From an uncultured Acidobacteriota bacterium (lineage in GTDB: Bacteria; Acidobacteriota; JAQAZP01): DNA of 64,000 nucleotides. Below, piece after piece: positions 1 through 64,000 of the stretch. The notes beneath the pieces are model-generated. The model made no database searches. It worked only from the letters and a program-made list of their open reading frames with translations, and had not been told where the DNA came from. Where the stretch lies: positions 32,001-96,000 of the forward strand of contig CAWIIB010000001.1 of assembly GCA_963836075.1 (NCBI GenBank), in the 5' to 3' direction. How positions within the stretch are numbered: the first letter of the stretch is position 1; each line of letters starts with the position of its first letter. The translations under genes were made by a program, and so were the position numbers.

Positions 1-296
1 AGCCGAAACCATGCCCAGGCCAAGCCCCAGCACCAAGGCACGATGAATCGAGTAATCACGGGTCAAGGAGTTCACCATCCTCTCCGCGGCAGTGATGGAA
101 TGACAGAAGGTCCAGGTCAGCTTATCCCTGATCCCGTTGATGTTTCAGGTTTGCTGTCCCGTGTCTGGATCGATAATCTCGACACCCAACCGTTTGCTCA
201 AAACTGAAAATGAACTACTATTGCGGCAGGCGCTGGAGAACCTCGCAAGGCACACCACCGGATCTCGAGACATGGTCTGAGGAATAAGGAGGCCCC

Positions 297-738
297 ATGA
301 AGATTCGGCTCATGAATGTAGACGATTTTGACGCGGTGCTGGAGATCGACAAGAAGGTACTCAACATTTCTCGGCTAGAGTACTATGAAATGAAGTTTGA
401 TAAGCTGTTCCATTCCAAGGAGTTTGTACCTACATCTCATGGTGGCGGAGTCAGAAGATGGCAAGGTGGTAGGGTTTGTGATGGGAGAGCTCTACGTCGG
501 AGAATATGGAATATCGCGAGACGGGGCCACCATAGACACCATCGGTGTTGATCCCCAATACCATAAAAAGGGGATTGGCAAGCAGCTGATGAGTGAATTT
601 ATTGCTCATCTGAGGGATCTCGGTGTCAAACGGATAAATACGCTGGTGGACAGGAATGACGCCGAGCTGATCAAGTTCTTTCAATCGAATGAATTTGATT
701 CCTCAAAAAGCATGATCAATCTAGAAAGGAGCATTTAA
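297..738 (+). CDS. GNAT family N-acetyltransferase (one apparent 1-nt frameshift near 438)
   Basis: RBS AAGGAGG before ATG 297. ORFs 297..551 and 397..738 join into MKIRLMNVDDFDAVLEID...VAESEDGKVVGFVMGE...TIGVDPQYHKKGIGKQLM, with the acetyl-CoA motif VDP..HKKGIG. Confidence 0.85.
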
Positions 739-767
739 GGCCGCCGCCTGCGCTCCTTGCACGCTCC

Positions 768-1674
768 CTATTGGTACAGGGCGACAACCGGCCGGGCCTC
801 GATGTACCCGCGGTAGCCCAGGGGGATGAGCTGGAACCGCGGCGCGCTGTCGTCGGCTTAGCAATAGCCCGCTGCGGTTGGATCGTAGCTGGAGATGGCC
901 TCTCGCACCTGACCGATGGCCTCCTCGAAGTCTTCGTCCTGGAAAGGGTTGCCCCTGGAACACCATCATCTGGCAGGGCGGCAGCTCCACCACCTCATAG
1001 CCCTCCGGAGCGCTCCCGGCGTAATCTGACGGGACTTCCACCCCCTGCACATACTCGGAGCTGTCCGGCGCCCGGAGGAGCTCGGGGAGCCACAAGCCCA
1101 TTGGTTCGTGGATCGAGTCCTTGATCTCCGACAGCACATCCCAGACCTCGCAGCCTACCTCCTCACAATACTCGAGGTAATGGGTGGCCTTGGCGCCCCG
1201 CGTGAGGATCAGCTTCCGCTCGGGTCGCTGGATTATCTGACAAATTCGGTGTTGGGGGACTGGTTCTTGGGTTCCATGTAAATCTCTCCTTTCGTGCGGG
1301 ACAGGGCGAGCTCGCGGGCGCGGGGCGGGAAGAACAGCTTGCTTCGCGGCCGCTGCCGGCGAAACTCTCTCGGCGACATGCCGAATTGCCTGGCAAAGGC
1401 CTTGGTGAAGCCCTCATGTGAGTCGAAGAGCAAATCAAAGGCCACGTCGATGATCCTCCCCTCCCCGGCCGACAGCCGCGAGGCCGCCACCGACTGCCCG
1501 GCGTAGCGGATATACTCGAAGGGGGTCTTGCTGGTCACCTCCTTGAAGATCCGGGCGGTGTACCAGGGGGAGTAGCGGGCGGCGCGGGCCAGTTGCTGGA
1601 GCGTGATGGGCTCGCGGAGGTGCTGCTCGAATTAGGCCTGGGCCCGGTGAACAGCCTCGATCTTGGCTTTGCAT
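768..1674 (-). CDS. AraC family transcriptional regulator with C-terminal effector domain (several frameshifts)
   Basis: Pieces across frames read EQHLREPITLQQLARAARYSPWYTARIFKEVTSKTPFEYIR, IIDVAFDLLFDSHEGFTKAFARQFGMSPREFR (AraC HTH) and EYVQGVEVP...GYRGYIEARPV, ending at TAG 768-770. Confidence 0.8.
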
Positions 1675-1959
1675 GATCTCTTCATCTTGTCTGGAGATTA
1701 GCACCATCCTCGGGGTGGTTCTTGACCGCGGTTGTCAAAGTGACACATTTTTTGGACGAAGACATGGTAGGTGCTGCCCCGGTGACCTGGCGAGGGATCT
1801 GGCACTCTGCTGGGGACCTGCGCTAATACTTGCCGGTAGCCAGCTGCAAATTTCGGCGGATACCTCTATCATGTGGACGATGAGCTACGCGACGGGGCCG
1901 GCCCGCCAGATCATGACCAGCGAGTGGTCGCCCGGGACCAGGGGATCGAGGCCCAGGTC

Positions 1960-2210
1960 AGCGCGGACACGACGCCTTTGCAGGGCGCAGAGCGGTTCGC
2001 CGGGATCCCGTGGCCCGCAGCAGGATCATAAAAGCAGTAGCGGCTGGACTCGGCGCAGCCGTCGTACTCCACGCAATCGTCAGGCTCGCGGATGAGGGGG
2101 TCGGTGGAGGTCCCGGCGCAGCCGTGTCTGGCGGTCCAGAAGCTCACCTGCTGCTCACCATACTGCCCAGGGTAGTCCTGCCAATCCTGAAAGTTCAGGG
2201 CCCATTTCAG
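1960..2210 (-). pseudogene. C-terminal fragment of a putative alpha/beta-hydrolase esterase (PHB depolymerase/feruloyl esterase-like)
   Basis: FWTARHGCAGTS...DCVEYDGCAESSRYCFYDPAAGHGIP resembles the C-terminal GHxxP region of such esterases. Cut off where the IS91 remnant begins. Confidence 0.35.
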
Positions 2211-3106
2211 CGGGGGTCAGGGTGGGGATGGTTGTGGTGCCCCAGCGCTTCGGTGACCGGGTCAACCCCCACATTCCCCTCCATGCTCTGTCGAGTGGCG
2301 GGGCCTTCGACTCCGCTGGCGTCTTCCACCCGATGCCCTTCGACATGCAGGGGGACATCGAGGTGCTCGAGCGGCTGTTCGCCAAGCGGGTGCTCGACCT
2401 GATGGTGCGGCGAAAGCGCCTGAATACACGACTTCGCGACGAGATGCTGACGTGGGAGCACAGCGGGTTCTCGATGGACGGATCGGTCAAGGTGGTGGTG
2501 GGGGATTACGGGCGCCTAAGAAGGCAGGTCCGCTACCTGGCCCGTCCGGCGGTGTCGGCGGAGCGGGTGGCGTATGACAAGGCCGGCGGCACGGTCACCG
2601 TGCGAAGTTCGAAGAAGGTGCACGGAGTCCGCCCGGTGGTGGCCCAGTATGACGCGCTGACCTTCCTGTCCCTGCTGGCGCTGCAGGTGCCGCCGCCCGG
2701 GGTACACATGGTGCGCTACTACGGCCACTACTCGGTGCGGAGCCGGGCCGAGCGGAGGAGGAGGGCAGGGGAGGGGCCGGCGGCTATGCACAACGAAGCC
2801 CCACCGCCGGCGAGCGAGCGGCGGCGGCGCTGGGCGGAGTTGATCCGCCTGGTGTTCGAGGTTGATCCCTTGCGCTGCCACAAGTGCGGGGGCGAGATGA
2901 AGATCATCTCGTTCATCACCACGGCCCAGGACGAGGTGATCCGCCGCATCCTCGAGCACCTGGGGGTGAGCACGGTCGTTCCCCGGGCCCACGGGCCGCC
3001 CGAGTGGGCGGTGAAAAGCGAGCAGGCGGTTCAGGAGGCGTCGTCCCGGGACGAGGAGGACTTTTCGCAGGCGCCGCCCGGTTGGGACGAGTGGGAGCCC
3101 GCGTGA
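2210..3106 (+). CDS. IS91-family (Y2/HUH rolling-circle) transposase, N-terminal zinc-binding part missing
   Basis: QRFGDRVNPHIPLHAL (HUH-like), WEHSGFS, RYLARP, VRYYGHYS, and a C-terminal FEVDPLRCHKCGGEMKII...IRRILEHLG zinc-finger motif typical of Y2 transposases. Confidence 0.8.
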   Translation, partial: AGVRVGMVVVPQRFGDRVNPHIPLHALSSGGAFDSAGVFHPMPFDMQGDIEVLERLFAKRVLDLMVRRKRLNTRLRDEMLTWEHSGFSMDGSVKVVVGDYGRLRRQVRYLARPAVSAERVAYDKAGGTVTVRSSKKVHGVRPVVAQYDALTFLSLLALQVPPPGVHMVRYYGHYSVRSRAERRRRAGEGPAAMHNEAPPPASERRRRWAELIRLVFEVDPLRCHKCGGEMKIISFITTAQDEVIRRILEHLGVSTVVPRAHGPPEWAVKSEQAVQEASSRDEEDFSQAPPGWDEWEPA

Positions 3107-3326
3107 GACCCGGATCAGGGAGCGAGGACCCTTGGGGGACGACTCCGTTCGAATCACTCTTCGTCGCGGGCGATTCTCGTCATCGGGTCACGATCCCCCT
3201 CGTTGATCAGTCGGGGGCGCACCCACCAGCGGACAACCGGTCGATTTCCGCAGGAAAGCCCCTTCAGGTTCGACCAGCACGCTCTCATCCGGCATGAGCG
3301 GCTTGACGCTCGGAAAGGAAATCCCT
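2210..3326 (+). mobile_element. IS91-family element remnant, 3' end up to a putative oriIS split by the IS110 insertion (continues at 4968-4971)
   Basis: About 220 bp downstream of the transposase stop, removing the IS110 restores GGAAAGGAAATCCCTATCC, which resembles the AAATTCCTAT-type oriIS of IS91/ISCR elements. Confidence 0.6.
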
Positions 3327-3540
3327 TCTATGAGATTCGATGTCAAGACACATCTTCCCTGTACGCTCGAAGCACGTGGCATCGAACGTCTGACCCGCAG
3401 GCCATTGCAGCCGTTACAACAAAGCCGAGATCCTCTTCGCATGGGGTCATCGATCAACTGGAGTGGACCTGATGGTATCAGGATATCGCCACTCCAGATC
3501 TTCCCGGCGGTATCAAAGCGGTGATGTTCTTCAGAATGCG

Positions 3541-3738
3541 AGAACCACCCTTCTATTCGGGTCTCCGTGGACCATTGCCTTATTCGGTTCTTCGAGGGGG
3601 CATAACCTACCCTAGGGGTCTCCAACTGGTGGGACCAGGAATTCCTTGGATGCTTCCCCTCGAACCTTTTTCGCCTCGGACCGCTTTGTCTGCTCGGATT
3701 GTCTTCAGCTGTTTTGCTGCTACGGCCGGCAAGGCGAG
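3541..3738 (-). ncRNA. Candidate bridge RNA/seekRNA of the IS110 element (ends approximate)
   Basis: Two consecutive stem-loops with internal loops: 3664-3591 (TTCGAGGGG...CCCCTCGAA, inner CTGGT/ACCAG) and 3591-3541 (AGAACC...GGTTCT, inner GGTC/GACC). Loop segments match the element's target and donor junctions. Confidence 0.7.
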
Positions 3739-4798
3739 TTATGCCGCTTTCTTTTGATACTTCGCCGGGTCGTATGCCTCCTTGTTTTTCCACATGGCCA
3801 GGGTGATGGCCGCGATCCTGCGGGCGATGGTCAGCTTGGCCAGATTGGGTTTGACCTTCTCCTCGAGAAGCCGGCGGTAGTCGCTGTACAGCGGGTTCTT
3901 CGGCATCTGGGTGATCACCGTTGTGGCCGCACCCTTGAAGACCGCTTTGGCTGTGCGATTGAAGTTGCGATTGAGGCCACGTGTTCTCGTCACCGGTGCT
4001 TTCATCCACTGACTGTTTGGCTGCTGAACCCAGTCCGAAGAGGACCGCATGACGATGGCCAGACCACAGTAGGCCCAGAACTGCCGTGACGTTCTGAAGC
4101 GATGAGGAGAGACCACGATGGCCAGCAGCTGGGCGACACGGACCGGCCCCAGGCCTGGGGCGGTTTCCAGCACTTTGGCAATGGCATGTTTGTGAGCTTC
4201 GGCCACCAAGGCCTGCTGTGCGTCGGCTTTGATCCCCTCCAGGATATCCAGTTCCTGGCAGAGCAGCTGAACGGACTGACGAGTCCCACCGTTGAGCCGT
4301 TTCAGTTCTTCCTCCCTCCTCCCCGCCGAGTAGACCGCTTTGCCCGCACCCGGCTGAACACCGCGGGAACGATAAAAACTCTTGATCCGGTTCTTGGTCC
4401 GCACCACGTCCCCGGTAACCATCCCGTAGGCCCGGGCCAGGTCGCGTAAACTGGTGAAGGCCAGCGGCGCCTTGAAGATCTTCGCTCCCAGTGCACCCGT
4501 TCGCATCCGCTCGGCCAGGGCCATCCGCATCCAGTTCGTCGCTCTTGTTCCCCTGACTCTTTTCCCCGCGAACCACCGCGATCTCGTGACGTATGGGTGC
4601 CAGCAGCTCGAACAGCCACTGACTTTGAGTGCCCTCCTCGAGGCAGAGGTGCAGTCGTCCGGGAATCAGCCGAAGATACTCCACCAACGACTGGCCGTTG
4701 GTTTCCACCACATCCGTCCGGAGCGTTTTGCCCTTCTCGCTGAGCACGGCAAAAGTGCAGCTTGACGAATGGCCGTCCAGTCCGATAAAACGGTTCAT
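3739..4798 (-). CDS. IS110 family DEDD recombinase/transposase (frameshift near 4530)
   Basis: RBS AGGAGG. FIGLDGH, CLEEG and KSDELDA supply the DEDD residues. C-terminal half has LETAPGLGPV, RFRTSRQFWAYCGLAIVMRSSS (catalytic Ser region) and IARRIAAITLAMWK. Confidence 0.92.
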
Positions 4799-5278
4799 GT
4801 GTATCCTCCTTTGATTGTGGATAGAACTTAGTTTTGGGATAACCAAGTTTGCCCCACGGCAAAGGAGGATGCCAACTTTTGTTGCTTGGACGCGTTGGGG
4901 TTGGCTTGCGCATCGGCTTGGTCCCTGGGAAAGCGGTGCGTCAGACGGGATATCTCGTATAATGCCTATCCTTTTGTACCAGTATCAAACCCTACGAGAG
5001 ACTATCAGTGCATTAGGTGGAAAAAATTTGCCACCAGGCTGCCCGCGGATGGCGAAAGTGTAAATAAATTCTTACAGTTGTTTGGCGTCATTGATCACAC
5101 GGCAGGATGAAATCGACGGATACTATTTAATTTGTGGGACTTAGACGGTAGAAACAAACTGACAACACGATGTATCCTCTTATGGCATAGTCGTTGCGAT
5201 ATGGTAGAATGGGTATCGACCAGATTACAGTGCAACTCGAAAAATCGGAGCATAGTTGCGGTTATGCAGATACATCTC

Positions 5279-7447
5279 ATGAAAATCGTTAGCACCCTTA
5301 TCATAATGCTTTCTGTTTCTGGTTCCGGGCACGGCTCTTGCCGTCATTGAAATCGGTGAACTGAGTTTCGACGACCTCGCCTTCCGAGGACCGGATCATG
5401 TCCACCGATTACACCGGGCTGATCGATGCCTGCCCCGGCTACGAGGTGGCCGACTTGGGAGCGACGCTTGTTTGGGATCGGACCTCAATACCTGGATCGA
5501 TTACGGACCCCACGATTTCTTCCCGGGAGAAGATGGGGACTTCAACAGCACTGCGCCGCCGACCCAGTATTTCGAGCTGGCCTTTGTGGACAACCTGGCC
5601 ATAAATGAATCTGGACCTGATATCGCTATTTTTGAGCTTGGCGGGGCCCAATGCCGTGCCAGTTAGTCTGGATATGGACTCGATCCTCAACCCGGGCGCG
5701 CTCACCAGCAACGAGGTAGTGGTGACCACGTCGTTGCTGGCAACTAACATCTGCGGCGAAACAGTCAACGTGGGTTACCTGGAACTGGACGGATCTCGGT
5801 TTGTCACCAAGGTGAGACGATCTACCGGTTGTTTCTCTCCTCTCCGCTGGGGGTTAATGGGGAGATCTGCGCGCCGCCCACCGGCTATGCAAACCTCGGG
5901 GTACCGGAGATCGCTGCCGTTGGCGCTCTTCTACTCAGGCCCGGAAACTCAATGATGCTCCTCTGGTGGACGAGTTGGAGGGTGTGATGGGCCAGCCTGT
6001 CCTGATGCGGACCATCCACCTGCATGCCGTGGCCCGGGATGACGGTTTGCCCGTTGGCGGTCAGCTCAGCTGTCGAGTGGATCGTGGAGCAGGCCATCGG
6101 GCCGGTGGACTTTGACGATCAGAATCAGTTTGAGACAGACGTCCACCTCAGCAGTTGAGGGATATTACCAGTTCCTGGCTGAGGTCAGCTGACGGAGAAC
6201 TGACCACCACGCGGACCATATCGATAATGGTCAGTATCCCCGACAGCACGCCACCAAGCACGCCGGACGGGCTGGATGGCTGGGCCACCTCCGGTTCGAG
6301 GATTGAGTTGGTTTGGAACGATGCCACCGACAATGTTGATGTATCGCATTACGAGATTTACCGTGACGGCTCGCTGGCCGGGACAACCACGGAGACTTCA
6401 TATGTGGACGAGGAGAGCCTCCAACTTCTCACCTCATACGCCTACGAGGTGGTGGCGGTGGATATCTCGGACAATCCCTCGACCGCCAGCGATTCGGTGG
6501 TGGTGTCCACCCTAGGCCAGATCGTCGAAGTGCTGGTGGGCTCGGCCAGTGACGACGCGGAAGAGGAACTGGACGGTACCGTGGTGCTGGGCAGCTCCGA
6601 TCTCGACATGGTGGACAACGGTGCGGCCGGTCTGCAGGTGGTGGGCCTGCGCTTTTCCTCGGTGGCCGTTCCGCAGTTTGTCGAGGTGCTTAGCGCCTGG
6701 ATCACGTTCACCGCCGATGGGACCGAGACAGACCCGGCCTCGCTGGTGATCAGGGCGGAGGACAGCGGAAATGCCGCCCCCTTCACCACGGATCCCATGA
6801 ATCTCTCCACCCGCAGCACAACGACCGCCTTAGTGGCCTGGGACAACCTACCCCAGTGGCCGGCGGAGCATTATTTTCACAGCAGTCCGGATCTGACCCT
6901 GGTGGTTCAGGAACTGTTCAACCATCCGGACTGGGCGGAGGGCAACGCCATGGCCTTCCTGATCAGCGGCACTGGCCTGCGGCGCGTCAAGTCGTTCGAG
7001 GGTGGCTATGTGCCATGGCTCCGATGTCCACGTCGAATACGAGTGGCAGAATACCCTGGCGGACCTACTCAGTTTCGTGGCCAAGCTGAGCAGGCCGGGT
7101 AAGCCTGGAGTGGGAAACCGCCAGCGAAGTGGACAACGCCGGGTTCAATCTCTGGCGCTCGGATTCAAAGAATGGACCATACAAGCAGATCAACAAAGAA
7201 CTGATCCCGGCCGAAGGCGGTGTCAGTTGGGGTGCCCACTATCAGCTCATCGATGACCGCGTGAGCAGCGGGAAGACTTATTACTACAAACTGGAAGACG
7301 TCAATTTCGCTGGGATCAGTACTTCCATGGCCCGGTTGAGGCCATAGTCCAGGTCCTGGGGGCCGTATTGCCTTCATGACAGCACGCCACCCGGCACGCC
7401 GGCTCCCATATACCGGTGAAGTCTTTCCACTGCCACTCTGCAGCTGA
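5279..7447 (+). CDS. Secreted multidomain protein with PKD-like and fibronectin type III domains (multiple frameshifts)
   Basis: Signal-peptide-like MKIVSTLIIMLSVS. Then DDGLP...VSDGELTTT (PKD-like), DSTPPSTPDGL...IELVWNDATDNVDVSHYEIYRDG (FN3), SDDAEE...GLRF...SPDL module, and LEWETASEVDNAGFNLWRS...YYYKLEDV. Confidence 0.65.
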
Positions 7448-7453
7448 TCGGCA

Positions 7454-8263
7454 GTGAACTTGCTCCTCATGGTCCGTATGGACCAGTGCACTGCGAGCAC
7501 TACCGGCCCCGGCGGCAGGAACGGACCAACCTGCACCTCGCGGCCGCGAGAACCTGCAGCTGTTCTGCGACGCCCGTTTTACCGTAACCGCCAGTTGCTC
7601 ACCGGTCTCTGCCGTTCGGCACCGGCGGCAAGATCGACACCTTGTTGCACAAAGCTGGGGCCGAGGACCTTCTGGCCGCCGCGACATTGATCGGCTGCTA
7701 CCATGGCCGAGGCCGTGACGAACTGGTCCACCGCGCATTAAGGACTTCATCGACGAGCAGCTGCCGTTCAAACGGTTCCAGCAGAATCATGCCTTCTACT
7801 ACATGGCGCTGATCGCCTTTGCCCTGTTCGAGGCATTCAAGGTCGATGTCTCCGATCCGGTCGTGTCGGGCACCGCCTATCCCACAACGCTGCTGCGAAC
7901 CATAATCGACGTGGCCGACAAGATCGTCTCTCATAGCGGACAAATCGTTCTGAAGGTGACAAGGCCGGTGTTGAGGCGGCTGCGGTTCGACGAACTCTGG
8001 CGCCGTTGTTCTTGCCGCCACCGATCCCCAGGCTGGCGTAGCCGGCGGTCGGAAAAATCAAAATAAAACACGGATCGCAACCGTTCCAAGGGACCGGTGT
8101 TGTCATCGATGTCGCAATCGGCAGGGAGTCCAGGGGAAACCGCGGGTTTCACGGATTTCGTCCCCACTCACCCGATCCGCCGGGCAGCCGTAGGGATTTG
8201 ACCGAAGGAACCGGAATCTCGGCGTGGAAATCAGAAGGGAGTCAGGGAATCACTCAATTTAGG
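7454..8263 (+). mobile_element. IS1380-family remnant (C-terminal transposase fragment and right end)
   Basis: YHGRGRDELVHRALKDFIDEQLPFKRFQQNHAFYYMALIAFALFEAFK. The end ACTCAATTTAGG (8252-8263) resembles the ISEcp1-type IRR ...AATTTAGG. Confidence 0.7.
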
Positions 8264-8321
8264 TTATATTATATGATCCCGAAATCCTGGATCGGGTCGA
8301 TTCGTTAAACGTGGAGTTTCC

Positions 8322-9494
8322 ATGAGAAAAATCCGTATCGCACTGGTGGCTGGCGCAAGGCCTAACTTCATGAAAATCGCACCCGTGCTGGATGCAATGC
8401 GCGAGAGGCCGTGGGCATTACCATCTCTCATCCATACCGGTCAGCACTATGACGATGCCATGTCCCGGGCCTTTTTTCAGGATCTGGGAATTCCCGAGCC
8501 CGACATCAACCTTGGCGTGGGATCGGGGAGTCACGCTTGGCAGACCGGGGAAATCATGAAAAAAATAGAACCGGTTCTGATGAAACTGAAGCCGGACCTG
8601 CTCATTGTGGTTGGCGATGTCAACTCTACGCTTGCCGCATCGATCACAGCAGTAAAAATGGGAATCAAGGTCGCCCATGTAGAGTCTGGGTTAAGAAGCT
8701 TCGATCGTCAAATGCCTGAGGAGATTAACCGCCTGGTCACTGATGCGATAGCCGATTACCTTTTTACAACCGAGCCAAGCGCCAATGAAAATCTGGCCCG
8801 GGAAGGAGTACCTCCTGAAAGAATATTTTATACCGGTAATATCATGATCGATACTCTGGTCCGGCAGATGGGGAAGGCCTCCTCCTCCTCGGTGCTGACT
8901 CGTTTCGATCTTTTACCAAAGAGCTATGCGCTGCTCACACTTCACCGGCCCTCAAATGTTGATGATGAATCGTCTTTCAGGGCAATATTTTCAGCGCTTT
9001 ACCGGCTGCAAAAGCTGTTGCCTATTGTTTTCCCAACCCACCCCCGCACGATGCAGAGAATTCGAGAGATGGGTTTCGCTCAGGTTCTCCAGGAATTGAG
9101 TGACGGTTCCAGATGGCATAATCTCAGCGGCGACCTCAAATCGCCACAGAGGGATAACCTGGGTCTATTCTTCCAGGAACCGTTGGGCTATCACGATTTT
9201 CTCAAGTTGACGATGGAGTCCCGGTTGGTGCTCACCGATTCTGGAGGAATTCAGGAGGAAACGACTTACCTGGGGATTCCCTGCCTTACTCTTCGTGAAA
9301 ATTCAGAAAGACCAATTACCCTGACCATGGGGACCAATGTTCTGGTGGGCAAGGATCCGGAGATGATCGTTCGCGAATCAAAGAAAGTGCTTGGATTCTC
9401 CACTGGCGGAGCGGTGGTCCCTGAATTGTGGGACGGACATACCGCACAACGGATATTGGATGTAATCGCCCGCTTGTTTAACATTCATTCCTAA
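8322..9494 (+). CDS. wecB: UDP-N-acetylglucosamine 2-epimerase (non-hydrolysing)
   Basis: VAGARPNFMKIAP, HTGQHYD, GDVNST, HVESGLRSFDRQMPEEINR, TDSGGIQEE. Confidence 0.95.
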   Translation: MRKIRIALVAGARPNFMKIAPVLDAMRERPWALPSLIHTGQHYDDAMSRAFFQDLGIPEPDINLGVGSGSHAWQTGEIMKKIEPVLMKLKPDLLIVVGDVNSTLAASITAVKMGIKVAHVESGLRSFDRQMPEEINRLVTDAIADYLFTTEPSANENLAREGVPPERIFYTGNIMIDTLVRQMGKASSSSVLTRFDLLPKSYALLTLHRPSNVDDESSFRAIFSALYRLQKLLPIVFPTHPRTMQRIREMGFAQVLQELSDGSRWHNLSGDLKSPQRDNLGLFFQEPLGYHDFLKLTMESRLVLTDSGGIQEETTYLGIPCLTLRENSERPITLTMGTNVLVGKDPEMIVRESKKVLGFSTGGAVVPELWDGHTAQRILDVIARLFNIHS

Positions 9495-9840
9495 CACCTC
9501 CTCGTTGCGAGGGGGCGGTACCGCCTTTTGCGTCAGAAAGAATAAAGGAGAATGCCGCCAGGGGGCGTTCTCCTTGAGAAGCACAGCAGGTGCGAAGGAA
9601 AATCATAGAGCGGGTCTGCCAGTGATGACAGTGTTTGGCTGTCTCTGACCCTCGTCCGCCGGCATTCAACTCAATATGGACGCGACTATTCTGTATCGAT
9701 CTGCTTCGTTCCGAGCTATGAAAGTAACGATTTGTCAGAATGACTTTCCCCGCTCGTTTGTCTCCGTTTGCGAGATTGTAATATACTGATTTGTAGTGCT
9801 CAATGGGTATGAATTACCAGAGAGAAGAGGGAATCGACAA

Positions 9841-10732
9841 ATGAACAAGATACTGGTGGCGCTCGTCGTCATGTTGTTTTTGGGCTGTCTCTGCGGAGTC
9901 TATGTGCTGAACAAATATTTCGTCGCCAAGCGGCATATCGCCACGTTGAATAGTGATTTGAAGAGATCGGGTGAAGCGGTGGAGGAATTGACGGAGATTC
10001 TGGGTTCGCAATGTCCAACGAAGATGGTCTTCCTCCACCATTCCGTGGGGCAGAATATTCTCTATGCCGGGGGCCTGCAGCGTCTATTGTTGAAGCGGGG
10101 AATTTTTGTCAGCGGTGCGACATACGGCGACGACATCGGCCAGCATACCGACATCCCTGACTGGCTGCCGAAATTCGAGAACGAGATGGAGAAAATCCTG
10201 ACCTTCAAATCGCACCCCAATCGATATCATTCGGATGGAACCAGAAACGACATCGTGATGTTCAAATCGTGCTTATCCGAACAGTGATATCGTGGATGGA
10301 TCTTCGGTCACGGCTGATTCCGACGCCTCCGCAAAAACGCTGGCCAATTCCAGGCCACTTTCAATTCTTTGAAGCGTGAAATGATGAAGCAGGGATGACA
10401 CGCTCTTCGTCTACTTGACCGCTCCTCCCCTGGTCCCCGAGAAAACCACCCTGGAAAATGCTGCGCGTGCCAGACAGTTCAATGACTGGCTACTCAACGA
10501 GTACCTCGTGGAGTACCAGAACGAATCGGTGAGCGACAATCTCGTTGTCTTTGACCTGTTCGGTTTCCTGGTCGGTCCGGACAAGATGTTGAAGGAAGCG
10601 TATCGTGTCGACAAACCGGGTGACGCACACCCTAACGACGAGGCCAGCCGGTTCGCCGCCGAGGCGTTTGTCGAGTTCTTCACTCCGCTTTGGGAAGACT
10701 GGGAGAGGAGAAAGGGAGAGGGGGCTGTTTAA
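9841..10732 (+). CDS. Membrane-anchored SGNH-like protein, paralog 1 (frameshifts near 10270-10400)
   Basis: N-terminal TM, short coiled coil, VFLHHSVG, IVMFKSC, YLTAPPL, ARARQFNDWL, FDLFGFL and DAHPN (DxH catalytic-type motif). Confidence 0.6.
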
Positions 10733-10842
10733 TGCCGCCCACCTGTGTCAAGTCACCGGAATTCCTACCGGCTTCGCCAGGCTAGGTTTTTTTTCGCCTA
10801 TACCGTTGCTGGGGATCTCGGTAGTTCTTTGCGGGCACCCCG

Positions 10843-12600
10843 GAATCCGATGACGCGGGCCGGGTTTCCGGCCAGGATGGAGAAATCCTTGTAGCGTTTC
10901 CGCCCACCATCGCCTCGGCCGAGACCACGCACCCTCGACCCAGGTGAGTGCCGGGCATGATGAACGAGTTGGCTCCCAGCCAGACGTCGTCCTCGATGAT
11001 CACCGGCTTGAACTCCTGCCCCTGGTCTGCGATCAGCACCTCGGGGTCGGCGAATTGGTGGTTTGATGTCCAGATCGACACACCGGGCCCGAGGAGGACA
11101 GCGTTGCCGAAGGTCAGGCCACGCGTAAGCTTCCCCGTCAAGTGGACATTTCTAAAGTAGAGTTTCCGGCGTTCTGGTCTTTCCCTGAAGACCGTCGGTG
11201 GCAGTCCTCCCAGGGCGTCATGGGGACGCTCTTCGTTGTAGGTGATCAGCCACTCCCAGGTGATCTCCCGCACCTGATCAAGATCGTCGAACAGGTAGGT
11301 GCTCAGCACTTCATCCCGATAGGTCCGGTTGAACCGTTCGATGTAAGCGTTCTGGTTCGGCTTGCCCGGCTGGATGTAACGGATCTCGACGTCGTTCTCC
11401 TCGCACCAGTCGACGAAGACCTGGCAGGTCAGCTCAGGCCCATTGTCGCAGCGGATGGCTTCGGGAAGGCCGCTGCCATCCTTCATCCGCTCCAGAACGC
11501 GGACCACCCGCTCGCCCGGGAGCGAGGTATCGATCTCGATGTCCAGGCACTCACGGACGCCCTCGTCGAGCACGTTGAACGTCCGGAACCGCCGGCCAAC
11601 GTAAAGCGTGTCGTGCATGAAGTCGATCGACCAGACAGCATTGGCAACTGCCGGAACATCCAGCGGCTGCCGCTCTCTGGTCGGTATCCGTTTCTTTGTC
11701 CGGCGTTTGTGGTTCAAGCCCAGCTCCTTGTAAACCCGGTACACCCGCTTGTGGTTCCACCGCTGGCCATCGAAGCGAAGCTGCTTGATAGCACTTCCAG
11801 AAGCCCCAGCGACGGTGCTTCTCAGCAAGCTCCTGCAAGAGCCTCGATGACCTCGCCGATCCCGGGCCAGCTTGTCCTGCAGCGGCTTGTACCATGCGGA
11901 CCGGGAGAGCCCGACGAGCCTGACAGGCCCGAGTTACCGATAAGCTTCTTCTCCGCCACCAGATACCTAGCGGCTTCTCTTCGTTCCGGTGGCGTCAGAG
12001 CTTTTTTGAGATCAGATCCTTCAGCGCGTCGTTTTCAAGGCTCAGATCGGCGTACATCCGCTTCAGCTCGGCGTTCTCGAGCCTCAAGCTCCTTGATCCG
12101 CTTCAGCTCGGAGGCCGCCAGGCCACCGTACTTCGACTTCCACTTGTAGTAGGTGGCAGGGCTGATGCCATGCTTGCGACAGACGTCCTGGACGGTGATC
12201 CCGGCATCGGCTTCGTTGAGGATCGATACGATCTGGGTCTCGGTGAATCTGCGACTTCTTCATCTGAACCTCCTGGCTACTATTATGCCAGAAAGCTCTA
12301 CTTGCTCGTGTCTACCATATGGGGGAGCTTACGCCACCACCGGCCTGGATCATCACCCCCAAACCGATGTGGCAGCGGTCGCCCATGGAGAACTTTCCTG
12401 GGTTGCGGATGAAGACTTTGTTGTGGAATTTTGCCTCGGCACCCATCGACTTGAGCCACTTGCGGTAGAAACGGAGCCTCAGCCGCTGACCGATGTAGAA
12501 AGGGACCAGTGAGTAGAGAGGTCTCCAAAACAAAGTTTCTCCGCGACTCCACGGGCGTTTGATAACCGAGCTTTTTGCGTATTCTGCTGTAAGCGAACGC
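10843..12600 (-). pseudogene. Hexapeptide-repeat (LbetaH) sugar O-acyltransferase interrupted by IS3; 5' end lost
   Basis: ...KFSMGDRCHIGLGVMIQAGGG [IS] GLTFGNAVLLGPGVSIWTSNHQF...IIEDDVWLGANSFIMPG. Confidence 0.8.
11124..12333 (-). mobile_element. IS3 family element (IS407-like) with orfA/orfB
   Basis: Imperfect IRs CGTAAGCTTCCCC...GGACA and TGTCTAC...GGGGGAGCTTACG, with CCAC at or next to both ends. orfA ...VCRKHGISPATYYKWKSKYGG. A6G slip site at ~12001-12007. orfB WSIDF, CDNGPE, PGKPNQNAYIERFNRTYR. Confidence 0.92.
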
Positions 12601-12643
12601 TGAGGTCACACCCCCAAATTTCGGACAATATGTTAAGGTATGC

Positions 12644-13750
12644 TAAGGTGGCTCCAGACCCCTGAACGGAGGGAATGGAGCGATGAAAAAGCGACGCAGT
12701 TTTTCGGCCGAGTTCAAGGCCAGGGTGGCGCTGGAGGCGCTGGCCGGGGCGCAGACGCTGGCCGAGCTGGCGGCGAAGCACGACGTCCACCCCAACATGA
12801 TCGCGCAGTGGAAGCGGCAGGCCAAGGAGAGCCTGCCCGAGCTGTTCTCCAAGAAGGACGACCGCAGCGAAGCAGCCCGAGAAGCCGAGATCAAGGAGCT
12901 GCACGCCAAGATCGGCCAGCTGACGGTGGAGAAGGATTTTTTAGCAAAAGCCTTCGGTCGCTGAGCCACGGCCGGAGGGTAGCGATGATCGATCCGAATC
13001 ATCCGCGGCTCAGCATCGTCCGCCAGTGCGAGCTGGTGAGCGATCGCCCGCTCGTCGTTCTACTACACGGGCAAGGGCGAGACGCCCGCTGAACCTCAAG
13101 CTGATGCGTCTGATCGACGAGCAGTTTCTGGAGACGCCGTACTACGGGTCGCGGCAGATGGCTCGGCATCTTCGCCGGCAGGGCTACTGCGTCGGCCGCA
13201 AGCGGGTCCGGCGCTTGATGCGCAAGATGGGCCTCGACGCCGATCTACCAGGAGCCTCGGACATCCGAGCCGCATCCGGAGCATCGGATCTATCCGTATC
13301 TGCTGCGGGACCTGACGATCGACCGGCCGAACCAGGTCTGGTGCGCCGACATCACCTACATCCCGATGCGACGAGGCTTTCTGTACCTGGTGGCGATCAT
13401 GGACTGGGCGACGCCGGGCGGTCTTGGCCTGGCGGCTGTCCAACACGATGGACGCGAGCTTCTGCGTCGAGGCGCTCGAGGAGGCGCTGTCGCGCTACGG
13501 CACGCCGGAGATCTTCAACACCGACCAGGGCAGCCAGTTCACCAGCGACGAGTTCACCGGACGTGCTGAAGGACGCCGGCGTGAGGATCTCGATGGACGG
13601 CAAGGGCCGCTGGATGGACAACGTCTTCATCGAGCGGCTCTGGCGCTCGCTCAAGTACGAGCCCCACCCACTGTTCGATGATGACAAGACGCCCCTGGAG
13701 GCGTACACCCTGAGGATGGCGGCGTGATCAACCACATGGAGGCCACCTCT
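12644..13750 (+). mobile_element. IS3 family element copy A (internal deletions at its 3' end)
   Basis: Ends TAAGGTGG...CCACCTCT. orfA 12683-12964 MKKRRSFSAEFKARVALEAL. orfB QVWCADITYIPMRRGFLYLVAIMDW, FNTDQGSQFT, DNVFIERLWRSLKYE. Confidence 0.88.
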
Positions 13751-13853
13751 GGTGTCACCGCGTATATGCGGAAGATACAGCGAATTCCGGACCTTTGGGA
13801 AAACTGATTCCGATCAATTGGGAACACCGATTTCGGCATCAAGGATTAGCACC

Positions 13854-15977
13854 ATGCAACGCTCAAAGGGATTTTTTGTTGATGCGTCAAATGATTTTAC
13901 TACGGAGTATCGCTGTCCTTATTGCTTAAATGACCTGGCGATTCCATCGCAAACGTGTATTGAGTGCCTTGGGTGTGAGAAAAAATACGGCGTTTTAAAT
14001 GAGATTATTGATTTTTCAAGGAGTTCCGGTTACTTCTATAGCTGTATCAAATACAATGAGCTGATAAAACATATGCGCGATCAGGAACAGACATCGGAAG
14101 ATCCTTTTTACAAGATCGTCACTGAAACAAGCACACGGCCGGAAAAAATACTACGCAGAAAACTGTCCATGGAAAATCTTCCGTGGCATTTGCTGATTGG
14201 TATCCATGGGAACCACCGGGTTCTCGATATCGGATGTGGCATGGGATTTGCGGCCATCCGTTTGGCACAATACTATGATCAAGTCTATGCGTGTGATCTG
14301 ACATGGGAAAATGTTCAGCTTGTCAAAAAAAGAGCAGAATACCATTCTATCCGGAACATAAAATATATATGCGGTTTTGATTCTCCCTACTTCCCATTCA
14401 GGGACAATTTTTTCGATGTTGTATTTCTAAATGGTGTACTTGAACATGTTTTTGATAATCCGATCCATAAACGGAAGGGCGACTCATCGAAATTCACTAG
14501 GATGGGTTGCCTTCTCCGTTCTCTGGTCGGGAAAAATAATCCAAAGACAGCGCAGTCTGATTTTCTAAAGGAGATCAACCGGGTTCTAGCACATGATGGT
14601 ACCCTATTTATAGGGATTGAGAATCGGCTAAGCAGACAATATCTGGCAGGGGCTCCGGAAGATCATATCCTGATGAAGTACATTACCTTGCTGCCGAGAA
14701 TACCGGCGAATTTATATGCTATGGCGTATAAGCGCAAACCCTATTTGACTTATACTTACAGTCTTTGGGGGTATACAAAATTGTTGAAGGGGGCCGGCTT
14801 CCAGTCGCAACGTTTTTATGGAATGCAACCGAATTATAGTGATGTGGAGACAATTAGCGATACCGCACATTTTTCCAGTCCCGAAACCGGGATTTCGGCA
14901 TCGGGGATTAAACCCGTTGTAAAAGGGTGGATGGAGCACTCAAAAAAAGTGCAGCAGTATCTGCCGCACTGCTTTGGCATTGTCGCCCGAAAAAAAGATC
15001 CCTCAACGAATATAATCGAAGAAATTACGTCGGATCTGAATCGGTCCGTGGGGAACGGACAGTGGAAGATATCGGATCACAACTATTTCGTGACCCAAAA
15101 AGGGACGCTGGTTGCTAAACTATATAACAGCGAACCGGACAGGGACTTTGTAATTAAAATCGGATTGAATCCATCCGCTTCTGCACAACTGACACGTAAC
15201 TATTGTTCGATATCAAAGATTCATACCGCAAAGGCACTCGCCGACGCCGTAATAGCAGTTGTACCGGAGCCGATGGTGAAAGGGCAATACAGTCAATATC
15301 AATATTTTATTGAAGAATATAAGGCTGGTACGCCTTCCGTTCAATTGCGGAAAAAACCGGATGAAATGAAACATGTATTGAAAAATGCTGCTGGTTTCAT
15401 TGAAGCATTGCACGAGTCCACCCGAAATGAAGCTGGGTTCAGCGTGGCTGTCCAGGAATCGATTGTCGACTGGAAGTTAGATCGCCTGGCTGAATTGTTT
15501 GCGGGTGAAGAGCGTAAATATCTGGAAGAAATCAGAAATTACCTGAAAGAGAATATTCTGTCGGATTCGTTGTTTTCAGTTTTTCACAAGGGGGATTGTA
15601 GCGCACATAATGTGCTGGTATCAAAAGAAAATGTTGTTAGTGCCATAATCGACTGGGACCAATCCGATCAGCGGGGGTTTCCGTTTGTGGATTTGTTGAA
15701 TCTGATTGAATCTTTTAAAAGATGTTTGTTAAATGTCGGCATGGGGCAAATATTGCGGGACTATTTTTTCACCGGCGGTTTTGACAGGCTGGAAAGGGAA
15801 ATTATCCGGCACTACTGCGACCGGCTTGGGCTTTCTGAAAAAGCTGTAATGCCGATGACGATATTATATTGGATGGATCATATAAATGCACAGGATTTCG
15901 ACCATATGAAATATGACGACAGGTGGATAGCGAAAAATGTCATGGCGGTTTTGCGCCATCTGAAGGAAAATCTGTAA
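13854..15977 (+). CDS. Zn-ribbon + class I SAM methyltransferase + APH/choline-kinase-like phosphotransferase fusion
   Basis: CPYC...CLGC, VLDIGCGMG, FPFRDNFFDVVFLNGVLEHV, IGIENR. Kinase motifs FHKGDCSAHNVLV and AIIDWD. Intact, AT-rich ORF. Confidence 0.8.
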   Translation: MQRSKGFFVDASNDFTTEYRCPYCLNDLAIPSQTCIECLGCEKKYGVLNEIIDFSRSSGYFYSCIKYNELIKHMRDQEQTSEDPFYKIVTETSTRPEKILRRKLSMENLPWHLLIGIHGNHRVLDIGCGMGFAAIRLAQYYDQVYACDLTWENVQLVKKRAEYHSIRNIKYICGFDSPYFPFRDNFFDVVFLNGVLEHVFDNPIHKRKGDSSKFTRMGCLLRSLVGKNNPKTAQSDFLKEINRVLAHDGTLFIGIENRLSRQYLAGAPEDHILMKYITLLPRIPANLYAMAYKRKPYLTYTYSLWGYTKLLKGAGFQSQRFYGMQPNYSDVETISDTAHFSSPETGISASGIKPVVKGWMEHSKKVQQYLPHCFGIVARKKDPSTNIIEEITSDLNRSVGNGQWKISDHNYFVTQKGTLVAKLYNSEPDRDFVIKIGLNPSASAQLTRNYCSISKIHTAKALADAVIAVVPEPMVKGQYSQYQYFIEEYKAGTPSVQLRKKPDEMKHVLKNAAGFIEALHESTRNEAGFSVAVQESIVDWKLDRLAELFAGEERKYLEEIRNYLKENILSDSLFSVFHKGDCSAHNVLVSKENVVSAIIDWDQSDQRGFPFVDLLNLIESFKRCLLNVGMGQILRDYFFTGGFDRLEREIIRHYCDRLGLSEKAVMPMTILYWMDHINAQDFDHMKYDDRWIAKNVMAVLRHLKENL

Positions 15978-15996
15978 TTCATATTGGAGAATGGAA

Positions 15997-16556
15997 ATGT
16001 TTCTTAAATCGCTGTACCTGGGATTTGAGAGATCCGCGGATTCGCAAGGAATGGCTATATGAAATTGTAAGAAACATGCCTGGTAGGCATGGTTTTTTAT
16101 TGCGGAGCCGTGTATTGAAAAGCCGCTTTAAGAAAGCGGGAAACAACCTGAGGATTCACCAGGGATGTAGAATTATCAACATACATAAGCTTGAAGTGGG
16201 GGATAATGTTTAACTTTGGTGTTGACTCTTATATACAGGCCGGCGGCGGCATTAGCATAGGAAACTATACCGAAATGGGCCCCGGGGTCAAGATTTGGTC
16301 GCAAACGCATATCTATGATGATCCTGAAGTTCAGCTCGAGCACGCCGGATATGAATACAACAAGGTTGTCATTGGAAATAATGTCTGGATCGGTGCAAAT
16401 GCGTTTCTTATGCCGGGTGTCGTCATCGAAGATGGCTGTGTGATATCGGCATGTTCCACGGTTGGAAAGAAAACCTGGCCTTCGAATTCAATCATCCAAG
16501 GAAATCCTGCACGGAAAATCGGTGAGCGGGGGCTCTTGCGAAAGCAAAACAAGTAG
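15997..16556 (+). CDS. Hexapeptide-repeat acyltransferase (frameshifts)
   Basis: LEVGDNV/NFGVDSYIQAGGGISIGNYTEMGPGVKIWSQTH...VVIGNNVWIGANAFLMPGVVI...GNPARKI. Confidence 0.85.
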
Positions 16557-16577
16557 GAAAAGATAATATTTTATCAA

Positions 16578-16850
16578 ATGGATAAGAAGAATATATTACT
16601 GGTTGCATATACGTTTCCTCCCATCCATTACAGTGGTACATTCAGAAGTCTTCGACTATGCAAAAGACTATCCGGAATGAATATCAATCTGCATGTTTTA
16701 ACAATTGATGTGTATGGCGATATTCCAAATGATTACGGATTGCTTGATCAGGTACCAGCATCCGTTGAGATCCACAGAACGCCAATAGTTGATCCTTACC
16801 GTCGGTATCGGGCCCGGAAATCAGGCAAGGCCCAAAATATATTCGTAAAA
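16578..16850 (+). pseudogene. Glycosyltransferase family 4-like N-terminal fragment, truncated
   Basis: KNILLVAYTFPP...GTFRSLRLCKRL...LHVLT is a typical GT4 N-terminus. The frame runs into an IS remnant. Confidence 0.7.
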
Positions 16851-16851
16851 C

Positions 16852-17548
16852 TTAATTTCATCAAGCAGGACGGCATAAAGCTGGGCCGGCGCCTCGTCTT
16901 CGAACCGCTAAGTGTGGAGCGGATCAAGAGCCTGTTGTCTCTCATGCCTTGTGAGCGTATGATCATATTTGGATCTGGGCAGGGTTCGAGCAAGTATTAC
17001 TGGCGATGACGATACAAGGTGTCGCGGGAAACGACAAGCGCTTCATGGGCCGAAACCGGTCCTTCGTTTTTCTCATTTTCTTTCGCTACGGCCAACAGTC
17101 ATCTTCTTCGCTCTCCTGGTTCCTCAGGCGTATCGCCAGCATCTCCGAGGCATTTTATAAGATATCAATGATCAATTCCACCCGTTTCATCTACCTCTTT
17201 TGTAGGGCGTTATCCCGTTCCTGCCCTTTGATTCGAACCTTGCTCTGCTCGGGCTTTCGGCCACGCGCCTTTTCGTCTAATTCTTCTACCCACTACATGC
17301 GCCAGTTCACCAAGTGTGCAGAACACAACCCCTCAAGCCGAAATATTGCTTTGATATCACGGTCGCCTTTGCAAGCATCTTTCTCACGCTGGCTGCACAG
17401 CTTTTTTTCCATCGCATATTTTCTGCGTCTTGTCTTTTCATTTACTTCAGGATCAAGGGCCGGCACTGGAGCGGCGGTTGTTCACAAACCCTCGGTCTCC
17501 CTTTGTTTTCATGCTTTTCATCTACAGGCGTCGAACGCCATCTCATTG
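16852..17548 (-). mobile_element. Degenerate IS3-family remnant
   Basis: Minus strand reads DPEVNEKTRRRKY...EGLCSAHLVNWR* (orfA-like) and QQALDPLHT*RFEDEAPAQLYAVLLDE (orfB N-terminus-like), with stop codons. Confidence 0.6.
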
Positions 17549-17552
17549 CTAG

Positions 17553-18856
17553 CAGGCTGTTGAAAAACTCTTGAAAACGTTGCGTCCATGAACGTCGCGT
17601 ACTACAATGCCGCCATTGACAAAATCCAACAAAACAGGTGGTGCAATGCGCGGTGGTGACGAGCACGAGCAGGACATGTTCTGCTATATCTCCCTTGAAG
17701 AACGAGTGCCCCAGGATCATCCTCTGCGGCCGATGAGGAAAATGGTCGATGAGGCACTGGCCAACCTGACCCATGACTTCCAGGAGATGTATTCCCGGGT
17801 CGGCCGGCCTTCCATTCCTCCGGAGCGACTCTTACGAGCTCTTCTGCTTCAGTATCTTTACACCATCCGCAGTGAACGAATGCTGGTCGAGCAGCTTGAT
17901 TACAACCTCCTGTTCCGCTGGTTCGTCGGCCTCTCGATGAGTGATCCTGTCTGGAACCACGCAACCTTCTCCAAGAACCGTGAGCGGTTGATGGACTCGG
18001 ATATCGCGGTGAAGTTCTTCCTCGAGATCAAGGAGCAAGCTGAAAAGAAGAACCTCCTCTCGAACGAACATTTTACTGTTGACGGCACCCTCATCGAATC
18101 CTTGGCTTCGCTGAAGAGCTTTAAGCCGAAGGATGGTTCTGACGACCCGCCTGCCCCCGGTGCCGGCGGCCGAAACCCAAAGGTCGACTTCCATAACCAG
18201 AAGCGGAAGAACGATACCCATGCCTCCACGACTGATCCCGATGCTCGGCTGATGCGTAAAGGCAAAGGCAAGGAAGCCAAGCTCAACTTCATGGGTCACG
18301 TCCTGATGGAAAACCGCAACGGGCTCGTCGTCAACACCAGCCTGACACTGGCAACGGGAACAGCCGAACGCGATGCTGCCGGGGACATGATCTACGAGGT
18401 CCCAGGCGATCACCGTATTACCGTTGGCGCTGACAAAAACTACGATACAAAAGGCTTCATCAAGAAGCTTCGTTCTTACAACGTGACACCTCACGTGGCC
18501 AGGAAGAAGAACTCGGCCATCGATGACCGAACAACACGCCATGAGGGCTACGATGTCAGCCAGCGAGTCCGCAAGCGAGTGGAAGAGATCTTCGGTTGGA
18601 TGAAAACCATCGCTCCACTCCGTAAGGCTCATCACATCGGTAAAAAGAAAGTCGCTTGGGACTTCACCTTCGCTGCCGCAGCCTTCAACCTGATCCGAAT
18701 GAGAAACATCAACGCACTATCACCGCCATGAGGCGATAAATATGAAGCCGGAACGAGTCTTGATCACGATCATCTCGAAATAATCGAAGCAGCAGGCCGG
18801 CATCAACAGCAAGAACAGGTAGTCGGAAGCGAAATCACAGTTTTTTCAACAGCCTG
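17553..18856 (+). mobile_element. IS5 family element, intact
   Basis: Perfect IR CAGGCTGTTGAAAAA / TTTTTCAACAGCCTG flanked by CTAG (17549-52 and 18857-60). Confidence 0.93.
17646..18731 (+). CDS. IS5 family DDE transposase
   Basis: PQDHPLR, GRPSIPPERLLRALLLQ, FTVDGTLI, TDPDARL, GADKNYD, RKRVEEIFGWMK. Confidence 0.93.
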   Translation: MRGGDEHEQDMFCYISLEERVPQDHPLRPMRKMVDEALANLTHDFQEMYSRVGRPSIPPERLLRALLLQYLYTIRSERMLVEQLDYNLLFRWFVGLSMSDPVWNHATFSKNRERLMDSDIAVKFFLEIKEQAEKKNLLSNEHFTVDGTLIESLASLKSFKPKDGSDDPPAPGAGGRNPKVDFHNQKRKNDTHASTTDPDARLMRKGKGKEAKLNFMGHVLMENRNGLVVNTSLTLATGTAERDAAGDMIYEVPGDHRITVGADKNYDTKGFIKKLRSYNVTPHVARKKNSAIDDRTTRHEGYDVSQRVRKRVEEIFGWMKTIAPLRKAHHIGKKKVAWDFTFAAAAFNLIRMRNINALSPP

Positions 18857-18901
18857 CTAGGTTTTTCAACTTTAACCTTCCACTAATGTAAGGTGATAAT
18901 A

Positions 18902-20830
18902 ATGCCCGGTATTTATGGTTTTTTAGACAATAATCACAGCGTCAAACTATTAAAAACTGAAGGTAAAGCTAAACGATACCTGAATCATCTCAGTCATTAT
19001 CATCAGAACTCTGTTTTTGTTGATAACTATATATCAGGAATATCTGTACCCTATGAAATCATTCCAATTGGCCCACATCATGATAAAAAGAATGGTTTAG
19101 TAATTAATTTAGATGGCAGAATCGACTATTATATTGATGATAATGGATACAAACATACACCAATTAATGATGATGTTTATAAAATTATTGCGAATCTATT
19201 TATTAAACATGGAAATAATATACCATCTTATTTATCCGGTTCATATAACATCACAATTTATAGCCAAAGCAATAAAGAGTTGATAATATTCAACGATATT
19301 ATCGGTAACAGATTTCTTTATTACTATTTCTGCGAAGATTATTTCATTTATGGGCCTGAATTAAAAACATTTCTTGCCCATCCATATTTTAAGCCGCGAC
19401 CAAATATGTATGCACTAGCAGATATATGCAATTTTCAAAAGATATGGGGATATAAAACATTATTAGAAGATGTATATCTATTGCCTGCAGCCAGTATTTT
19501 AATTCTTTCAAAAAAACATATTGACGTCAACTCATATTTCATTCCAAGTCACACTGGAAACAAGGCACTTGATACTGATGAAGAATTAATTGATGAAGGT
19601 TGGAAACTTATCAATCAGAGTGTTGACCGCTGTCTCGCAGACAAAGTATCCGTAGCCTTGCCTATAACAGCGGGGCTTGATTCTAGACTTCTACTGGCCG
19701 CAGTGAAGATGCGTGGGGTGGATTACACATGTTACACACATGCGGATAGTAAATCTTGTGTTGAATACAAGATTGCGCGAATAGTAACCCAAAGAATGCA
19801 AGTTCCAAAACATATATTTATATTGATATCTCCAGATACTGTTGGGCAATACTTGCATTATGCCGCTTGGCTAAATGATTGTACGGAATTAGCTAGTGCT
19901 TCATATCATGTAGATATAGCACATCAAATGACTTCCGGCAGTGACGGTTTAATGAACGGTATATTTGGTGGTCATATGAGCTTTTCTGATGGATTTTATA
20001 TTCCTGAACACGACCGAACCGATCTTGATTTCGATAATCGTTATTCCCTATTTACCGATATTGTAAAAGCAAGGGGCCGATCTATTACTGACCCACCTCC
20101 CCCTGCAGGAATATATTCTGATCCATATTCAGAATTTTTATATAGCACTGCAAAATCAACTATTATAAAGGGACTAAAGCAGTTTGAACGAATAAGCGAT
20201 AATTTCTCTGAACAGATCGTCGCTTACGTAAGAGACACATTATTACGTAACATGATGAATCGAAAAGATATTAATCGAATATTCCAGAAAGATGAACTTG
20301 TTTTCAGCGATCCTGACCTTTTTCGTTATTTTCTCGATATTCCATTTCGTAAGAAACATAATAATAAAATATATTATGGTATTTTCAAAAAATATTTACC
20401 CCATTTAATAGATATGCCGACAATTCATACTGGAGAGAATGCAAGAAGGAAAAACCTTATTGACGAAAGCAGGAGTATTGCAAGAAAAGATATGAATTAC
20501 CTAAAATATATTCTTTCTCATTACATAGGAAGAGCTAGCGGAGGCATAATAAATATTCGAAATAATATGCAATATAAACATTATAATCAATGGTATAGAA
20601 CTTCAAAGATACTGCGATTAAATATAGAAAAGATACTATTGGATGATAGAACGCTGGGACGTAAACATATCAATCCGGATATTGTCAGGCAGAGAATTAA
20701 GAAACAGAGAAGAGGTGGTGAGGAATATGGCAAGCTGCTGATCTTAACTCAAATCGAGTTGTTTTATCGTTTATTTATTGAACATGATGAGCAACCTCAA
20801 GGGATTGAGATTCTCAACAGGCATCAATAG
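18902..20830 (+). CDS. Asparagine synthetase (AsnB)-like amide ligase lacking the N-terminal catalytic Cys
   Basis: Starts MPGIYG rather than MCGI. Has DIIGNRFLYY, GPELK and the PP-loop PITAGLDSR. Strongly AT-rich. Confidence 0.8.
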   Translation: MPGIYGFLDNNHSVKLLKTEGKAKRYLNHLSHYHQNSVFVDNYISGISVPYEIIPIGPHHDKKNGLVINLDGRIDYYIDDNGYKHTPINDDVYKIIANLFIKHGNNIPSYLSGSYNITIYSQSNKELIIFNDIIGNRFLYYYFCEDYFIYGPELKTFLAHPYFKPRPNMYALADICNFQKIWGYKTLLEDVYLLPAASILILSKKHIDVNSYFIPSHTGNKALDTDEELIDEGWKLINQSVDRCLADKVSVALPITAGLDSRLLLAAVKMRGVDYTCYTHADSKSCVEYKIARIVTQRMQVPKHIFILISPDTVGQYLHYAAWLNDCTELASASYHVDIAHQMTSGSDGLMNGIFGGHMSFSDGFYIPEHDRTDLDFDNRYSLFTDIVKARGRSITDPPPPAGIYSDPYSEFLYSTAKSTIIKGLKQFERISDNFSEQIVAYVRDTLLRNMMNRKDINRIFQKDELVFSDPDLFRYFLDIPFRKKHNNKIYYGIFKKYLPHLIDMPTIHTGENARRKNLIDESRSIARKDMNYLKYILSHYIGRASGGIINIRNNMQYKHYNQWYRTSKILRLNIEKILLDDRTLGRKHINPDIVRQRIKKQRRGGEEYGKLLILTQIELFYRLFIEHDEQPQGIEILNRHQ

Positions 20831-20929
20831 CCAACGTCCGGCTCTCATTTGTAATGCTCTATGCTACAAGAAATAAAAGCGGACATGATTACTGGAAATG
20901 GCAATCAATCAGCCCAAGGAGAATGACAT

Positions 20930-22225
20930 ATGGCCAGGGATATATATATGCAGTATAAGCAATATATTGCAAATAATATGAATTTGCGCCTTTATGACAT
21001 CGCTTTTACCAGAGGCAATCAACAGTATTTATTCGATATTAATAACATCAAATATCTTGATATGTTCTCCGGTGCAACAACTGCCATACTCGGGTACAAC
21101 AACGATGAAATCATAAATGAGTATGTGAAGACTTGTAAAAAGTTGCACCATACATGCAGTGTCTATACTCCTACAGAAGAAGTTATACATCTTGCGAGTA
21201 AATTAGTAGGAATCGTACCATCTTCTGGTTCAAATAAAGTAATATTTGGTCTTTCTGGGTCAGATGCCATTGAATGTTCGATTAAGGCGGCAAGAAAATA
21301 TACAAACCGAAGTGTTGTAATCTGCTTTGATAAAGCCTACCATGGCTCATGCGGGTTATCCATCAGCGCAACACAATGGGACTCGTTGCAAGAAGGGCTT
21401 CTACTTGATAACCATTTCATAACGTTTCCATACCCAAAGAGTTGTGACGAAGGAGAGAACGTTCTGTCGGAAATTGTTAAGTATGTAAACCAGGATCTGC
21501 CTGCTGCTGTGATTATGGAGTCTATACAAGGTGATGGAGGTATGTATCCTGGAAATAAAGCATTCATGAAAACCTTAACTGATTTATGCAATCAAAAAGA
21601 GATACTTGTAATTATAGATGAAATCCAGTCCGGAATGTCCAGAACCGGTAAATGGTGGGGATATGAACACGTCGATATTAAACCTGATATAGTCGTTATT
21701 GGGAAGTCTACAAGCGCTGGTTACGGTGTGCTAAGTGCTGTAATAGGAAGGGGTGATGTGCTGGATTCATTACGTAAGGGGCAACATGTCTTTACATATT
21801 CTGCAAGTCCATATTCTTGTTCTGTCTGCTCCAAAGTCATTGATATTATAAAAAGGGATAATCTTCTTACAAATAATGAGCAACTCGGTGCGTATTATTT
21901 AAATAAGTTGAAAAAAATATCTTCTCCACTAATTGCAGGGGTCAGAGGAATAGGTTTAATGATAGGAGTCGAGATTCGTAATCAAGATAATATTAATGCG
22001 GGTCTTGTTGGATTGCGTTGTGCAGAAAAAGGTATTTATTTTGGGTATTATGGACAAAACAATGAAGTATTACGAATACATCCACCATACATTATTAACA
22101 AAAATAATATTGACGTTGCATGTGAAGCAATCGAAGAGACCCTACAAGAGATCACCCTAGGTTTAATACCAAAAGAAACATATTCAAAATTCAATAACGT
22201 ATGTGTTGGATTAGGAGAGCCATGA
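20930..22225 (+). CDS. Class III PLP-dependent aminotransferase
   Basis: YLDMFSG, SGSDAIE, AYHGS, ESIQGDGG, DEIQSGMSRTG, PDIVVIGKS, VRGIGLMIGVE. Confidence 0.9.
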   Translation: MARDIYMQYKQYIANNMNLRLYDIAFTRGNQQYLFDINNIKYLDMFSGATTAILGYNNDEIINEYVKTCKKLHHTCSVYTPTEEVIHLASKLVGIVPSSGSNKVIFGLSGSDAIECSIKAARKYTNRSVVICFDKAYHGSCGLSISATQWDSLQEGLLLDNHFITFPYPKSCDEGENVLSEIVKYVNQDLPAAVIMESIQGDGGMYPGNKAFMKTLTDLCNQKEILVIIDEIQSGMSRTGKWWGYEHVDIKPDIVVIGKSTSAGYGVLSAVIGRGDVLDSLRKGQHVFTYSASPYSCSVCSKVIDIIKRDNLLTNNEQLGAYYLNKLKKISSPLIAGVRGIGLMIGVEIRNQDNINAGLVGLRCAEKGIYFGYYGQNNEVLRIHPPYIINKNNIDVACEAIEETLQEITLGLIPKETYSKFNNVCVGLGEP

Positions 22226-22229
22226 AATC

Positions 22230-22821
22230 TGGGGTCCACATCTCTTTTACCTGCTGAGTAATTTGAAGATCGACCGGCCAAACCAGGTCTGGTGCGCTGA
22301 TATCACCTACATCCCGATGCGGCGCGGCTTCCTCTACCTGGTGGCGATCATGGACTGGTCGACCCGGCCGTGCTCTCCTGGCGGCTGTCCAACACGATGG
22401 ACTCGGGTTTTTGCATCGACGCGCTCAAGGAGGCGCTGCGCGTTACGGGACGCCGGAGATCTTCAATACCGACCAGGGCAGCCAGTTTACCGACGATGGC
22501 TTTACCGACGTGCTGAAGACCGCCAACGTCCGGATCTCGATGGACGGCAAGGGCCGGTGGATGGACAACGTGTTCATCGAACGGCTCTGGCGCTCTCTCA
22601 AATACGAATGCGTTTATCTGCATGGTTTCGAGAACGGCATCTAGGCCCTGAAGAAGATCGGGACCTGGATCAAGCATTACAATGAGGACCGCCCCCACCC
22701 ACTGTTCGATGATGACAAGACGCCCATGGAGGCTTACACCGAGAGGATGGCGGCGTGATCAACAACGTGGAGTCCACCTTAAACTGGCCTGAGGGCTGTC
22801 CAAAGAATGGGGTCCACCTCT
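22230..22821 (+). mobile_element. IS3 family element copy B (3' part only), related to copy A
   Basis: IDRPNQVWCADITYIPMRRGFLYLVAIMDW...ERLWRSLKYECVYL. Right end GGGGTCCACCTCT. Confidence 0.85.
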
Positions 22822-22980
22822 ACCTGTTAACCGGAGAGGGCGGAGGATACCGTATATTTGTATCATTTGAGAACACTTAAGTGCTCGTTCAAAAGATAGC
22901 CAGACCGCAGTATAATTTTAGTAGTTGAATGTGCGATACTTATTTGGATTTGTTAACCGGACAAAAGAGGAAACCGAAAA

Positions 22981-23877
22981 ATGAACAAGATTCTGATGGT
23001 GCTCACCCTCATTTTGTTTCTGGGCTGTCTTTGCGGAGTCTATTCATTGAGCAAGTATTTTCTCCGCCAAACGGCATATCACTTCTTTGAATCGAGAATT
23101 GGAGAAATCTAGCCAGGCGGTGGAGGAGCTGACCAGTCTACTGGGCGCGAAGTGTCCAACGAAGATGGTCTTTCTGCATCATTCCGTGGGGCGGAACATT
23201 CTAAATGCTGGGGGCTTGCGGCGCCAATTGCTCGATCTCGGTATTTTCGTCAGCGGTGCGACATATGGTGACGATATTGGCCAGCACACCGATATTCGTG
23301 GACTGGCTGCCGAAGTTCGAGAACGAGATGGAGAAAATACTCACGTTCAAGTCGCACCCAAACCAATACTATTCGGATGGAACCAGAAACGAAATCGTGA
23401 TGTTCAAATCTTGCTATCCAAACAGTGATATCGTGGATGTATCCTCTGTTACAGTCGGACTCCGCTGCTTTCGCCTAAAACAATGGTCAACTTACCAGTC
23501 CGCCTTCATTTCTCTGAAGCATGAAATGATGAAGAGGGGGGACACGTTTTTCGTCTATCTGACGGCCCCTCCCCTGATTCCGGAAAAGACCACCCCTGAG
23601 AATGCGGCCCGGGCCCGACAGTTCAATGACTGGCTGATCAACGAATACCTCGCGGAGTACCGGAGATGAATCGTCTAGCGATAATTTCATCGTCTTTGAC
23701 CTGTTCGGTTTCCTTGCCGGTCCGGACAATATGCTGAAGGAAGCGTATCGTGTCGACAAGCCGGCTGACGCACATCCGAACGACGAGGCCAGCAAACTCG
23801 CAGCCGAGGCGTTTGTCGAATTCTTCACTCCACTGTGGGAAGAATGGGAGAGGAGAAAGGGGGAGGGGGCTGTCTGA
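22981..23877 (+). CDS. Membrane-anchored SGNH-like protein, paralog 2 (frameshifts)
   Basis: Clearly homologous to 9841-10732 along its length: MNKIL, CPTKMVFLHHSVG, DWLPKFENEMEKILTFKSHPN, DAHPNDEAS, PLWEEWERRKGEGAV. Confidence 0.65.
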
Positions 23878-23926
23878 GGCCGCCCAATCGACACGGTATT
23901 TCAACTCTTTCAAATCGGAGACCGAA

Positions 23927-25247
23927 ATGCTCGAACAGTTGCTGGAGAAGATCGAATCCCGCAAGGCCGTGATCGGCATTGTCGGGCTGGGCTATGTTGG
24001 CCTGCCGCTGGTGCGGGAATTTGCCGGTGGCGGCGCGAAGGTGCTTGGATTTGACGTGGATGCCAAAAAGGTCAAGTCCCTTCTGGCGGGCAAGAGCTAC
24101 ATCGACCACATCCCCTCCCGAACGGTCAAGGAAATTGTCCAGCAGCGGGCGTTTCGATGCCACCACCGATTTCACCCGGCTCGGGGAAGCCGACTGCATC
24201 CTGATCTGCGTTCCCACCCCGTTGACCAGGATGCGCGAACCTGACATGACCTATGTCGAGGCCACGGCACGGACCATTGCCGAGAACCTTCGGCGCGGGC
24301 AGCTGGTCGTCCTGGAATCCACCACCTATCCCGGCACCACCCGGGAGGTGATGCTGCCGCTGCTCGAGGAATCCGGGCTGAAGGTGGGGAAGGATTTCTT
24401 CCTCGGCTTTTCACCCGAGCGGGAGGACCCGGGCCGCAAGGATTTCAGCACCCGGACGATCCCCAAGGTGGTCGGGGGGTATGATCGGAACTCGCTCAAG
24501 GCGGCGGTGGCCTGTTACCAGATCGCCATCGACACGGTGGTCCCGGTGTCCAGCTGCGAAGCGGCCGAGGCCTGCAAGATCCTCGAGAACACCTACCGCT
24601 GTGTCAACATCGCCCTGGTCAACGAGCTGAAGGTGCTCTTCGACCGGATGGGCATCGATGTCTGGGAGGTCATCGCCGGCTCGGCCACCAAGCCCTTCGG
24701 CTTCACGCCGTTCTACCCCGGGCCGGGTCTGGGGGGGCACTGCATCCCCATCGATCCCTTCTACCTCTCCTGGAAGGCCAAGCAGTTCGGGATGACCACG
24801 CGGTTCATCGAGCTGGCCGGCGAGATCAACGTCTCCATGCCGGAGTTCGTGATCCACAAGTTGATGGATGCCCTCAATGACCGCGTAAGAAGGCCCTTAG
24901 GGGGTCGCGGATACTGGTGCTCGGCCTGGCCTACAAGAAGGACATCGACGACGTGCGCGAGAGCCCGTCCCTCGAGCTGATCAAGCTGCTGCGGGAGAAG
25001 GGCGCCCGGGTCGACTACAACGACCCCTATCTGCCCGAAAACGCACAAGATGCGCGAATACAACCTGCAGATGACGTCGAAGAAGCTGACGGCGGCGATG
25101 CTCAAGCGCTACGATGCCGTGCTGATCAGCACCGATCACTCGGTATACGACTACCAGTTCATCGTCGACAACGCGCAGCTGGTTATCGATACCCGCAACG
25201 CCACCGGGAATGTCAAACGCGGCCGCAGGAAGATCGTCAGTGCCTGA
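23927..25247 (+). CDS. Nucleotide-sugar dehydrogenase (WbpA/WecC-type; frameshifts)
   Basis: [69 protein letters not shown]. Confidence 0.92.
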
Positions 25248-25280
25248 CCGGTGCGACCGGAGCAAAGGAAACCTGATGCC

Positions 25281-26225
25281 ATGGCAAAATATCTGATCAC
25301 CGGCGGAGCCGGATTTATCGGCAGCAACCTGGCCCGTTACATCCTCGACAAGGGTGGGGAAGTGGTGGTGCTCGACAACTTCGCCACCGGCAAGAGAGAG
25401 AACCTCGCCGGGATCGAAGGGCAATATGTGCTGGTTGAAGGCGATATCCGCGACCGGAGCGCCGTGGATCGCGCCATGGACGGCTGTTCGGCGGTATTCC
25501 ATCAGGCGGCGCTGGGATCCGTGCCGCGGAGCATGGAAGATCCGGGGACCAGCCACGATGTGAACGTCAACGGAACGGTCAACATCCTTGAATCCGCTCG
25601 CGCGGCCGGGGTCAGGCGGGTGGTCTTTGCCGCCTCCTCGAGCGCGTACGGCGACCAGGTCGAGTCACCGAAGCACGAAGGCATGGTGCCGTTGCCGATC
25701 AGCCCCTATGCGGCGGGCAAGGTGAGCTGTGAGTCGTATATGCGGGCCTACGCCAAGGGCTTCGGTATGGAAACGGTCAGTCTGCGCTACTTCAATGTCT
25801 TCGGTCCCCGCCAGGACCCGGAAGGCGCCTATGCGGCGGTGATCCCGGCCTTTGTCAGCCGGTTGCTGCGTGACCAGCGGCCAACCGTCTACGGTGACGG
25901 CGAGCAGTCGCGGGATTTCTGCTACATTGAAAATGTCTGCAATGCCAACTGGCTGGCCGCCCACGCACCAGCCGCTGAATGCAGTGGCGCAGTGGTCAAC
26001 ATCGCCTGTGGAGAACGGGTCAGCCTCAACGAGATCCTCTCGCTGCTGCGGCAATTGCTGGATAGCGATCTTCAAGCCGAGTACCAGGATGTCCGTCCGG
26101 GCGACGTCAAACACTCCCTGGCCGACGTCTCTCTGGCCAAAAAGGTGATCGGCTACGAACCGTCGATCATGTTCAAGGAAGGCCTGGAGAAGGCGATCGG
26201 CTGGTATCGCGAGAACCTGGGCTGA
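25281..26225 (+). CDS. NAD-dependent UDP-sugar 4-epimerase (WbpP-like SDR)
   Basis: ITGGAGFIGS, HQAALGSVPRS, PISPYAAGK (YxxxK), LRYFNVFGPRQDP. Confidence 0.92.
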   Translation: MAKYLITGGAGFIGSNLARYILDKGGEVVVLDNFATGKRENLAGIEGQYVLVEGDIRDRSAVDRAMDGCSAVFHQAALGSVPRSMEDPGTSHDVNVNGTVNILESARAAGVRRVVFAASSSAYGDQVESPKHEGMVPLPISPYAAGKVSCESYMRAYAKGFGMETVSLRYFNVFGPRQDPEGAYAAVIPAFVSRLLRDQRPTVYGDGEQSRDFCYIENVCNANWLAAHAPAAECSGAVVNIACGERVSLNEILSLLRQLLDSDLQAEYQDVRPGDVKHSLADVSLAKKVIGYEPSIMFKEGLEKAIGWYRENLG

Positions 26226-26272
26226 TCAGCAGAAGACCGGGGGCATCCGGAATCTGCCTGACCGTCGACCGT

Positions 26273-26854
26273 TCAGTTGACCTGCGGGCTATCAATGGGG
26301 ATCAGTCGGCCGTGATCCAGGTAGAGATCCACCTTCCTCTCGGGCGATACCATGAAAATCACCACCGCCTGAATCGACCCGGTATCCAGCTTTCGGTGCT
26401 TTCCGGAAACCATCAGTCCGTCCAGCGGGATGGTCACCGTGTTGTGCCCCGGTGTGAGGGGGACGCGACGGTTGACGCGGTCCCGGTATTCCGGCTTGTC
26501 CTCACGGTCATCGATCCGGACCACCAGTTCCAGGTTGTCTTTGCCCGGGTTGAATACGTCGAAGGTGAAGGCACTGAATCCCCGCCAGTCGGAGTGTCGG
26601 ATACGAGGGGTTGAAACCGGGATATGCGTGAGGGGAAGAGTTCGAGGTGCAGCGCTTTCTCGCCGTGAGTGACATGCTCATTCGACAGGCTGAAAAGAGT
26701 AGTGGCACTTCCAAGACATTCGATCCAGTTCCTCCTCGGTTTCGAAGTCGAAGAGGATCTCTTCCCTCGATGGCGGGTTCTGCCCGCAGGTACGCACAAG
26801 AACAGAACGATGAAACAGCAGCGATAACCGGCCTGTCATGTTTCCATCGTTCAT
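26273..26854 (-). CDS. Hypothetical exported protein, carbohydrate-binding-like (frameshifts)
   Basis: Joined frames: ILFDFETEEELDRMSWKCH...HVTHGEKALHLELFPS...VRIDDREDKPEYRDRVN...YLDHGRL. Confidence 0.5.
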
Positions 26855-27715
26855 AATGCTATCGTCACCGTGATGAAGACCTGCGGTCTGACCGGCGGTC
26901 GAAATGCAACACCACCAACTCCGGCCTCCGTCCAATCCTCACCGGGAACTGGCTGGTGCCCACCCCCCGGCTGACATACATCTGTTTCCTCTCCGTCCGA
27001 AAGTGGCCTTGATCGTATACGGCGCATTTCTCGTAGCCCAGCAGGCTCCAGACCCGGGAGGGCAGTGGCACCTGGCCGCCGTGGGTGTCCCCGGAGAGCA
27101 CCAGCAGATCCCGGTTTCCCGGGCAGCGCGTCGAAAGCGAGGGGGCTGTGGCTGAGCAGGATGTGGGGTCTGGGCCCTGTTGGCTGTTCCAGATCCTTTT
27201 CATCCAGCCCGCCGATCACGATCTCTCCCTCCGGGAGGCGGACCAGTTCGGCGGAGTTTCGCAGAAACCGGACAGCGTGGCTGTTTGACGGCTTGCCCGT
27301 TCCCGACTCGTGACAGAAGAGGCAGCTTTTTCGGGAGTTGCTGTAATCGTAATCACCCATCACCGCCCAGATTCCGATCCGGGCCTGAAGCCGGCTCAGA
27401 AACTCGAGGGCGGCCTCGTAGTCGCCGTCCCACTGCACATAATCCCCGGTGAGGAAGATGACGTCGGGGTCGAGATCGTCCAGCAGATCGAGGATCTTTT
27501 TCTCCCGCCGGCCGATGCTGCTCATGTGCAGGTCGGAGATCTGGACCACCACCAGATCGCGCAAGACTGCGCCGGGGGTGAAATCCTCGATCTGCACATG
27601 GTGCACCTCGAGGAGATACGGCTCGATGAGTGTTCCGTAGAGTGTCAGTACAGGTGATCACTCCGATGAGTAGCAGAGCAAGAATCTTGAGTGGTTTCGA
27701 CGGGTGCTGCCTCAA
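26851..27715 (-). CDS. Metallophosphoesterase (calcineurin-like, YkuE-type; frameshifts)
   Basis: QISDLH, FLTGDY, LLSHSP, LSGDTHGGQV, YVSRGVGTS. Confidence 0.85.
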
Positions 27716-29946
27716 ATCTGGTGCCTGATGATCTGCGGCATGACCGCGGTGATCTCCGGGTCGAGGTGCGAACCGGCCATGGTGGAGATCTCCTGCAGGG
27801 CTTCGGCAGGGGTCATGGCCGGGCGGTGCGGCCGGTGGGAGGTCAGGGCGTCGAAGATGTCGGCCGCGGCCACGATGCGGGCGGTGACCGGGATGTGGGT
27901 GCCCTTGAGCCCGTCGGGGTACCCCGAGCCGTCGAGCTTTTCGTGGTGGTGCAGCACCACGTCCCGCTCGGTGCGGCCGAAGGGCAGGGCCTGGAGCAGC
28001 TTCCAGCCCAGCGAGGTGTGGCTCTTGATGATTTCCAGGTCAAAGCGGTTGAAGCGGTGCTCCTGGGCCAGCACCTGGGGGTGGATGCCGATCATGCCGA
28101 TGTCGTGCAGCATGGCCGATTGCTCAAGTGCGGTGAGTTCCCTCTCCGGCAGACCGAGGTGCCGGCCGATCTCCAGCGAGTAGGTGGAGACCCGCTGGGC
28201 GTGGCCGTCCCTCCAGGGCAGCTGGACCTCGGCCATCCGGACCAGGGAGAGTGAGGCGAGGCTGATGAAGTCCTGCTGCAGGCTGTCGAAGCGCAGGCCT
28301 TCGGAGATGATCGCCGCGGCGGAATCGATCAGCGGCTTGACCCGGTCCAGGTCGGCCTTGCCAAAGGGATCCAGGCCGTGTTTGCGGTTGGTGTAGTTGA
28401 ACACCCCCAGGACCTGTCCCCGGTTGACCACCGGTACGCAGAGGCATGAGCGGTTGGTGTAGTTGCGGTTGCCCTGCCCGGTGAGCCTGGGGAAATCCCG
28501 CCGCACGTCTTCGGTGAACAGTGGGAGTTTTTCTTCGAGAATGTGGCCCAGCAATCCCTCGTTGGGATCGAGATCCACCTCCGACGGATCCTCGGTCATC
28601 TGCATGCCCCGCGATGCCTGCAGTTTGAGCAGGTTTCTCCGCGGCCCCTGCCGGGTCTGCAGGACCAGCGATCCGCGTTCGGCGCCCAGGCTCTCCATGC
28701 CCACCAGCAGCAGGAGATCGAGCAGCCGGTCGACCTTGAAGGAAGCGTTGGCGGCCAGTTCCATCTTCTCCAGGTCCGGGCGGAAGAGATGCCGCTGCTC
28801 CCGGTGCAGGCGGGATGGCGGCTCGGCAGGACGGGGCGGCAGGGACCCGGAATGAATGCTCCAGAGCCGGCGCTGCTGCTCCAGCAGGGGGGGGCGGAGG
28901 TGTTCCACCACCGAGAGATCCGGCTGCTGGCCGTTGGCCGGCAACGGCATGCTCACCGAGGTGAGCAGGGGCCGGACCGGGGGATCCCCGATCCCCAGTT
29001 CGTGGCGGATGGTCCGGCGCAGCCGGCGGGCCACGCGGCGGGCGTGAGTCCCGCTGGTTTCGGGAAGCAGCACCACCATCTCACCCGTGTCGTAGCGGGC
29101 CACCAGGTCACCGGGACGAAGCCTGCCGGTGAGCTGCTGGTTGAACTGGCGCATCAGGTTCTCGATATCCATGGAGGTATAGGAGAGGACCGCATCGTCG
29201 GGGGGCATCAGCGAGGCCAGCAGCAGCGACACCGGGCTGCCGGAGCGCCGGGCCCGCCCGTGTTCGCGCTTCAGCTCACGGGTCAGGTAGTCGTGCTCGA
29301 TCCGCTTCCACGGGCGGACATCGGCGTCGTCAACCGCCTCGTGGTCGCGCAGCAGCGCGGTGACCGCTTTTTCCGCCTGCTGGCTGAGAATCAGGAAGAG
29401 CCGTACGTCATCGGGGTGGAAAAAATCGGCCTGGCGGCTGAACAGCTGGAGCGCCCCGGCCAGTCTGGTGTCGGTGAAACAAGGTACGGAGAGGAAGGAA
29501 CGGGAGCCGTACTGTTTCAGCGTACCGGAGGTGGCTTCGTCACCGTCGCGGGAGGGCACCAGAAACGAGGCCTCATGGTCCAGGGTCCACTGGAGAAAGT
29601 GATTGCCCGCGGACAGTGCGTCCTCGGGCAACGGCAGATCCTCGAACCCCCGGCTGAAGGCGGCGAGGATCCCCTTGCGGTCGGGGTCCACCAGGTAGAG
29701 CAGGGCTCCGTCGAACCAGCGGATTTCCCGGGCCATATCGAGGAGGATGTTGATCGCCGATTCCGGATCGACGGCCAGACCCGTGATCCGGCTGGTGCGC
29801 AGCAGGACATTGATCTCCTCCAGACGACCGGCGGCGATCTGGGCGGTCACCTCGGGGGGGCTGTCGACGATGTAGCGCTTGATCGAATCGGCGGACAAGG
29901 TCACCTCGATAGGTAGTCTCCCCAGGTACGGAATGACCTCATTCAT
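27712..29946 (-). CDS. GAF + degenerate GGDEF + GAF + HD-GYP cyclic-dinucleotide phosphodiesterase
   Basis: LHDIG and HHEKLDGSGYPDGL. The GGDEF-like region reads RPGDLVARYDTGE. Two GAF-like segments (LSVP..GALQL; LCVP..LGVFN). Confidence 0.85.
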   Translation of the reverse strand: MNEVIPYLGRLPIEVTLSADSIKRYIVDSPPEVTAQIAAGRLEEINVLLRTSRITGLAVDPESAINILLDMAREIRWFDGALLYLVDPDRKGILAAFSRGFEDLPLPEDALSAGNHFLQWTLDHEASFLVPSRDGDEATSGTLKQYGSRSFLSVPCFTDTRLAGALQLFSRQADFFHPDDVRLFLILSQQAEKAVTALLRDHEAVDDADVRPWKRIEHDYLTRELKREHGRARRSGSPVSLLLASLMPPDDAVLSYTSMDIENLMRQFNQQLTGRLRPGDLVARYDTGEMVVLLPETSGTHARRVARRLRRTIRHELGIGDPPVRPLLTSVSMPLPANGQQPDLSVVEHLRPPLLEQQRRLWSIHSGSLPPRPAEPPSRLHREQRHLFRPDLEKMELAANASFKVDRLLDLLLLVGMESLGAERGSLVLQTRQGPRRNLLKLQASRGMQMTEDPSEVDLDPNEGLLGHILEEKLPLFTEDVRRDFPRLTGQGNRNYTNRSCLCVPVVNRGQVLGVFNYTNRKHGLDPFGKADLDRVKPLIDSAAAIISEGLRFDSLQQDFISLASLSLVRMAEVQLPWRDGHAQRVSTYSLEIGRHLGLPERELTALEQSAMLHDIGMIGIHPQVLAQEHRFNRFDLEIIKSHTSLGWKLLQALPFGRTERDVVLHHHEKLDGSGYPDGLKGTHIPVTARIVAAADIFDALTSHRPHRPAMTPAEALQEISTMAGSHLDPEITAVMPQIIRHQI

Positions 29947-30095
29947 ACCGAAGAGGGTTCTTCGAAAATCTGTTCGGGGCGGGGCGATTAGAGCGACTCA
30001 CCAATAATATAAGGACTGGGCCGGTGAGTCGTCAAGCCCGCAGGAGTAAGACAGCACCATCACCGACTGGACTGGAGGCGCCGGAAACAGGGGAA

Positions 30096-30335
30096 TCAGC
30101 CGGAGAGCCGCCGGAGGAAGGAGGCCGAGATGAGCATGATCAGACCGCTGGTGAGCAGGGCCAGGGAATCGGAGATCGAACGGCCATTGGAGGCCACGCC
30201 ATCCAGGGCCGGGTCCGGAGTGGAAAAATGACCAAGATCGGTGTTGTAGTTGGGGCCCACCGCTTGCGTACTGAAAAACAGGATCATTAACAAGGCCAAA
30301 AGTGCCAAGATTGTCAGGTGATGTAGCTTATGCAT
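30096..30335 (-). CDS. Small exported protein with C-terminal TM + basic tail (sorting-signal-like)
   Basis: 79 aa: hydrophobic N-terminus, short polar linker, then SDSLALLTSGLIMLISASFLRRLSG. Sigma54 promoter upstream. Confidence 0.55.
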   Translation of the reverse strand: MHKLHHLTILALLALLMILFFSTQAVGPNYNTDLGHFSTPDPALDGVASNGRSISDSLALLTSGLIMLISASFLRRLSG

Positions 30336-30405
30336 GAAATATTTACCGTTTCAAGAAACCTGTAGGCGAACTCCATAAACGCTTCAAAAATCGAAATGTT
30401 AATTA

Positions 30406-30421
30406 AGCAAATTTTATGCCA
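30406..30421 (-). promoter_or_regulatory. Sigma54 (-24/-12) promoter
   Basis: TGGCATAAAATTTGCT has exact GG-N10-GC spacing, 70 nt upstream of the 79-aa ORF. Confidence 0.7.
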
Positions 30422-30652
30422 GGTTCTGGGCCATTGAAAATCGCAGGGCCGGTTTTTCGACGGATTCGATCGTGCGTTGCAAATGGCTTACATCGCAGGG
30501 CATAGCGTCTTTCTGGTGTGGCGGATCCGTGCCCCAGGTTGGTCCGGATGGTAACGACGATCGCGATGATGTGAAAGGAGTTTCTTCTAGTGAGAAATAA
30601 GTTTCCGCTGGACGTTTTTTCCAGGGAATCACTACTGAGCGAGTAGACATGT

Positions 30653-31870
30653 TCATTCCCCATCCAGCGGAATACGCACCGTAAAGGCCGTTCCCTCTCC
30701 CGGTTTACTCTCCAGGTCGATGGTGCCGCCGTGGAGCTCCACCAGCTGTTTGACCAGGGACAGGCCGATGCCGATGCCACCGTGCCGGCGCCGGGTGGAG
30801 CCGTCGATCTGGTGAAATATGTCAAAAACGTATTGCTGATTTTCCGCGGGGATGCCGATCCCCGAATCGCAGACTTTGAGGCAGACCATGTCCTCCTGCC
30901 GGAAACTGGCCAGGGTCACCGCCCCGCCCTCCCTGGAAAACTTGATCGCGTTGGCCAGCAGGTTGGTGATGATCTGTTCGATCTTCGACGGGTCGGCGAT
31001 AACCGGCGGCAGGTCCGGATCAAGATCCAGGGAGAGCGAGAGGCCCTTGTGGGAAGCGCTCTCCCGTCCCGCTTCAATCGCCTGCTCGATGCACCCGTTG
31101 AGGTCCGTGGGCATGCGCAATACCTCGGCCTTGCCGGCCACCAGCTGCGAGAGGTCGATCAGGCCCTCCAGCACCCCCTGGAGGCGGGTGGCCTCCTGCC
31201 CGGCCGCGTCAAGACTTTCCATCACCGTCTCCCGGTCCTCGAGGTTCTGGCGAATGATTGACAGGTAGCCCTTCAGCGGCGCCAGGGGAGTGAGGATTTC
31301 ATGGCTCAGGTGGGAAAGGAAGTCGTCCTTCAAACGCATGGAGCGGACCAGCTCCTCGGTCCGCTCCCTGACCCGCTGCTCCAGGCGCTGGTTGCTCTCC
31401 TGGAGCTGGCGCTGATATTCCTGGTTGGACTGGACCAGCCGGCGGTTTCGCACCGCGCGGTTCAGAACGATCCAGAGCTCCCCCAGATTGAGCGGCTTGC
31501 GAATGTAGTCGTAGGCCCCGATCCTGATCGATTCGATGGCGTCTTCCAGGGTGCCGGCGCCGGTGATGATGATCTTCGGCACGTCGGGGTGTTCCTCGTT
31601 GGTCTGACGGATCAGTTCCAGGCCGCTCATTCCGGGCATGGAGAGGTCGGTGATGATGACGTCGAACTGGCTGGTTTTCAGGATCCGAACGGCTTCCTCG
31701 CCGCTCTTGACGGTGGTTGGCCGGTAGCCCTCCATGGTCAACGCCTCGTTGAGCAGCTGGCGGATCACCTCGTCATCGTCCACCACCAGGATCCGGGTTC
31801 CCGACCGTTCCTCGGCGGAGAGGTCCCGCAATGCCGGGGGGCGAGAACCAGGGCTGTCGTCCATTGTCAT
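30653..31870 (-). CDS. Hybrid sensor histidine kinase (REC-HisKA-HATPase)
   Basis: ILVVDDD...TDLSMPGMSG...KP; SHEILTPL; NLLANAIKF; DSGIGI; GIGIGLSLVK. Confidence 0.92.
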   Translation of the reverse strand: MTMDDSPGSRPPALRDLSAEERSGTRILVVDDDEVIRQLLNEALTMEGYRPTTVKSGEEAVRILKTSQFDVIITDLSMPGMSGLELIRQTNEEHPDVPKIIITGAGTLEDAIESIRIGAYDYIRKPLNLGELWIVLNRAVRNRRLVQSNQEYQRQLQESNQRLEQRVRERTEELVRSMRLKDDFLSHLSHEILTPLAPLKGYLSIIRQNLEDRETVMESLDAAGQEATRLQGVLEGLIDLSQLVAGKAEVLRMPTDLNGCIEQAIEAGRESASHKGLSLSLDLDPDLPPVIADPSKIEQIITNLLANAIKFSREGGAVTLASFRQEDMVCLKVCDSGIGIPAENQQYVFDIFHQIDGSTRRRHGGIGIGLSLVKQLVELHGGTIDLESKPGEGTAFTVRIPLDGE

Positions 31871-32035
31871 TTCGATTCCCGTGAACAGTGCGGAATATGA
31901 AGCGGCCAGGGTCAACGGAACCACTCTGCTGAATATAGCGAATCATCCGTAGCGGCGTCAAACCGCCGGCGCCTCTTTTGCTCCGCAAGGGCGCTGGGGC
32001 TTGTCCGGTGAATGAGAACGAGGCCGCGACGCATC

Positions 32036-32064
32036 TTGACTCGGTCCCGGGGACTCCTTATAAT
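32036..32064 (+). promoter_or_regulatory. Sigma70-type promoter of the HEAT-repeat gene
   Basis: TTGACT-17 bp-TATAAT. Confidence 0.7.
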
Positions 32065-32142
32065 CGCCCATCTTGTAATTTATCAGTATCTTAATCGGCA
32101 TTTGGGTGGTCCTGCCCGATACATTCCCCTGAGGTGTTGTCC

Positions 32143-34359
32143 ATGAAAACCGATACGCCCGTCAGAACCGTATTCCTTCGGAACTGTCGTACCGTGACCA
32201 CTGCGCTCCTGCTCCTGTTGCTCCTGGCGGCGGTCCCGGCCATGGCGGCCGACGGAGAACCGACCGCCGACGAGATCAGCGGAATCCTCGACCTTCTGGT
32301 GCAGAAGAACTGGGAGATCCGCGAGAAGCTGATCAAGGAGATCAAGGTTTTGCCCCGGGAGGGCCTGTACCAGTATCTGCAACCGGTGATCATCGGGACG
32401 GAGACCGACCGCAAGCGCCGCCTGGCGGCCATGGCGGTGGCTGCGGCCCGCAGCCTGCCGGCGGCGGAAAATGACTTCCTGGACCTGGCCCGGAACCCCG
32501 ACGAAGAGCTGCGGCTGATGGCGGTTCTCTGCCTCGGCTGGCTGGAGAACCCGGGGCTGGTTCCCGAGCTGGAGCGGATTGCCAAAGAGGATGCGGCCAC
32601 CGATATCCGGGTGGCGGCCATCGAGTCCCTCGACCGGATCGGTGCGGCCGGCGCCCTGGAGACCCTGTACCTGCTGATCGGTCCGGGAGAGCGGAATGTC
32701 CGCATCTCGGCGCTCTATGTCCTCGGCCAGCTGGCCGATCCGGGGTCGCTGCAGCGGATCAAACCGCTGCTGGACGATTCCGATGCCCAGGTGCGGCGCT
32801 ACACCATGTCCATCCTGCGCAAGTTCGACACCGGCCAGGTCATGGAACTGTTGCGCGAAACCTGGCCCGATCTCTCCGCCAGTGCCCGTCAGGATGCGGT
32901 GCGCACCATCGGCCAGCTGAAGGACGCCGGCGCCGTGGCGCTGCTCGATGAATTCGGCAAGGATGCCCCGCTGGACCTCCAGGTCCAGATCGCTTCTTCC
33001 CTGGGTCAGATCGGCGGGCCGGAAGCGGTGGCCATGCTGAGGAGCATGTACGAGGGCAGTGCAGACAAGCTGATGGTCCAGGTGATCCGGTCCCTCGGCG
33101 CGTTGAAAGATTCCGGCTCGGTGGCCATGCTGCTGGACACGCTGGACAGCGGCGACCCCCGGGCCCGCGGCGTGGTGATCGAGGCCCTGGTCCAGATCGG
33201 CGACACCGGCGCGCTGCCCGACCTGATCGAACTGCTCACCGCTGACGATTCGGACCCCGAGCTGCGGGCGGCGCTGATCGGCGCGCTGGGCCGCTTCGGT
33301 GACGCTTCGGTGAACCCCTACCTGCTGGAGATGCTGGAGCAGGAGTCGACCGACGACCAGACCCGGATCAACCTCCTGCTCTCCCTGGGCAACCTGCCGC
33401 AGCCTGGTCTGTGGAAGAAGCTGGCGCCCTGGCTGGAGGACGACAATCCCCAGGTGGCCAATGCCGCCATCTATGCCATCAGCCTGCTGGAGGACCCGGA
33501 GGCGCTGGATGCGCTCTACCCGCTGCTGGAGTCCGACGACATGAACCTGCAGATCTCGGTGCTGACCCTGCTGGCGGAAATGAACGCGCAGGGGTCCGCT
33601 TCCCGGGTGCTCTCCCTGCTGGACAGTGAGAACACCGCGGTGAAGAGCACCGCGATTCAGGTGCTGGGCGTGCTGGAAGACCGGTCGGTGCTCGGCCGTA
33701 TCCGCCGTGAGCTGGAGGAGGCCACCGATCCCAACGTGCGGGTGGCCTCGGTGATGACCCTCGGCGAGCTGAAGGACACGAAATCGGCTGACCGGCTGGC
33801 CGTGCTGCTGGAGAGCGGCGGCCTGGATATGAAGATGGCCTCCATGGAGGCGCTGGGCAAGATCGGCGGCCCGGTGGCCCGCAAGGCGCTGCGCAAGCAG
33901 ATGGAGGAGGGCGAGTTCTGGATCGCCTACGCGGCACGGATCTCGCTGGCCCGGCAGGGCGACCGCCAGGTTCTTGACGGTATCCTCGAAGGGCTGGAGA
34001 ACCCCAACCCGGATGAGCGGGCGGAAACGGTGCGCATGCTCGGCGAGGTGGGCGGCAAGGAAGTGATCGAACCGCTGCTCGGGATGCTGGACGACAGTGC
34101 GGGCATCGGGGTTCCCTCGATCCTGGTTCGCGACTTCATGGTCGGTTCCACGTTCTATTCAGGGAGCGGCGACCGGACCCAGGGAGTGCGCGATGCGGCG
34201 GTGGAGGCGTTGAAGATGGCCACCGGCACGTCGTTCGACTGGTCGGTGTTCGGGACCGACGAGGAGAAAAAGGCCGCCGCCCAGCGCTGGCGCACCTGGT
34301 GGGCCGAAGAAGGCGACACCTTCGAACTGCCGGCCGAACCGCAGTACCCGCAGCAGTGA
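32143..34359 (+). CDS. Secreted HEAT/PBS-lyase repeat protein
   Basis: Signal peptide LLLLLLLAAVPAMA, followed by many ~31-aa repeats of the VR..A..ALG.LGD..A...L..LL.D type. Confidence 0.85.
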   Translation: MKTDTPVRTVFLRNCRTVTTALLLLLLLAAVPAMAADGEPTADEISGILDLLVQKNWEIREKLIKEIKVLPREGLYQYLQPVIIGTETDRKRRLAAMAVAAARSLPAAENDFLDLARNPDEELRLMAVLCLGWLENPGLVPELERIAKEDAATDIRVAAIESLDRIGAAGALETLYLLIGPGERNVRISALYVLGQLADPGSLQRIKPLLDDSDAQVRRYTMSILRKFDTGQVMELLRETWPDLSASARQDAVRTIGQLKDAGAVALLDEFGKDAPLDLQVQIASSLGQIGGPEAVAMLRSMYEGSADKLMVQVIRSLGALKDSGSVAMLLDTLDSGDPRARGVVIEALVQIGDTGALPDLIELLTADDSDPELRAALIGALGRFGDASVNPYLLEMLEQESTDDQTRINLLLSLGNLPQPGLWKKLAPWLEDDNPQVANAAIYAISLLEDPEALDALYPLLESDDMNLQISVLTLLAEMNAQGSASRVLSLLDSENTAVKSTAIQVLGVLEDRSVLGRIRRELEEATDPNVRVASVMTLGELKDTKSADRLAVLLESGGLDMKMASMEALGKIGGPVARKALRKQMEEGEFWIAYAARISLARQGDRQVLDGILEGLENPNPDERAETVRMLGEVGGKEVIEPLLGMLDDSAGIGVPSILVRDFMVGSTFYSGSGDRTQGVRDAAVEALKMATGTSFDWSVFGTDEEKKAAAQRWRTWWAEEGDTFELPAEPQYPQQ

Positions 34360-34363
34360 GCGG

Positions 34364-35668
34364 TCAGACCAGCCGGCCGTCGTGCAGAACCACGCGGCCC
34401 TGCTTGACCACGGTTTCCGCGTGGGTCTTGCCGAAGTGGTAGCAGAGGGTCCGGTAGTCCGGGGCGTCGAGGATCACGGCGTCACCGGCGGCCCCGGGGC
34501 TCAACGATCCAATGGCCCCTTCCAGCCCCAGGGCGCCCGCGGCGTATCGCGTAGCGCCCAGCAGCGCCTCTGCCGGAGTCATGCGCATCATGGTGCAGGC
34601 CATGGTCAGCACCAGGGGCAGTGACTGGGTCATGCACGACCCGGGATTGAAGTCGGTGGCCAGGGCCACCGGCAGGCCCATGGTGATCATCCGCCTGGCA
34701 TCCGGCAAGGGCCCGGCGCCGAGAAAGAAGACGCAGCCGGGCAGCAGTACGGCGCTGACGCCGGCCCGGGCCATGGAATCCATCCCCCCCTCGTTGGTGA
34801 ACTCCAGGTGGTCGGCGGATACCGCCCCCACGTCAGCGGCCAGAGCGGCGCCGCCGGTGTCGGACAACTGGTCGGCGTGGACCTTGGGCCGCAGGCCGTG
34901 GTCCAGGCCGGCCCGCAGCACCCGTTCGGCCTCGGCGCGGGTGTAGACGCCGGTTTCGCAAAACACGTCACAGAAGGACGCCAGTTTTCTCCGGCCCACC
35001 TCGGGAATCATCTCTCCGATCACCAGGTCGAGGTAGCGCTGCTTGCCACCCTCCACGCGATATTCGGCCGGCACCTCGTGGGCGCCGAGAAAGGTGGCCA
35101 GCACATCCACCGGGTGGCGTCGTCCGATTTCCGCGGCCACCTCCAGCATCTTGATCTCGGTGGCGGTCTCCAGGCCATAGCCGCTCTTCACCTCCACCGT
35201 GGTCACCCCCTGGCGCAGGCATTCGTCCAGACGCTGCAGGCCGCTGGCCACCAGTTCTTCAGCCGTCGCCGCCCGGGTGGAGGCCACCGTGCTGAGAATG
35301 CCCCCGCCCTCGCGGGCGATCTCGGCATAGCTGCGGCCCTGGATCCGCCACTCGAACTCCCGCTCCCGGGAGCCGCCGTGCACCAGGTGGGTGTGGCAGT
35401 CCACCAGTCCGGGGATCACCGCCCGGCCGCCGGCGTCGATCCACGTGCCCTGGAACTGGCCCGGCGGCTGCGGAGGCAGATCATCGGACGGACCGGCCCA
35501 GGAGACCGCTCCACCGCTGATCACCAGGGCGCCGCCTTCCACCAGACCCAGACGTTCTTCGGCCGGGGCGCCGTGGGGAACATCCAGCGGTACGGTGAGC
35601 AACTGCGATGCGTTGCTGATCACCAGCTCGGCGTGTGAAAGATCTGGAATGGCATTGCCGGTATTCAT
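34364..35668 (-). CDS. hutI: Imidazolonepropionase
   Basis: PGLVDCHTH, EVKSGYGL, TFLGAH, DVFCE, HADQL, ALATDFNPG. Confidence 0.93.
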   Translation of the reverse strand: MNTGNAIPDLSHAELVISNASQLLTVPLDVPHGAPAEERLGLVEGGALVISGGAVSWAGPSDDLPPQPPGQFQGTWIDAGGRAVIPGLVDCHTHLVHGGSREREFEWRIQGRSYAEIAREGGGILSTVASTRAATAEELVASGLQRLDECLRQGVTTVEVKSGYGLETATEIKMLEVAAEIGRRHPVDVLATFLGAHEVPAEYRVEGGKQRYLDLVIGEMIPEVGRRKLASFCDVFCETGVYTRAEAERVLRAGLDHGLRPKVHADQLSDTGGAALAADVGAVSADHLEFTNEGGMDSMARAGVSAVLLPGCVFFLGAGPLPDARRMITMGLPVALATDFNPGSCMTQSLPLVLTMACTMMRMTPAEALLGATRYAAGALGLEGAIGSLSPGAAGDAVILDAPDYRTLCYHFGKTHAETVVKQGRVVLHDGRLV

Positions 35669-35736
35669 GGTCGTCTCCTCTGGCGGAGTATAGCGGAAGG
35701 GCTCCGGGCCGATCAACGCGGCACGGACCGGGTCGC

Positions 35737-35765
35737 TTGACCCGTCATTACGCGGCGAATACTAT
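35737..35765 (+). promoter_or_regulatory. Sigma70-type promoter directly before the ABC exporter start codon
   Basis: TTGACC-17 bp-TACTAT; ATG follows after a 6-nt gap, with no RBS. Confidence 0.55.
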
Positions 35766-35771
35766 GTGCGG

Positions 35772-37596
35772 ATGAAGAAACTCATCCGCATCTTCAGTTA
35801 CGCCCGACCATACAAGGGCCGGATGGCGGTGATGCTGGCCTGCATGCTGGGCGCGCACCCTGATCTCCCTGATGCCGGTGGCCATTTCCGCGCGATTTCA
35901 TCAACGTGCTGACCGGGGAGTCGGAGTCGGTTTCCAAGCTGCCCGAACAGCTGGGCGGTGCTTATCTCAATCGGATCATTGCCACCGGCGATACGCTGGC
36001 TGATGATCGAACTGCTCATCGCCGTGATGATCGCGGTGGCCCTGATCCGGCACCGGGCTCTCCCTGCTCCAGGCCTGGCTCTTCGGCAAGGTCGGAGCAC
36101 TGCTGATCTTCGATGTGCGCAAACAGCTCTTCGACCACCTGCAGCAACTCTCTCTCAAGTTTTACCAGCGCCGGGAGACCGGTGAGCTGATGTCCCGGAT
36201 CCTCAATGACGTGGGCACCATCCAGAGCATGCTCACCTCCACCTTCCTCAGCTTTATCACCAACATTTTCGCCGTGATCGTCTTCTTCGGGCTCTGATGC
36301 ACATGAACTGGCGGCTGACCCTCTTCTCCATGCTGATCCTGCCGCCGATGGTGCTCAACGTCCGGCTGTTCAACTTCCGTATCCGCCGGATCAGCCGTCT
36401 GGGAATGGAGAAGATGGCCGAGGTCTCCTCCTACCTCCAGGAATCGTTCACCGGCATCCGGGTGGTGCAGTCGTTCACCGGTGAGGAGCGGCGGAAGAAA
36501 GGGATTCCGTCAGCTGGCCCGGCAGCTGGTCTCCCTCGGCGTGCGGGCCGTGATGCTGGGAACGTTCCAGGCCCAGGTGGCCTCGCTGGTGATCACCGCC
36601 GGGACGGTGGGCATCCTCTGGTACGGGGCGCGGCTCCAGGCCCAGGGACTGATGGACTGGGGCAGCATCTTCGCCTTCTTCGTCCTGCTGATGATGTTCA
36701 TCGGGCCGATGACCGGGCTGATCCAGATCAACGTCCAGATTCAGGGCGCCCTGGCCGCCTTCGACCGGATCTTCGATCTGCTGGATCGCCGGCCCGAGGT
36801 GACCGACCGCCCCGGCGCCGTTGATATCGAAGGTGTGGCGCGGGGGATCGATTTTGATGGAGTGACCTTTGCCTACGAGGAAGGACGGCCGGTGCTGCAC
36901 GGGGTGACATTCAAGGTTGGCCGGGGGGAGACGGTGGCCCTGGTGGGGCCGTCCGGCGCGGGCAAGACCACCATGGTCAACCTGCTCTGCCGCTTCTACG
37001 ACCCCCAGGAGGGGCGGATCGAGATCGACGGCCGCGACCTGCGGGACGTCACCATCGACTCCCTGCGCCGGCGGATCGGCATCGTCGACCAGGAGACCTT
37101 TCTGTTCAACGACAGCCTGCTGGAGAACATCCGTTTCGGCCGGGACGTCAGCCTGGATGAAGTGACTGCCGCCACCAGGGCGGCCTATATCCACGACTAC
37201 ATCGAAGGGCTGCCCGAAGGGTACGAGACCGTGGTGGGGGAGCGGGGGGTGAGCCTTTCCGGCGGGCAGCGGCAGCGCATCGCCATCGCCCGGGCGATCC
37301 TCAAGAACCCGCCGGTTCTCATCCTTGACGAAGCCACCTCCTCGCTCGACTCGCAGTCCGAACGGTATATCCAGCTGGCCCTGGAAAAACTGATGACCGA
37401 CCGCACGGCGTTCATCATCGCCCACCGGCTCTCCACGGTGCAGCAGGCCGACCTGGTGCTGGTGCTCGAGGAGGGACGGGTGGTGCAGGCCGGGACCTAC
37501 AGCGAACTGCTGGCCGCCGATGGCCTGTTCCGCCGCCTCCACGACGAGCAGTTCAGAGGTTCGGCAGGGCCGGCGGCGGAAGATGCCCTCTCCTGA
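35772..37596 (+). CDS. ABC transporter fused permease/ATPase (MsbA-like exporter; frameshifts in the 5' half)
   Basis: RKQLFDHLQQLSLKFY..TGELMSRI; GPSGAGKTT; LSGGQRQR; LILDEATSSLD; IAHRLST. Confidence 0.9.
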
Positions 37597-37630
37597 CCGC
37601 TGGACAGTTGAGCGGAAGAGGAGTGATGAG

Positions 37631-39169
37631 GTGCCCGAGGTGTTCAACCCCTCCTCGATGAAGCAGGCCATCTGCGTCAGCCTTCCCGGCGGCCGGGTCC
37701 ACGGCCTGCAGCCGCTGAGGGCCGCGCTCTCCACCGCCGCTGACCTGGTGGAGGTGCGCCTGGACCTGTTGCAGGAACCGGGCCGGCTGGAGGCCTGGGT
37801 CTCCGGCTGGAACCTGCCGGTGGTGGTGGCCTGCCGGCGGCAGGAGGACGGTGGCCGGTTCAGCGGATCGGAAGAGGAACGATTGGAGCTGCTGCAGCGG
37901 GCGGCACGGTCCGGGGCTGCCCTGGTGGACCTGGAGGACCACGCCGCATCGCTGATCCAGCGGACCGGATGGCCCTCCCGCACGCGGTTCATGCTCTCGA
38001 AGCACGACAGCTCCGGTCCGTTTTCGCGGCCGCTGACCGAGCTCTACCGCGAGCTGGCCTCCCTGGCCCCCGCGGCGGTGAAGCTGGTGCCCACGGCCCG
38101 CTGCCTGGAGGACGGGTTCCGCTTCCTCGAACAGCTGGAGGAACTCTCCGGGCGTATCGGTCCGGGAGATCCCCCACTCTCCGCTTTTTGCATGGGCGGC
38201 CCCGGTATCTTTACCCGCATCCTCGCCTTTTCCCGTGGTTCAGCCCTGGTCTATGCGTCCACGGCCCAGGATACCCCGGTGGCTCCGGGCCAGCTCACCG
38301 TGGACCAGCTGCTCGGCATCTACCGCTCCAGGGACCTGGGCCGGGATACCTGCTGCACCGGCATCCTCGGTGACCGGGTTGCCGGTTCCCTGTCACCGCT
38401 GATCCACAACCGGCTCTACCGTCGTCTCGGTCTGGACCGCTGCTACCTGCCCCTTCCGGCCGCCTCTTCCGAACTGCGTGGTCTGCTGCACCGGTTCAGT
38501 GCCGGGGACCTTCCCCTGGACCTGGGCGGGCTCAGCGTCACCGCCCCGTTCAAGATGGCCGTGATTCCGCTGGTGCACCAGCTCTCCTCCTGCGCCGGCC
38601 GGGCCGGGGCGGTGAACACCCTGGTCCGGCGCCGTTCCGGAGAACTGCGGGGCTACAACACCGACGTGCACGGGGTGCTGGCCACCCTGCGCCGCTCCGG
38701 TGCCGGTCCGTTCCAGGGGAAGAAGGCCCTGGTGATCGGCGCCGGGGGTGCTGCCCGGGCCGCGGCCCTGGCTCTTGACCGGCTGGGCATGCGGCTGGCT
38801 GTGGCCAACCGCACCGTCTCCCGGGCCACGAAGCTGGCCGGGGAGTGGGGCGGTGAGGGCGGTGGTCTGGACGATTTTCACGGTGCGGGTTTCCACCTGG
38901 TGGTCAACACCACCGCTGTATCCGCGGATGACCGCTTGCCCTCGTTCCAGCTGGTGGACAACAGCACCACCATTTTCGATCTCAACTACCACCCGCCGCT
39001 GACCCCGCTGCTGGCTGCCGGGAGACGTCTGGGCTGCCCCACGCTGGACGGGCTGGAGATGCTGGCCTGCCAGGGTGAGCGGCAGTTCCGGCTGTTCACC
39101 GGGGTCAAGCCTCCCCCGGGGGCGATGCTCGACATTCTGCGGGCCGTGGGCGGTGGGGGAGGAGAGTGA
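37631..39169 (+). CDS. aroE: Bifunctional type I 3-dehydroquinate dehydratase / shikimate dehydrogenase (start uncertain)
   Basis: VEVRLD, GGRFSGSEEER, APGQ (AroD part); SLSPLIHN, SVTAPFK, GAVNT, NTD, GAGGAA (AroE part). Confidence 0.85.
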   Translation: MPEVFNPSSMKQAICVSLPGGRVHGLQPLRAALSTAADLVEVRLDLLQEPGRLEAWVSGWNLPVVVACRRQEDGGRFSGSEEERLELLQRAARSGAALVDLEDHAASLIQRTGWPSRTRFMLSKHDSSGPFSRPLTELYRELASLAPAAVKLVPTARCLEDGFRFLEQLEELSGRIGPGDPPLSAFCMGGPGIFTRILAFSRGSALVYASTAQDTPVAPGQLTVDQLLGIYRSRDLGRDTCCTGILGDRVAGSLSPLIHNRLYRRLGLDRCYLPLPAASSELRGLLHRFSAGDLPLDLGGLSVTAPFKMAVIPLVHQLSSCAGRAGAVNTLVRRRSGELRGYNTDVHGVLATLRRSGAGPFQGKKALVIGAGGAARAAALALDRLGMRLAVANRTVSRATKLAGEWGGEGGGLDDFHGAGFHLVVNTTAVSADDRLPSFQLVDNSTTIFDLNYHPPLTPLLAAGRRLGCPTLDGLEMLACQGERQFRLFTGVKPPPGAMLDILRAVGGGGGE

Positions 39170-40494
39170 TGACCGGAACAGCCGGGTCGCAAAAAAGCCT
39201 GGTCATGCCAGCCGTTCTGGATGGCATTCGGGGTGAGGTGCGGCTGCCCGGCTCGAAGAGCATCACCCACCGGGGGCTGGTGCTCGGTGCCCTGGCGGAC
39301 GGCACCACCCGGCTCAGCGGTGCGTCACTCTCCGGAGACTGTGGCCGGACCGTGGATGCCCTCCGCCGGCTGGGAACGGCCGTGACCATGGTGGGGGAGC
39401 AAGGGGAATTCCAGGTGCGTGGATGGGGGGATGATCCGCCCCACAGCTCAGGGCCGCTGGATGCCGGTGAATCCGGAACCACGGCCCGGTTCATGCTGCC
39501 GCTGCTGGCCCTGGGCAACGGCCGCCGTGAACTCCACGGGGGCCCACGGCTCTCCCGGCGCCCCATGGGGGCGCTGGTGGAGGCGCTGCAACTCCTGGGG
39601 GTCGATATTCAGCGCCCGGTCCCTGGCGCCGATCTGCCCCTGGTGCTGCAGGCCTGCGGAGTGGAGGGCGGGGCCGTCACCCTGGACGCCGGCCTCAGCA
39701 GCCAGTTCGCCAGTGCCCTGCTGCTGGCCGCCCCGAGGTTCCGGCACGGGCTGGCCCTCACCCTGGCCGGCGGACGGACGGCCTCCCGTCCCTACCTGGA
39801 GATGACCTGTTCCCTGATGGCCCGTTTTGGCGTCACCGTTGAACTGGAAGGGGAGGGGGTGTTCCGGGTCCCCGCCGGGTCCCGCTACCGCTCCCGGGAG
39901 CTGGTGGTGGAGGGGGACGCTTCCGCGGCCTCCTACTTCTGGGCCGCGGCGGCCGTCTGCGGAGGCGTGGTCCGCTGCACGCCGCTCTCGCCGGATGATT
40001 CGCTGCAGGGCGACATGGACTTTGTCCGCTTGCTGGAGCGCATGGGCTGTGCGGTGCGCAGCGGCCCCGGCTGGGTGGAGGTGCGGGGCGGCGCCCGGCC
40101 GCTCCGGCCGCTGGAGGTCTCCATGAACCGCATGCCCGACCTGGTGCCCACCCTGGCCGTGGCCGCCCTCTTCGCCCGTGGCCGGACCCGGATCACCGGC
40201 GCCGCCCACCTGCGGTGGAAGGAGTCCGACCGGCTGGGCGACCTGGCTCGCGAATTGCGGCGGCTGGGCGGCCTGGTGCAGGAGACGGAGGACGGGCTGG
40301 TGATCGAGGGGGACGGCGGAACGCGGCTGGCCGGGACGGCGGTGGAGACATACAATGACCACCGGATGGCGATGAGCCTTGCCGTGGCCGGCCTGCGCCT
40401 GCCCGGTACGCGTATCAAGGATCCGGACTGCGTGGCCAAGTCGTACCCGGATTTTTTTAACGACCTCTTCAGCCTGGTCGGGGATTCGGGGTAG
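39166..40494 (+). CDS. aroA: 3-phosphoshikimate 1-carboxyvinyltransferase
   Basis: PGSKSITHR, GESGTTARF, SSQFASALL, KESDRL, DHRMAM, KSYP. Confidence 0.95.
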   Translation: MMTGTAGSQKSLVMPAVLDGIRGEVRLPGSKSITHRGLVLGALADGTTRLSGASLSGDCGRTVDALRRLGTAVTMVGEQGEFQVRGWGDDPPHSSGPLDAGESGTTARFMLPLLALGNGRRELHGGPRLSRRPMGALVEALQLLGVDIQRPVPGADLPLVLQACGVEGGAVTLDAGLSSQFASALLLAAPRFRHGLALTLAGGRTASRPYLEMTCSLMARFGVTVELEGEGVFRVPAGSRYRSRELVVEGDASAASYFWAAAAVCGGVVRCTPLSPDDSLQGDMDFVRLLERMGCAVRSGPGWVEVRGGARPLRPLEVSMNRMPDLVPTLAVAALFARGRTRITGAAHLRWKESDRLGDLARELRRLGGLVQETEDGLVIEGDGGTRLAGTAVETYNDHRMAMSLAVAGLRLPGTRIKDPDCVAKSYPDFFNDLFSLVGDSG

Positions 40495-40582
40495 AATGGC
40501 GCCCGCGGCGGGGAAGGAGCCCGCACCGCGAGTTCGACTGAAGATTCAATTGCCGGAAACCGAGGGATAACAGGTACCATTC

Positions 40583-41824
40583 ATGGACGAGATCACCAGA
40601 CGCGTGCAGCAGATGTACACCGCGTTTCCGCTGCCCAACTTCGAAATGCCCGAGATGCCCAGCGAGGCCCAACTGGCGGCCATGGGCCCGATGCACCGGC
40701 TGGAATACAACTTCTATGTCTGTCACCCGCACTACAAGTCGTTTGCCGGGGGCAAGGCCCTGGACGGCGGCTGCGGCACCGGCAACAGCACCTACCGCTA
40801 CGCGGTGCGCAACCCCGAGGTGGAAATCCTCGGGGTGGACCTCAGCGAAAAGTCGGTTTTTCTCGCCGAATCACGGGCGCGAAAGCGCGGGGCGACCAAC
40901 GCTCGTTTTCGCCAGGTGGACCTGATGGACCCCCAGGCCCTGGCCGACGAGGGCCCTTTCGACTACATCGCCAGCGAAGGCGTGGTGCACCACCTCTCCG
41001 ACCCGCTCACCGGCCTGCGGCACCTCGTTCAGCGTCTGACCCCCGACGGCCTGATCTTTCTGGCCTTCTACTCGCAAAAGGCCCGGGCCCGGGTGAGCCA
41101 TTTCCAGGAAGCGATTCAGCTGATCCTCGACGAGGAGGAGCGCAACGATTTCGGCAAGGGGCTGGCCGTGGCCAAACGGCTCTTCGGCAGCCTGGCCCAG
41201 GCCGGGCACCTGGAGCACGAGGTGGCCGGTCTGGTGAACACCGACCAGGAAATCGTCGACACCTTCCTCCACGCCAGCGAACGGTGCTACACCATTCCCC
41301 AGCTGCAGGACCTGACCCGTGACGCCGGGTTGCGGATCATCCGTTTCCACCCGTCCTACCTCTGGGACCCGGCCCACTGGCTCCCCGATCCCGAACTCCG
41401 GAACCGTGCCGCCAGGCTGTCGATGGAACAGCGCTGGCACCTGGCCGACCTGCTGATTCCGCACCACGTGCTCTACCAGTTCTTTGCCTGCCGGGAGGAC
41501 TACCGGCCCCGGGTCCCGCAGCGGAGCGGCGAGGAACTGCTGGGTGCCGTGCCCCGGTTCGTCCCCTTTGTGGAACTGGAGATGGTGGCCCCTGGTGACG
41601 GGGACGGCGGTTTCGGCAGCGCCAGCGGCGGCCGGCTGGTCTTTCGCGACGGCATGAAGCAGCTGGCGGATATCGACCTCAGTGAGAGCGGCCTGCGGCT
41701 GGTCCAGGCCTGTGACGGACGGCGCACCGTGGCCCAGGTGGCCGAAGAGGCGAACAGCGGCGGGGATGAGGCCGCGGCCCTCTACCGGGATCTGGAAGCC
41801 GCCAAGGCCGTCTACTTTGTGTGA
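40583..41824 (+). CDS. Class I SAM methyltransferase with C-terminal winged-helix (PqqD-like) extension
   Basis: LDGGCGTG, GVDLS, FDYIASEGVVHHL, DTFLH; tail LVQACDGRRTVAQVAEE. Confidence 0.8.
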   Translation: MDEITRRVQQMYTAFPLPNFEMPEMPSEAQLAAMGPMHRLEYNFYVCHPHYKSFAGGKALDGGCGTGNSTYRYAVRNPEVEILGVDLSEKSVFLAESRARKRGATNARFRQVDLMDPQALADEGPFDYIASEGVVHHLSDPLTGLRHLVQRLTPDGLIFLAFYSQKARARVSHFQEAIQLILDEEERNDFGKGLAVAKRLFGSLAQAGHLEHEVAGLVNTDQEIVDTFLHASERCYTIPQLQDLTRDAGLRIIRFHPSYLWDPAHWLPDPELRNRAARLSMEQRWHLADLLIPHHVLYQFFACREDYRPRVPQRSGEELLGAVPRFVPFVELEMVAPGDGDGGFGSASGGRLVFRDGMKQLADIDLSESGLRLVQACDGRRTVAQVAEEANSGGDEAAALYRDLEAAKAVYFV

Positions 41825-41833
41825 ACGCCACTC

Positions 41834-42766
41834 TCAGAGCGATCCGATAAGGCCGCGATCGTAGAGCATGGTGATATCCCGCACCCGGCCCTGCGCCGTC
41901 TCCAGGACGTGGCGGGTCTGGCGCAGGATGTCCAGCATCTCCATCTTCTGATCGGGCAGCCGGCCGAACAGACCGCTGTAGACCACCCGGCTCTCCAGCC
42001 AGATGTTGTTGGTGAAGTGGTCCGAGGCCAGTTCGCACGCCTCCAGATCCAGCCCGGTGATGAAACGCTCCACCTCTTCCAGCTTTTCCAGGGGCGACGT
42101 GGGCCGGTAGCTCCCGGCGGTCCGCGCCTCGTCCAGCGCCGACCCTTTCTGGGCCACCAGGGTCCGCAGGCGGATGAAGTGGGGCCGCGCCCGGTTGCAG
42201 ACCTCCGCGGTCTCCCGGGCATGCTCCTTCAGACGGTCCGTGCCGCCGGCGCCGATGAGCACGTAGTAGCAGAGTTCCAGCCCCGCCTCCCTGGCCGCCC
42301 GTCCACCGGCCACCATCTGCTCCGGCGTGGTCCCCTTGGCCAGGAACTTCAGCGTCACCGCATCCCCCGATTCCAGGCCCACGTGAACCCTGGTCAGCCC
42401 GGCCGCTCTCAGACGGCCCAGCTTGTCCGGCCCCAGCATCTTCAGCGTGCGGGCCCGGGCGTAGGAGGTGATCCGCCGGGCCTCGGGGAAGCGCTCTTTC
42501 ACCCGGGCGATCAACTGCTCCGCGTCCTTCAGCACCAGGCTGTCCGAGTCGGCGAGGAACACGGTGGCGGCGCCGGCAAAGATCTCCGCCGCCCGGTCGA
42601 TCTCGTCCAGCAGCTCCGCCGTGGGCCGGGCCTCGAAGCGGCTTTCCCGGTACATGGTGCAGAAGAGGCAGCGGTTCCAGGGGCAGCCCCGGGAGAGGCG
42701 GATCAGGGCCGAGCCGGCCTCGGAAGGGGGCCGGTAGGGCGGGAAGTCGTAGCTGCTGTTCTCCAT
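41834..42766 (-). CDS. Radical SAM protein
   Basis: YRPPSEAGS, GCPWNRCLFCTMY (CxxxxCxxC-type cluster motif), GLESG, SDH. Confidence 0.88.
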   Translation of the reverse strand: MENSSYDFPPYRPPSEAGSALIRLSRGCPWNRCLFCTMYRESRFEARPTAELLDEIDRAAEIFAGAATVFLADSDSLVLKDAEQLIARVKERFPEARRITSYARARTLKMLGPDKLGRLRAAGLTRVHVGLESGDAVTLKFLAKGTTPEQMVAGGRAAREAGLELCYYVLIGAGGTDRLKEHARETAEVCNRARPHFIRLRTLVAQKGSALDEARTAGSYRPTSPLEKLEEVERFITGLDLEACELASDHFTNNIWLESRVVYSGLFGRLPDQKMEMLDILRQTRHVLETAQGRVRDITMLYDRGLIGSL

Positions 42767-42784
42767 CGGCAGGGCTCCGCGGCG

Positions 42785-44329
42785 TTAGGGTACCAGCGCC
42801 CAGGCCGGCACCTCGCCGAGGACGATACCGAAGAGGGGGATGGCGATGGTGTAGACCAGGGCGGTGATCAGCACCACGCCGATCAGGTTGAGCAGCAGGC
42901 CGGCCCGGGCCATCTGGGGGATGCGCACCAGGCGGCTGCCGAAGACGATGGCGTTGGGTGGTGTGGCCACCGGCAGCATGAAGGCGCAGGAGGCGGAGAA
43001 GGCGGCGGGCACCATCAGCAGCAGCGGTGAGACGCCGATGGAGACCGCGGTGGCGGCCAGCACCGGCATCATCAGGTTGCTCACCGCGGTGTTGGAGCTG
43101 ACCTCGGTGAGGAAGGTGATCAGCAGGCAGATGGCGGCCACCAGGATGACCACCGGCACTCCGCGCAGCACGCCCAGCTGGTTGCCGATCCACTGGTCGA
43201 GGCCGCTGGCCTGGAAGCCGGCGGAGAGGGCGAAACCGCCGCCGAAGAGGATCAGCACCCCCCAGGGAATGTTGGCGGCCCAGCGCCAGCGCATGACAAA
43301 GACACCCTTTTTCAGGTCCACCGGCAGGACGAAGAGCAGCACGGCCATGAAGATGGCCACCGTGGAGTCGTCCACCGCCGCGGGGTTGGGGAAGAGCTGG
43401 GACCAGCCGGGGAGGTGCAGCCGGCCGATGTCGATGGGGCTGCGAAAGATCCAGAGCAGGGCGGTGGTGACGAACACGGCCAGGGTCAGCCCCTCGCCGC
43501 GGCCCATGGGCCCCAGCTGGCGCTGCTGTTGCCGGATCACCTCGGGGTCGCAGTTCTCGCCGGCTGCTCCCGGGGGGTGCAGCAGACGGGTCAGCAGCAG
43601 CCAGACCAGCGGGATGAAAACCACCACCAGCGGCAGGCCCACCCCCATCCAGCGGACGAAGCCGATTTCCGGTGCGTCGGGGTAAATGGTTTTCAGCGCC
43701 CCGGCCAGCACCAGGTTGGGCGGCGTGCCGATCAGCGTGCCCAGGCCGCCGATGCTGGCCGAGTAGGCGATGGCCAGCATCAGGCAGGTGCCCAGCCGGT
43801 TGTTCCGGCCGCGTTCCTCGCCGTCCCCGGTGAGGCCGCCGGCCGCCGCCATGGCGATGGGCAGCATCATCAGGGTGGTGGCGGTGTTGGAGATCCACAT
43901 GGAGAGGAAGGCGGTGGCCAGCATGAACCCCAGCACCAGCCGTGAGGGAGTCTTGCCCAGTCGGCAGAGCACCGCCAGGGCGATGCGGCGGTGCAGGTTC
44001 CAGCGCTGCATGGCCACGGCGATGAGAAAACCGCCCAGCAGCAGGTAGATGTTCTTGTCGCCGTAGCAGACGGCGGTCTGCCGGGAGGGCAGGATGTCCA
44101 GCAGGGGATAGGCGGCCAGGGGGATCAGGGCCGCGGCGGCAAAGGGCACGGCCTCGGTGATCCACCAGGCGGCCATCAGCGCGGCCACCGCGGCCATGCG
44201 CATGGCCGCCGGGGGCATGCCCTGCGGCGGCGGCAGCAGAAGCAGGAGGAGGAAAAGCAGCAGCCCCAGGGGCAGGCCCACCAGTTTGGTGGGCGAGATC
44301 CGCTTGATTCTGCTGACGCCTTCAACCAT
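42785..44329 (-). CDS. DASS/SLC13 sodium:dicarboxylate (or sulfate) symporter
   Basis: SMWISNTAT, GTLIGTPPN, TEVSSNTA, FMLPVATPPNAI. Confidence 0.92.
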   Translation of the reverse strand: MVEGVSRIKRISPTKLVGLPLGLLLFLLLLLLPPPQGMPPAAMRMAAVAALMAAWWITEAVPFAAAALIPLAAYPLLDILPSRQTAVCYGDKNIYLLLGGFLIAVAMQRWNLHRRIALAVLCRLGKTPSRLVLGFMLATAFLSMWISNTATTLMMLPIAMAAAGGLTGDGEERGRNNRLGTCLMLAIAYSASIGGLGTLIGTPPNLVLAGALKTIYPDAPEIGFVRWMGVGLPLVVVFIPLVWLLLTRLLHPPGAAGENCDPEVIRQQQRQLGPMGRGEGLTLAVFVTTALLWIFRSPIDIGRLHLPGWSQLFPNPAAVDDSTVAIFMAVLLFVLPVDLKKGVFVMRWRWAANIPWGVLILFGGGFALSAGFQASGLDQWIGNQLGVLRGVPVVILVAAICLLITFLTEVSSNTAVSNLMMPVLAATAVSIGVSPLLLMVPAAFSASCAFMLPVATPPNAIVFGSRLVRIPQMARAGLLLNLIGVVLITALVYTIAIPLFGIVLGEVPAWALVP

Positions 44330-44753
44330 TCAGTGACCCGGCCCCCACGCTCCGTCCCCCCATTGCAGCACTTTAATCCTCACCCGGGCCACACCCTGGT
44401 CCATCATCTGCAGCTTTCTGGCCGCCTTTTTGGAGAGGTCGATGATCCGGCCCTCAACAAAGGGGCCACGATCGGTGATCCTCACCTTCACCGTGCGGCC
44501 GTTCTCCAGGTTGGTCACCCGCAACAGGGTGCCGAAGGGCAGCACCCGGTGGGCCGCGGTGAGCTTGCGCTGGTTGTAGCGGCTGCCGTCCGCGGCCGGT
44601 CTTGCCATGGAACCCCGGCCCGTACCACGAGGCCAGGCCCTCCTCCTCCTCGGGCCAGGAGTGCTTCTTGTTGGTCCCGCAGCCGGAGAGCCACAGCTGG
44701 GCGGCCAGCAGGAGCAGCAGGAGGACGGTGGATATGGTGCGGATGCGGTTCAC
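44330..44753 (-). CDS. rlpA: Septal ring lytic transglycosylase RlpA-family lipoprotein (frameshift)
   Basis: Lipobox LSGC; GLASWYGPGFHG; TAAHRVLPFGT; DRGPFVEGRIIDLS. Confidence 0.88.
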
Positions 44754-44829
44754 TTGGGCTCCGCCCGGAGATGCCGGCGGCTGGGGGATCAGGGGAGCTT
44801 CAATGTCCCGGTGAGCTCGGTCACCGATG

Positions 44830-45729
44830 TCAATGCCCTGCTCGCTCGAGATAGGCGCTGATTCCCTCGCAGACCTTCACCGCCGCGTCCGGTTCGATGT
44901 AGTTGGCCGTGCCCACCTGCACCGCGTCGGCCCCGCAGATCAGGAACTGGATCGCGTCTTCGGCGGCGGCGATCCCGCCAATGCCGATCAGCGGCACGCC
45001 GAGGCCGGCCCGGTAGACCTGGTGCACCATCCGCAGGGCCACCGGCCGGATGGCCGGGCCGGAAAGCCCGCCCACCACGTTGCGCAGGTGGGGGGTGCGG
45101 GTCTCGATGTCCACGCTCATCCCCAGCAGGGTGTTGATCAGCGACAGCGCGTCGGACCCGCCCTCCACGGCGGCGCGGGCCAGCAGGACGATGTCGGTGA
45201 CATTGGGGGTCATCTTGGTGATCACCGGCAGGCTGGTGGCTTCCCGCACGGCCTGCACCACGCTCTTCAGCATCACCGGGTCGTTGCCGAAGGCGATGCC
45301 GCCCCTGGTCACATTGGGGCAGGAGACGTTGATCTCCACCGCGGCCACCCCTTCGGCCTTTTCCAGGGCGGCGGCAACGGCGGCGTATTCCTCCACCGTT
45401 TCACCAAAGATGTTGGCGATCACCGCGGTGTCGTACTCGCGGAGCCGGGGAAGATACTCGCTGATGAAGTAGGCCACCCCCACGTTCTGCAGGCCGATGG
45501 CGTTGAGCATCCCGGCCGGGGTCTCCATGATCCGCGGCGGCAGGTTCCCCGGACGGGGTTTGAGCGACAGCCCCTTGACGCAGACGCCGCCCAGGCGGTT
45601 GAGGTCCAGCTTGTCCGCAAACTCCAGCCCGTAGCCAAAGGTGCCGCTGGCGGTGAGCACCGGGTTCTTCAGGTGCAGCGCGCCGATGTCCACCCCGAGG
45701 TCCGGGCCGTGACTACTGGAAGAGGCCAA
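44830..45729 (-). CDS. pyrD: Dihydroorotate dehydrogenase, family 1B catalytic subunit
   Basis: ASGTFGYG, NAIGLQN, NVSCPNV, GGLSGPAIRP. Confidence 0.95.
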   Translation of the reverse strand: MASSSSHGPDLGVDIGALHLKNPVLTASGTFGYGLEFADKLDLNRLGGVCVKGLSLKPRPGNLPPRIMETPAGMLNAIGLQNVGVAYFISEYLPRLREYDTAVIANIFGETVEEYAAVAAALEKAEGVAAVEINVSCPNVTRGGIAFGNDPVMLKSVVQAVREATSLPVITKMTPNVTDIVLLARAAVEGGSDALSLINTLLGMSVDIETRTPHLRNVVGGLSGPAIRPVALRMVHQVYRAGLGVPLIGIGGIAAAEDAIQFLICGADAVQVGTANYIEPDAAVKVCEGISAYLERAGH

Positions 45730-46591
45730 GGTCCACCTCCTCCCCGTTGAACACCGGTCCCTCGGTGCAGACCCGGCTGTAGACCGCCGAGCCGTCGGGC
45801 GCCGGTGCGGACGCGGGAACCACGCAGCCGAGGCATACCCCGAGGCCGCAGCCCATGCGGGTCTCCAGCGAGATCTCCACCGGCAACCGGTGCTCGCGGC
45901 AGATATCCACCACCGCGGTCATCATCGGGTTGGGACCGCAGGCGTAGACCACCGTTTTGCCGGTGGGCATCTGCGGGATGTCCCGGGTCAGGGGCGCGGT
46001 GACGAATCCCTTCTCGCCGCAGCTGCCGTCCTCGGTGGCCAGGACGGATTCCACGCCCCGTGACACGAAGGCGTCCAGTTCCACCAGATCCTGTTCGCTG
46101 CGGCCGCCGAAATAGAGCCTCACCGGCACGTCGACACGCTGCAGGGCGTCCACCAGCATGGGGAAGGGGGCCACACCGATGCCGCCGGCCACGATAACCG
46201 CCAGTTCCGGGTTGCGGAAGCGTGGCTCCGCTGCCGGTCCGGGGATGGTGAACCCCTCGCCGATGGGCCCCAGGCAGTCCAGCGGCTCGCCCGGTTGCAG
46301 GCGGGCCATGATCGCCGTGCCGCTGCCCACCACCTTGTAGAGAAAGGTCAGTCTGATCATCGGGTTGTTGCCCGCATCGTTGATGCCCATGCGCATGGTG
46401 CAGACGCTGATCGGGCGCCGGAGCAGGGGGGCGGTGCCGTGGCCCAGGCGGACCATGTAGAACTGCCCCGGCCGCGGCGGGGGTGCGGTGTCGGCTCTGG
46501 TCTCCACCAGCAGACGTCCGCAGTCGCCGCCCAGCAGGCGGTTTTCCCTCACGGTCCAGATCTGGCTGGTCATGCTCTGCTCCACGATCAT
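45713..46591 (-). CDS. pyrK: Dihydroorotate dehydrogenase electron transfer subunit
   Basis: PGQF, LRRPIS, GGIGVAP, ACGP, MGCGLGVCLGC, CTEGPVF. Confidence 0.92.
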   Translation of the reverse strand: MIVEQSMTSQIWTVRENRLLGGDCGRLLVETRADTAPPPRPGQFYMVRLGHGTAPLLRRPISVCTMRMGINDAGNNPMIRLTFLYKVVGSGTAIMARLQPGEPLDCLGPIGEGFTIPGPAAEPRFRNPELAVIVAGGIGVAPFPMLVDALQRVDVPVRLYFGGRSEQDLVELDAFVSRGVESVLATEDGSCGEKGFVTAPLTRDIPQMPTGKTVVYACGPNPMMTAVVDICREHRLPVEISLETRMGCGLGVCLGCVVPASAPAPDGSAVYSRVCTEGPVFNGEEVDLGLFQ

Positions 46592-46671
46592 CTCGAGAAT
46601 TCTCCCGCTGTCCGTCCGCAGGGAGATGGTAGCAGAACGCCGGTGATCGAGTAAACAGCGTCGGCTTTTTC

Positions 46672-46700
46672 TTGCTTTCCGCAGGCGCGGTGTGTACCAT
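46672..46700 (+). promoter_or_regulatory. Putative sigma70 promoter for pyrR-pyrB-pyrC
   Basis: TTGCTT-17 bp-TACCAT with TG upstream of the -10 box. Confidence 0.5.
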
Positions 46701-46889
46701 GAAACACCCTGAACGGGCACGCGGATCGGGCTGCAGGACCGGTTCGTTCCGGGTATCACGAACTTACAGACACAGCGACGAGATGCTGCCGCTCGCGGTC
46801 CGGGTCAATCACCCGGGCCACAGGCCACCGGGTTTCCTTGTGTCCGGGTGGCGGCGGCCTTGCGTCTGGGGAAAGGACATCACGCGATC

Positions 46890-47441
46890 ATGGCCAGGAT
46901 AGAACTGAAGTCAAAACTGATGGACCAGTCGGAAATCGACCGGGCCCTGGACCGTATCGCACTGGAGATCCTCGAGGCCAACCACGGGACCGAGGACCTG
47001 GTGCTGGTGGGGATCCGGACCCGCGGTGTCTACCTGGCCCAGCGGCTGGCGGAAAAGATACAGCAGCGGGAGGGGATCGAGATCCCGGTGGGCATCCTCG
47101 ACATCACCCTCTACCGCGACGATCTCACCGCGGTGGGGCCGCAGCCGATCATTCGCAAGACCGAGATCCCGTTCCGCATCACCTCGATGAAGGTGGTGCT
47201 GGTGGACGATGTGCTCTACACCGGGCGCACCATCAGGGCCGCCCTCGATGCGCTGATCGATTTTGGCCGGCCCAAGACGATCCAGCTGGCCGTGCTGGTG
47301 GACCGCGGGCTGCGCGAGCTGCCGATCCGGGAGGACTACGTGGGGCTGAAGTTGACCACCACCGCCGACGAGTCGGTGAAGGTGATGCTGGAGGAAGTGG
47401 ACGGGGCGGAAGAAGTTCAGTTGCGTACAGTGGAGGAGTGA
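46890..47441 (+). CDS. pyrR: Pyrimidine regulatory protein / uracil phosphoribosyltransferase
   Basis: [36 protein letters not shown]. Confidence 0.95.
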
Positions 47442-47447
47442 GCCCGA

Positions 47448-48392
47448 ATGCCTGCGAAAATCAATCACCTCTTGGGCATCGAGCCCATGGACCGTGAGCA
47501 GATCGAAATGATCCTCGACACGGCCGAGTCCTTCAAGGAGATCTCCACCAGGTCGATCAAGAAAGTGCCCACCCTGCGGGGCAAGACGGTGATCAACCTC
47601 TTCTTCGAGCCGTCCACCAGAACGAGGAGTTCTTTCGAGATTGCAGAAAAACGGCTCAGCGCCGACTCACTGAATTTCTCAGCTTCCACCAGCGCGGTGC
47701 TCAAGGGCGAGACCCTGCTGGACACCGTGCGCAACCTCGAGGCGATGAACCCCGACGTGTTCGTCATCCGGCACGCCTGCGCCGGAGCGGCGGCAATGAT
47801 TACCGGCGCCACCGGTGCTTCGGTGATCAACGCCGGGGACGGGGCCCACGAGCACCCGACCCAGGCCCTGCTGGATGCCTTCACCATCCGCGAGCACAAG
47901 AAGAAGATCGACGGGTTGCGGGTGGCCATCGTCGGCGACATCGCGCACAGCCGCGTGGTCCGCTCCAACATCTTCCTGCTCAACAAGCTGGGGGCCAGCG
48001 TGATCCTCTGCGGGCCGTCCACCCTGCTGCCGCCGTACGCCGCCGTCCTGGGGGTGGAGACCACCACCAGCATCGATCAGGCGCTGGACGGGGCCGATGT
48101 GGTGATGATGCTGCGGGTGCAGCTGGAGCGGATGAAACTCTCGCTCTTCCCGTCGGCCAAGGAGTATTTCCGCCTCTTCGCCCTGACTGCGGAACGGGTC
48201 CAGCTGGCCAGGGACGATGTGATCATCATGCACCCCGGGCCGATGAACCGCGGCGTGGAGATTGCCTCCGAGGTGGCCGACGGCCCCTACTCGGTGATTC
48301 TCGAGCAAGTGACCAACGGGGTGGCGGTGCGCATGGCCGCCCTCTATCTGCTGATCGGAGGGGGAGAGGAAGAAGATGAAGTTGAGAATTAA
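47448..48392 (+). CDS. pyrB: Aspartate carbamoyltransferase catalytic subunit
   Basis: [32 protein letters not shown]. Confidence 0.96.
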
Positions 48393-49656
48393 CAACGGCC
48401 GGGTGATCGATCCCGCCAACGGCGTTGACGGTCCATTCGACGTGCTGGTGGAGGATGGCAAGGTGCAGGCGGTGGCCGCGGACCTGGGCGACACCCCGGG
48501 GGCCACGGTGATCGACGCCACGGGCAAGGTGGTCTGTCCCGGGTTCATCGACATCCACACCCACCTGCGCCAGCCCGGTTACGAATACAAGGAGACCATC
48601 CACAGCGGGTCGCTGGCTGCGGCTGCCGGGGGGTTCACCTCCATCGCCTGCATGCCCAACACCAATCCGCCCATCGACAACCAGTCGGTGGTGGAGTTCG
48701 TGGTCTCCACGGCGCTCAGCGAAGCGGTGGTCAATATCTTTCCGGTGGGGGCGGTGAGCAAGGGGCTCAAGGGCAAGGAACTGGCCGAGATGGGCGAGAT
48801 GCAGGAGGCGGGCATCGTCGCCGTTTCCGACGACGGCCTGCCGGTGGTCTCCAGCCACATGATGCGCCGGGCCCTGGAATACGCCTCCATGCTGGGCATG
48901 CCGGTGGTCAACCACGCCGAAGACCCCACCCTGGTCCCCCGGTGGTCGATGCACGAGGGTGAGATCTCCACCCGCCTGGGCCTGGCCGGTCTGCCCGGTG
49001 CCGGCGAGGAGATCATGATCGCCCGGGACATCATCCTCGCCGAGATGACCGGGGGCCTGCTGCACATTCCGCATCTCAGCACCCGCGGCGCCCTGGCCCT
49101 GGTGCGCGAGGCAAAGAAACGCGGTGTGCGGGTCACCGCCGAAGTCTCTCCCCACCACTTCAGCCTCACCGACGAGGCGGTGCTGGGGTTTGATCCCAAC
49201 ACCAAGATGAGCCCGCCGCTGCGGTGCAAGGCTGACCGGGAGGCGATGCTGGAGGGGCTGGCCGACGGCACCCTCGACTGTATCGCCACCGATCACGCGC
49301 CGCACCACCCGGACGAGAAGGCACTGGAATACGACAACGCACCCTGCGGCATCATCGGGCTGGAAACAGCGGTGAGCCTCTCCCTGGACCGCCTGGTCCA
49401 CGGCGGGGTGCTGGAACTGCCGGCCATGGTCCGCTGTTTCACCACCGCCCCGGCGGCGATCTTCAACCTGGACAAGGGCACGCTCTCCAGCGGGGCCGAT
49501 GCCGACATCACCATCATCGACCTTCAGCGGCCGGCGGTGGTGGATGCGCAAACCTCGAAGTCGCTGAGCCGCAACACACCGTTCCAGGGCATGGAACTCA
49601 CCGGGGGGCCGGTGACCACCATCGTCGGGGGCGACGTGGTCTGGCAACTGGACTGA
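48376..49656 (+). CDS. pyrC: Dihydroorotase
   Basis: [34 protein letters not shown]. Confidence 0.95.
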
Positions 49657-49707
49657 CCTCGCTGCCCGATCACCATCTCGATAGAAAATCACGGAAAGGA
49701 ACCGACC

Positions 49708-50190
49708 GTGGCGAAAATGATCGACGAGCTGACGGCCAGGCTCGACAAGGAATTCAAGGAAGCCGAACACGAGCTGAAGGTCATCCTGCCCAAGGAGATC
49801 CGGAAAGCAACCGACATGGGCGACCTCTCGGAGAATGCCGAATACAAGGCCGCCCTGGAGCGCCAGGAGTTTCTCAAGGCCCGTCTGGAGCAGCTGCTCA
49901 AACGGCTCCAGGAGCTCTCCATGCTCAACGTCAACCGCCTGCCCCGCGACCGCGTGGCTTTTGGCACCTGGATGAACGTCTTCGACGTGGAGAAGGACGA
50001 AGAGCATGAGTTCACCCTGGTGATGCCCGAGGACGCCGACCTGAAAAAGGGGCTGATCTCCACCAGCTCGCCGCTGGGCCGCGGGTTCATCGGCAAGTCC
50101 GAAGGCGACGAGGTGCGGATCGACACCCCCGGCGGGACCCGTAATTTCGAGATCCTCGAACTGAAGACGATCCACGACCAGGAAGACTGA
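49708..50190 (+). CDS. greA: Transcription elongation factor GreA/GreB family
   Basis: GDLSENAEY, ISTSSPLGR. Confidence 0.9.
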   Translation: MAKMIDELTARLDKEFKEAEHELKVILPKEIRKATDMGDLSENAEYKAALERQEFLKARLEQLLKRLQELSMLNVNRLPRDRVAFGTWMNVFDVEKDEEHEFTLVMPEDADLKKGLISTSSPLGRGFIGKSEGDEVRIDTPGGTRNFEILELKTIHDQED

Positions 50191-50215
50191 TCCCGATTGC
50201 GGCGGGGGACCAAGG

Positions 50216-50917
50216 GTGACCGAGGACGGCAGCACGCGGCTCCAACCGCCCCGTTCCCGCGGGGCGCGGATCTTTTTCCACCTGCTGGCCAGCGTGGCCG
50301 TGGCCTGTCTGTATGGTTACTACGTGCAGCGGGACTTCAGGACCGTACTCGACATACTGGGCTGGCCCCTGGCCGCGGGCTGGCAGGAGAAAATCGCCCA
50401 GCCCGGCCTGCTCAGCATCCTGCTGCTGCTGGTGCGCAACAGCCTGCTGACCTTCTTCTTCCTCTCCCGCAAGCTGAGCAAGGAGACCTCGAGCGAGTTC
50501 CTGCCCTGGGCGGCGGCGGTGGGCGGCACACTGATCGGCTACGTCTTTACTACCACCACCGGCGGCTCACCGTTGCTGATCCAGATTGGGAGCTGGGTGA
50601 TGGTGGCCGGGGTGCTCCTCGCCGTCATCGCCGTCTCCTCCCTGGGCCGCAGTTTCGGCATCGTCCCCTCCAACCGCGGCATCCGCACCGGAGGCATGTA
50701 TCGGCTGGTGCGCCACCCGGCCTACGGCACCTACTTCATCATCGACCTCGGGTTCGTGATGGTCCACCCTTCGTTGCGCAACCTGCTGGTTTTCGCCGCC
50801 TTTATCCTGCTCAGCTACTACCGCTCGGTCTACGAGGAGCAGCTGCTGATGGGCGACCCCGAATACCAGGCCTACCGTCAGACCGTTCCCTGGCGCTTCA
50901 TCCCCGGTATCTGGTAG
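50216..50917 (+). CDS. ICMT/PEMT-like membrane methyltransferase family protein
   Basis: Multiple TM segments; LGRSF, GMYRLVRHPAY, EEQLL, YQAYRQTVPWRFIP. Confidence 0.8.
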   Translation: MTEDGSTRLQPPRSRGARIFFHLLASVAVACLYGYYVQRDFRTVLDILGWPLAAGWQEKIAQPGLLSILLLLVRNSLLTFFFLSRKLSKETSSEFLPWAAAVGGTLIGYVFTTTTGGSPLLIQIGSWVMVAGVLLAVIAVSSLGRSFGIVPSNRGIRTGGMYRLVRHPAYGTYFIIDLGFVMVHPSLRNLLVFAAFILLSYYRSVYEEQLLMGDPEYQAYRQTVPWRFIPGIW

Positions 50918-50922
50918 GCGGT

Positions 50923-51399
50923 TCAGACCCGGCCCACCTGGCGCAAGGCCTCGTAGACGATCACCGAGACGGCGTTGGAGAGGTTGATGCTGCGCACCGG
51001 GCCGAAGATGGGGATGGCGTAGGTCCGTTCGCGGTTGGCCTCCAGCAGCTCCCCGGGCAGGCCCACCGATTCTTTGCCAAAAACCAGATAGTCGCCTTCG
51101 CGGTAGCTGGCCGAGGTGTAGGAGCGGTCCGCCTTGGAGGAGAAGAAGAAGACCCGCTGGGGGTCGGCGGGGGAGAGGGCCTCTTCCACGGTGTCGTGGT
51201 ATTCCACCCGGATGTGCGGCCAGTAATCCAGCTGGGCCCGCTTGAGGTGCTTGTCGTCGGTGGAGAAGCCGAGCTTGCCCACCAGGTGGAGCATGGCGTG
51301 GGTGGCGGCGCAGACCCGGCCGATGGTCCCGGTGTTCTGGGGGATCTCCGGCTCCACCAGCACCACGTGCAGCAGGGTGGGGGTGGCCTCGCCGCTCAT
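50923..51399 (-). CDS. trmL: tRNA (cytidine(34)-2'-O)-methyltransferase
   Basis: PEIPQNTG, KRAQLDYW, FGKES, RSINLSN. Confidence 0.93.
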   Translation of the reverse strand: MSGEATPTLLHVVLVEPEIPQNTGTIGRVCAATHAMLHLVGKLGFSTDDKHLKRAQLDYWPHIRVEYHDTVEEALSPADPQRVFFFSSKADRSYTSASYREGDYLVFGKESVGLPGELLEANRERTYAIPIFGPVRSINLSNAVSVIVYEALRQVGRV

Positions 51400-52370
51400 C
51401 AGTCGTCGCCGTCCGGGGGGAAGAGTTTGCTCAGGTAGCGTGAGGCGCCGTCAGGGAAGATGGTGACGATCCGTTTCGGCTGCTCGAGGGATCGGGCCAG
51501 TTTCATCACGCCCCAGATGGCGGCGCCGCTCGATCCGCCGGCCATGATCCCTTCCTCGCGGACCAGCCTGCGGGTCCAGTCAAAGGCCTCCTCGTCGCGG
51601 ACCTGGTAGATGTCGTCGATGACGTCGAAATTGATGGTGCCGATGATGAACTCGTCCCCCAGGCCCTCCACCTGGTAGGGCCGGGAGGGCACCAGCTTCC
51701 CGGTGTGGAAGTAGTCGTGGAACACCGAGCCCAGCGGGTCGACGGCGATGACCCGGATCTTCGGGTCCTGTTCCTTGAGAAAGCGGGCCGCCCCGCAGAG
51801 GGTGCCTCCGGTGCCGATGCCGGCCACCAGGTAGTCGATCCGCCCCTCCATCTGGGACCAGATCTCGGGCCCGGTGGTGTGGTAGTGGGCGTCGTTGTTC
51901 TCCCGGTTGTTGTGCTGGTCGGGGAAATAGCAGCCCGGCGTGTCGGCCACCAGGTGCGGGGTGATGTTGTTGTAACTGTCCGGTTCATCGGGGTGGATGG
52001 TGCTGTCCACCTGGTGGACCTCCACCCCCAGGGCGCGGAGCTGGCTGATTTTTTCCGGGCTGATGCTGTCCCGCACCACCACTTTCAGCCGGTAGCCCTT
52101 CTGGATGGCCACCATGGCCAGGCCCAGGGCGGTGTTTCCCGAGGAATTTTCGATGATCAACTGGCCGTCCCGCAGCCGCCCGTCCTCCTCGGCCTTCTCG
52201 ATCATGTATTTGGCCACCCGGTCCTTGACGCTGCCCATGGGGTTGAGGAATTCGAGCTTGGCGTAGACCGGGGAGGCCAGGTCACCGGTGATCCGGTTCA
52301 ACCGGACCAGGGGCGTACGGCCCACCGCGTCGAGGATGCTCTCCAGTTTTCCTGCGCTACGCTGGTCCAT
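51399..52370 (-). CDS. Cysteine synthase / cystathionine beta-synthase family PLP enzyme
   Basis: VGRTPLV, NPMGSVKDR, SSGNT, GIGTGGT, VEGLG. Confidence 0.9.
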   Translation of the reverse strand: MDQRSAGKLESILDAVGRTPLVRLNRITGDLASPVYAKLEFLNPMGSVKDRVAKYMIEKAEEDGRLRDGQLIIENSSGNTALGLAMVAIQKGYRLKVVVRDSISPEKISQLRALGVEVHQVDSTIHPDEPDSYNNITPHLVADTPGCYFPDQHNNRENNDAHYHTTGPEIWSQMEGRIDYLVAGIGTGGTLCGAARFLKEQDPKIRVIAVDPLGSVFHDYFHTGKLVPSRPYQVEGLGDEFIIGTINFDVIDDIYQVRDEEAFDWTRRLVREEGIMAGGSSGAAIWGVMKLARSLEQPKRIVTIFPDGASRYLSKLFPPDGDD

Positions 52371-52443
52371 TGTCGTCTTGTTCACCGGGAGATCTTGGAA
52401 AATCGGCAGTGAAATGTTAGGATCTTTCGCGGTCAAATCCCTG

Positions 52444-52782
52444 TCAGTCGGCAGCCTTCTCCGGCGAGGTGACGGTCTGGACGATCCAGTCGAGGTATTC
52501 GGGGCAGCCGTTTTCGAGATCGAGGGCGATGCACTCCGGCAGATCGTAGGAGTGCAGTTCGCGAATAACGGCGTGGATTTCCTCGAATTTATCGGGTATG
52601 GACTTGATGACCAGCAGCAGTTCCTCGTCGTCACAGACCTCATCCTTCCAGAAATAGATGGAACGGATGGCGGGGATGATGTTTACACAGGCGGATAGTT
52701 TCTTGTGAACGAGTTCTTCGGCGATGGAGATGGCCTGCTCTTCGGAGCCGACCGTGGTCAGGATGATGCAGGCGTTGCTCAT
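52444..52782 (-). CDS. cutA: Divalent-cation tolerance protein CutA
   Basis: LSACVN, SIYFWK, LHSYDLPE, YLDWI. Confidence 0.92.
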   Translation of the reverse strand: MSNACIILTTVGSEEQAISIAEELVHKKLSACVNIIPAIRSIYFWKDEVCDDEELLLVIKSIPDKFEEIHAVIRELHSYDLPECIALDLENGCPEYLDWIVQTVTSPEKAAD

Positions 52783-52815
52783 GCAATCCTCGTGAAGCGA
52801 AGGAAAACGAAATGG

Positions 52816-52844
52816 AGTATAGGAAACGGTTGGTAGGTTGTCAA
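52816..52844 (-). promoter_or_regulatory. Sigma70 promoter of cutA
   Basis: TTGACA-17 bp-TATACT on the minus strand. Confidence 0.7.
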
Positions 52845-52871
52845 GAAAGCCCGTATTCACCCCGTCAGGCA

Positions 52872-54728
52872 GTGGGTGGTTCCCGGCACGTCACGGAGGG
52901 GGCGCTGCGGGCCGCTCTGCTCAGTGTGATTTTTGTGCTGTGCTGCTTCCCCGCTGTCCTGGCCCAGGACTTCGATGTCGATCCGGTGGCCATCACCGGC
53001 GTGGCATCGCCTGAGCGGCTCGCTCCCGGAGACAGCCTGCAGCTGGTCTTCACCGTGAAGATCGAGAACGATTACTACCTCTACCAGGACAAGGTTACCC
53101 TGGCCCTCAAGGAGGCCGAGGGCTTCATCGCCGGCGAACCGGTCTTGCCCGAAGCGGACACCAAGTTCGACAAGATCATGGAGCAGGAGGTCTCGATCTA
53201 CCAGGGCCAGGTGATTTTTCGGCTGCCGGTGGCCGCCGGGTCCGGCGTGGCTGACGGGCCGGTGACCCTCACCGGGGTGCTGGGGTTCCAGACCTGCACC
53301 GAATCCTACTGCCTGATGCCCACCACCGTGGACGTCCCGGTGGAGATCACCATTGACCCCGCCGCCACAGCGGCGCTGCAAACCGCGGCCGGCAGCGGCG
53401 CGGCCGATCTGGCCGCACCCGAAGATAACGCGGAGGGCCTGCAGGGCGCCCTGGACCAGGACAACCTCTTCCTGGCCCTGCTCTTCTGTTTCCTCGGCGG
53501 CATCGCCGCCTCGCTCACCCCCTGCGTCTATCCCATGATCCCGATCACCATCAGCGTCATCGGGGCCAAGTCCGCCGGCGGCAAGCTCAAGGGCTTCATC
53601 CTCTCGCTTTTTTATGTCCTGGGAATCGCCATCACCTACGCGGTGGCCGGCATGGCCGCCGCCAAAACCGGCGCTGTGTTCGGCACCATCCTGCAGAACC
53701 CCTGGGTTGTGGGCGGCATCGCCGCCGTCTTCGTCGTGATGGCCTTTGCCATGTTCGGCGCCTTCGAGCTCCAGGTGCCCACCTCGGTCTCCACCAAGCT
53801 GGGGGGCTACCAGGGCAAGGGTGTCTTTGGCGTGCTGGTGATGGGGGCGATCACCGGTCTGGTGGCCTCGCCCTGCGTGGGGCCGGTGCTGGTGGTGCTG
53901 CTGACCTACGTGGCCCAGAGCCAGTCGATGCTCCTCGGCTTCCTGCTGCTCTTCACCTTTGCCATCGGCATGGGGCTGCTGTTCATCGTCATCGGGACGT
54001 TCAGCGGGATTCTGGTCAACCTGCCCAAGTCGGGCACCTGGATGGTCGCGGTGCGCAACATCTTCGGGGTGCTGATGATCCTGGTGGCCTTCTACTACAT
54101 CCGCCCGCTGACCCCGGACGGGGTCTTTGCCCCGCTGCTGGGGCTGTTCCTGCTGCTCACCGGTCTGGTCACCGGCTGGCCCGGCAGCGCTGCTGAGCCG
54201 CCCATGGGGATCGGGCAGGTCTGGGCCAGGGGCTTTCGCAAGACCATCGGCGTCCTGGGAGTGCTGGTGGGCGCCTACCTGATCATCGGGACCCTGCTGG
54301 TCCACGGCTTTATTTTGCCGCCGATGAACCTTTCCGGGCCTGGTCTCTCAGCGGCCGGGGCCGCGGAGGCTGCGGACCAGGGGGTGGACTGGCTGCACGG
54401 CGAGGCCGAGGCGCTGGAGCGGGCCGCCGAAGAGGGCAAGCCGCTGATCATCGATTTCACCGCCGACTGGTGCGCCGCCTGCAAGGAACTGGAGGCCTTC
54501 ACCTTCTCCACGCCCGAAGTGCAGGCGGAGCTGGAGCGCTTCGTCAGCGCCAAGATCGACTTCACCACCAGCACCGACGAGGTCAAGCGGTTGTCCGCGA
54601 AATACAATATCAGGGGGCTGCCCCTGATCGTGTTCTACGACAGTTCGGGGAACCTGGTGCAGGAGCAGCGGGTCATCGGGTTTATCGACAAGGACCGGAT
54701 GCTGGAGATTCTCCAGGGAATACAGTAA
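52872..54728 (+). CDS. dsbD: Thiol:disulfide interchange protein DsbD (start uncertain)
   Basis: YYLY, QTCTESYCLMP, LTPCVYPMIP, SPCVGP, DFTADWCAACK. Confidence 0.93.
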   Translation: MGGSRHVTEGALRAALLSVIFVLCCFPAVLAQDFDVDPVAITGVASPERLAPGDSLQLVFTVKIENDYYLYQDKVTLALKEAEGFIAGEPVLPEADTKFDKIMEQEVSIYQGQVIFRLPVAAGSGVADGPVTLTGVLGFQTCTESYCLMPTTVDVPVEITIDPAATAALQTAAGSGAADLAAPEDNAEGLQGALDQDNLFLALLFCFLGGIAASLTPCVYPMIPITISVIGAKSAGGKLKGFILSLFYVLGIAITYAVAGMAAAKTGAVFGTILQNPWVVGGIAAVFVVMAFAMFGAFELQVPTSVSTKLGGYQGKGVFGVLVMGAITGLVASPCVGPVLVVLLTYVAQSQSMLLGFLLLFTFAIGMGLLFIVIGTFSGILVNLPKSGTWMVAVRNIFGVLMILVAFYYIRPLTPDGVFAPLLGLFLLLTGLVTGWPGSAAEPPMGIGQVWARGFRKTIGVLGVLVGAYLIIGTLLVHGFILPPMNLSGPGLSAAGAAEAADQGVDWLHGEAEALERAAEEGKPLIIDFTADWCAACKELEAFTFSTPEVQAELERFVSAKIDFTTSTDEVKRLSAKYNIRGLPLIVFYDSSGNLVQEQRVIGFIDKDRMLEILQGIQ

Positions 54729-54759
54729 CGAACCCCGGCGGTCCGGCGAGGCAGTTCCC

Positions 54760-56175
54760 ATGAACGAACCGATCACTTTCGGCACATCGGGGTGGCGCGG
54801 CGTCATCGGCCGGGACTTCACCTTCCGCAACGTGCGGCTGGTGGTCCAGGCCATCGCCAACCTGATGGAGAAGAACGGAGACGGCGGTTCGGGGGTGGTC
54901 ATCGGCTATGACACCCGCTTCCTCTCCGAGCACTTCGCCCGTGAGGCGTCAAGTGTTTTCTCGCACAACAAGGTCCACTCGTTTCTCTGCGAGCGGGACA
55001 CCCCTTCGCCGGTGATCTCCTTTGAAACGCTGCGCCGCCGGGCCCACGGGGCGGTGAATTTCACCGCCAGCCACAACCCGCCGCAGTACCAGGGTCTGCG
55101 ATTTTCCGGCGCCGACGGCGCACCGGCCCTGCCCGAGATCACCGAGGCCGTGGAGCGGGAACTCCGCGTGCTGGAGAAATTCCTGCAGTTCGACGGCTAC
55201 TACCCCGAGCTGGAGTACGTCAAACTGGTGGACCCCCACCTCCACTACATCGAATCGATTTCCAGCCTGGTGGACTTGCCGCTGATCGCACAGAGCGGCC
55301 TGACCTTTGCCGTGGACCCGATGTTCGGTACCGCCCGGGACTACCTGGACCACATCCTGCTGGATAAACAGTGCCGGGTGACGGTGATCCACAACTACCG
55401 CGACCCGTACCTCGGAGGGTATCTCTCGGGCACCAAGGCGGGAAACCTCAAGGAACTGCGCCAGCTGGTCAAGGAGCAATCGATCGACCTGGGGCTGGCC
55501 ACCGACGTCGACGCCGACCGCTTCGGTATCGTCGATCGCGGGGGCCGCTTCGTCACGGCCAACCAGATTCTGGCCCTGCTGCTGGACTACCTGCTGGAAA
55601 CGCGGCAGTGGAAGGGGGAGGTGGCCCGCACCGTGGCCACTTCGCACCTGCTGGACCGGGTGGCGGCCAAGCACGGCTGCACGGTGACCGAAACACCGGT
55701 GGGTTTCAAGTATATCGGCAGCCTGTTTCACAGCCACAAGCTCGTCTTTGGCGGTGAGGAGAGTTCGGGGTTGACCATCCGCGGGCACCTTCCGGAAAAG
55801 GACGGTATTCTGGCCTGCCTGCTGGTGGCCGAAATGATGGCTGCCCGGGGTGGGCAGAGCCTGACCAGCATGCTCAAAACGCTGCACCAGGAAGTGGGGC
55901 CGCTGCACAGCGTGCGCACCCATTTCAACCTCACCGCGCGGCTGAAGGAACGGCTGGTGCGCAAGCTGCGCCGCCCGCCCCGAACCTTCAACGGCCGCAA
56001 GGTGGCCGGGGTGGTGGACCTTGACGGGATCAAACTGCTGCTGGACGACGGCAGCTGGTTCCTGATGCGGTTTTCGGGTACCGAACCGCTGGTGCGCTGT
56101 TATGGCGAAGCGGCCAGCCGCGGTGAACTGCGAACGCTGATGAACTGGGGCCGCGAGTACATTTTCAAATCCTGA
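54760..56175 (+). CDS. Phosphoglucomutase/phosphomannomutase family protein
   Basis: FGTSGWR, TASHNP, DVDADR, GEESSG, RFSGTEP. Confidence 0.92.
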   Translation: MNEPITFGTSGWRGVIGRDFTFRNVRLVVQAIANLMEKNGDGGSGVVIGYDTRFLSEHFAREASSVFSHNKVHSFLCERDTPSPVISFETLRRRAHGAVNFTASHNPPQYQGLRFSGADGAPALPEITEAVERELRVLEKFLQFDGYYPELEYVKLVDPHLHYIESISSLVDLPLIAQSGLTFAVDPMFGTARDYLDHILLDKQCRVTVIHNYRDPYLGGYLSGTKAGNLKELRQLVKEQSIDLGLATDVDADRFGIVDRGGRFVTANQILALLLDYLLETRQWKGEVARTVATSHLLDRVAAKHGCTVTETPVGFKYIGSLFHSHKLVFGGEESSGLTIRGHLPEKDGILACLLVAEMMAARGGQSLTSMLKTLHQEVGPLHSVRTHFNLTARLKERLVRKLRRPPRTFNGRKVAGVVDLDGIKLLLDDGSWFLMRFSGTEPLVRCYGEAASRGELRTLMNWGREYIFKS

Positions 56176-57519
<1,344 letters not shown>

Positions 57520-57530
57520 CAGGTCCCGTT

Positions 57531-57957
57531 GATGGAGGTGCTACGGATGGCGCGACGCGGACAGGTGACGCTGAAGCGAAAACCGCAGAAGCTGCCCGTC
57601 TGGTTCAAGCTGCTCCTGGTGACCATCGGCCTGGCTTCGGTATCCCTGCTGGTCACCGCGGTGGTGGGCCGGGACGGCCTGCTGGATCTGCAGCGGCAGC
57701 AGGAGCGCCACCAGCGTTTGCGGCTGGAGGTGCTGGAACAGCAGGACCGTCTGGACCGACTGGAGGCGGAGGCCCGGGCCGGCCAGGACGATCAGCCGCT
57801 GCAGGAGAAGATCGCCCGCGAGGAGCTGGACCTGGTCCGCGAAGGCGAAATCGTCTACCGTCTGCACACCGCAGAGCCCACTCCGCCGGACCTCGAGGCC
57901 CGGGGGCCGGCCGATGTTGCGGGGGCAGCCCCCCCGGTGGCCGGTCCTGTTGACTGA
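57531..57957 (+). CDS. ftsB: Septum formation initiator FtsB/DivIC
   Basis: TM, GRDGL, coiled coil, EKIAREELDLVREGEIVY; lies directly after eno. Confidence 0.8.
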
Positions 57958-58036
57958 CCGGGGCGAAGGTGGTAAAGTCTGGCCTCGATCGTCGGAAAAC
58001 GGTCGAAAAACGGCGCCACGGAGGCGCTGTTCCTGA

Positions 58037-58113
<77 letters not shown>

Positions 58114-58123
58114 CGCATTGATC

Positions 58124-58160
58124 ATCGGCTCCCGGTTTCGGCCGGGAGCCGATTTTTTTT
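58124..58160 (+). terminator. Intrinsic terminator after the tRNA
   Basis: ATCGGCTCCCGGT-TTCG-GCCGGGAGCCGAT followed by a T run. Confidence 0.85.
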
Positions 58161-58286
58161 GGCCCGGAGCGGCTCGTGATATAATTGCGGGGTCCGAATG
58201 AGCACTGGATGATGAACGGGCCGGCCGGGAGGAAACCGGGCCGGCCTTTCCAGGTATATGACGCCGGCGGGGCGAGGGGGGAGCAG

Positions 58287-59366
58287 ATGAACCAGGTTAC
58301 TGAAAAGAAGCAGATCTTCTTTCCTGGACGGGCGATGTTCGAAGTGACCAAGCGCTGTGCCCAGCGCTGTGTCCACTGTTACATCGACGATTTCTCCGGG
58401 GAGGGGGAGCTGAACACCGCGGAGGCGAAGAGCGTCCTGCGGCAACTCTTCGAACTGAACTGCCTCGAAGTGACCTTCACCGGCGGCGAAGTGTTCATGC
58501 GCAAAGACTTCATGGAACTGCTGAACTACGCCCGTGAACTGCACTTCTCCATCGTCATCTATACCGAAGCCAACCTGATCAACGAGGAGATCGCTGACCA
58601 GCTCAAGGCGGTGAGCCCCTGGCGGGTGGAGGTGACCCTGCTGGGACACGACGCCGAATTGCACGACAAGCTGACCCAGGTCAAGGGGTCGTTCGCCCGT
58701 TCGTTGAAGGGGATCCGGCTGATGCTGGAACGGGGCATCAACGTCAAGGGCAAGACCATCCTGATGAAGGACAACATCGAGAGCTACCCCAGGATCCGGG
58801 AGCTCTTCGAGGAGCTGGGCGTGACCCATTTCGCCGATCCGCTGGTGACGCCGAAGACCGGGGGGGACTGCAGCGTGACCGACCGGCGAATCGAGAAGGA
58901 CGACATGAAAGCGCTGCTGGGTGACGAGAGCATCGCCCCGGGCACGATCATGCTCGGCACCTCGATGTACTCCGACGCCATGAACCAGTCGCGGGACATG
59001 CCGATGTGCAAGGCCGGTCTGAGTTTCGTGCACATCGACGCCGACGGCAGCGTCCTGCCCTGCGTGGCCCTGCCGGTGTCGGCGGGGAACATCCGCCAGC
59101 AGCCGCTGCGCGAGATCTGGGACAACTCCGAGCTGTTTCAGAAGCTGCGCAAGACCACGATGAAGGACCTGGACACCTGTTCGGACTGCGACCTCTACGT
59201 GCTCTGCTACCGCTGCCCGGGGTTGGCCCTGCTGGAAGACGGCGACATGTTCGGGCCCTCGCGCTCGGGGTGCCAGAACGCCGAAATCAAACGTGAGCTT
59301 CAACTGGAGCGGAAAGCCCGCGAAGAAGAGTCGGGGCCCAAGGGGGGCGAAGCTGCCGGCGAGTGA
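58287..59366 (+). CDS. Radical SAM/SPASM domain protein
   Basis: CAQRCVHC, FTGGE; SPASM CKAG...DGSVLPC...GNI...CSDCDLYVLCYRCPG...C. Confidence 0.9.
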   Translation: MNQVTEKKQIFFPGRAMFEVTKRCAQRCVHCYIDDFSGEGELNTAEAKSVLRQLFELNCLEVTFTGGEVFMRKDFMELLNYARELHFSIVIYTEANLINEEIADQLKAVSPWRVEVTLLGHDAELHDKLTQVKGSFARSLKGIRLMLERGINVKGKTILMKDNIESYPRIRELFEELGVTHFADPLVTPKTGGDCSVTDRRIEKDDMKALLGDESIAPGTIMLGTSMYSDAMNQSRDMPMCKAGLSFVHIDADGSVLPCVALPVSAGNIRQQPLREIWDNSELFQKLRKTTMKDLDTCSDCDLYVLCYRCPGLALLEDGDMFGPSRSGCQNAEIKRELQLERKAREEESGPKGGEAAGE

Positions 59367-59368
59367 GT

Positions 59369-62296
59369 TCAGCTTGTGGTGCCGGGCGTTGCGGAGCGGT
59401 GGATCGATTCCGCCACCAGATTGAGCACTTCCTTGAGCTGGAACGGTTTGCGGATCACCTTGTCGATTCCGGCGGCATTCATTTCATCGGGGTCCATTTC
59501 CAGCCCCCAGCCGGTGATCAGGATCGCCGGCATATCCGGTTTTTCCTTTTTCACCTGTTTCAACACTTCCAGGCCGCTGATCCCGGGCATGCTCAGGTCG
59601 GAAATCACCATGTCAAAGCGCTCCTGGCGCATCAGCTCCAGCCCTTTCATTCCGTCCGCGGCCGTCTTCACCTGGTGGTTGCCGATCTTGAGGATGTCAG
59701 CCAGCGCGTTGCGCATCACCTCTTCGTCATCGATGACCAGGATCGAGGAGGGCCCCTGCTCGGCCAGGGGGCGCTGCACCTGAGACGGGCCGGCTTCCGC
59801 CGCCGGCCCTTCCCGCACCGGCAGGTGGACGACGATGGTGGTTCCCGCATCCGGGCTGCTGCTGACCTGGATCTCACCCTTGTGCCGCGAGATGATCCCG
59901 TAGACCATGCTCATTCCCAGGCCGCTGCCCTGGGGGCCCTTGGTGGTGAAGAACGGCTCGAAGATCCGCTGGCGGACCTCTTCGGGCATGCCGCAGCCAT
60001 TGTCCCGGAAGGTCAGGGTGATGGATGAGCGGTCGGTCTCGCTCTTCACGGTGAGCTTGCCGTTCTCCGGCATGGCGTCGATGGAGTTGATCAGGATGTT
60101 GAAGAAGCCTTCGCGCAACTCGGCGGCATTGCCCTGGACCGGCGGCAGTTTCCGGCGGTCGCGGGTCAGCTCAATCTTGATGTTCTGGGTCTGGGCCCGG
60201 GAGTTGATCAGCTCCAGTGCTTCGGCCAGCACCGGCTCCACGTCGATCATCTCCAGGCTGCGGTCGCGCCTGATGCGGGTGAACTCCTGCAGACGTTTGA
60301 CCTTTTCCGCCCCTTCAACGGTCAACCGTTCGATAATCGTGAGTTTGCCGGCAATGGCCTTGTTTTCCTCCTGGCTCAGCAGCAGCTGGACGTTGCCCAG
60401 AATGGCCCCGAGGAGATTGTTGAAGTCGTGGGCCACGCTGCCCGCCATCTCGCCCAGGGCGCGCAGGCGTTCGATCTGGATCAGGTTCTGCTCCAGCTTC
60501 TTGCGCAGGGTGATGTCTTCCACGATGCCGATCAGGCCGGTGGTCTCCTTGCCTTCCTGGGGCACGATCTGGACCCGCAGGACGTAGTCCCGGCCCGACG
60601 GCGATACGTAGCTCAGCCCGGTGAGCTCGAACGGTTTGCCGGTGCGCAGGCTGGTCAGCAGTTCCTTGTCCAGTCCACTTCTGGTCACCGAGGGCAGTTG
60701 GAGGACGTTGACCACCCGGGGGTCTTCCACCTCGCGGAGTTCGGCGATGGAGAGGAAGACCGGGTTTGCGCTGGTCAGATATCCTTCCATGTCGATGGAG
60801 AAGAGGCCGATGGGCGCCTTCTTCAGGATCTCCTGGCTGAAATCAGTGCGCTCCTCGGCGCGGGAACTGGTGGTGCGCTGCTGTTCGATCTGCAGGCTGG
60901 CCCGGGCCAGCTCGTCCCGGAACCGCTCGTCCTGAATGATCCGTTCCAGGGTGCGCCGGCAGAGACCCAGCAGTTGCCCCCGCAGCTTGCTGCGCTCCAG
61001 TTCGAGGCTGGCCGGAACCGGTGCTGCAGCGTCATCGGTATCCCACAGCGCCAGGGTCACGGCGGGAAACCCGTCGATGGCCAGGGCGTCGGCGTGCCGG
61101 AAACGCAGACCGGGCCGGTGGAGCCTGAGCTCACCTCCGCCGGGCCGGACCACCATCTCTCCATCGTCGGTACGGCGTGCCTCCAGGTCGGGTGCGCCAT
61201 CGTCTTCCGGGGATGATGTGACCGCGACTCGCGCGTATTTCAGCGAACGGATCAGGTATCCGCTGACCAGGCGCAGGGTCTCTTCGGCTTCCCGGCAGCC
61301 GGCCAGTTCCGCGGCCAGTTCCAGGAGGTCGGTGCGGATGCCGGGGTCGGCCACGGTTCGCCGCTGCCGCCGGGCCGCAGAGGTGTTGATTCGACCCAGT
61401 TCGAAGTTGGCCTGTTGCAGCACCTCGAGCGTGACTTCCCTGGAGGGGCTGATGTCGGTGACCGTGACCATCCGCTCCATCGATTGGCGCCAGCGCTGGA
61501 GCGCGGTGCGCCCCTCATCCAGCGAAAGCCCGATGATGGAAAAGTCCTGCTCGGTGAGTGCCGGCCGGGGGTCCACGGCGACACAGCCCATGTCGAACTG
61601 GTAGGAAATGCGATTGGCCAGGTAGACGATCCTGCTGATCGAACTGACCGGGCTGCCCGGTTCGTCGTCGAACCCGGTGTGGTGCCGGGCCACGCTCTGC
61701 ACGATGGTGGCCGGCAGGTGGCAGGTGGAGAGCAACCGGGCCCCCAGTTCGGCGTGGTCCACGCCCAGGGACTTGCGCTCACCGATGACCTCGGCCAGGC
61801 GGTCGCCCTGCAACCGCGCACCGCCTTCGGCATTGCGGTTGGGGTAGCGGAAGCGGATCACCAGCTTGCCCACATCGTGGAACAGACCGGCCAGATAGGC
61901 CGGCCCGGCCAGTTCCGGCGCGTTCTCGCCGCAGAGCATGGAGGCCAGACGGGCCACCGCCTGGCTGTGGTTCCAGAAACGGATCAGGTCCAGCCGGCGG
62001 CCAAAGATGCCCGCGCTGTCCGAGGGGATGAAGGGCAGCCCCAGCAGCAGCGGGCGCAGGCTTTTGATTCCCAGCAGATTGGCTGCTTCCTTGAGGTTGT
62101 CCACCTGCCCCGACCGGCCGTACGCTCTGGAATTGGCTTCGCGGAGCACCAGCAGGGCGGCGGCCGGATCGCGGGAGACCAGGCTGCGCAGCGATTCCAT
62201 GGTGCAGTCGCCGGAGAGCGAGTGCTCCTTGATCGCCATGCCGAGGGAAGGGAGGGTGGGCAGGTCCTCTGAACTGCTGATGACCCAGTTTTTCAT
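59369..62296 (-). CDS. HDOD + PAS + histidine kinase + receiver hybrid protein
   Basis: LPTLP, FWNHS, GLFHDVGK, GVDHAELG (HDOD); AHDFNNLL; FEPFFTTK, GSGLGMS; VIDDE...KPF. Confidence 0.9.
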   Translation of the reverse strand: MKNWVISSSEDLPTLPSLGMAIKEHSLSGDCTMESLRSLVSRDPAAALLVLREANSRAYGRSGQVDNLKEAANLLGIKSLRPLLLGLPFIPSDSAGIFGRRLDLIRFWNHSQAVARLASMLCGENAPELAGPAYLAGLFHDVGKLVIRFRYPNRNAEGGARLQGDRLAEVIGERKSLGVDHAELGARLLSTCHLPATIVQSVARHHTGFDDEPGSPVSSISRIVYLANRISYQFDMGCVAVDPRPALTEQDFSIIGLSLDEGRTALQRWRQSMERMVTVTDISPSREVTLEVLQQANFELGRINTSAARRQRRTVADPGIRTDLLELAAELAGCREAEETLRLVSGYLIRSLKYARVAVTSSPEDDGAPDLEARRTDDGEMVVRPGGGELRLHRPGLRFRHADALAIDGFPAVTLALWDTDDAAAPVPASLELERSKLRGQLLGLCRRTLERIIQDERFRDELARASLQIEQQRTTSSRAEERTDFSQEILKKAPIGLFSIDMEGYLTSANPVFLSIAELREVEDPRVVNVLQLPSVTRSGLDKELLTSLRTGKPFELTGLSYVSPSGRDYVLRVQIVPQEGKETTGLIGIVEDITLRKKLEQNLIQIERLRALGEMAGSVAHDFNNLLGAILGNVQLLLSQEENKAIAGKLTIIERLTVEGAEKVKRLQEFTRIRRDRSLEMIDVEPVLAEALELINSRAQTQNIKIELTRDRRKLPPVQGNAAELREGFFNILINSIDAMPENGKLTVKSETDRSSITLTFRDNGCGMPEEVRQRIFEPFFTTKGPQGSGLGMSMVYGIISRHKGEIQVSSSPDAGTTIVVHLPVREGPAAEAGPSQVQRPLAEQGPSSILVIDDEEVMRNALADILKIGNHQVKTAADGMKGLELMRQERFDMVISDLSMPGISGLEVLKQVKKEKPDMPAILITGWGLEMDPDEMNAAGIDKVIRKPFQLKEVLNLVAESIHRSATPGTTS

Positions 62297-62737
62297 GGTA
62301 GAACTGCGAGACATCCGCTCCGAGACGGTTTCAGCGCTACGCCCGAAAACCGGCAGACGGTGGCGGTGTGGTGGGCAGCCTCAGCTAATTCCTTTACCAT
62401 CAATCGGCTGCCGCAATTGCACTTTCTGAAATTTAACACCTCGAGCCACAAAAGGCAAGTCCGCGGTTGTTCTTTTCCGCCGGACAAAAGCGGCCGGAAA
62501 GGACGGCTGTATACCTTCAGCTGGGTCGATGTGATCATGATCTGTGAGCAGTACCCGTGAATAAAATCCCGGTATCCGGGTGAGTCTCAGCGCTTGAATC
62601 TGTGTGAATGAACCGCCCCTTCCAGCCAGGTAAGGTATCGGCACCATGGAACGTGTTCTTGAGTCGGTGGGAATGCCGGCGGAGGTGCGGGGGCAGGGGA
62701 GTGGGGCCCGGTATTCACCGGGCCGTTACCGGCCGCG

Positions 62738-63004
62738 TCAGCTTTTGTCCAGATTCTTCATAAAGCTGTCGATCATTTCATTCTCGTAGGTCACCGAGTT
62801 GAGAAACAGGGCCTCCACCAGGTAGGCCCGGCGGTCCTCGTCGCTCATCTGCTGCACCAGATTCTCGATTTCGCTCTTCATGTCGTGGTAGGTGTGCTCG
62901 AACTCCTTGCGCACCGCCACCTCCCGGAACAGCGATTCCACGATCTGGAGCAGGTCACCGTCGAGGTCTATTTCGAATCCGTTTTTCATCTTTATCGATC
63001 GCAT
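62738..63004 (-). CDS. Small hypothetical protein
   Basis: Clean 83-88 aa acidic, helical ORF with host-like codon usage, downstream of the STAS gene. Confidence 0.65.
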   Translation of the reverse strand: MRSIKMKNGFEIDLDGDLLQIVESLFREVAVRKEFEHTYHDMKSEIENLVQQMSDEDRRAYLVEALFLNSVTYENEMIDSFMKNLDKS

Positions 63005-63060
63005 GGGGCACCGTATGTTTACTGTCCTGCGGCGCCGACGGGAGGGGCGCCGCCCACTGT

Positions 63061-63405
63061 TCAGCTGCTGAAACTCTCGATCGCCTGCAGGTCGGTTTCG
63101 AAGATCTCCAGAACCAGATCGAGATTGGTTATCGAGACCATCTTCGCCACCCGGTCCTGCAGACCGCTCAGTTTGAGCGTGCCGCCGAGAGAGCGAAGCC
63201 GACGGTGGATCTCCATGATTACACCCACGCCGAAGCTGTCGAGGTAGACCACCTGCTTCATGTCCAGCAGGACGTTCAATTCGCCGTTGTCCACGATTTC
63301 GAGCAGATCCGACCTGAACTGGTCGAGCATATCGTGGGTCATCCGGTCAGTGCGAATCCGTATTATCTGAATCTCTCCCTGTTTCTCGGCGGCAAATACA
63401 TCCAT
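63061..63405 (-). CDS. STAS-domain anti-sigma factor antagonist
   Basis: LLDMKQVVYLDSFGVG (phospho-Ser motif), GGTLKLSGL. Confidence 0.88.
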   Translation of the reverse strand: MDVFAAEKQGEIQIIRIRTDRMTHDMLDQFRSDLLEIVDNGELNVLLDMKQVVYLDSFGVGVIMEIHRRLRSLGGTLKLSGLQDRVAKMVSITNLDLVLEIFETDLQAIESFSS

Positions 63406-63765
63406 CCTGGACCCCTTGGTTCACTGGTGCGGATACGGCAGACCCCAGTTGTCTGTCGACGTTCCGTCCGGGTTTCTCCGGCCCGCGGTCGGGCGATACG
63501 GGTGACCTCCGGCGGTATCGGTACTGCAAGGCTGCCGGATGAGCCATATCTACCACACGCCTGCGGGGAGAAGCAAACCACTTCGTCCGCCCGGGGCCGG
63601 GAGATTCTGATGGACCCCGTGCGGCTTCCCCGTGTTGACCGGTCACAGCATGTAACGGGGAATCGACGGGAAAGTTCTCTGCCGCGGAAGGATTCTCAGG
63701 GCATGGCCTCTGGCCGCGGGGGTTCGGGGAGGCTATAATCCAGCTTCGCCGACGGAGGGTATGGA

Positions 63766-64000
63766 ATGAAGGCTGTGGAACACGGTGCTCTTTCGCTGGT
63801 TGCCGGGGGATCGCTGTGGCTGCTGTCGGACAGCCTCGCCGCCGGAGCCTCCTGCTTCCTCACCGGGCTGCTGCTGGATCTGGACCACCTGGTGGACTAC
63901 CTCCTGCACCACCCGCGGGCCAACACCCTGGCCGATCTGGTGGATGTCTGTGAGAACTGCCGCCTCCTGCGGGTGGTCCTGCCGCTGCACAGCTGGGAGC
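63766..64000 (+). CDS. Membrane-bound metal-dependent hydrolase-like protein (partial, runs off the window)
   Basis: MKAVEHG...GLLLDLDHLVDY...LPLHSWE: H, DLDH and HS motifs within hydrophobic segments. Confidence 0.65.
   Translation, partial: MKAVEHGALSLVAGGSLWLLSDSLAAGASCFLTGLLLDLDHLVDYLLHHPRANTLADLVDVCENCRLLRVVLPLHSWE

Follow-up and report, generated by a model that had tools for sequence, protein, structure and literature searches.

Within the window, a 64,000-nucleotide stretch of contig CAWIIB010000001.1 from an uncultured Acidobacteriota bacterium (assembly GCA_963836075.1), positions 3327-4967 are occupied by an insertion sequence of 1.64 kb that belongs to the IS110 family, is of the IS1111 type and carries its transposase gene on the minus strand. 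It interrupts a truncated IS91/Y2 element within the conserved motif at that element's terminus, and the features of the locus are as follows.

2222..3106, plus strand: 5'-truncated IS91-family (Y2) transposase gene (Pfam PF04986 Y2_Tnp, E 1.3e-17)
3107..3326, plus strand: non-coding 3' tail of the IS91 element through the core CT (3325-3326), containing the interior portion of the terminal motif on the origin side
3327..3738, minus strand: right end (RE) of the IS1111-type element, 412 nt, non-coding and downstream of the transposase gene, with the terminus ...CATAGAAG when read in the transposase direction
3524..3667, minus strand: bridge/seekRNA scaffold (covariance model R1), two stem-loop modules, each with an internal loop (target-binding and donor-binding)
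3548..3559, minus strand: 3' side of the donor-binding loop, reading CGAATAGAAGGG and containing the RE terminal sequence ATAGAAG
3607..3613, minus strand: left target guide and core, 3' side of the target loop, reading AGGGTAG
3638..3647, minus strand: right target guide, 5' side of the target loop, reading AAGGAATTCC (loop columns from the model alignment)
3739..4798, minus strand: IS110-family DEDD transposase gene, split by a frameshift of one base near 4518-4531; the C-terminal frame (263 aa) carries PF02371
4799..4965, minus strand: left end (LE) of the IS1111-type element, a 167-nt leader beginning GCATTATACGAG in transposase orientation
4966..4973, plus strand: far-side remnant of the IS91 end: a second core CT (4966-4967), then the terminal ATCCTT (six bases, 4968-4973), with host DNA beyond

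The Y2 gene in the window corresponds to residues 161-456 of a 456-aa full-length copy elsewhere in the genome (tblastn, 83% identity), and its N-terminal part, including the zinc-binding domain (PF14319), is missing; full-length copies are present at C9:2469017 and C9:2477676. The non-coding tail, in which TTGAC (3303-3307) and AAGGAAATCC (3315-3324) serve as landmarks, has homologues in two further IS91 tails of the same genome. As is expected of the IS91 family, a distinct origin end with a conserved terminal motif is found downstream of the transposase gene. In the IS91 copies of this genome the motif lies 177-220 nt beyond the Y2 gene, and two 100%-identical Y2 copies diverge immediately past ...CACTATACAT. 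In addition, an uninterrupted, 91%-identical relative (L183) of the IS91 element at the related locus L011 reads ...GGGTTGAAACTCCTATCCGC, and has only CTATCCGC in common with the far flank of the interrupted L011 element before the two diverge. In plasmid records, ISCR1, ISVsa3/ISCR2 and a third IS91-family gene read ...CTTCCTATAC at 224-250 nt past their stop codons, and an ISCR1 origin region of 232 bp is reported in PMC6218425. The six bases 3' of the CT in uninterrupted copies are ATACAT, ATACTT, ACTCTT or GTCCTT. Bases beyond the IS91 ends vary among copies, with no common tetranucleotide (CTTG, GTTC or similar) evident, and the last base of the end is uncertain by 1-2 nt.

At the junctions of the IS1111-type element, the left flank terminates CGGAAAGGAAATCCCT at 3326 and the right flank resumes ATCCTTTTGT from 4968. 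Independently of the 3-nt repeat found there, these ends are confirmed by the conservation among relatives of both termini, GCATTATA... where the LE begins and ...CATAGAAG where the RE finishes (in transposase orientation), by the donor-loop sequence ATAGAAGG of the element RNA, which equals the RE end, by the target-loop guides, which fit the flanks immediately adjoining the element, and by an IS91 copy at C9:2234732-2234761 of this genome, which carries no insertion and reads TTGACGCCGGGAAAGGAAATCCCTACTCTT without a break. The preliminary description had placed the insertion about 220 bp past the Y2 stop codon, with CCT as the duplicated core at 3324-3326 and 4965-4967. The Y2 frame does end 220 nt before the left junction and the repeat is present on both sides, but the core common to both junctions is more likely to be just CT, since at L011 these two bases alone are shared. 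A target duplication limited to CT or CCT is in keeping with the short core of the IS1111 group, as is the longer non-coding region, with its guide RNA, downstream of the transposase gene (RE 412 nt, LE 167 nt); an RE longer than the LE is the layout given for this group in PMC11208160 and PMC11187229. Sub-terminal inverted repeats, expected to be 7-17 bp in the IS1111 group, were read by eye as ...TATACGAGAT in the LE opposite ...ATCTCATAGA in the RE, an imperfect pair of ~8-10 bp, and the related locus L127 has another pair of arms, GGGGCA and TGCCCC, read in the same manner.

The transposase gene retains PF02371 on the frame at 3739-4530 (E 5.2e-11), and its 89-aa N-terminal piece has no Pfam match by itself; the first 67 residues of this piece are identical to those of protein P0001. 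Both frames align to P0001, a protein with matches to PF01548 on its N-terminal side and to PF02371 on its C-terminal side, the two-domain DEDD arrangement of the IS110 family, and homologues of 350-352 aa likewise carry both domains. The closest proteins are P0001 (92%) and P0002 (88%); the contigs that encode them were not recovered in the genome and metagenome scans, a gap that is partly filled by Logan contigs. A tblastn search of 72,556 plasmid records with the 263-aa piece gave no match, so that no plasmid-borne cultured example was found. Among the metagenome contigs that cover this place, those of X1, X5 and X6 are all one base short at 4520-4525, whereas those of X9 are not. Given that the transposase is frameshifted, that this is the sole full copy of the element in the genome and that the host IS91 is 5'-truncated, the copy in the window is, to judge from its sequence, probably inactive.

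The RE, which also contains TTGACA as the -35 half of a junction promoter, encodes the bridge/seekRNA downstream of the transposase gene. A search of 2800-5400 against Rfam 15 with E up to 1 gave no match, and the RNA was therefore modelled anew. The resulting covariance model, R1, has one match in the window (132.3 bits, E 4.9e-38) and gave 79 matches in 81 sources and 75 in 80 sources; in the 47-sequence alignment, 16 of the 25 consensus pairs have compensatory changes. R1 superseded an initial regular expression for the scaffold (80/161 sequences, with L007, L138 and L151 mis-parsed). The donor loop agrees with the RE end at 7/7 positions. On the target side, the right guide fits its own flank (3315-3324) at 9/10 positions, as compared with 6/10 or fewer for the flanks of the seven other elements compared, the single imperfection being a U:T mismatch at guide position 7 (window 3641). 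The left guide and core fit the flank at 4966-4972 at all positions but one, which is a G:T wobble (window 3610). Moreover, the strand sense of the target loop is that of the IS1111 group, the 5' side being the reverse complement of the right flank and the 3' side having the same sense as the left flank and core. The guide strings proposed in the preliminary description, GGAAUUCCU and AGGGUAGG, are indeed located in the two variable sides of the target loop of this covariance-supported RNA. Its suggestion that the guides spell TTCCTA, in contrast to TCCCTA at the site, does not hold because the joined string is one base out of register; when aligned, the guides call ...TCC-CT-A..., as does the site.

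The best match in the genome to the site predicted from the guides, C9:1820671-1820700, fits the right guide at 10/10 positions, is unoccupied, and adjoins a 40-nt Y2 coding remnant. Close relatives of the element were seen in Logan contigs, all of them short, from four marine-sediment or marine runs in four studies, in which cover of the window's own lineage is almost restricted to 3301-4975. The X1 contigs depart from the window sequence before 3315 with GAAATATTGACGCCGGCT and past 4969 with ACATACACC..., so that another copy of the motif flanks the element on both sides, the two loose ends not being attributable to one molecule. Compared with the window, the metagenome relatives read 3641 A>T and 3610 C>T, which are the two imperfect guide positions of the window copy, and the extra changes of X1 at 3611, 3613 and 3614 agree with X1's own flank. 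No joint of the kind expected at a circle junction was listed among these contigs, an absence to which, as to the uncovered parts of the stretch, we attach no weight.

We fetched 160 loci encoding relatives of the transposase, many of which have flanks too short for the site to be judged. The Y2 geometry of the window is seen in four distant relatives among them (L011, L127, L163 and L121), where a Y2 gene lies directly past the RE on the opposite strand, in the same position and orientation, with a distance from the junction to the end of the Y2 frame of ~224 nt for L127 and ~225 nt for L121. These four elements sit in other IS91 subfamilies and their guides differ to match, the right guide fitting its own flank at 9/10 positions in L011, L127 and L163 and at 7/10 in L121. 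Flanks of the same type (8/10) are found at L126, L013 and L133, with no Y2 gene seen in the available flank (2.6 kb for L126, 1 kb for L133). Several other candidates were set aside. L142 and L014 had appeared to be Y2-adjacent in a jackhmmer search with the own-genome Y2 protein; L142 lacks Pfam support and the fragment at L014 is ~3 kb away. At L151 and L166 the Y2 genes are upstream and parallel. L118 (flank ~200 nt) and L009/L120 have origin-like guides, but an IS91 element was not shown alongside, and the right flank of L009 fits its guide at 2/10.

Most of the 160 relatives carry other guides and occupy other sites. The two closest relatives with DNA, L102 (72% identity) and L103 (64%), have unrelated guides, and the origin-type group requires at least four changes on the transposase tree; the origin-targeting trait is therefore scattered and forms no clean clade. 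Specialization on the origin is thus, as far as these sequences tell, patchy across relatives. A fixed-register junction rule (donor-loop match of at least 6/7 and guide match of at least 7/10), with a register learned from these same elements, resolved 11 of 124 distinct guide/flank pairs, and the table that it yields is not usable as an enrichment statistic because the register of RE end, core and guide shifts by 1-2 nt in many relatives. The preliminary description had proposed two checks of its reading. One was whether uninterrupted IS91 relatives end at the motif, as they do in this genome, in L183 and in ISCR1/ISCR2. The other concerned the sites of homologous elements, and here the outcome is divided, with the four loci and the Logan contigs at IS91 ends but most of the 160 elsewhere. 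The idea of an IS91-origin target withstands the former fully and the latter in part.

From the observed anatomy, RNA structure, guide-flank matches, position at IS91 ends and repeated occurrence across further lineages and samples, we consider it probable, with considerable confidence, that this is an IS1111-group element whose RE-encoded bridge/seekRNA targets the CT of the IS91 origin-side (oriIS) terminal motif. On this account the transposase would act with the bridge/seekRNA from the element's own right end, and the target-binding loop would read both sides of the CT core in the oriIS motif, pairing over ~10 nt on the IS91-interior side and over ~5 nt plus the core on the side with the last IS91 bases. 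As almost the whole recognized sequence belongs to the IS91 end, the element could land in every IS91 copy whose end matches, irrespective of where that copy is located. Insertion would take place in one orientation, in which the IS transposase and the Y2 gene run antiparallel, and would part the last ~6 IS91 bases from the remainder of the origin. By analogy with IS621, ISEc11 and ISPa11, the RNA is likely to have guided the insertion in the window. We also infer that this lineage has become specialized on the IS91 origin and that the insertion would cripple that origin; the other consequence put forward in the preliminary description, that the element hitch-hikes on IS91, may apply instead.

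The target might instead be a host repeat, a promoter-like or REP-like hairpin that is also present at some IS91 ends, in which case the element would be an ordinary repeat-targeting IS1111 relative. We think this unlikely, although REP targeting is documented for ISPa11 and ISPpu9. Across the genome that contains the window, the motif (~30-40 nt) mostly occurs without a neighbouring Y2 gene, and it resembles a sigma-70 promoter (TTGAC, 17 nt, TAnnnT), often placed between inverted arms GGGATTTC and GAAATCCC. A loose pattern matches 17 sites in the genome and 2 in a reversed-sequence control, only 3 of the 17 having a full Y2 gene within 1.5 kb upstream; this pattern, however, is promoter-shaped by construction. 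Nor is the promoter-like appearance an argument against an IS91 end, because the ISCR1 origin is itself reported to carry outward promoters (PMC6218425). The subset of sites with a conserved spacer includes those of the window and C9:2234732, beside Y2 genes, and that at C9:1820671, beside the Y2 coding remnant. A host repeat would be consistent with the lack of Y2 in the available flanks of L126 and L133, but it sits poorly with the divergence of identical IS91 copies right past the motif, and with the targeting of the same position in the ISCR1/ISCR2 end motif in unrelated phyla via different guides.

Chance, or a partial match, could have produced a one-off insertion in the window, with the similar cases elsewhere being coincidence, given that there is a single copy in the genome, that both guides are imperfect against the window site and that the nearest relatives have other guides. 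We regard this as very improbable, as the elements at five loci in different phyla share one orientation and, to the base, one position with respect to the CT in the IS91 end motif, the guides co-vary with the local origin sequence, and the metagenomes provide both one more occupied motif and guide variants in which the two imperfections are gone. The order of events might also have been reversed, IS91 having transposed beside a resident IS110-family element with the end of that element as its target, and IS91-family elements do insert beside short specific sequences (PMC13181058). The last six bases of the IS91 end, however, now lie 1.64 kb from the rest of the motif with the IS between, and the same split is seen in L011, when compared with uninterrupted L183, and in the X1 contigs; for practical purposes, splitting of the IS91 end refutes such an order.

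Tn21 repeats, IS1384 repeats, attC sites and REPs are already known as targets of the IS1111 group. Partridge and Hall reportedly described, in 2003, an IS1111-group element that targets the conserved end of another transposable element, and it resembles the present one in its orientation-specific insertion a few bases inside the end of the target element. There, however, the target is the inverted repeat of a DDE transposon rather than the origin-side end of a rolling-circle (HUH/Y2) IS91 element, and the transposases are distant, as the empty plasmid search indicates. Muller et al. are said to have found in 2001 that IS1383 inserts into the inverted repeats of IS1384, so that it too is an IS110-family element directed to the ends of another insertion sequence, although of a different family. 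ISEc11, ISKpn4, ISPst6 and ISPa11, as presented in PMC11187229, share with the window element a seekRNA from the non-coding region downstream of the transposase gene, in which the segment complementary to the top strand comes before the bottom-strand match, the natural reprogramming of close relatives to other targets (the ISEc11/ISXne4 pair), and a promoter that forms at the circle junction. They insert at a short linear site, attC sites and REP sequences, and the paper makes no mention of IS91 (0 occurrences). The IS621 bridge RNA (PMC11208160) similarly has two internal loops (target and donor), a CT core and guides that read both strands around the core, but IS621 belongs to the IS110 group and has its RNA in the left end, unlike the right-end RNA with a long right target guide (~10 nt) seen here. 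We found no IS110/IS1111 element targeting an IS91 or ISCR origin in the literature searched, although the supplementary target-site tables of PMC11187229 and PMC11208160 might list one. The mechanism is standard and only the target class is new; because that mechanism is established, the finding extends the known picture without changing it.

The IS91-family origin would thus be a further target class for the IS1111 group, and the first provided by a rolling-circle element. The IS91 subfamilies, each with its own guides, and the single-base guide variants that follow origin variants in metagenomes form a natural guide-target series that may be useful for learning how right-end bridge RNAs with a long right guide pair with their targets. 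Should insertion disable the origin, it would also be a natural means of immobilizing IS91/ISCR-type elements. More tentatively, and with more doubt than conviction, we suggest that several separate IS1111-type lineages have retuned their guides to the CT that lies close to the nick in the IS91/ISCR origin motif, each fitting the local IS91 subfamily and with within-lineage guides varying with origin variants, so as to become habitual hyperparasites of rolling-circle IS elements. Were this true, these IS1111-type elements would find in IS91 ends a landing pad that is safe, present in many copies and spread horizontally, the link between origin hairpin and nick site would be lost with each insertion, and the elements would act as a natural brake on IS91-type elements, among them the ISCR elements that are associated with resistance genes.

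The sequence at 3303-4975 is an IS110-family insertion as stated in the preliminary description, with CCT present at 3324-3326 and 4965-4967 and an element of 1,641 nt between the two copies. Its features, with RE and LE denoting the right and left ends of an IS1111-type element, are as follows.

Left flank: terminates with CGGAAAGGAAATCCCT at 3326
Right flank: ATCCTTTTGT starting at 4968
4798 down to 3739, minus strand: IS110-family transposase gene (PF02371 on the 263-aa C-terminal frame, E 5.2e-11)
3524-3667, minus strand: bridge/seekRNA (covariance model, 132 bits; single match in the window)
3327-3370 (RE) and 4940-4965 (LE): putative junction-promoter halves

Homologues of the transposase have 350-352 aa and contain both PF01548 and PF02371, and the window gene is interrupted by a single-base frameshift near 4518-4531. 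The first 67 residues of the N-terminal frame are completely identical to the closest homologue (P0001, 352 aa), and the 263-aa C-terminal frame alone is 92% identical to it; a longer tblastn alignment of this frame gives 86%, its start extending into the out-of-frame stretch. One base is missing at 4520-4525 in all Logan contigs covering the frameshift from metagenome runs X1, X5 and X6, and is not missing in those from X9. The gene looks mosaic, 4531-4798 (67 residues identical to P0001) versus 3739-4530 (92%). Neighbouring genes also look broken, with an acetyltransferase-like frame split into 297-551 and 397-738, a regulator-like frame split on the minus strand at 1233-1707, and a weak 32-residue match to Y2, the IS91-family transposase, at 7565-7660. 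These point either to a pseudogene-rich region or to assembly indel errors, which bears on how the transposase frameshift is read. A genome search found no second full copy of the element in the organism's own genome, the sole other piece being a 139-nt fragment on its contig C9 (C9:1083543-1083681). This fragment is 81% identical to the leader and gene start, and lies ~2.5 kb from another IS91 fragment with an intact end motif (about C9:1081066).

At 412 nt, the non-coding region 3' of the transposase gene (3327-3738) exceeds the leader (167 nt), which is the layout reported for the IS1111 group in the available text of PMC11208160 and PMC11187229. In relatives, this region holds a conserved scaffold with two hypervariable segments. 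The consensus from a 47-sequence alignment has 25 pairs, 16 with compensatory changes, arranged as two similar modules, each a stem around both an internal loop and a capped hairpin. A covariance model made from this alignment gave 79 hits in 81 sources and, in a second set, 75 hits in 80 sources; Rfam gave no match to the guide RNA. The first loop carries AAGGAATTCC followed by T on its 5' side, the reverse complement of the 10 nt beyond the RE, with a match to 3315-3324 at 9/10 positions. The 3' side reads AGGGT-AG then GT, in the same sense as the left flank and core, with a G:T wobble as the single difference. In addition, the second loop includes, on its 3' side, ATAGAAG, which matches the RE terminus at 7/7. 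The top-strand complement comes first, in agreement with the order reported for IS1111-type seekRNAs (PMC11187229, available text). Both candidate guides had been correctly spotted in the preliminary description, although its joined reading was shifted by one base. The core common to both junctions is best read as CT, because the junctions of the related locus L011 share CT only. When the guides of the compared elements are scored against one another's flanks, a foreign flank never scores above an element's own; ties occur at 7-9 of 10 inside the L011-type group, and the window guide reaches 9 with its own flank and no more than 6 with those of the other seven elements.

Several observations identify this flank as an IS91 end. 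The frame at 2222-3106 encodes a Y2 transposase (PF04986) lacking its first 160 residues, with its stop 220 nt before the junction. Two 100% identical Y2 genes at C9:2469017 and C9:2477676 lie in shared sequence that continues to ...AAGCTTTTCACTATACAT and diverges from the next base, and a full-length copy in the same genome (92% identical) has TTGACGCCGGGAAAGGAAATCCCTACTCTT intact 177 nt after the gene. IS91 fragments in this genome terminate in ...TCACTATACTT and ...TCCCTGTCCTT. Aligned on CT, all own-genome copies keep about six further bases, and in the window these six (ATCCTT) come only after the inserted element, at 4968-4973; the IS therefore split an IS91 end. This split also excludes the reverse order of events, in which IS91 arrived after the IS. 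Outside this genome, L183, an uninterrupted relative (91% identical) of the IS91 next to L011, reads ...GGGTTGAAACTCCTATCCGC, and has only CTATCCGC in common with the DNA beyond the IS in the interrupted L011 copy before the two diverge. Moreover, plasmid records of ISCR1, ISVsa3/ISCR2 and a third IS91-family gene read ...GGTTTATACTTCCTATACCC, ...GCGTTTATTCTTCCTATACG and ...GGTTGAACTTCCTATACCC, respectively, with the motif 224-250 nt after the stop, in agreement with the 232-bp ISCR1 origin region described in the available text of PMC6218425. The insertion point corresponds to the CT within ...TTC-CT-ATAC..., and the proposed target, the origin-side end of IS91, is borne out by uninterrupted copies in the own genome, L183 and ISCR1/ISCR2, all of which end at the motif.

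We compared 80 loci from genomes (≤59% identity) and 80 from metagenomes (≤72%). Origin-like guides had been assigned to L011, L012, L127, L126, L163, L118 and L121 prior to the Y2 search, and a profile search finds opposite-strand Y2 frames immediately past the RE in L011, L127, L163 and L121. The expectation that homologues sit at IS91 ends thus holds for these four, and the window-type geometry is seen in no further locus among the 160, many of which have short flanks. Pfam supports Y2 in L011, L127 and L163; in L121 it is a 91-aa fragment aligning with the C-terminal part of L127's protein (E 3e-10). L012 and L127 are apparently one insertion.

Junctions and right-guide matches to the own flank in four relatives
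L127: junction ~224 nt after the Y2 frame; 9/10
L121: junction ~225 nt after the Y2 frame; 7/10
L163: IS91 internal deletion places the gene against the end motif; 9/10
L011: IS91 internal deletion places the gene against the end motif; 9/10

In IS orientation, the right flanks of L127 (GAAAAACAAACGCATAG), L163 (GAAATTCAACCGCATAG) and L011 (TCGAAACAAACGACC) are the reverse complements of ...TTTGTTTTTC, ...TTGAATTTC and ...TTTGTTTCGA, respectively, each adjoining CT. L126, L013 and L133 have flanks of the same type with guide matches of 8/10, and Y2 is absent from their available flanks (2.6 kb, 95 nt and 1 kb, respectively).

Other arrangements were also seen. At L151:1620-1660 and L152:1-20, an IS91 gene (Y2_Tnp and Zn_Tnp_IS91) is followed ~170 nt later by ...CCCTTTTTCCCTGTAC, which abuts the LE of a different IS110 relative with the genes parallel, opposite to the window arrangement; the left guide matches the IS91-side flank at only ~7/10. 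At L166:1040-1270, the LE of a distant relative lies parallel to a Y2 gene, starting ~230 nt downstream of its stop and some 15-20 nt beyond TTTCTTCCATCC, a string resembling an IS91 end. L009 and L120:1600-3170 have origin-like guides (GAGAATTTCC and ACGGGTAG) matching the left flank at 7/8 and the right flank at only 2/10, a site either half-matched or later rearranged. The right flank of L103 (L103:1630-1660; a 64%-identical relative), GTATCATTAAGG, resembles its own LE start, GTATCATACG, and does not match the right guide (3/10); this may be an insertion beside an LE remnant or a half-matched event. A sister clade of the window element (L105, L107, L108, L109, L113) has an apparent GG/CC core and a hairpin-like target, with left flank ...ATTCCCGCTTTCGC and right flank GAATGACGG.

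Part of the window is present in 20 listed runs from nine studies, and contigs with at least 85% likeness were compared in four marine or marine-sediment runs from four studies (X1, X5, X6, X9). Their cover is almost limited to 3301-4975, as expected of a repeat with variable flanks. The X1 contigs depart from the window just before 3315, with GAAATATTGACGCCGGCT, and just behind 4969, with ACATACACC..., so that the element sits between parts of another motif copy (TTGAC...AAGGAAATCC-CT / CT-AT then ACAT), as read from single short contigs whose two loose ends are not tied to one molecule. Further IS91 copies in the own genome also have the ATACAT end variant. Inside the guide loops, the change 3641 A>T (X1, X6, X9) removes the sole right-guide mismatch, and 3610 C>T (X1, X5, X6) removes the wobble. 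With the further changes 3611 C>A, 3613 T>A and 3614 A>G, the X1 left guide fits X1's ATACA flank at 7/8 positions by hand reading, and the window's right-guide variant matches an empty IS91 remnant (C9:1820671-1820700) at 10/10. These changes, read from single short contigs, and this match indicate that guide variants inside one lineage track origin variants.

A quick-search tree of the C-terminal ~260 transposase residues (132 rows) clusters the window with L102, L103 and the L105-L113 clade, all with unrelated guides; L011, L126 and L127 fall into a clade of their own neighbouring L013/L133, and L121 and L118 are placed elsewhere on long or unresolved branches. The origin-type group requires at least four changes. 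RNA scaffold types agree with the protein tree (CGAGGGG paired with CCCCCTCG in the window and L103; ACAGGGG in the L011 clade), and therefore the RE was not simply swapped between lineages. IS91-origin targeting either arose more than once or was often lost.

A host repeat as the target, the chief alternative, has a low probability. The own-genome motif is TTGAC + 17 nt + TAnnnT, often with GGGATTTC ahead of it, an arm able to pair with the GAAATCCC immediately before CT. A loose pattern finds 17 genome sites (2 in a reversed-sequence control), and a full Y2 gene lies upstream of only three of the 17, as a host repeat would have it. This pattern is promoter-shaped by construction, however, and the available text of PMC6218425 reports outward promoters in the ISCR1 origin region. 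The subset with a conserved spacer is associated with Y2 genes or remnants, and elements in other phyla have inserted at this very position of canonical-type IS91 ends, both of which favour an IS91 end as the target. Motif copies of ~30-40 nt without a full Y2 alongside are found at C9:1916166-1916231, C9:1818148, C9:1820671, C9:206944 and C9:2036944, two solo copies being in tandem, 35 nt apart. The solo motif has a possible hairpin (arms GGGATTTC and GAAATCCC) and a sigma-70-like -35/-10 pair, and such copies may be IS91 remnants, non-autonomous derivatives or leftover outward promoters.

Beyond the observed anatomy, structured RNA, guide-to-flank complementarity, position at an IS91 end and recurrence, analogy with IS621, ISEc11 and ISPa11 suggests that a circular copy of the element would be recombined into CT by its RNA-loaded transposase. 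Joining the ends in the circle would create a junction promoter, from TTGACA (RE) and CATTAT (LE); these are conserved in the window, L127 and L011, and come to stand 17 nt apart in the circle. The IS1111 group reportedly targets other mobile elements at their ends, such as Tn21 and IS1384 repeats to judge from paper titles, and since this is already a known habit of the group, it is the target class that is new and not the mechanism. A full-text literature search covering main texts found no IS110/IS1111 element whose target is an IS91 or ISCR origin, and IS91 has no mention in the available text of the two founding papers (PMC11187229, PMC11208160).

IS91-family transposases are thought to cut beside a flanking tetranucleotide (PMC13181058, available text). 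Hitch-hiking on IS91 would require a Y2 enzyme that still recognises the split end, and no observation here supports this. Insertion would part the last six IS91 bases, the presumed cut region, from the sub-terminal origin, and should therefore immobilise the IS91 copy that is hit.

Follow-up and report, generated by a model that had tools for sequence, protein, structure and literature searches.

The minus strand of positions 3327-4965 of the window, the 64,000-nt stretch of an uncultured Acidobacteriota genome analysed here, very probably holds an insertion sequence of the IS110 family that has an IS1111-type layout and encodes a bridge (seek) RNA in its right end. A preliminary description of this DNA had pointed to such an RNA, and the observation is confirmed as real. 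The present analysis shows the structure and conservation of the RNA, the covariation of its guides with DNA, the boundaries of the element and the nature of its target. The RNA is a further example of a published kind and not a new kind: PMC11208160 reports that bridge RNAs are predicted in 93% of IS1111 elements, and PMC11187229 describes experimental evidence of a seekRNA for IS1111 members.

Boundaries, copy number and occurrence of the element

The element is 1639 bp long without the core; the final base of its right end is position 3327 and the initial base of its left end is position 4965. Each end is flanked by one copy of the core dinucleotide, at 3325-3326 and 4966-4967, which reads AG in minus-strand and CT in plus-strand sense. 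These ends were set without use of the guides, by three separate lines of evidence. A right-end motif and a left-end motif are conserved across the family; related metagenome contigs cease to follow the window sequence at 3314-3322 on one side and 4969-4973 on the other; and the same genome holds an uninterrupted paralogous site at C9:1818148. The ends implied in the preliminary description (3327 and about 4965) were right by all three. Contig depth past 4992 was zero in the four metagenome runs compared with the stretch. The non-coding ends measure 167 nt on the left (4965-4799) and 412 nt on the right (3738-3327), and relatives are arranged alike.

A search of the element's own genome returned no second full copy, and a 139-nt fragment was located at C9:1083543. 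Because the genome has a single full copy, the ends were not settable by comparison of copies within it. The closest relatives from a sample of the same phylum are 39-43% identical at best. Members of the clade occur in marine-sediment metagenomes and in MAGs that carry the labels Gemmatimonadota, Myxococcota or delta proteobacteria, and Acidobacteriota.

The insertion target is a repeated promoter-like motif. Its left half (3303-3326, plus strand) consists of TTGACG and a conserved spacer that ends in AAGGAAATCC, followed by the core CT, and its right half (4966-4973, plus strand) consists of the core CT and the right target ATCCTT. The halves are contiguous at the paralogous site C9:1818148 and in a read-through contig of run X1 that has a loose end at 3306. 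With up to 4 substitutions allowed in 26 nt, the genome contains 10 copies of TTGACR-N17-TATxCx, the interrupted one counted. The link of the target to IS91-like elements is only partial, since 3 of these 10 copies follow an IS91-like gene, which lies 170-200 nt upstream of them.

The recombinase gene

The recombinase is encoded in two parts on the minus strand. The N-terminal part (4534-4798), DEDD/RuvC-like and running up to the frameshift, aligns with residues 1-88 of the full-length homologues P0001 and P0002. The C-terminal part (3739-4530, stop codon included; 263 aa) matches PF02371 (Transposase_20) with an E value of 5.2e-11 and is 46-63% identical to the same two proteins. Both homologues carry PF01548 as well as PF02371; by itself, the N-terminal fragment gave an E value of 0.15 against PF01548. 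The homologue alignment requires a change of frame (KSDELDA / MALAERMRT), which is placed at a one-base surplus at 4518-4526 on the minus strand. In the four metagenome runs, the entire contig depth is one base shorter at 4518-4525. The recombinase query gave a single match in the genome itself (G000), and no further close recombinase was found there.

Structure and conservation of the RNA

The core of the bridge RNA is a two-loop RNA of 140 nt (3532-3671, minus strand), which covariance model R1 matched with 133.2 bits (E 1.9e-37). This is the sole match of the model within the window, with none upstream of the recombinase gene. The RNA begins 68 nt past the recombinase stop. In related loci, from which it was recovered by sequence anchors and then by the covariance model, 83 of 95 genome loci have it 3' of the recombinase gene (the model detected it in 84 of 96 sources), as do 76 of 80 metagenome loci; its position was downstream of the gene in all cases examined. 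The preliminary description had placed the RNA in the 3' non-coding end, and this proved right.

Hairpin 1 (3591-3664, minus strand) contains the target-binding loop, and its arms are TTCGAGGGG (3664-3656) pairing with CCCCTCGAA (3599-3591). Helices 1-4 are 65-100% paired, with compensatory changes in 12 of 17 pairs, and the loop 1 sequences differ from element to element. Hairpin 2 (3540-3593, minus strand) contains the donor-binding loop between the arms GAAGAACC (3593-3586) and GGTTCTC (3546-3540). Pairing reaches 88.8% in its helix 5 and 99.5% in its helix 6, compensatory changes included, and the loop 2 sequences show a conservation like that of the element ends. The hairpins and guide letters given in the preliminary description are all present at the positions it named.

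That description had proposed folding this end and analysing covariation across homologues. The stems covary: compensatory changes occur in 17 of 27 pairs, and 92.8% of cells are paired, versus 79.2% in shuffles, a level that 0 of 500 shuffles reached. An RNAalifold consensus structure was obtained for the related RNAs. The stems contain G-U pairs, such as UG:42 versus CG:19 at one position, that fit the recombinase-sense strand only. The fold is conserved and covaries, although in single sequences its energy does not differ significantly from that of shuffles (z -1.57, -0.52 and -0.37); the whole end (3320-3745) folds weakly below shuffles, with z -2.16. Because single-sequence energies are hardly separable from shuffles, we relied on the comparative evidence. 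A permissive search of positions 3000-5300 with Rfam 15 (E up to 10) yielded 7 matches, all well under gathering, and none overlapping 3532-3671 on the minus strand.

An apparently conserved hairpin, ACGTTCGA...TCGAGCGT (3363-3389, minus strand), lies about 20 nt upstream of the putative -35 box described below and is part of the minimum-free-energy fold. In relatives, the letters of its stem change and the hairpin persists, in an alignment judged by eye.

Guides of the target-binding loop

The left target guide, AAGGAATTCC (3638-3647, minus strand), occupies the 5' side of loop 1 and is identical in 9 of 10 positions to the plus-strand flank AAGGAAATCC at 3315-3324. In this element it abuts the core without covering it. 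A variant at 3641, present in contigs of two of the four metagenome runs (X1 and X2), makes the match 10 of 10, and the window copy's own guide has an exact match at C9:1820682. The preliminary description had found this flank-matching segment in a register off by one: read as GGAATTCCT (3645-3637), core included, it matches in 7 of 9 positions only, versus 9 of 10 in the register one base upstream. No universal register is claimed for the family, where the guide varies by 0-2 nt relative to the core (offsets of 2, 1 and 0 in 17, 17 and 7 of 41 cases). Across relatives, the left target guide agrees with its own downstream flank at 6.88 of 9 positions, compared with 3.36 in cross pairs (41 unique; 0/5000 permutations).

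The right target guide (3605-3613, minus strand) comprises AGGGT (3613-3609), the core complement AG (3608-3607) and GT at the handshake position (3606-3605). On the minus strand, the sequence of the upstream flank is AGGAT-AG (4972-4966), which the guide matches in 4 of 5 positions plus the core; a variant at 3610, found in all four metagenome runs, turns the guide into AGGAT and makes the match perfect. The right target guides agree with their upstream flanks at 5.29/8 versus 2.42/8 for cross pairs (42 unique), and at 4.22/6 versus 1.53 in an independent set (23 unique; 0/5000 permutations). The segment AGGGTAGG (3613-3606) is kept as first written. The covariation of loop segments with insertion sites, whose absence had been named beforehand as speaking against a bridge RNA, was found in two independent sets.

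A natural hint that altered guides may re-target recombination comes from run X1: one of its contigs bears the right target guide TGTAT, and the flank at a left-end junction of X1 is ATACA; the two are on separate contigs and physically unlinked.

In relatives with an AG or AA core, the two handshake bases of loop 1 are the same as those that open the left end in 9 of 14 elements and half-match them in the other 5; the signal is limited to these relatives, and among AC-core relatives full matches numbered 0 of 16. When the handshake bases of loop 2 were compared with the downstream flank, no clear signal emerged: 5 full, 51 half and 10 absent matches were counted among 66, and the control was similar.

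Guides of the donor-binding loop and the shared core

The left donor guide ATAAGGC (3577-3583, minus strand), on the 5' side of loop 2, is complementary to the left end GCATTAT (4965-4959) in 6 of 7 positions, exactly as had been proposed. The mismatch, G opposite A, is not a wobble, and it recurs at left-end position 3 in nearly all relatives. Across the family, left ends resemble the complement of the left donor guide. The right donor guide (3548-3556, minus strand) comprises ATAGA (3556-3552), the core complement AG (3551-3550) and GG at the handshake position (3549-3548), and is identical to the right end ATAGA-AG-GG (3331-3323). The segment previously given as ATAGAAGG (3556-3549) is likewise retained: it equals the right end and covaries with it in the family, where guide and end appear as ATGGAAG, ATAGAAG, ACGCAAG, CTAGGAG and CCAGAAA.

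The core dinucleotide is identical between the two loops in 49/50 and 62/62 guide sets and takes the forms AG, AC, AA, GG, TG and GC. In the window, the AG core is found in the loops at 3608-3607 and 3551-3550 and at the junctions at 3326-3325 and 4967-4966.

Segment X, GCTTTG (3514-3519, minus strand), complements the left donor guide if G-U pairs are counted, and its location is consistent among relatives. A test of this helix confined to the first 30 nt gave 5.22 bp versus 4.45 bp in cross pairs (32 distinct loops; 0/5000 permutations). A broad test over 110 nt gave a weak difference of 5.52 versus 4.97, and only the restricted test was significant. A pairing of the 3' strand of hairpin 2 with the repeat GAAGAAC (3532-3526) was rejected (5.10 versus 5.07; 2456/5000 permutations as high). 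As a guide for DNA, the left donor segment is less sure than the other three because of its conserved mismatch and its better pairing with the downstream RNA segment.

Putative junction promoter and proposed mechanism

TTGACA (3341-3346, minus strand) in the right end is a putative -35 box, and CATTAT (4959-4964, minus strand) in the left end a putative -10 box that would follow it by 17 nt once the ends are joined in a circle. Of 40 distinct right-end candidates, 24 have TTGACN exactly 16 nt ahead of the point where the core ends. In the 22 distinct left ends compared, positions 2-7 read CATCAT in 8 and CATTAT in 4. Junction promoters are known for the IS110 family according to PMC12288879. 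A promoter split in this way would transcribe the recombinase and the RNA from the circle only.

By analogy with IS621 and the IS1111-family seekRNAs, which also guide our expectations on expression, protein binding and catalysis, the RNA may work as follows. The two guides of loop 1 would read the DNA on either side of the insertion, each on a different strand, and those of loop 2 would read both element ends as joined in the excised circle. Both 3' guides also contain the complement of the core dinucleotide that the loops share, which is CT in plus-strand sense and the presumed site of strand exchange. A recombinase tetramer would grip both loops and thereby unite donor and target.

Comparison with known systems

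The element resembles the IS1111 group (ISEc11, ISPa11, ISKpn4) in several respects. In both, the RNA is in the long non-coding region 3' of the recombinase gene, and the top-strand match is 5' of the bottom-strand match in the RNA, as PMC11187229 describes for that group. The IS621-like guide order suggested earlier appears only on the CT-core strand; the recombinase strand shows the reversed, IS1111-type order: the 5' guide complements the downstream flank in recombinase sense, and the 3' guide carries the sense of the upstream flank. The junction promoter of the group, as described in PMC12288879, is split between the ends, and the putative one here has the same layout. The homologues measure 344-350 aa, and the reported length of IS1111-group recombinases is 330-350 aa. 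For the sub-terminal inverted repeats of 7-17 bp that characterise the group, the picture is mixed: such repeats occur in the family, where relatives with an AC core have perfect ones of 9-12 bp from left-end position 5 and right-end position 3. The inverted repeat of this element itself comprises only GAGAT (5 bp) and TAT.

Differences from the IS1111 group were also observed. The catalogued recombinases are remote from this one: identity to plasmid-borne IS110-family genes is at most 27%, and the full-length homologues score 136 bits (E 1.6e-39) against NF033542, 'IS110 family RNA-guided transposase', slightly missing its cut-off of 140. In this element, the donor loop is simply an internal loop, for which an additional pairing partner lies downstream. 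PMC11187229 gives the C-terminal motif of the group as GL-P----S(t)G; the window recombinase has GLAIVMRSSS instead, and with GLAIVTRASA and GLAVISRSSS in homologues, P is absent and S/A replaces G. Because this motif is not matched, we class the element as an IS110-family member whose layout is of the IS1111 type, and as at most a possible member of the IS1111 clade. The comparison with RNAs of the IS1111 group is one of published layout.

The IS621 bridge RNA, as described in PMC11208160 and PMC11208158, shares with this RNA two pseudo-symmetric loops and a CT core. Both RNAs have 5' guides that read like the CT strand, and 3' guides that complement this strand, span the core and are followed by two bases at the handshake-guide position. 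The RNA of IS621 is at the 5' end, upstream of the recombinase gene, whereas this element has its RNA at the 3' end and encodes it, like the recombinase, on the strand where the core is AG. Further differences from IS621 are the left target guide, here 10 nt long and abutting the core without covering it, and the conserved mismatch in the left donor guide. The protein similarity of the full-length homologues to the IS621 transposase 8wt6 is weak (E 5.2e-6) and confined to residues 176-257.

IS4321 and IS5075 of the IS1111 group target the terminal repeats of Tn21-family transposons. They are site-specific IS1111-type elements that prefer a repeat tied to another mobile element, somewhat as here; the site here, in contrast, is a promoter-like TTGACR-N17-TATxCx, and its association with IS91-like genes is partial. 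For ISPpu9 and ISPpu10, IS110-group elements of Pseudomonas putida, PMC12288879 reports an invariant AG at both ends on the recombinase strand, as in this element, as well as circular intermediates and, in some members, a junction promoter. The bridge RNA of ISPpu9, according to the same report, is upstream of the recombinase gene and its target is a REP sequence, unlike those of this element.

Alternative explanations

The conserved hairpins might instead work as DNA, either as single-stranded guide hairpins in the style of IS200/IS605 or as protein-binding sites. Sequence analysis reads an RNA and the same strand of single-stranded DNA alike, and none of the listed sequencing runs containing the stretch is recorded as RNA, which leaves room for this idea; we consider it very improbable, as RNA guidance has been established experimentally for the recombinase family (reported in PMC11208158 and PMC11187229), the hairpins sit 210 nt within the element, away from the cleavage sites, and the layout agrees point by point with published bridge and seek RNAs. 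Still more improbable, in our judgement, is that the structure belongs to a common 3' UTR of the recombinase mRNA, or acts as its terminator, and matches flanks and ends by chance. The non-significant folding energies and the shortness of the individual guide matches would suit this reading, but the cross-pairing controls and permutations in two independent sets, together with the core covariation in the guide sets, argue against it, and no T run follows either hairpin. A bridge RNA therefore remains the preferred reading, and there is an even chance that it is a genuine bridge RNA gene in a dead or non-autonomous relic, movable only with a recombinase supplied in trans. Because the recombinase gene carries a one-base frameshift, the window's copy may be non-autonomous; the frameshift, together with two guide positions (3641 and 3610) that depart from the closest relatives and each mismatch the element's own flank, suggests that it may be decaying or non-autonomous. 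The one-base surplus stands against all related contig depth in the four runs, the genome holds one full copy and the fragment at C9:1083543, and a trans recombinase is not evident from the single match to this query. On the other hand, the frameshift could be an assembly error, and the RNA stems are intact, with a score of 133 bits among the top model scores. The guide with T at 3641 may also be a working variant and not a sign of decay, because it exactly matches the genomic site C9:1820682.

Within the bridge RNA, the left donor guide segment could mainly pair with RNA 10-25 nt past hairpin 2, in a pseudoknot or multi-loop, with the left end read otherwise or not at all. Covarying examples at a consistent position (TCGATAC/GTATCGA, CGAAGCA/TGCTTCG and TAGCCG/CGGCTA) and the permutation result for the segment X helix favour this pairing, and in several elements segment X complements the left donor guide better than the left end does. 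We nevertheless regard it as unlikely: the left end tracks changes in the left donor guide (GTATCG in L043; ends starting with AC in L036, L044 and L048), the basal stem of hairpin 2 (helix 5) covaries, the companion pairing of the 3' strand of hairpin 2 with the downstream repeat is unsupported, and the effect size for segment X is small. A further idea, which we consider doubtful, is that segment X mimics the strand of the left end and holds the left donor guide until donor DNA comes, with the mismatch at position 3 tuning the competition. If true, segment X would be a self-gating switch of the donor loop, undescribed for bridge RNAs, and with this gating, together with homing between the -35 and -10 boxes of a promoter-like repeat, the clade would stand apart as its own variant of bridge recombination.

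Significance

To our knowledge, bridge and seek RNAs are the sole known guides that specify both DNA partners of a recombination, and their natural diversity is raw material for engineering. For the genome, the finding is ordinary annotation, namely a single, probably disabled insertion sequence within a promoter-like motif that is repeated, and no long-standing open question is answered by this element. For the family, it brings in a clade remote from the studied enzymes, with a compact RNA of 140 nt and clean internal loops. The clade supplies many natural guide/target pairs with six core dinucleotides, and near-identical copies supply natural single-base guide variants.

Structure of the bridge RNA

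By the comparative evidence, the IS110-family element at 3327-4965 (minus strand) encodes a real bridge RNA at 3532-3671, and the comparative support for it is unusually clean. Relatives of its recombinase, 40-59% identical, were found in MAGs labelled Gemmatimonadota, delta proteobacteria or Myxococcota, and Acidobacteriota (the best 80 of 186 stretches were retained); the same two-hairpin layout is visible by eye 3' of their stop codons. An alignment of 16 sequences yielded a 27-pair consensus with compensatory changes in 13 pairs. The covariance model built from this alignment recovered the RNA in 84 of 96 sources: 83 of 95 loci and the window itself, where its sole match (133.2 bits) is at 3532-3671 minus. 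The same model also found the RNA in 76 of 80 metagenome loci, none of which was used in building it.

The preliminary description had placed two internal-loop hairpins here, and its coordinates and letters are all correct. On folding, both hairpins form, but their single-sequence energies are no better than those of shuffles, so the structure is not proven by one sequence alone. Covariation across homologs, proposed there as a check, supports the structure: both partners change in 17 of 27 pairs, a result reached by 0/500 shuffles. The first set contributes 64 distinct rows, in which 92.8% of cells are paired, versus 79.2% in shuffles, and pairing falls to 43-50% when partners are slid by one column. 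G-U pairs are frequent, which restricts the structure to the recombinase-sense strand. Within the RNA, variation is greatest in loop 1, and loop 2 is conserved, which is the expected look of a target loop and a donor loop.

Element boundaries and insertion target

The boundaries were set without use of the guides. The family's right ends have in common TTGACATC-N8/9-ATAGA followed by a core (window copy at 3346-3325), and its left ends a core with GCAT(C/T)AT after it (4967-4959); in multi-copy relatives the flanks diverge directly past both motifs. Contigs 85-99% like the element, from four marine or marine-sediment metagenome runs (X1, X2, X4 and X5), diverge from the window's sequence ahead of 3314-3322 and past 4969-4973, and their depth beyond 4992 is zero. 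When joined, the two flanks match an uninterrupted site in the same genome (C9:1818147-1818179; 33 nt, 91%, junction spanned), and one X1 contig passes from the left flank directly to ...CCCCT-ATCCTT. CCT is common to both window junctions and CTT to both junctions of the related locus L046; comparison of junctions across elements gives a duplicated core of two bases, AG on the recombinase strand and CT on the plus strand.

The target motif consists of TTGAC(G/A), a conserved 17-nt spacer (CCGGGAAAGGAAATCCC) ending in AAGGAAATCC-C, and TAT(C/A)C. Written as TTGACR, spacer and TATxCx, it occurs in 10 copies in the genome with at most 4 substitutions in 26 nt, including the interrupted one (window 3303-3326 plus 4966-4973, plus strand); the others are at C9:144771, 206944, 208868, 1818148, 1820671, 1916195, 1918332, 2036944 and 2234732. 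The motif has the shape of a sigma-70 promoter, with the element placed between the -35 and -10 boxes, and from this shape we infer a promoter. A working promoter, a regulator site and a piece of an IS91-like element end are all candidates for its nature; three copies, the window's among them, lie 170-200 nt 3' of IS91-like transposase genes or fragments. In the window, a 294-aa ORF (2222-3106, plus) matches the C-terminal two-thirds of an IS91 family transposase (NF033538, E 7e-19). It covers profile positions 135-355 of 356 and is probably an N-terminally truncated or frame-broken IS91-like copy. Its relatives (77-84% identity) are at C1:20609-21190 and C9:2233674, 2469545 and 2478204, with fragments elsewhere. 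Outside the left end, 4975-5300 is markedly A+T-rich relative to its surroundings and contains no long ORF; the interrupted promoter-like motif would face it.

Guide segments and natural variants

Each 3' loop segment, on the recombinase strand, comprises a guide of 5-6 nt, the 2-nt core complement and two more bases: AGGGT-AG-GT in loop 1 (3613-3605, minus) and ATAGA-AG-GG in loop 2 (3556-3548, minus). The right donor guide is identical to the right end, and the two change together (ATGGAAG, ATAGAAG, ACGCAAG, CTAGGAG, CCAGAAA). The core is identical in the two loops in 49 of 50 guide sets (AC 29, AG 19, AA 1; one discordant) and in 62/62 of a second group (AG 46, AC 6, GG 3, AA 3, TG 3, GC 1). 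Against the upstream flank, the right target guide scores 5.29/8 versus 2.42 in cross pairs (42 unique) and, in an independent set, 4.22/6 versus 1.53 (23 unique, 0/5000 permutations). The left target guide, the 5' segment of loop 1, is complementary to the downstream flank at 6.88/9 versus 3.36 (41 unique, 0/5000), each score being the best of three registers with real and control pairs treated alike. In the window, 6/7 positions of the 5' segment of loop 2, the left donor guide, complement the left end. The one mismatch, at left-end position 3, recurs in the family, so that nearly all relatives keep an unpaired position midway along the left donor duplex. The left-end base is A nearly everywhere, opposite A or G in the guide (for example at window 4963 and in loci L041, L047 and L008).

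One register had to be revised. The left target guide was initially read at 3645-3637 with a 7/9 match, which amounts to only 6/9 in our scoring; AAGGAATTCC (3647-3638) instead matches AAGGAAATCC (plus strand, 3315-3324) at 9/10, or 8/9 when scored as in the family comparison. Two close subfamily members, L042 and L043, share this register at 9/9 and 8/9. X1 and X2 contigs carry another base at 3641, with which the guide match is a full 10/10, and X4 and X5 contigs have the window's base. An exact match to the window's own variant occurs elsewhere in the genome, at C9:1820682. All four runs carry another base at 3610, giving the right target guide AGGAT-AG, which is perfect to the window's upstream flank. 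In an independent X1 insertion, exactly AAGGAAATCC adjoins the right end and the sequence farther out, at the loose end before 3315, is unrelated. The X1 contig with extra changes at 3611, 3613 and 3614 has the guide TGTAT, and an X1 left-end junction has the flank ATACA; because guide and flank are on separate contigs, their association is a hint rather than proof.

Recombinase gene

The non-coding left end (167 nt, 4965-4799, minus) is followed by a gene that starts at 4798 with a good ribosome-binding site and stops at 3741-3739; the non-coding right end measures 412 nt (3738-3327). In a domain search, the C-terminal 263 residues matched PF02371 (E 5.2e-11). The N-terminal 88 residues by themselves reached PF01548 at E 0.15 only, and they align over their entire length with full-length homologs having both domains. 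One such homolog, P0002, reaches 136 bits against NCBIfam NF033542 'IS110 family RNA-guided transposase' (cut-off 140) and E 5.2e-6 against the IS621 transposase 8wt6. Its middle and C-terminal part also matches NF052498, a TIGR-Tas RNA-guided endonuclease (E 6.1e-20, 72 bits, cut-off 100), reflecting an RNA-binding module in common.

The two gene parts are in different frames in the window. The homolog alignment needs MALAERMRT directly after KSDELDA, so there is one base too many near 4518-4526. One base is absent at 4518-4525 in all related contig depth of the four metagenome runs, which gives an open frame in those relatives; the surplus base in the window is an error of assembly or else a genuine mutation that disables the gene. 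No second copy of the element was found in its own genome. A 139-nt fragment (L002, C9:1083543-1083681), 81% identical to window 4760-4898, corresponds to the last part of the left non-coding region and the opening recombinase codons, with no gene body or RNA after it. It lies close to IS91-like fragments at C9:1077031-1080852 and looks like a remnant among clustered insertion-sequence debris.

Rest of the right end

In the remainder of the right end (3531-3327), for which the preliminary description had no explanation, the last 20 bases contain TTGACA (3346-3341), and when the ends are joined the left-end CATTAT (4964-4959) falls 17 nt after it. TTGACN is at exactly the window's distance in 24 of 40 distinct right-end candidates, and 12 of 22 distinct left ends have CATCAT or CATTAT at positions 2-7. 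This fits a putative promoter formed on joining the ends, like the junction promoter described for the IS110 family (PMC12288879). A hairpin (ACGTTCGA...TCGAGCGT, 3389-3363, minus) lies some 20 nt ahead of the -35 box; by eye in the alignment, its stem letters differ in relatives and the hairpin is kept.

Segment X (3519-3514, minus) is complementary to the left donor guide. Its position is consistent in relatives, with covarying examples, and its pairing averages 5.22 versus 4.45 bp (32 distinct loops, 0/5000 permutations). In several elements it complements the 5' segment of the donor loop better than the left end does. Counterparts changing with that segment are also seen in L033, L043, L048, L049, L006, L015 and others. 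Segment X could form a pseudoknot, close a donor multi-loop of the kind mentioned for IS1111 (Durrant et al., PMC11208160), or mimic the left end. An alternation of the hairpin 2 3' strand with a downstream copy of its partner was unsupported when compared. None of the aligned relatives has the perfect 9-bp hairpin at 3497-3458 (minus; CTGGAGTGG ... CCACTCCAG), inside which sits another small hairpin; in the window's copy it resembles an insertion in the right end. In L048, from a Polyangiaceae MAG, there are two copies of the right-end terminus and its -35 box, 63 nt apart (candidates lie 305 and 368 nt past the RNA), along with a partly duplicated tail; the element end is tandemly duplicated.

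Comparison with known bridge RNAs

In IS621, pairing is to the bottom strand for left guides and to the top strand for right guides, and right guides extend to the core; the two handshake bases that follow pair with the other DNA once strands have been exchanged (PMC11208158). Read on the CT-core strand, the window RNA has the same layout, so the IS621 arrangement proposed in the preliminary description is present on that strand. In relatives with AG or AA cores, the loop 1 bases after the core equal the first two left-end bases in 9/14 and half-match in 5/14; relatives with AC cores gave 0/16 full matches, and the post-core bases of loop 2 gave no clear signal.

For IS1111 members, a top-strand match followed by a bottom-strand match is described and termed reversed relative to IS110 (Siddiquee et al., PMC11187229); on the recombinase strand, the window RNA shows this order. 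For 93% of IS1111 elements, a bridge RNA was predicted at the right end (Durrant et al., PMC11208160), and the position of the window RNA agrees with the IS1111-type 3' placement first suggested for it. RNA position, match order and protein length are those of the IS1111 clade, of which the element is a possible member. Sub-terminal inverted repeats of 9-12 bp occur in relatives, and the window element has a short, imperfect one; its recombinase lacks the clade's C-terminal motif. No IS110-family gene on 72,556 plasmids exceeds 27% identity to the recombinase.

In sum, the left donor guide mismatch and segment X are two loose ends deserving bench tests. Since IS621 and IS1111 bridge/seek RNAs have already been published, the kind is known, and the bridge RNA here adds one more example to it.
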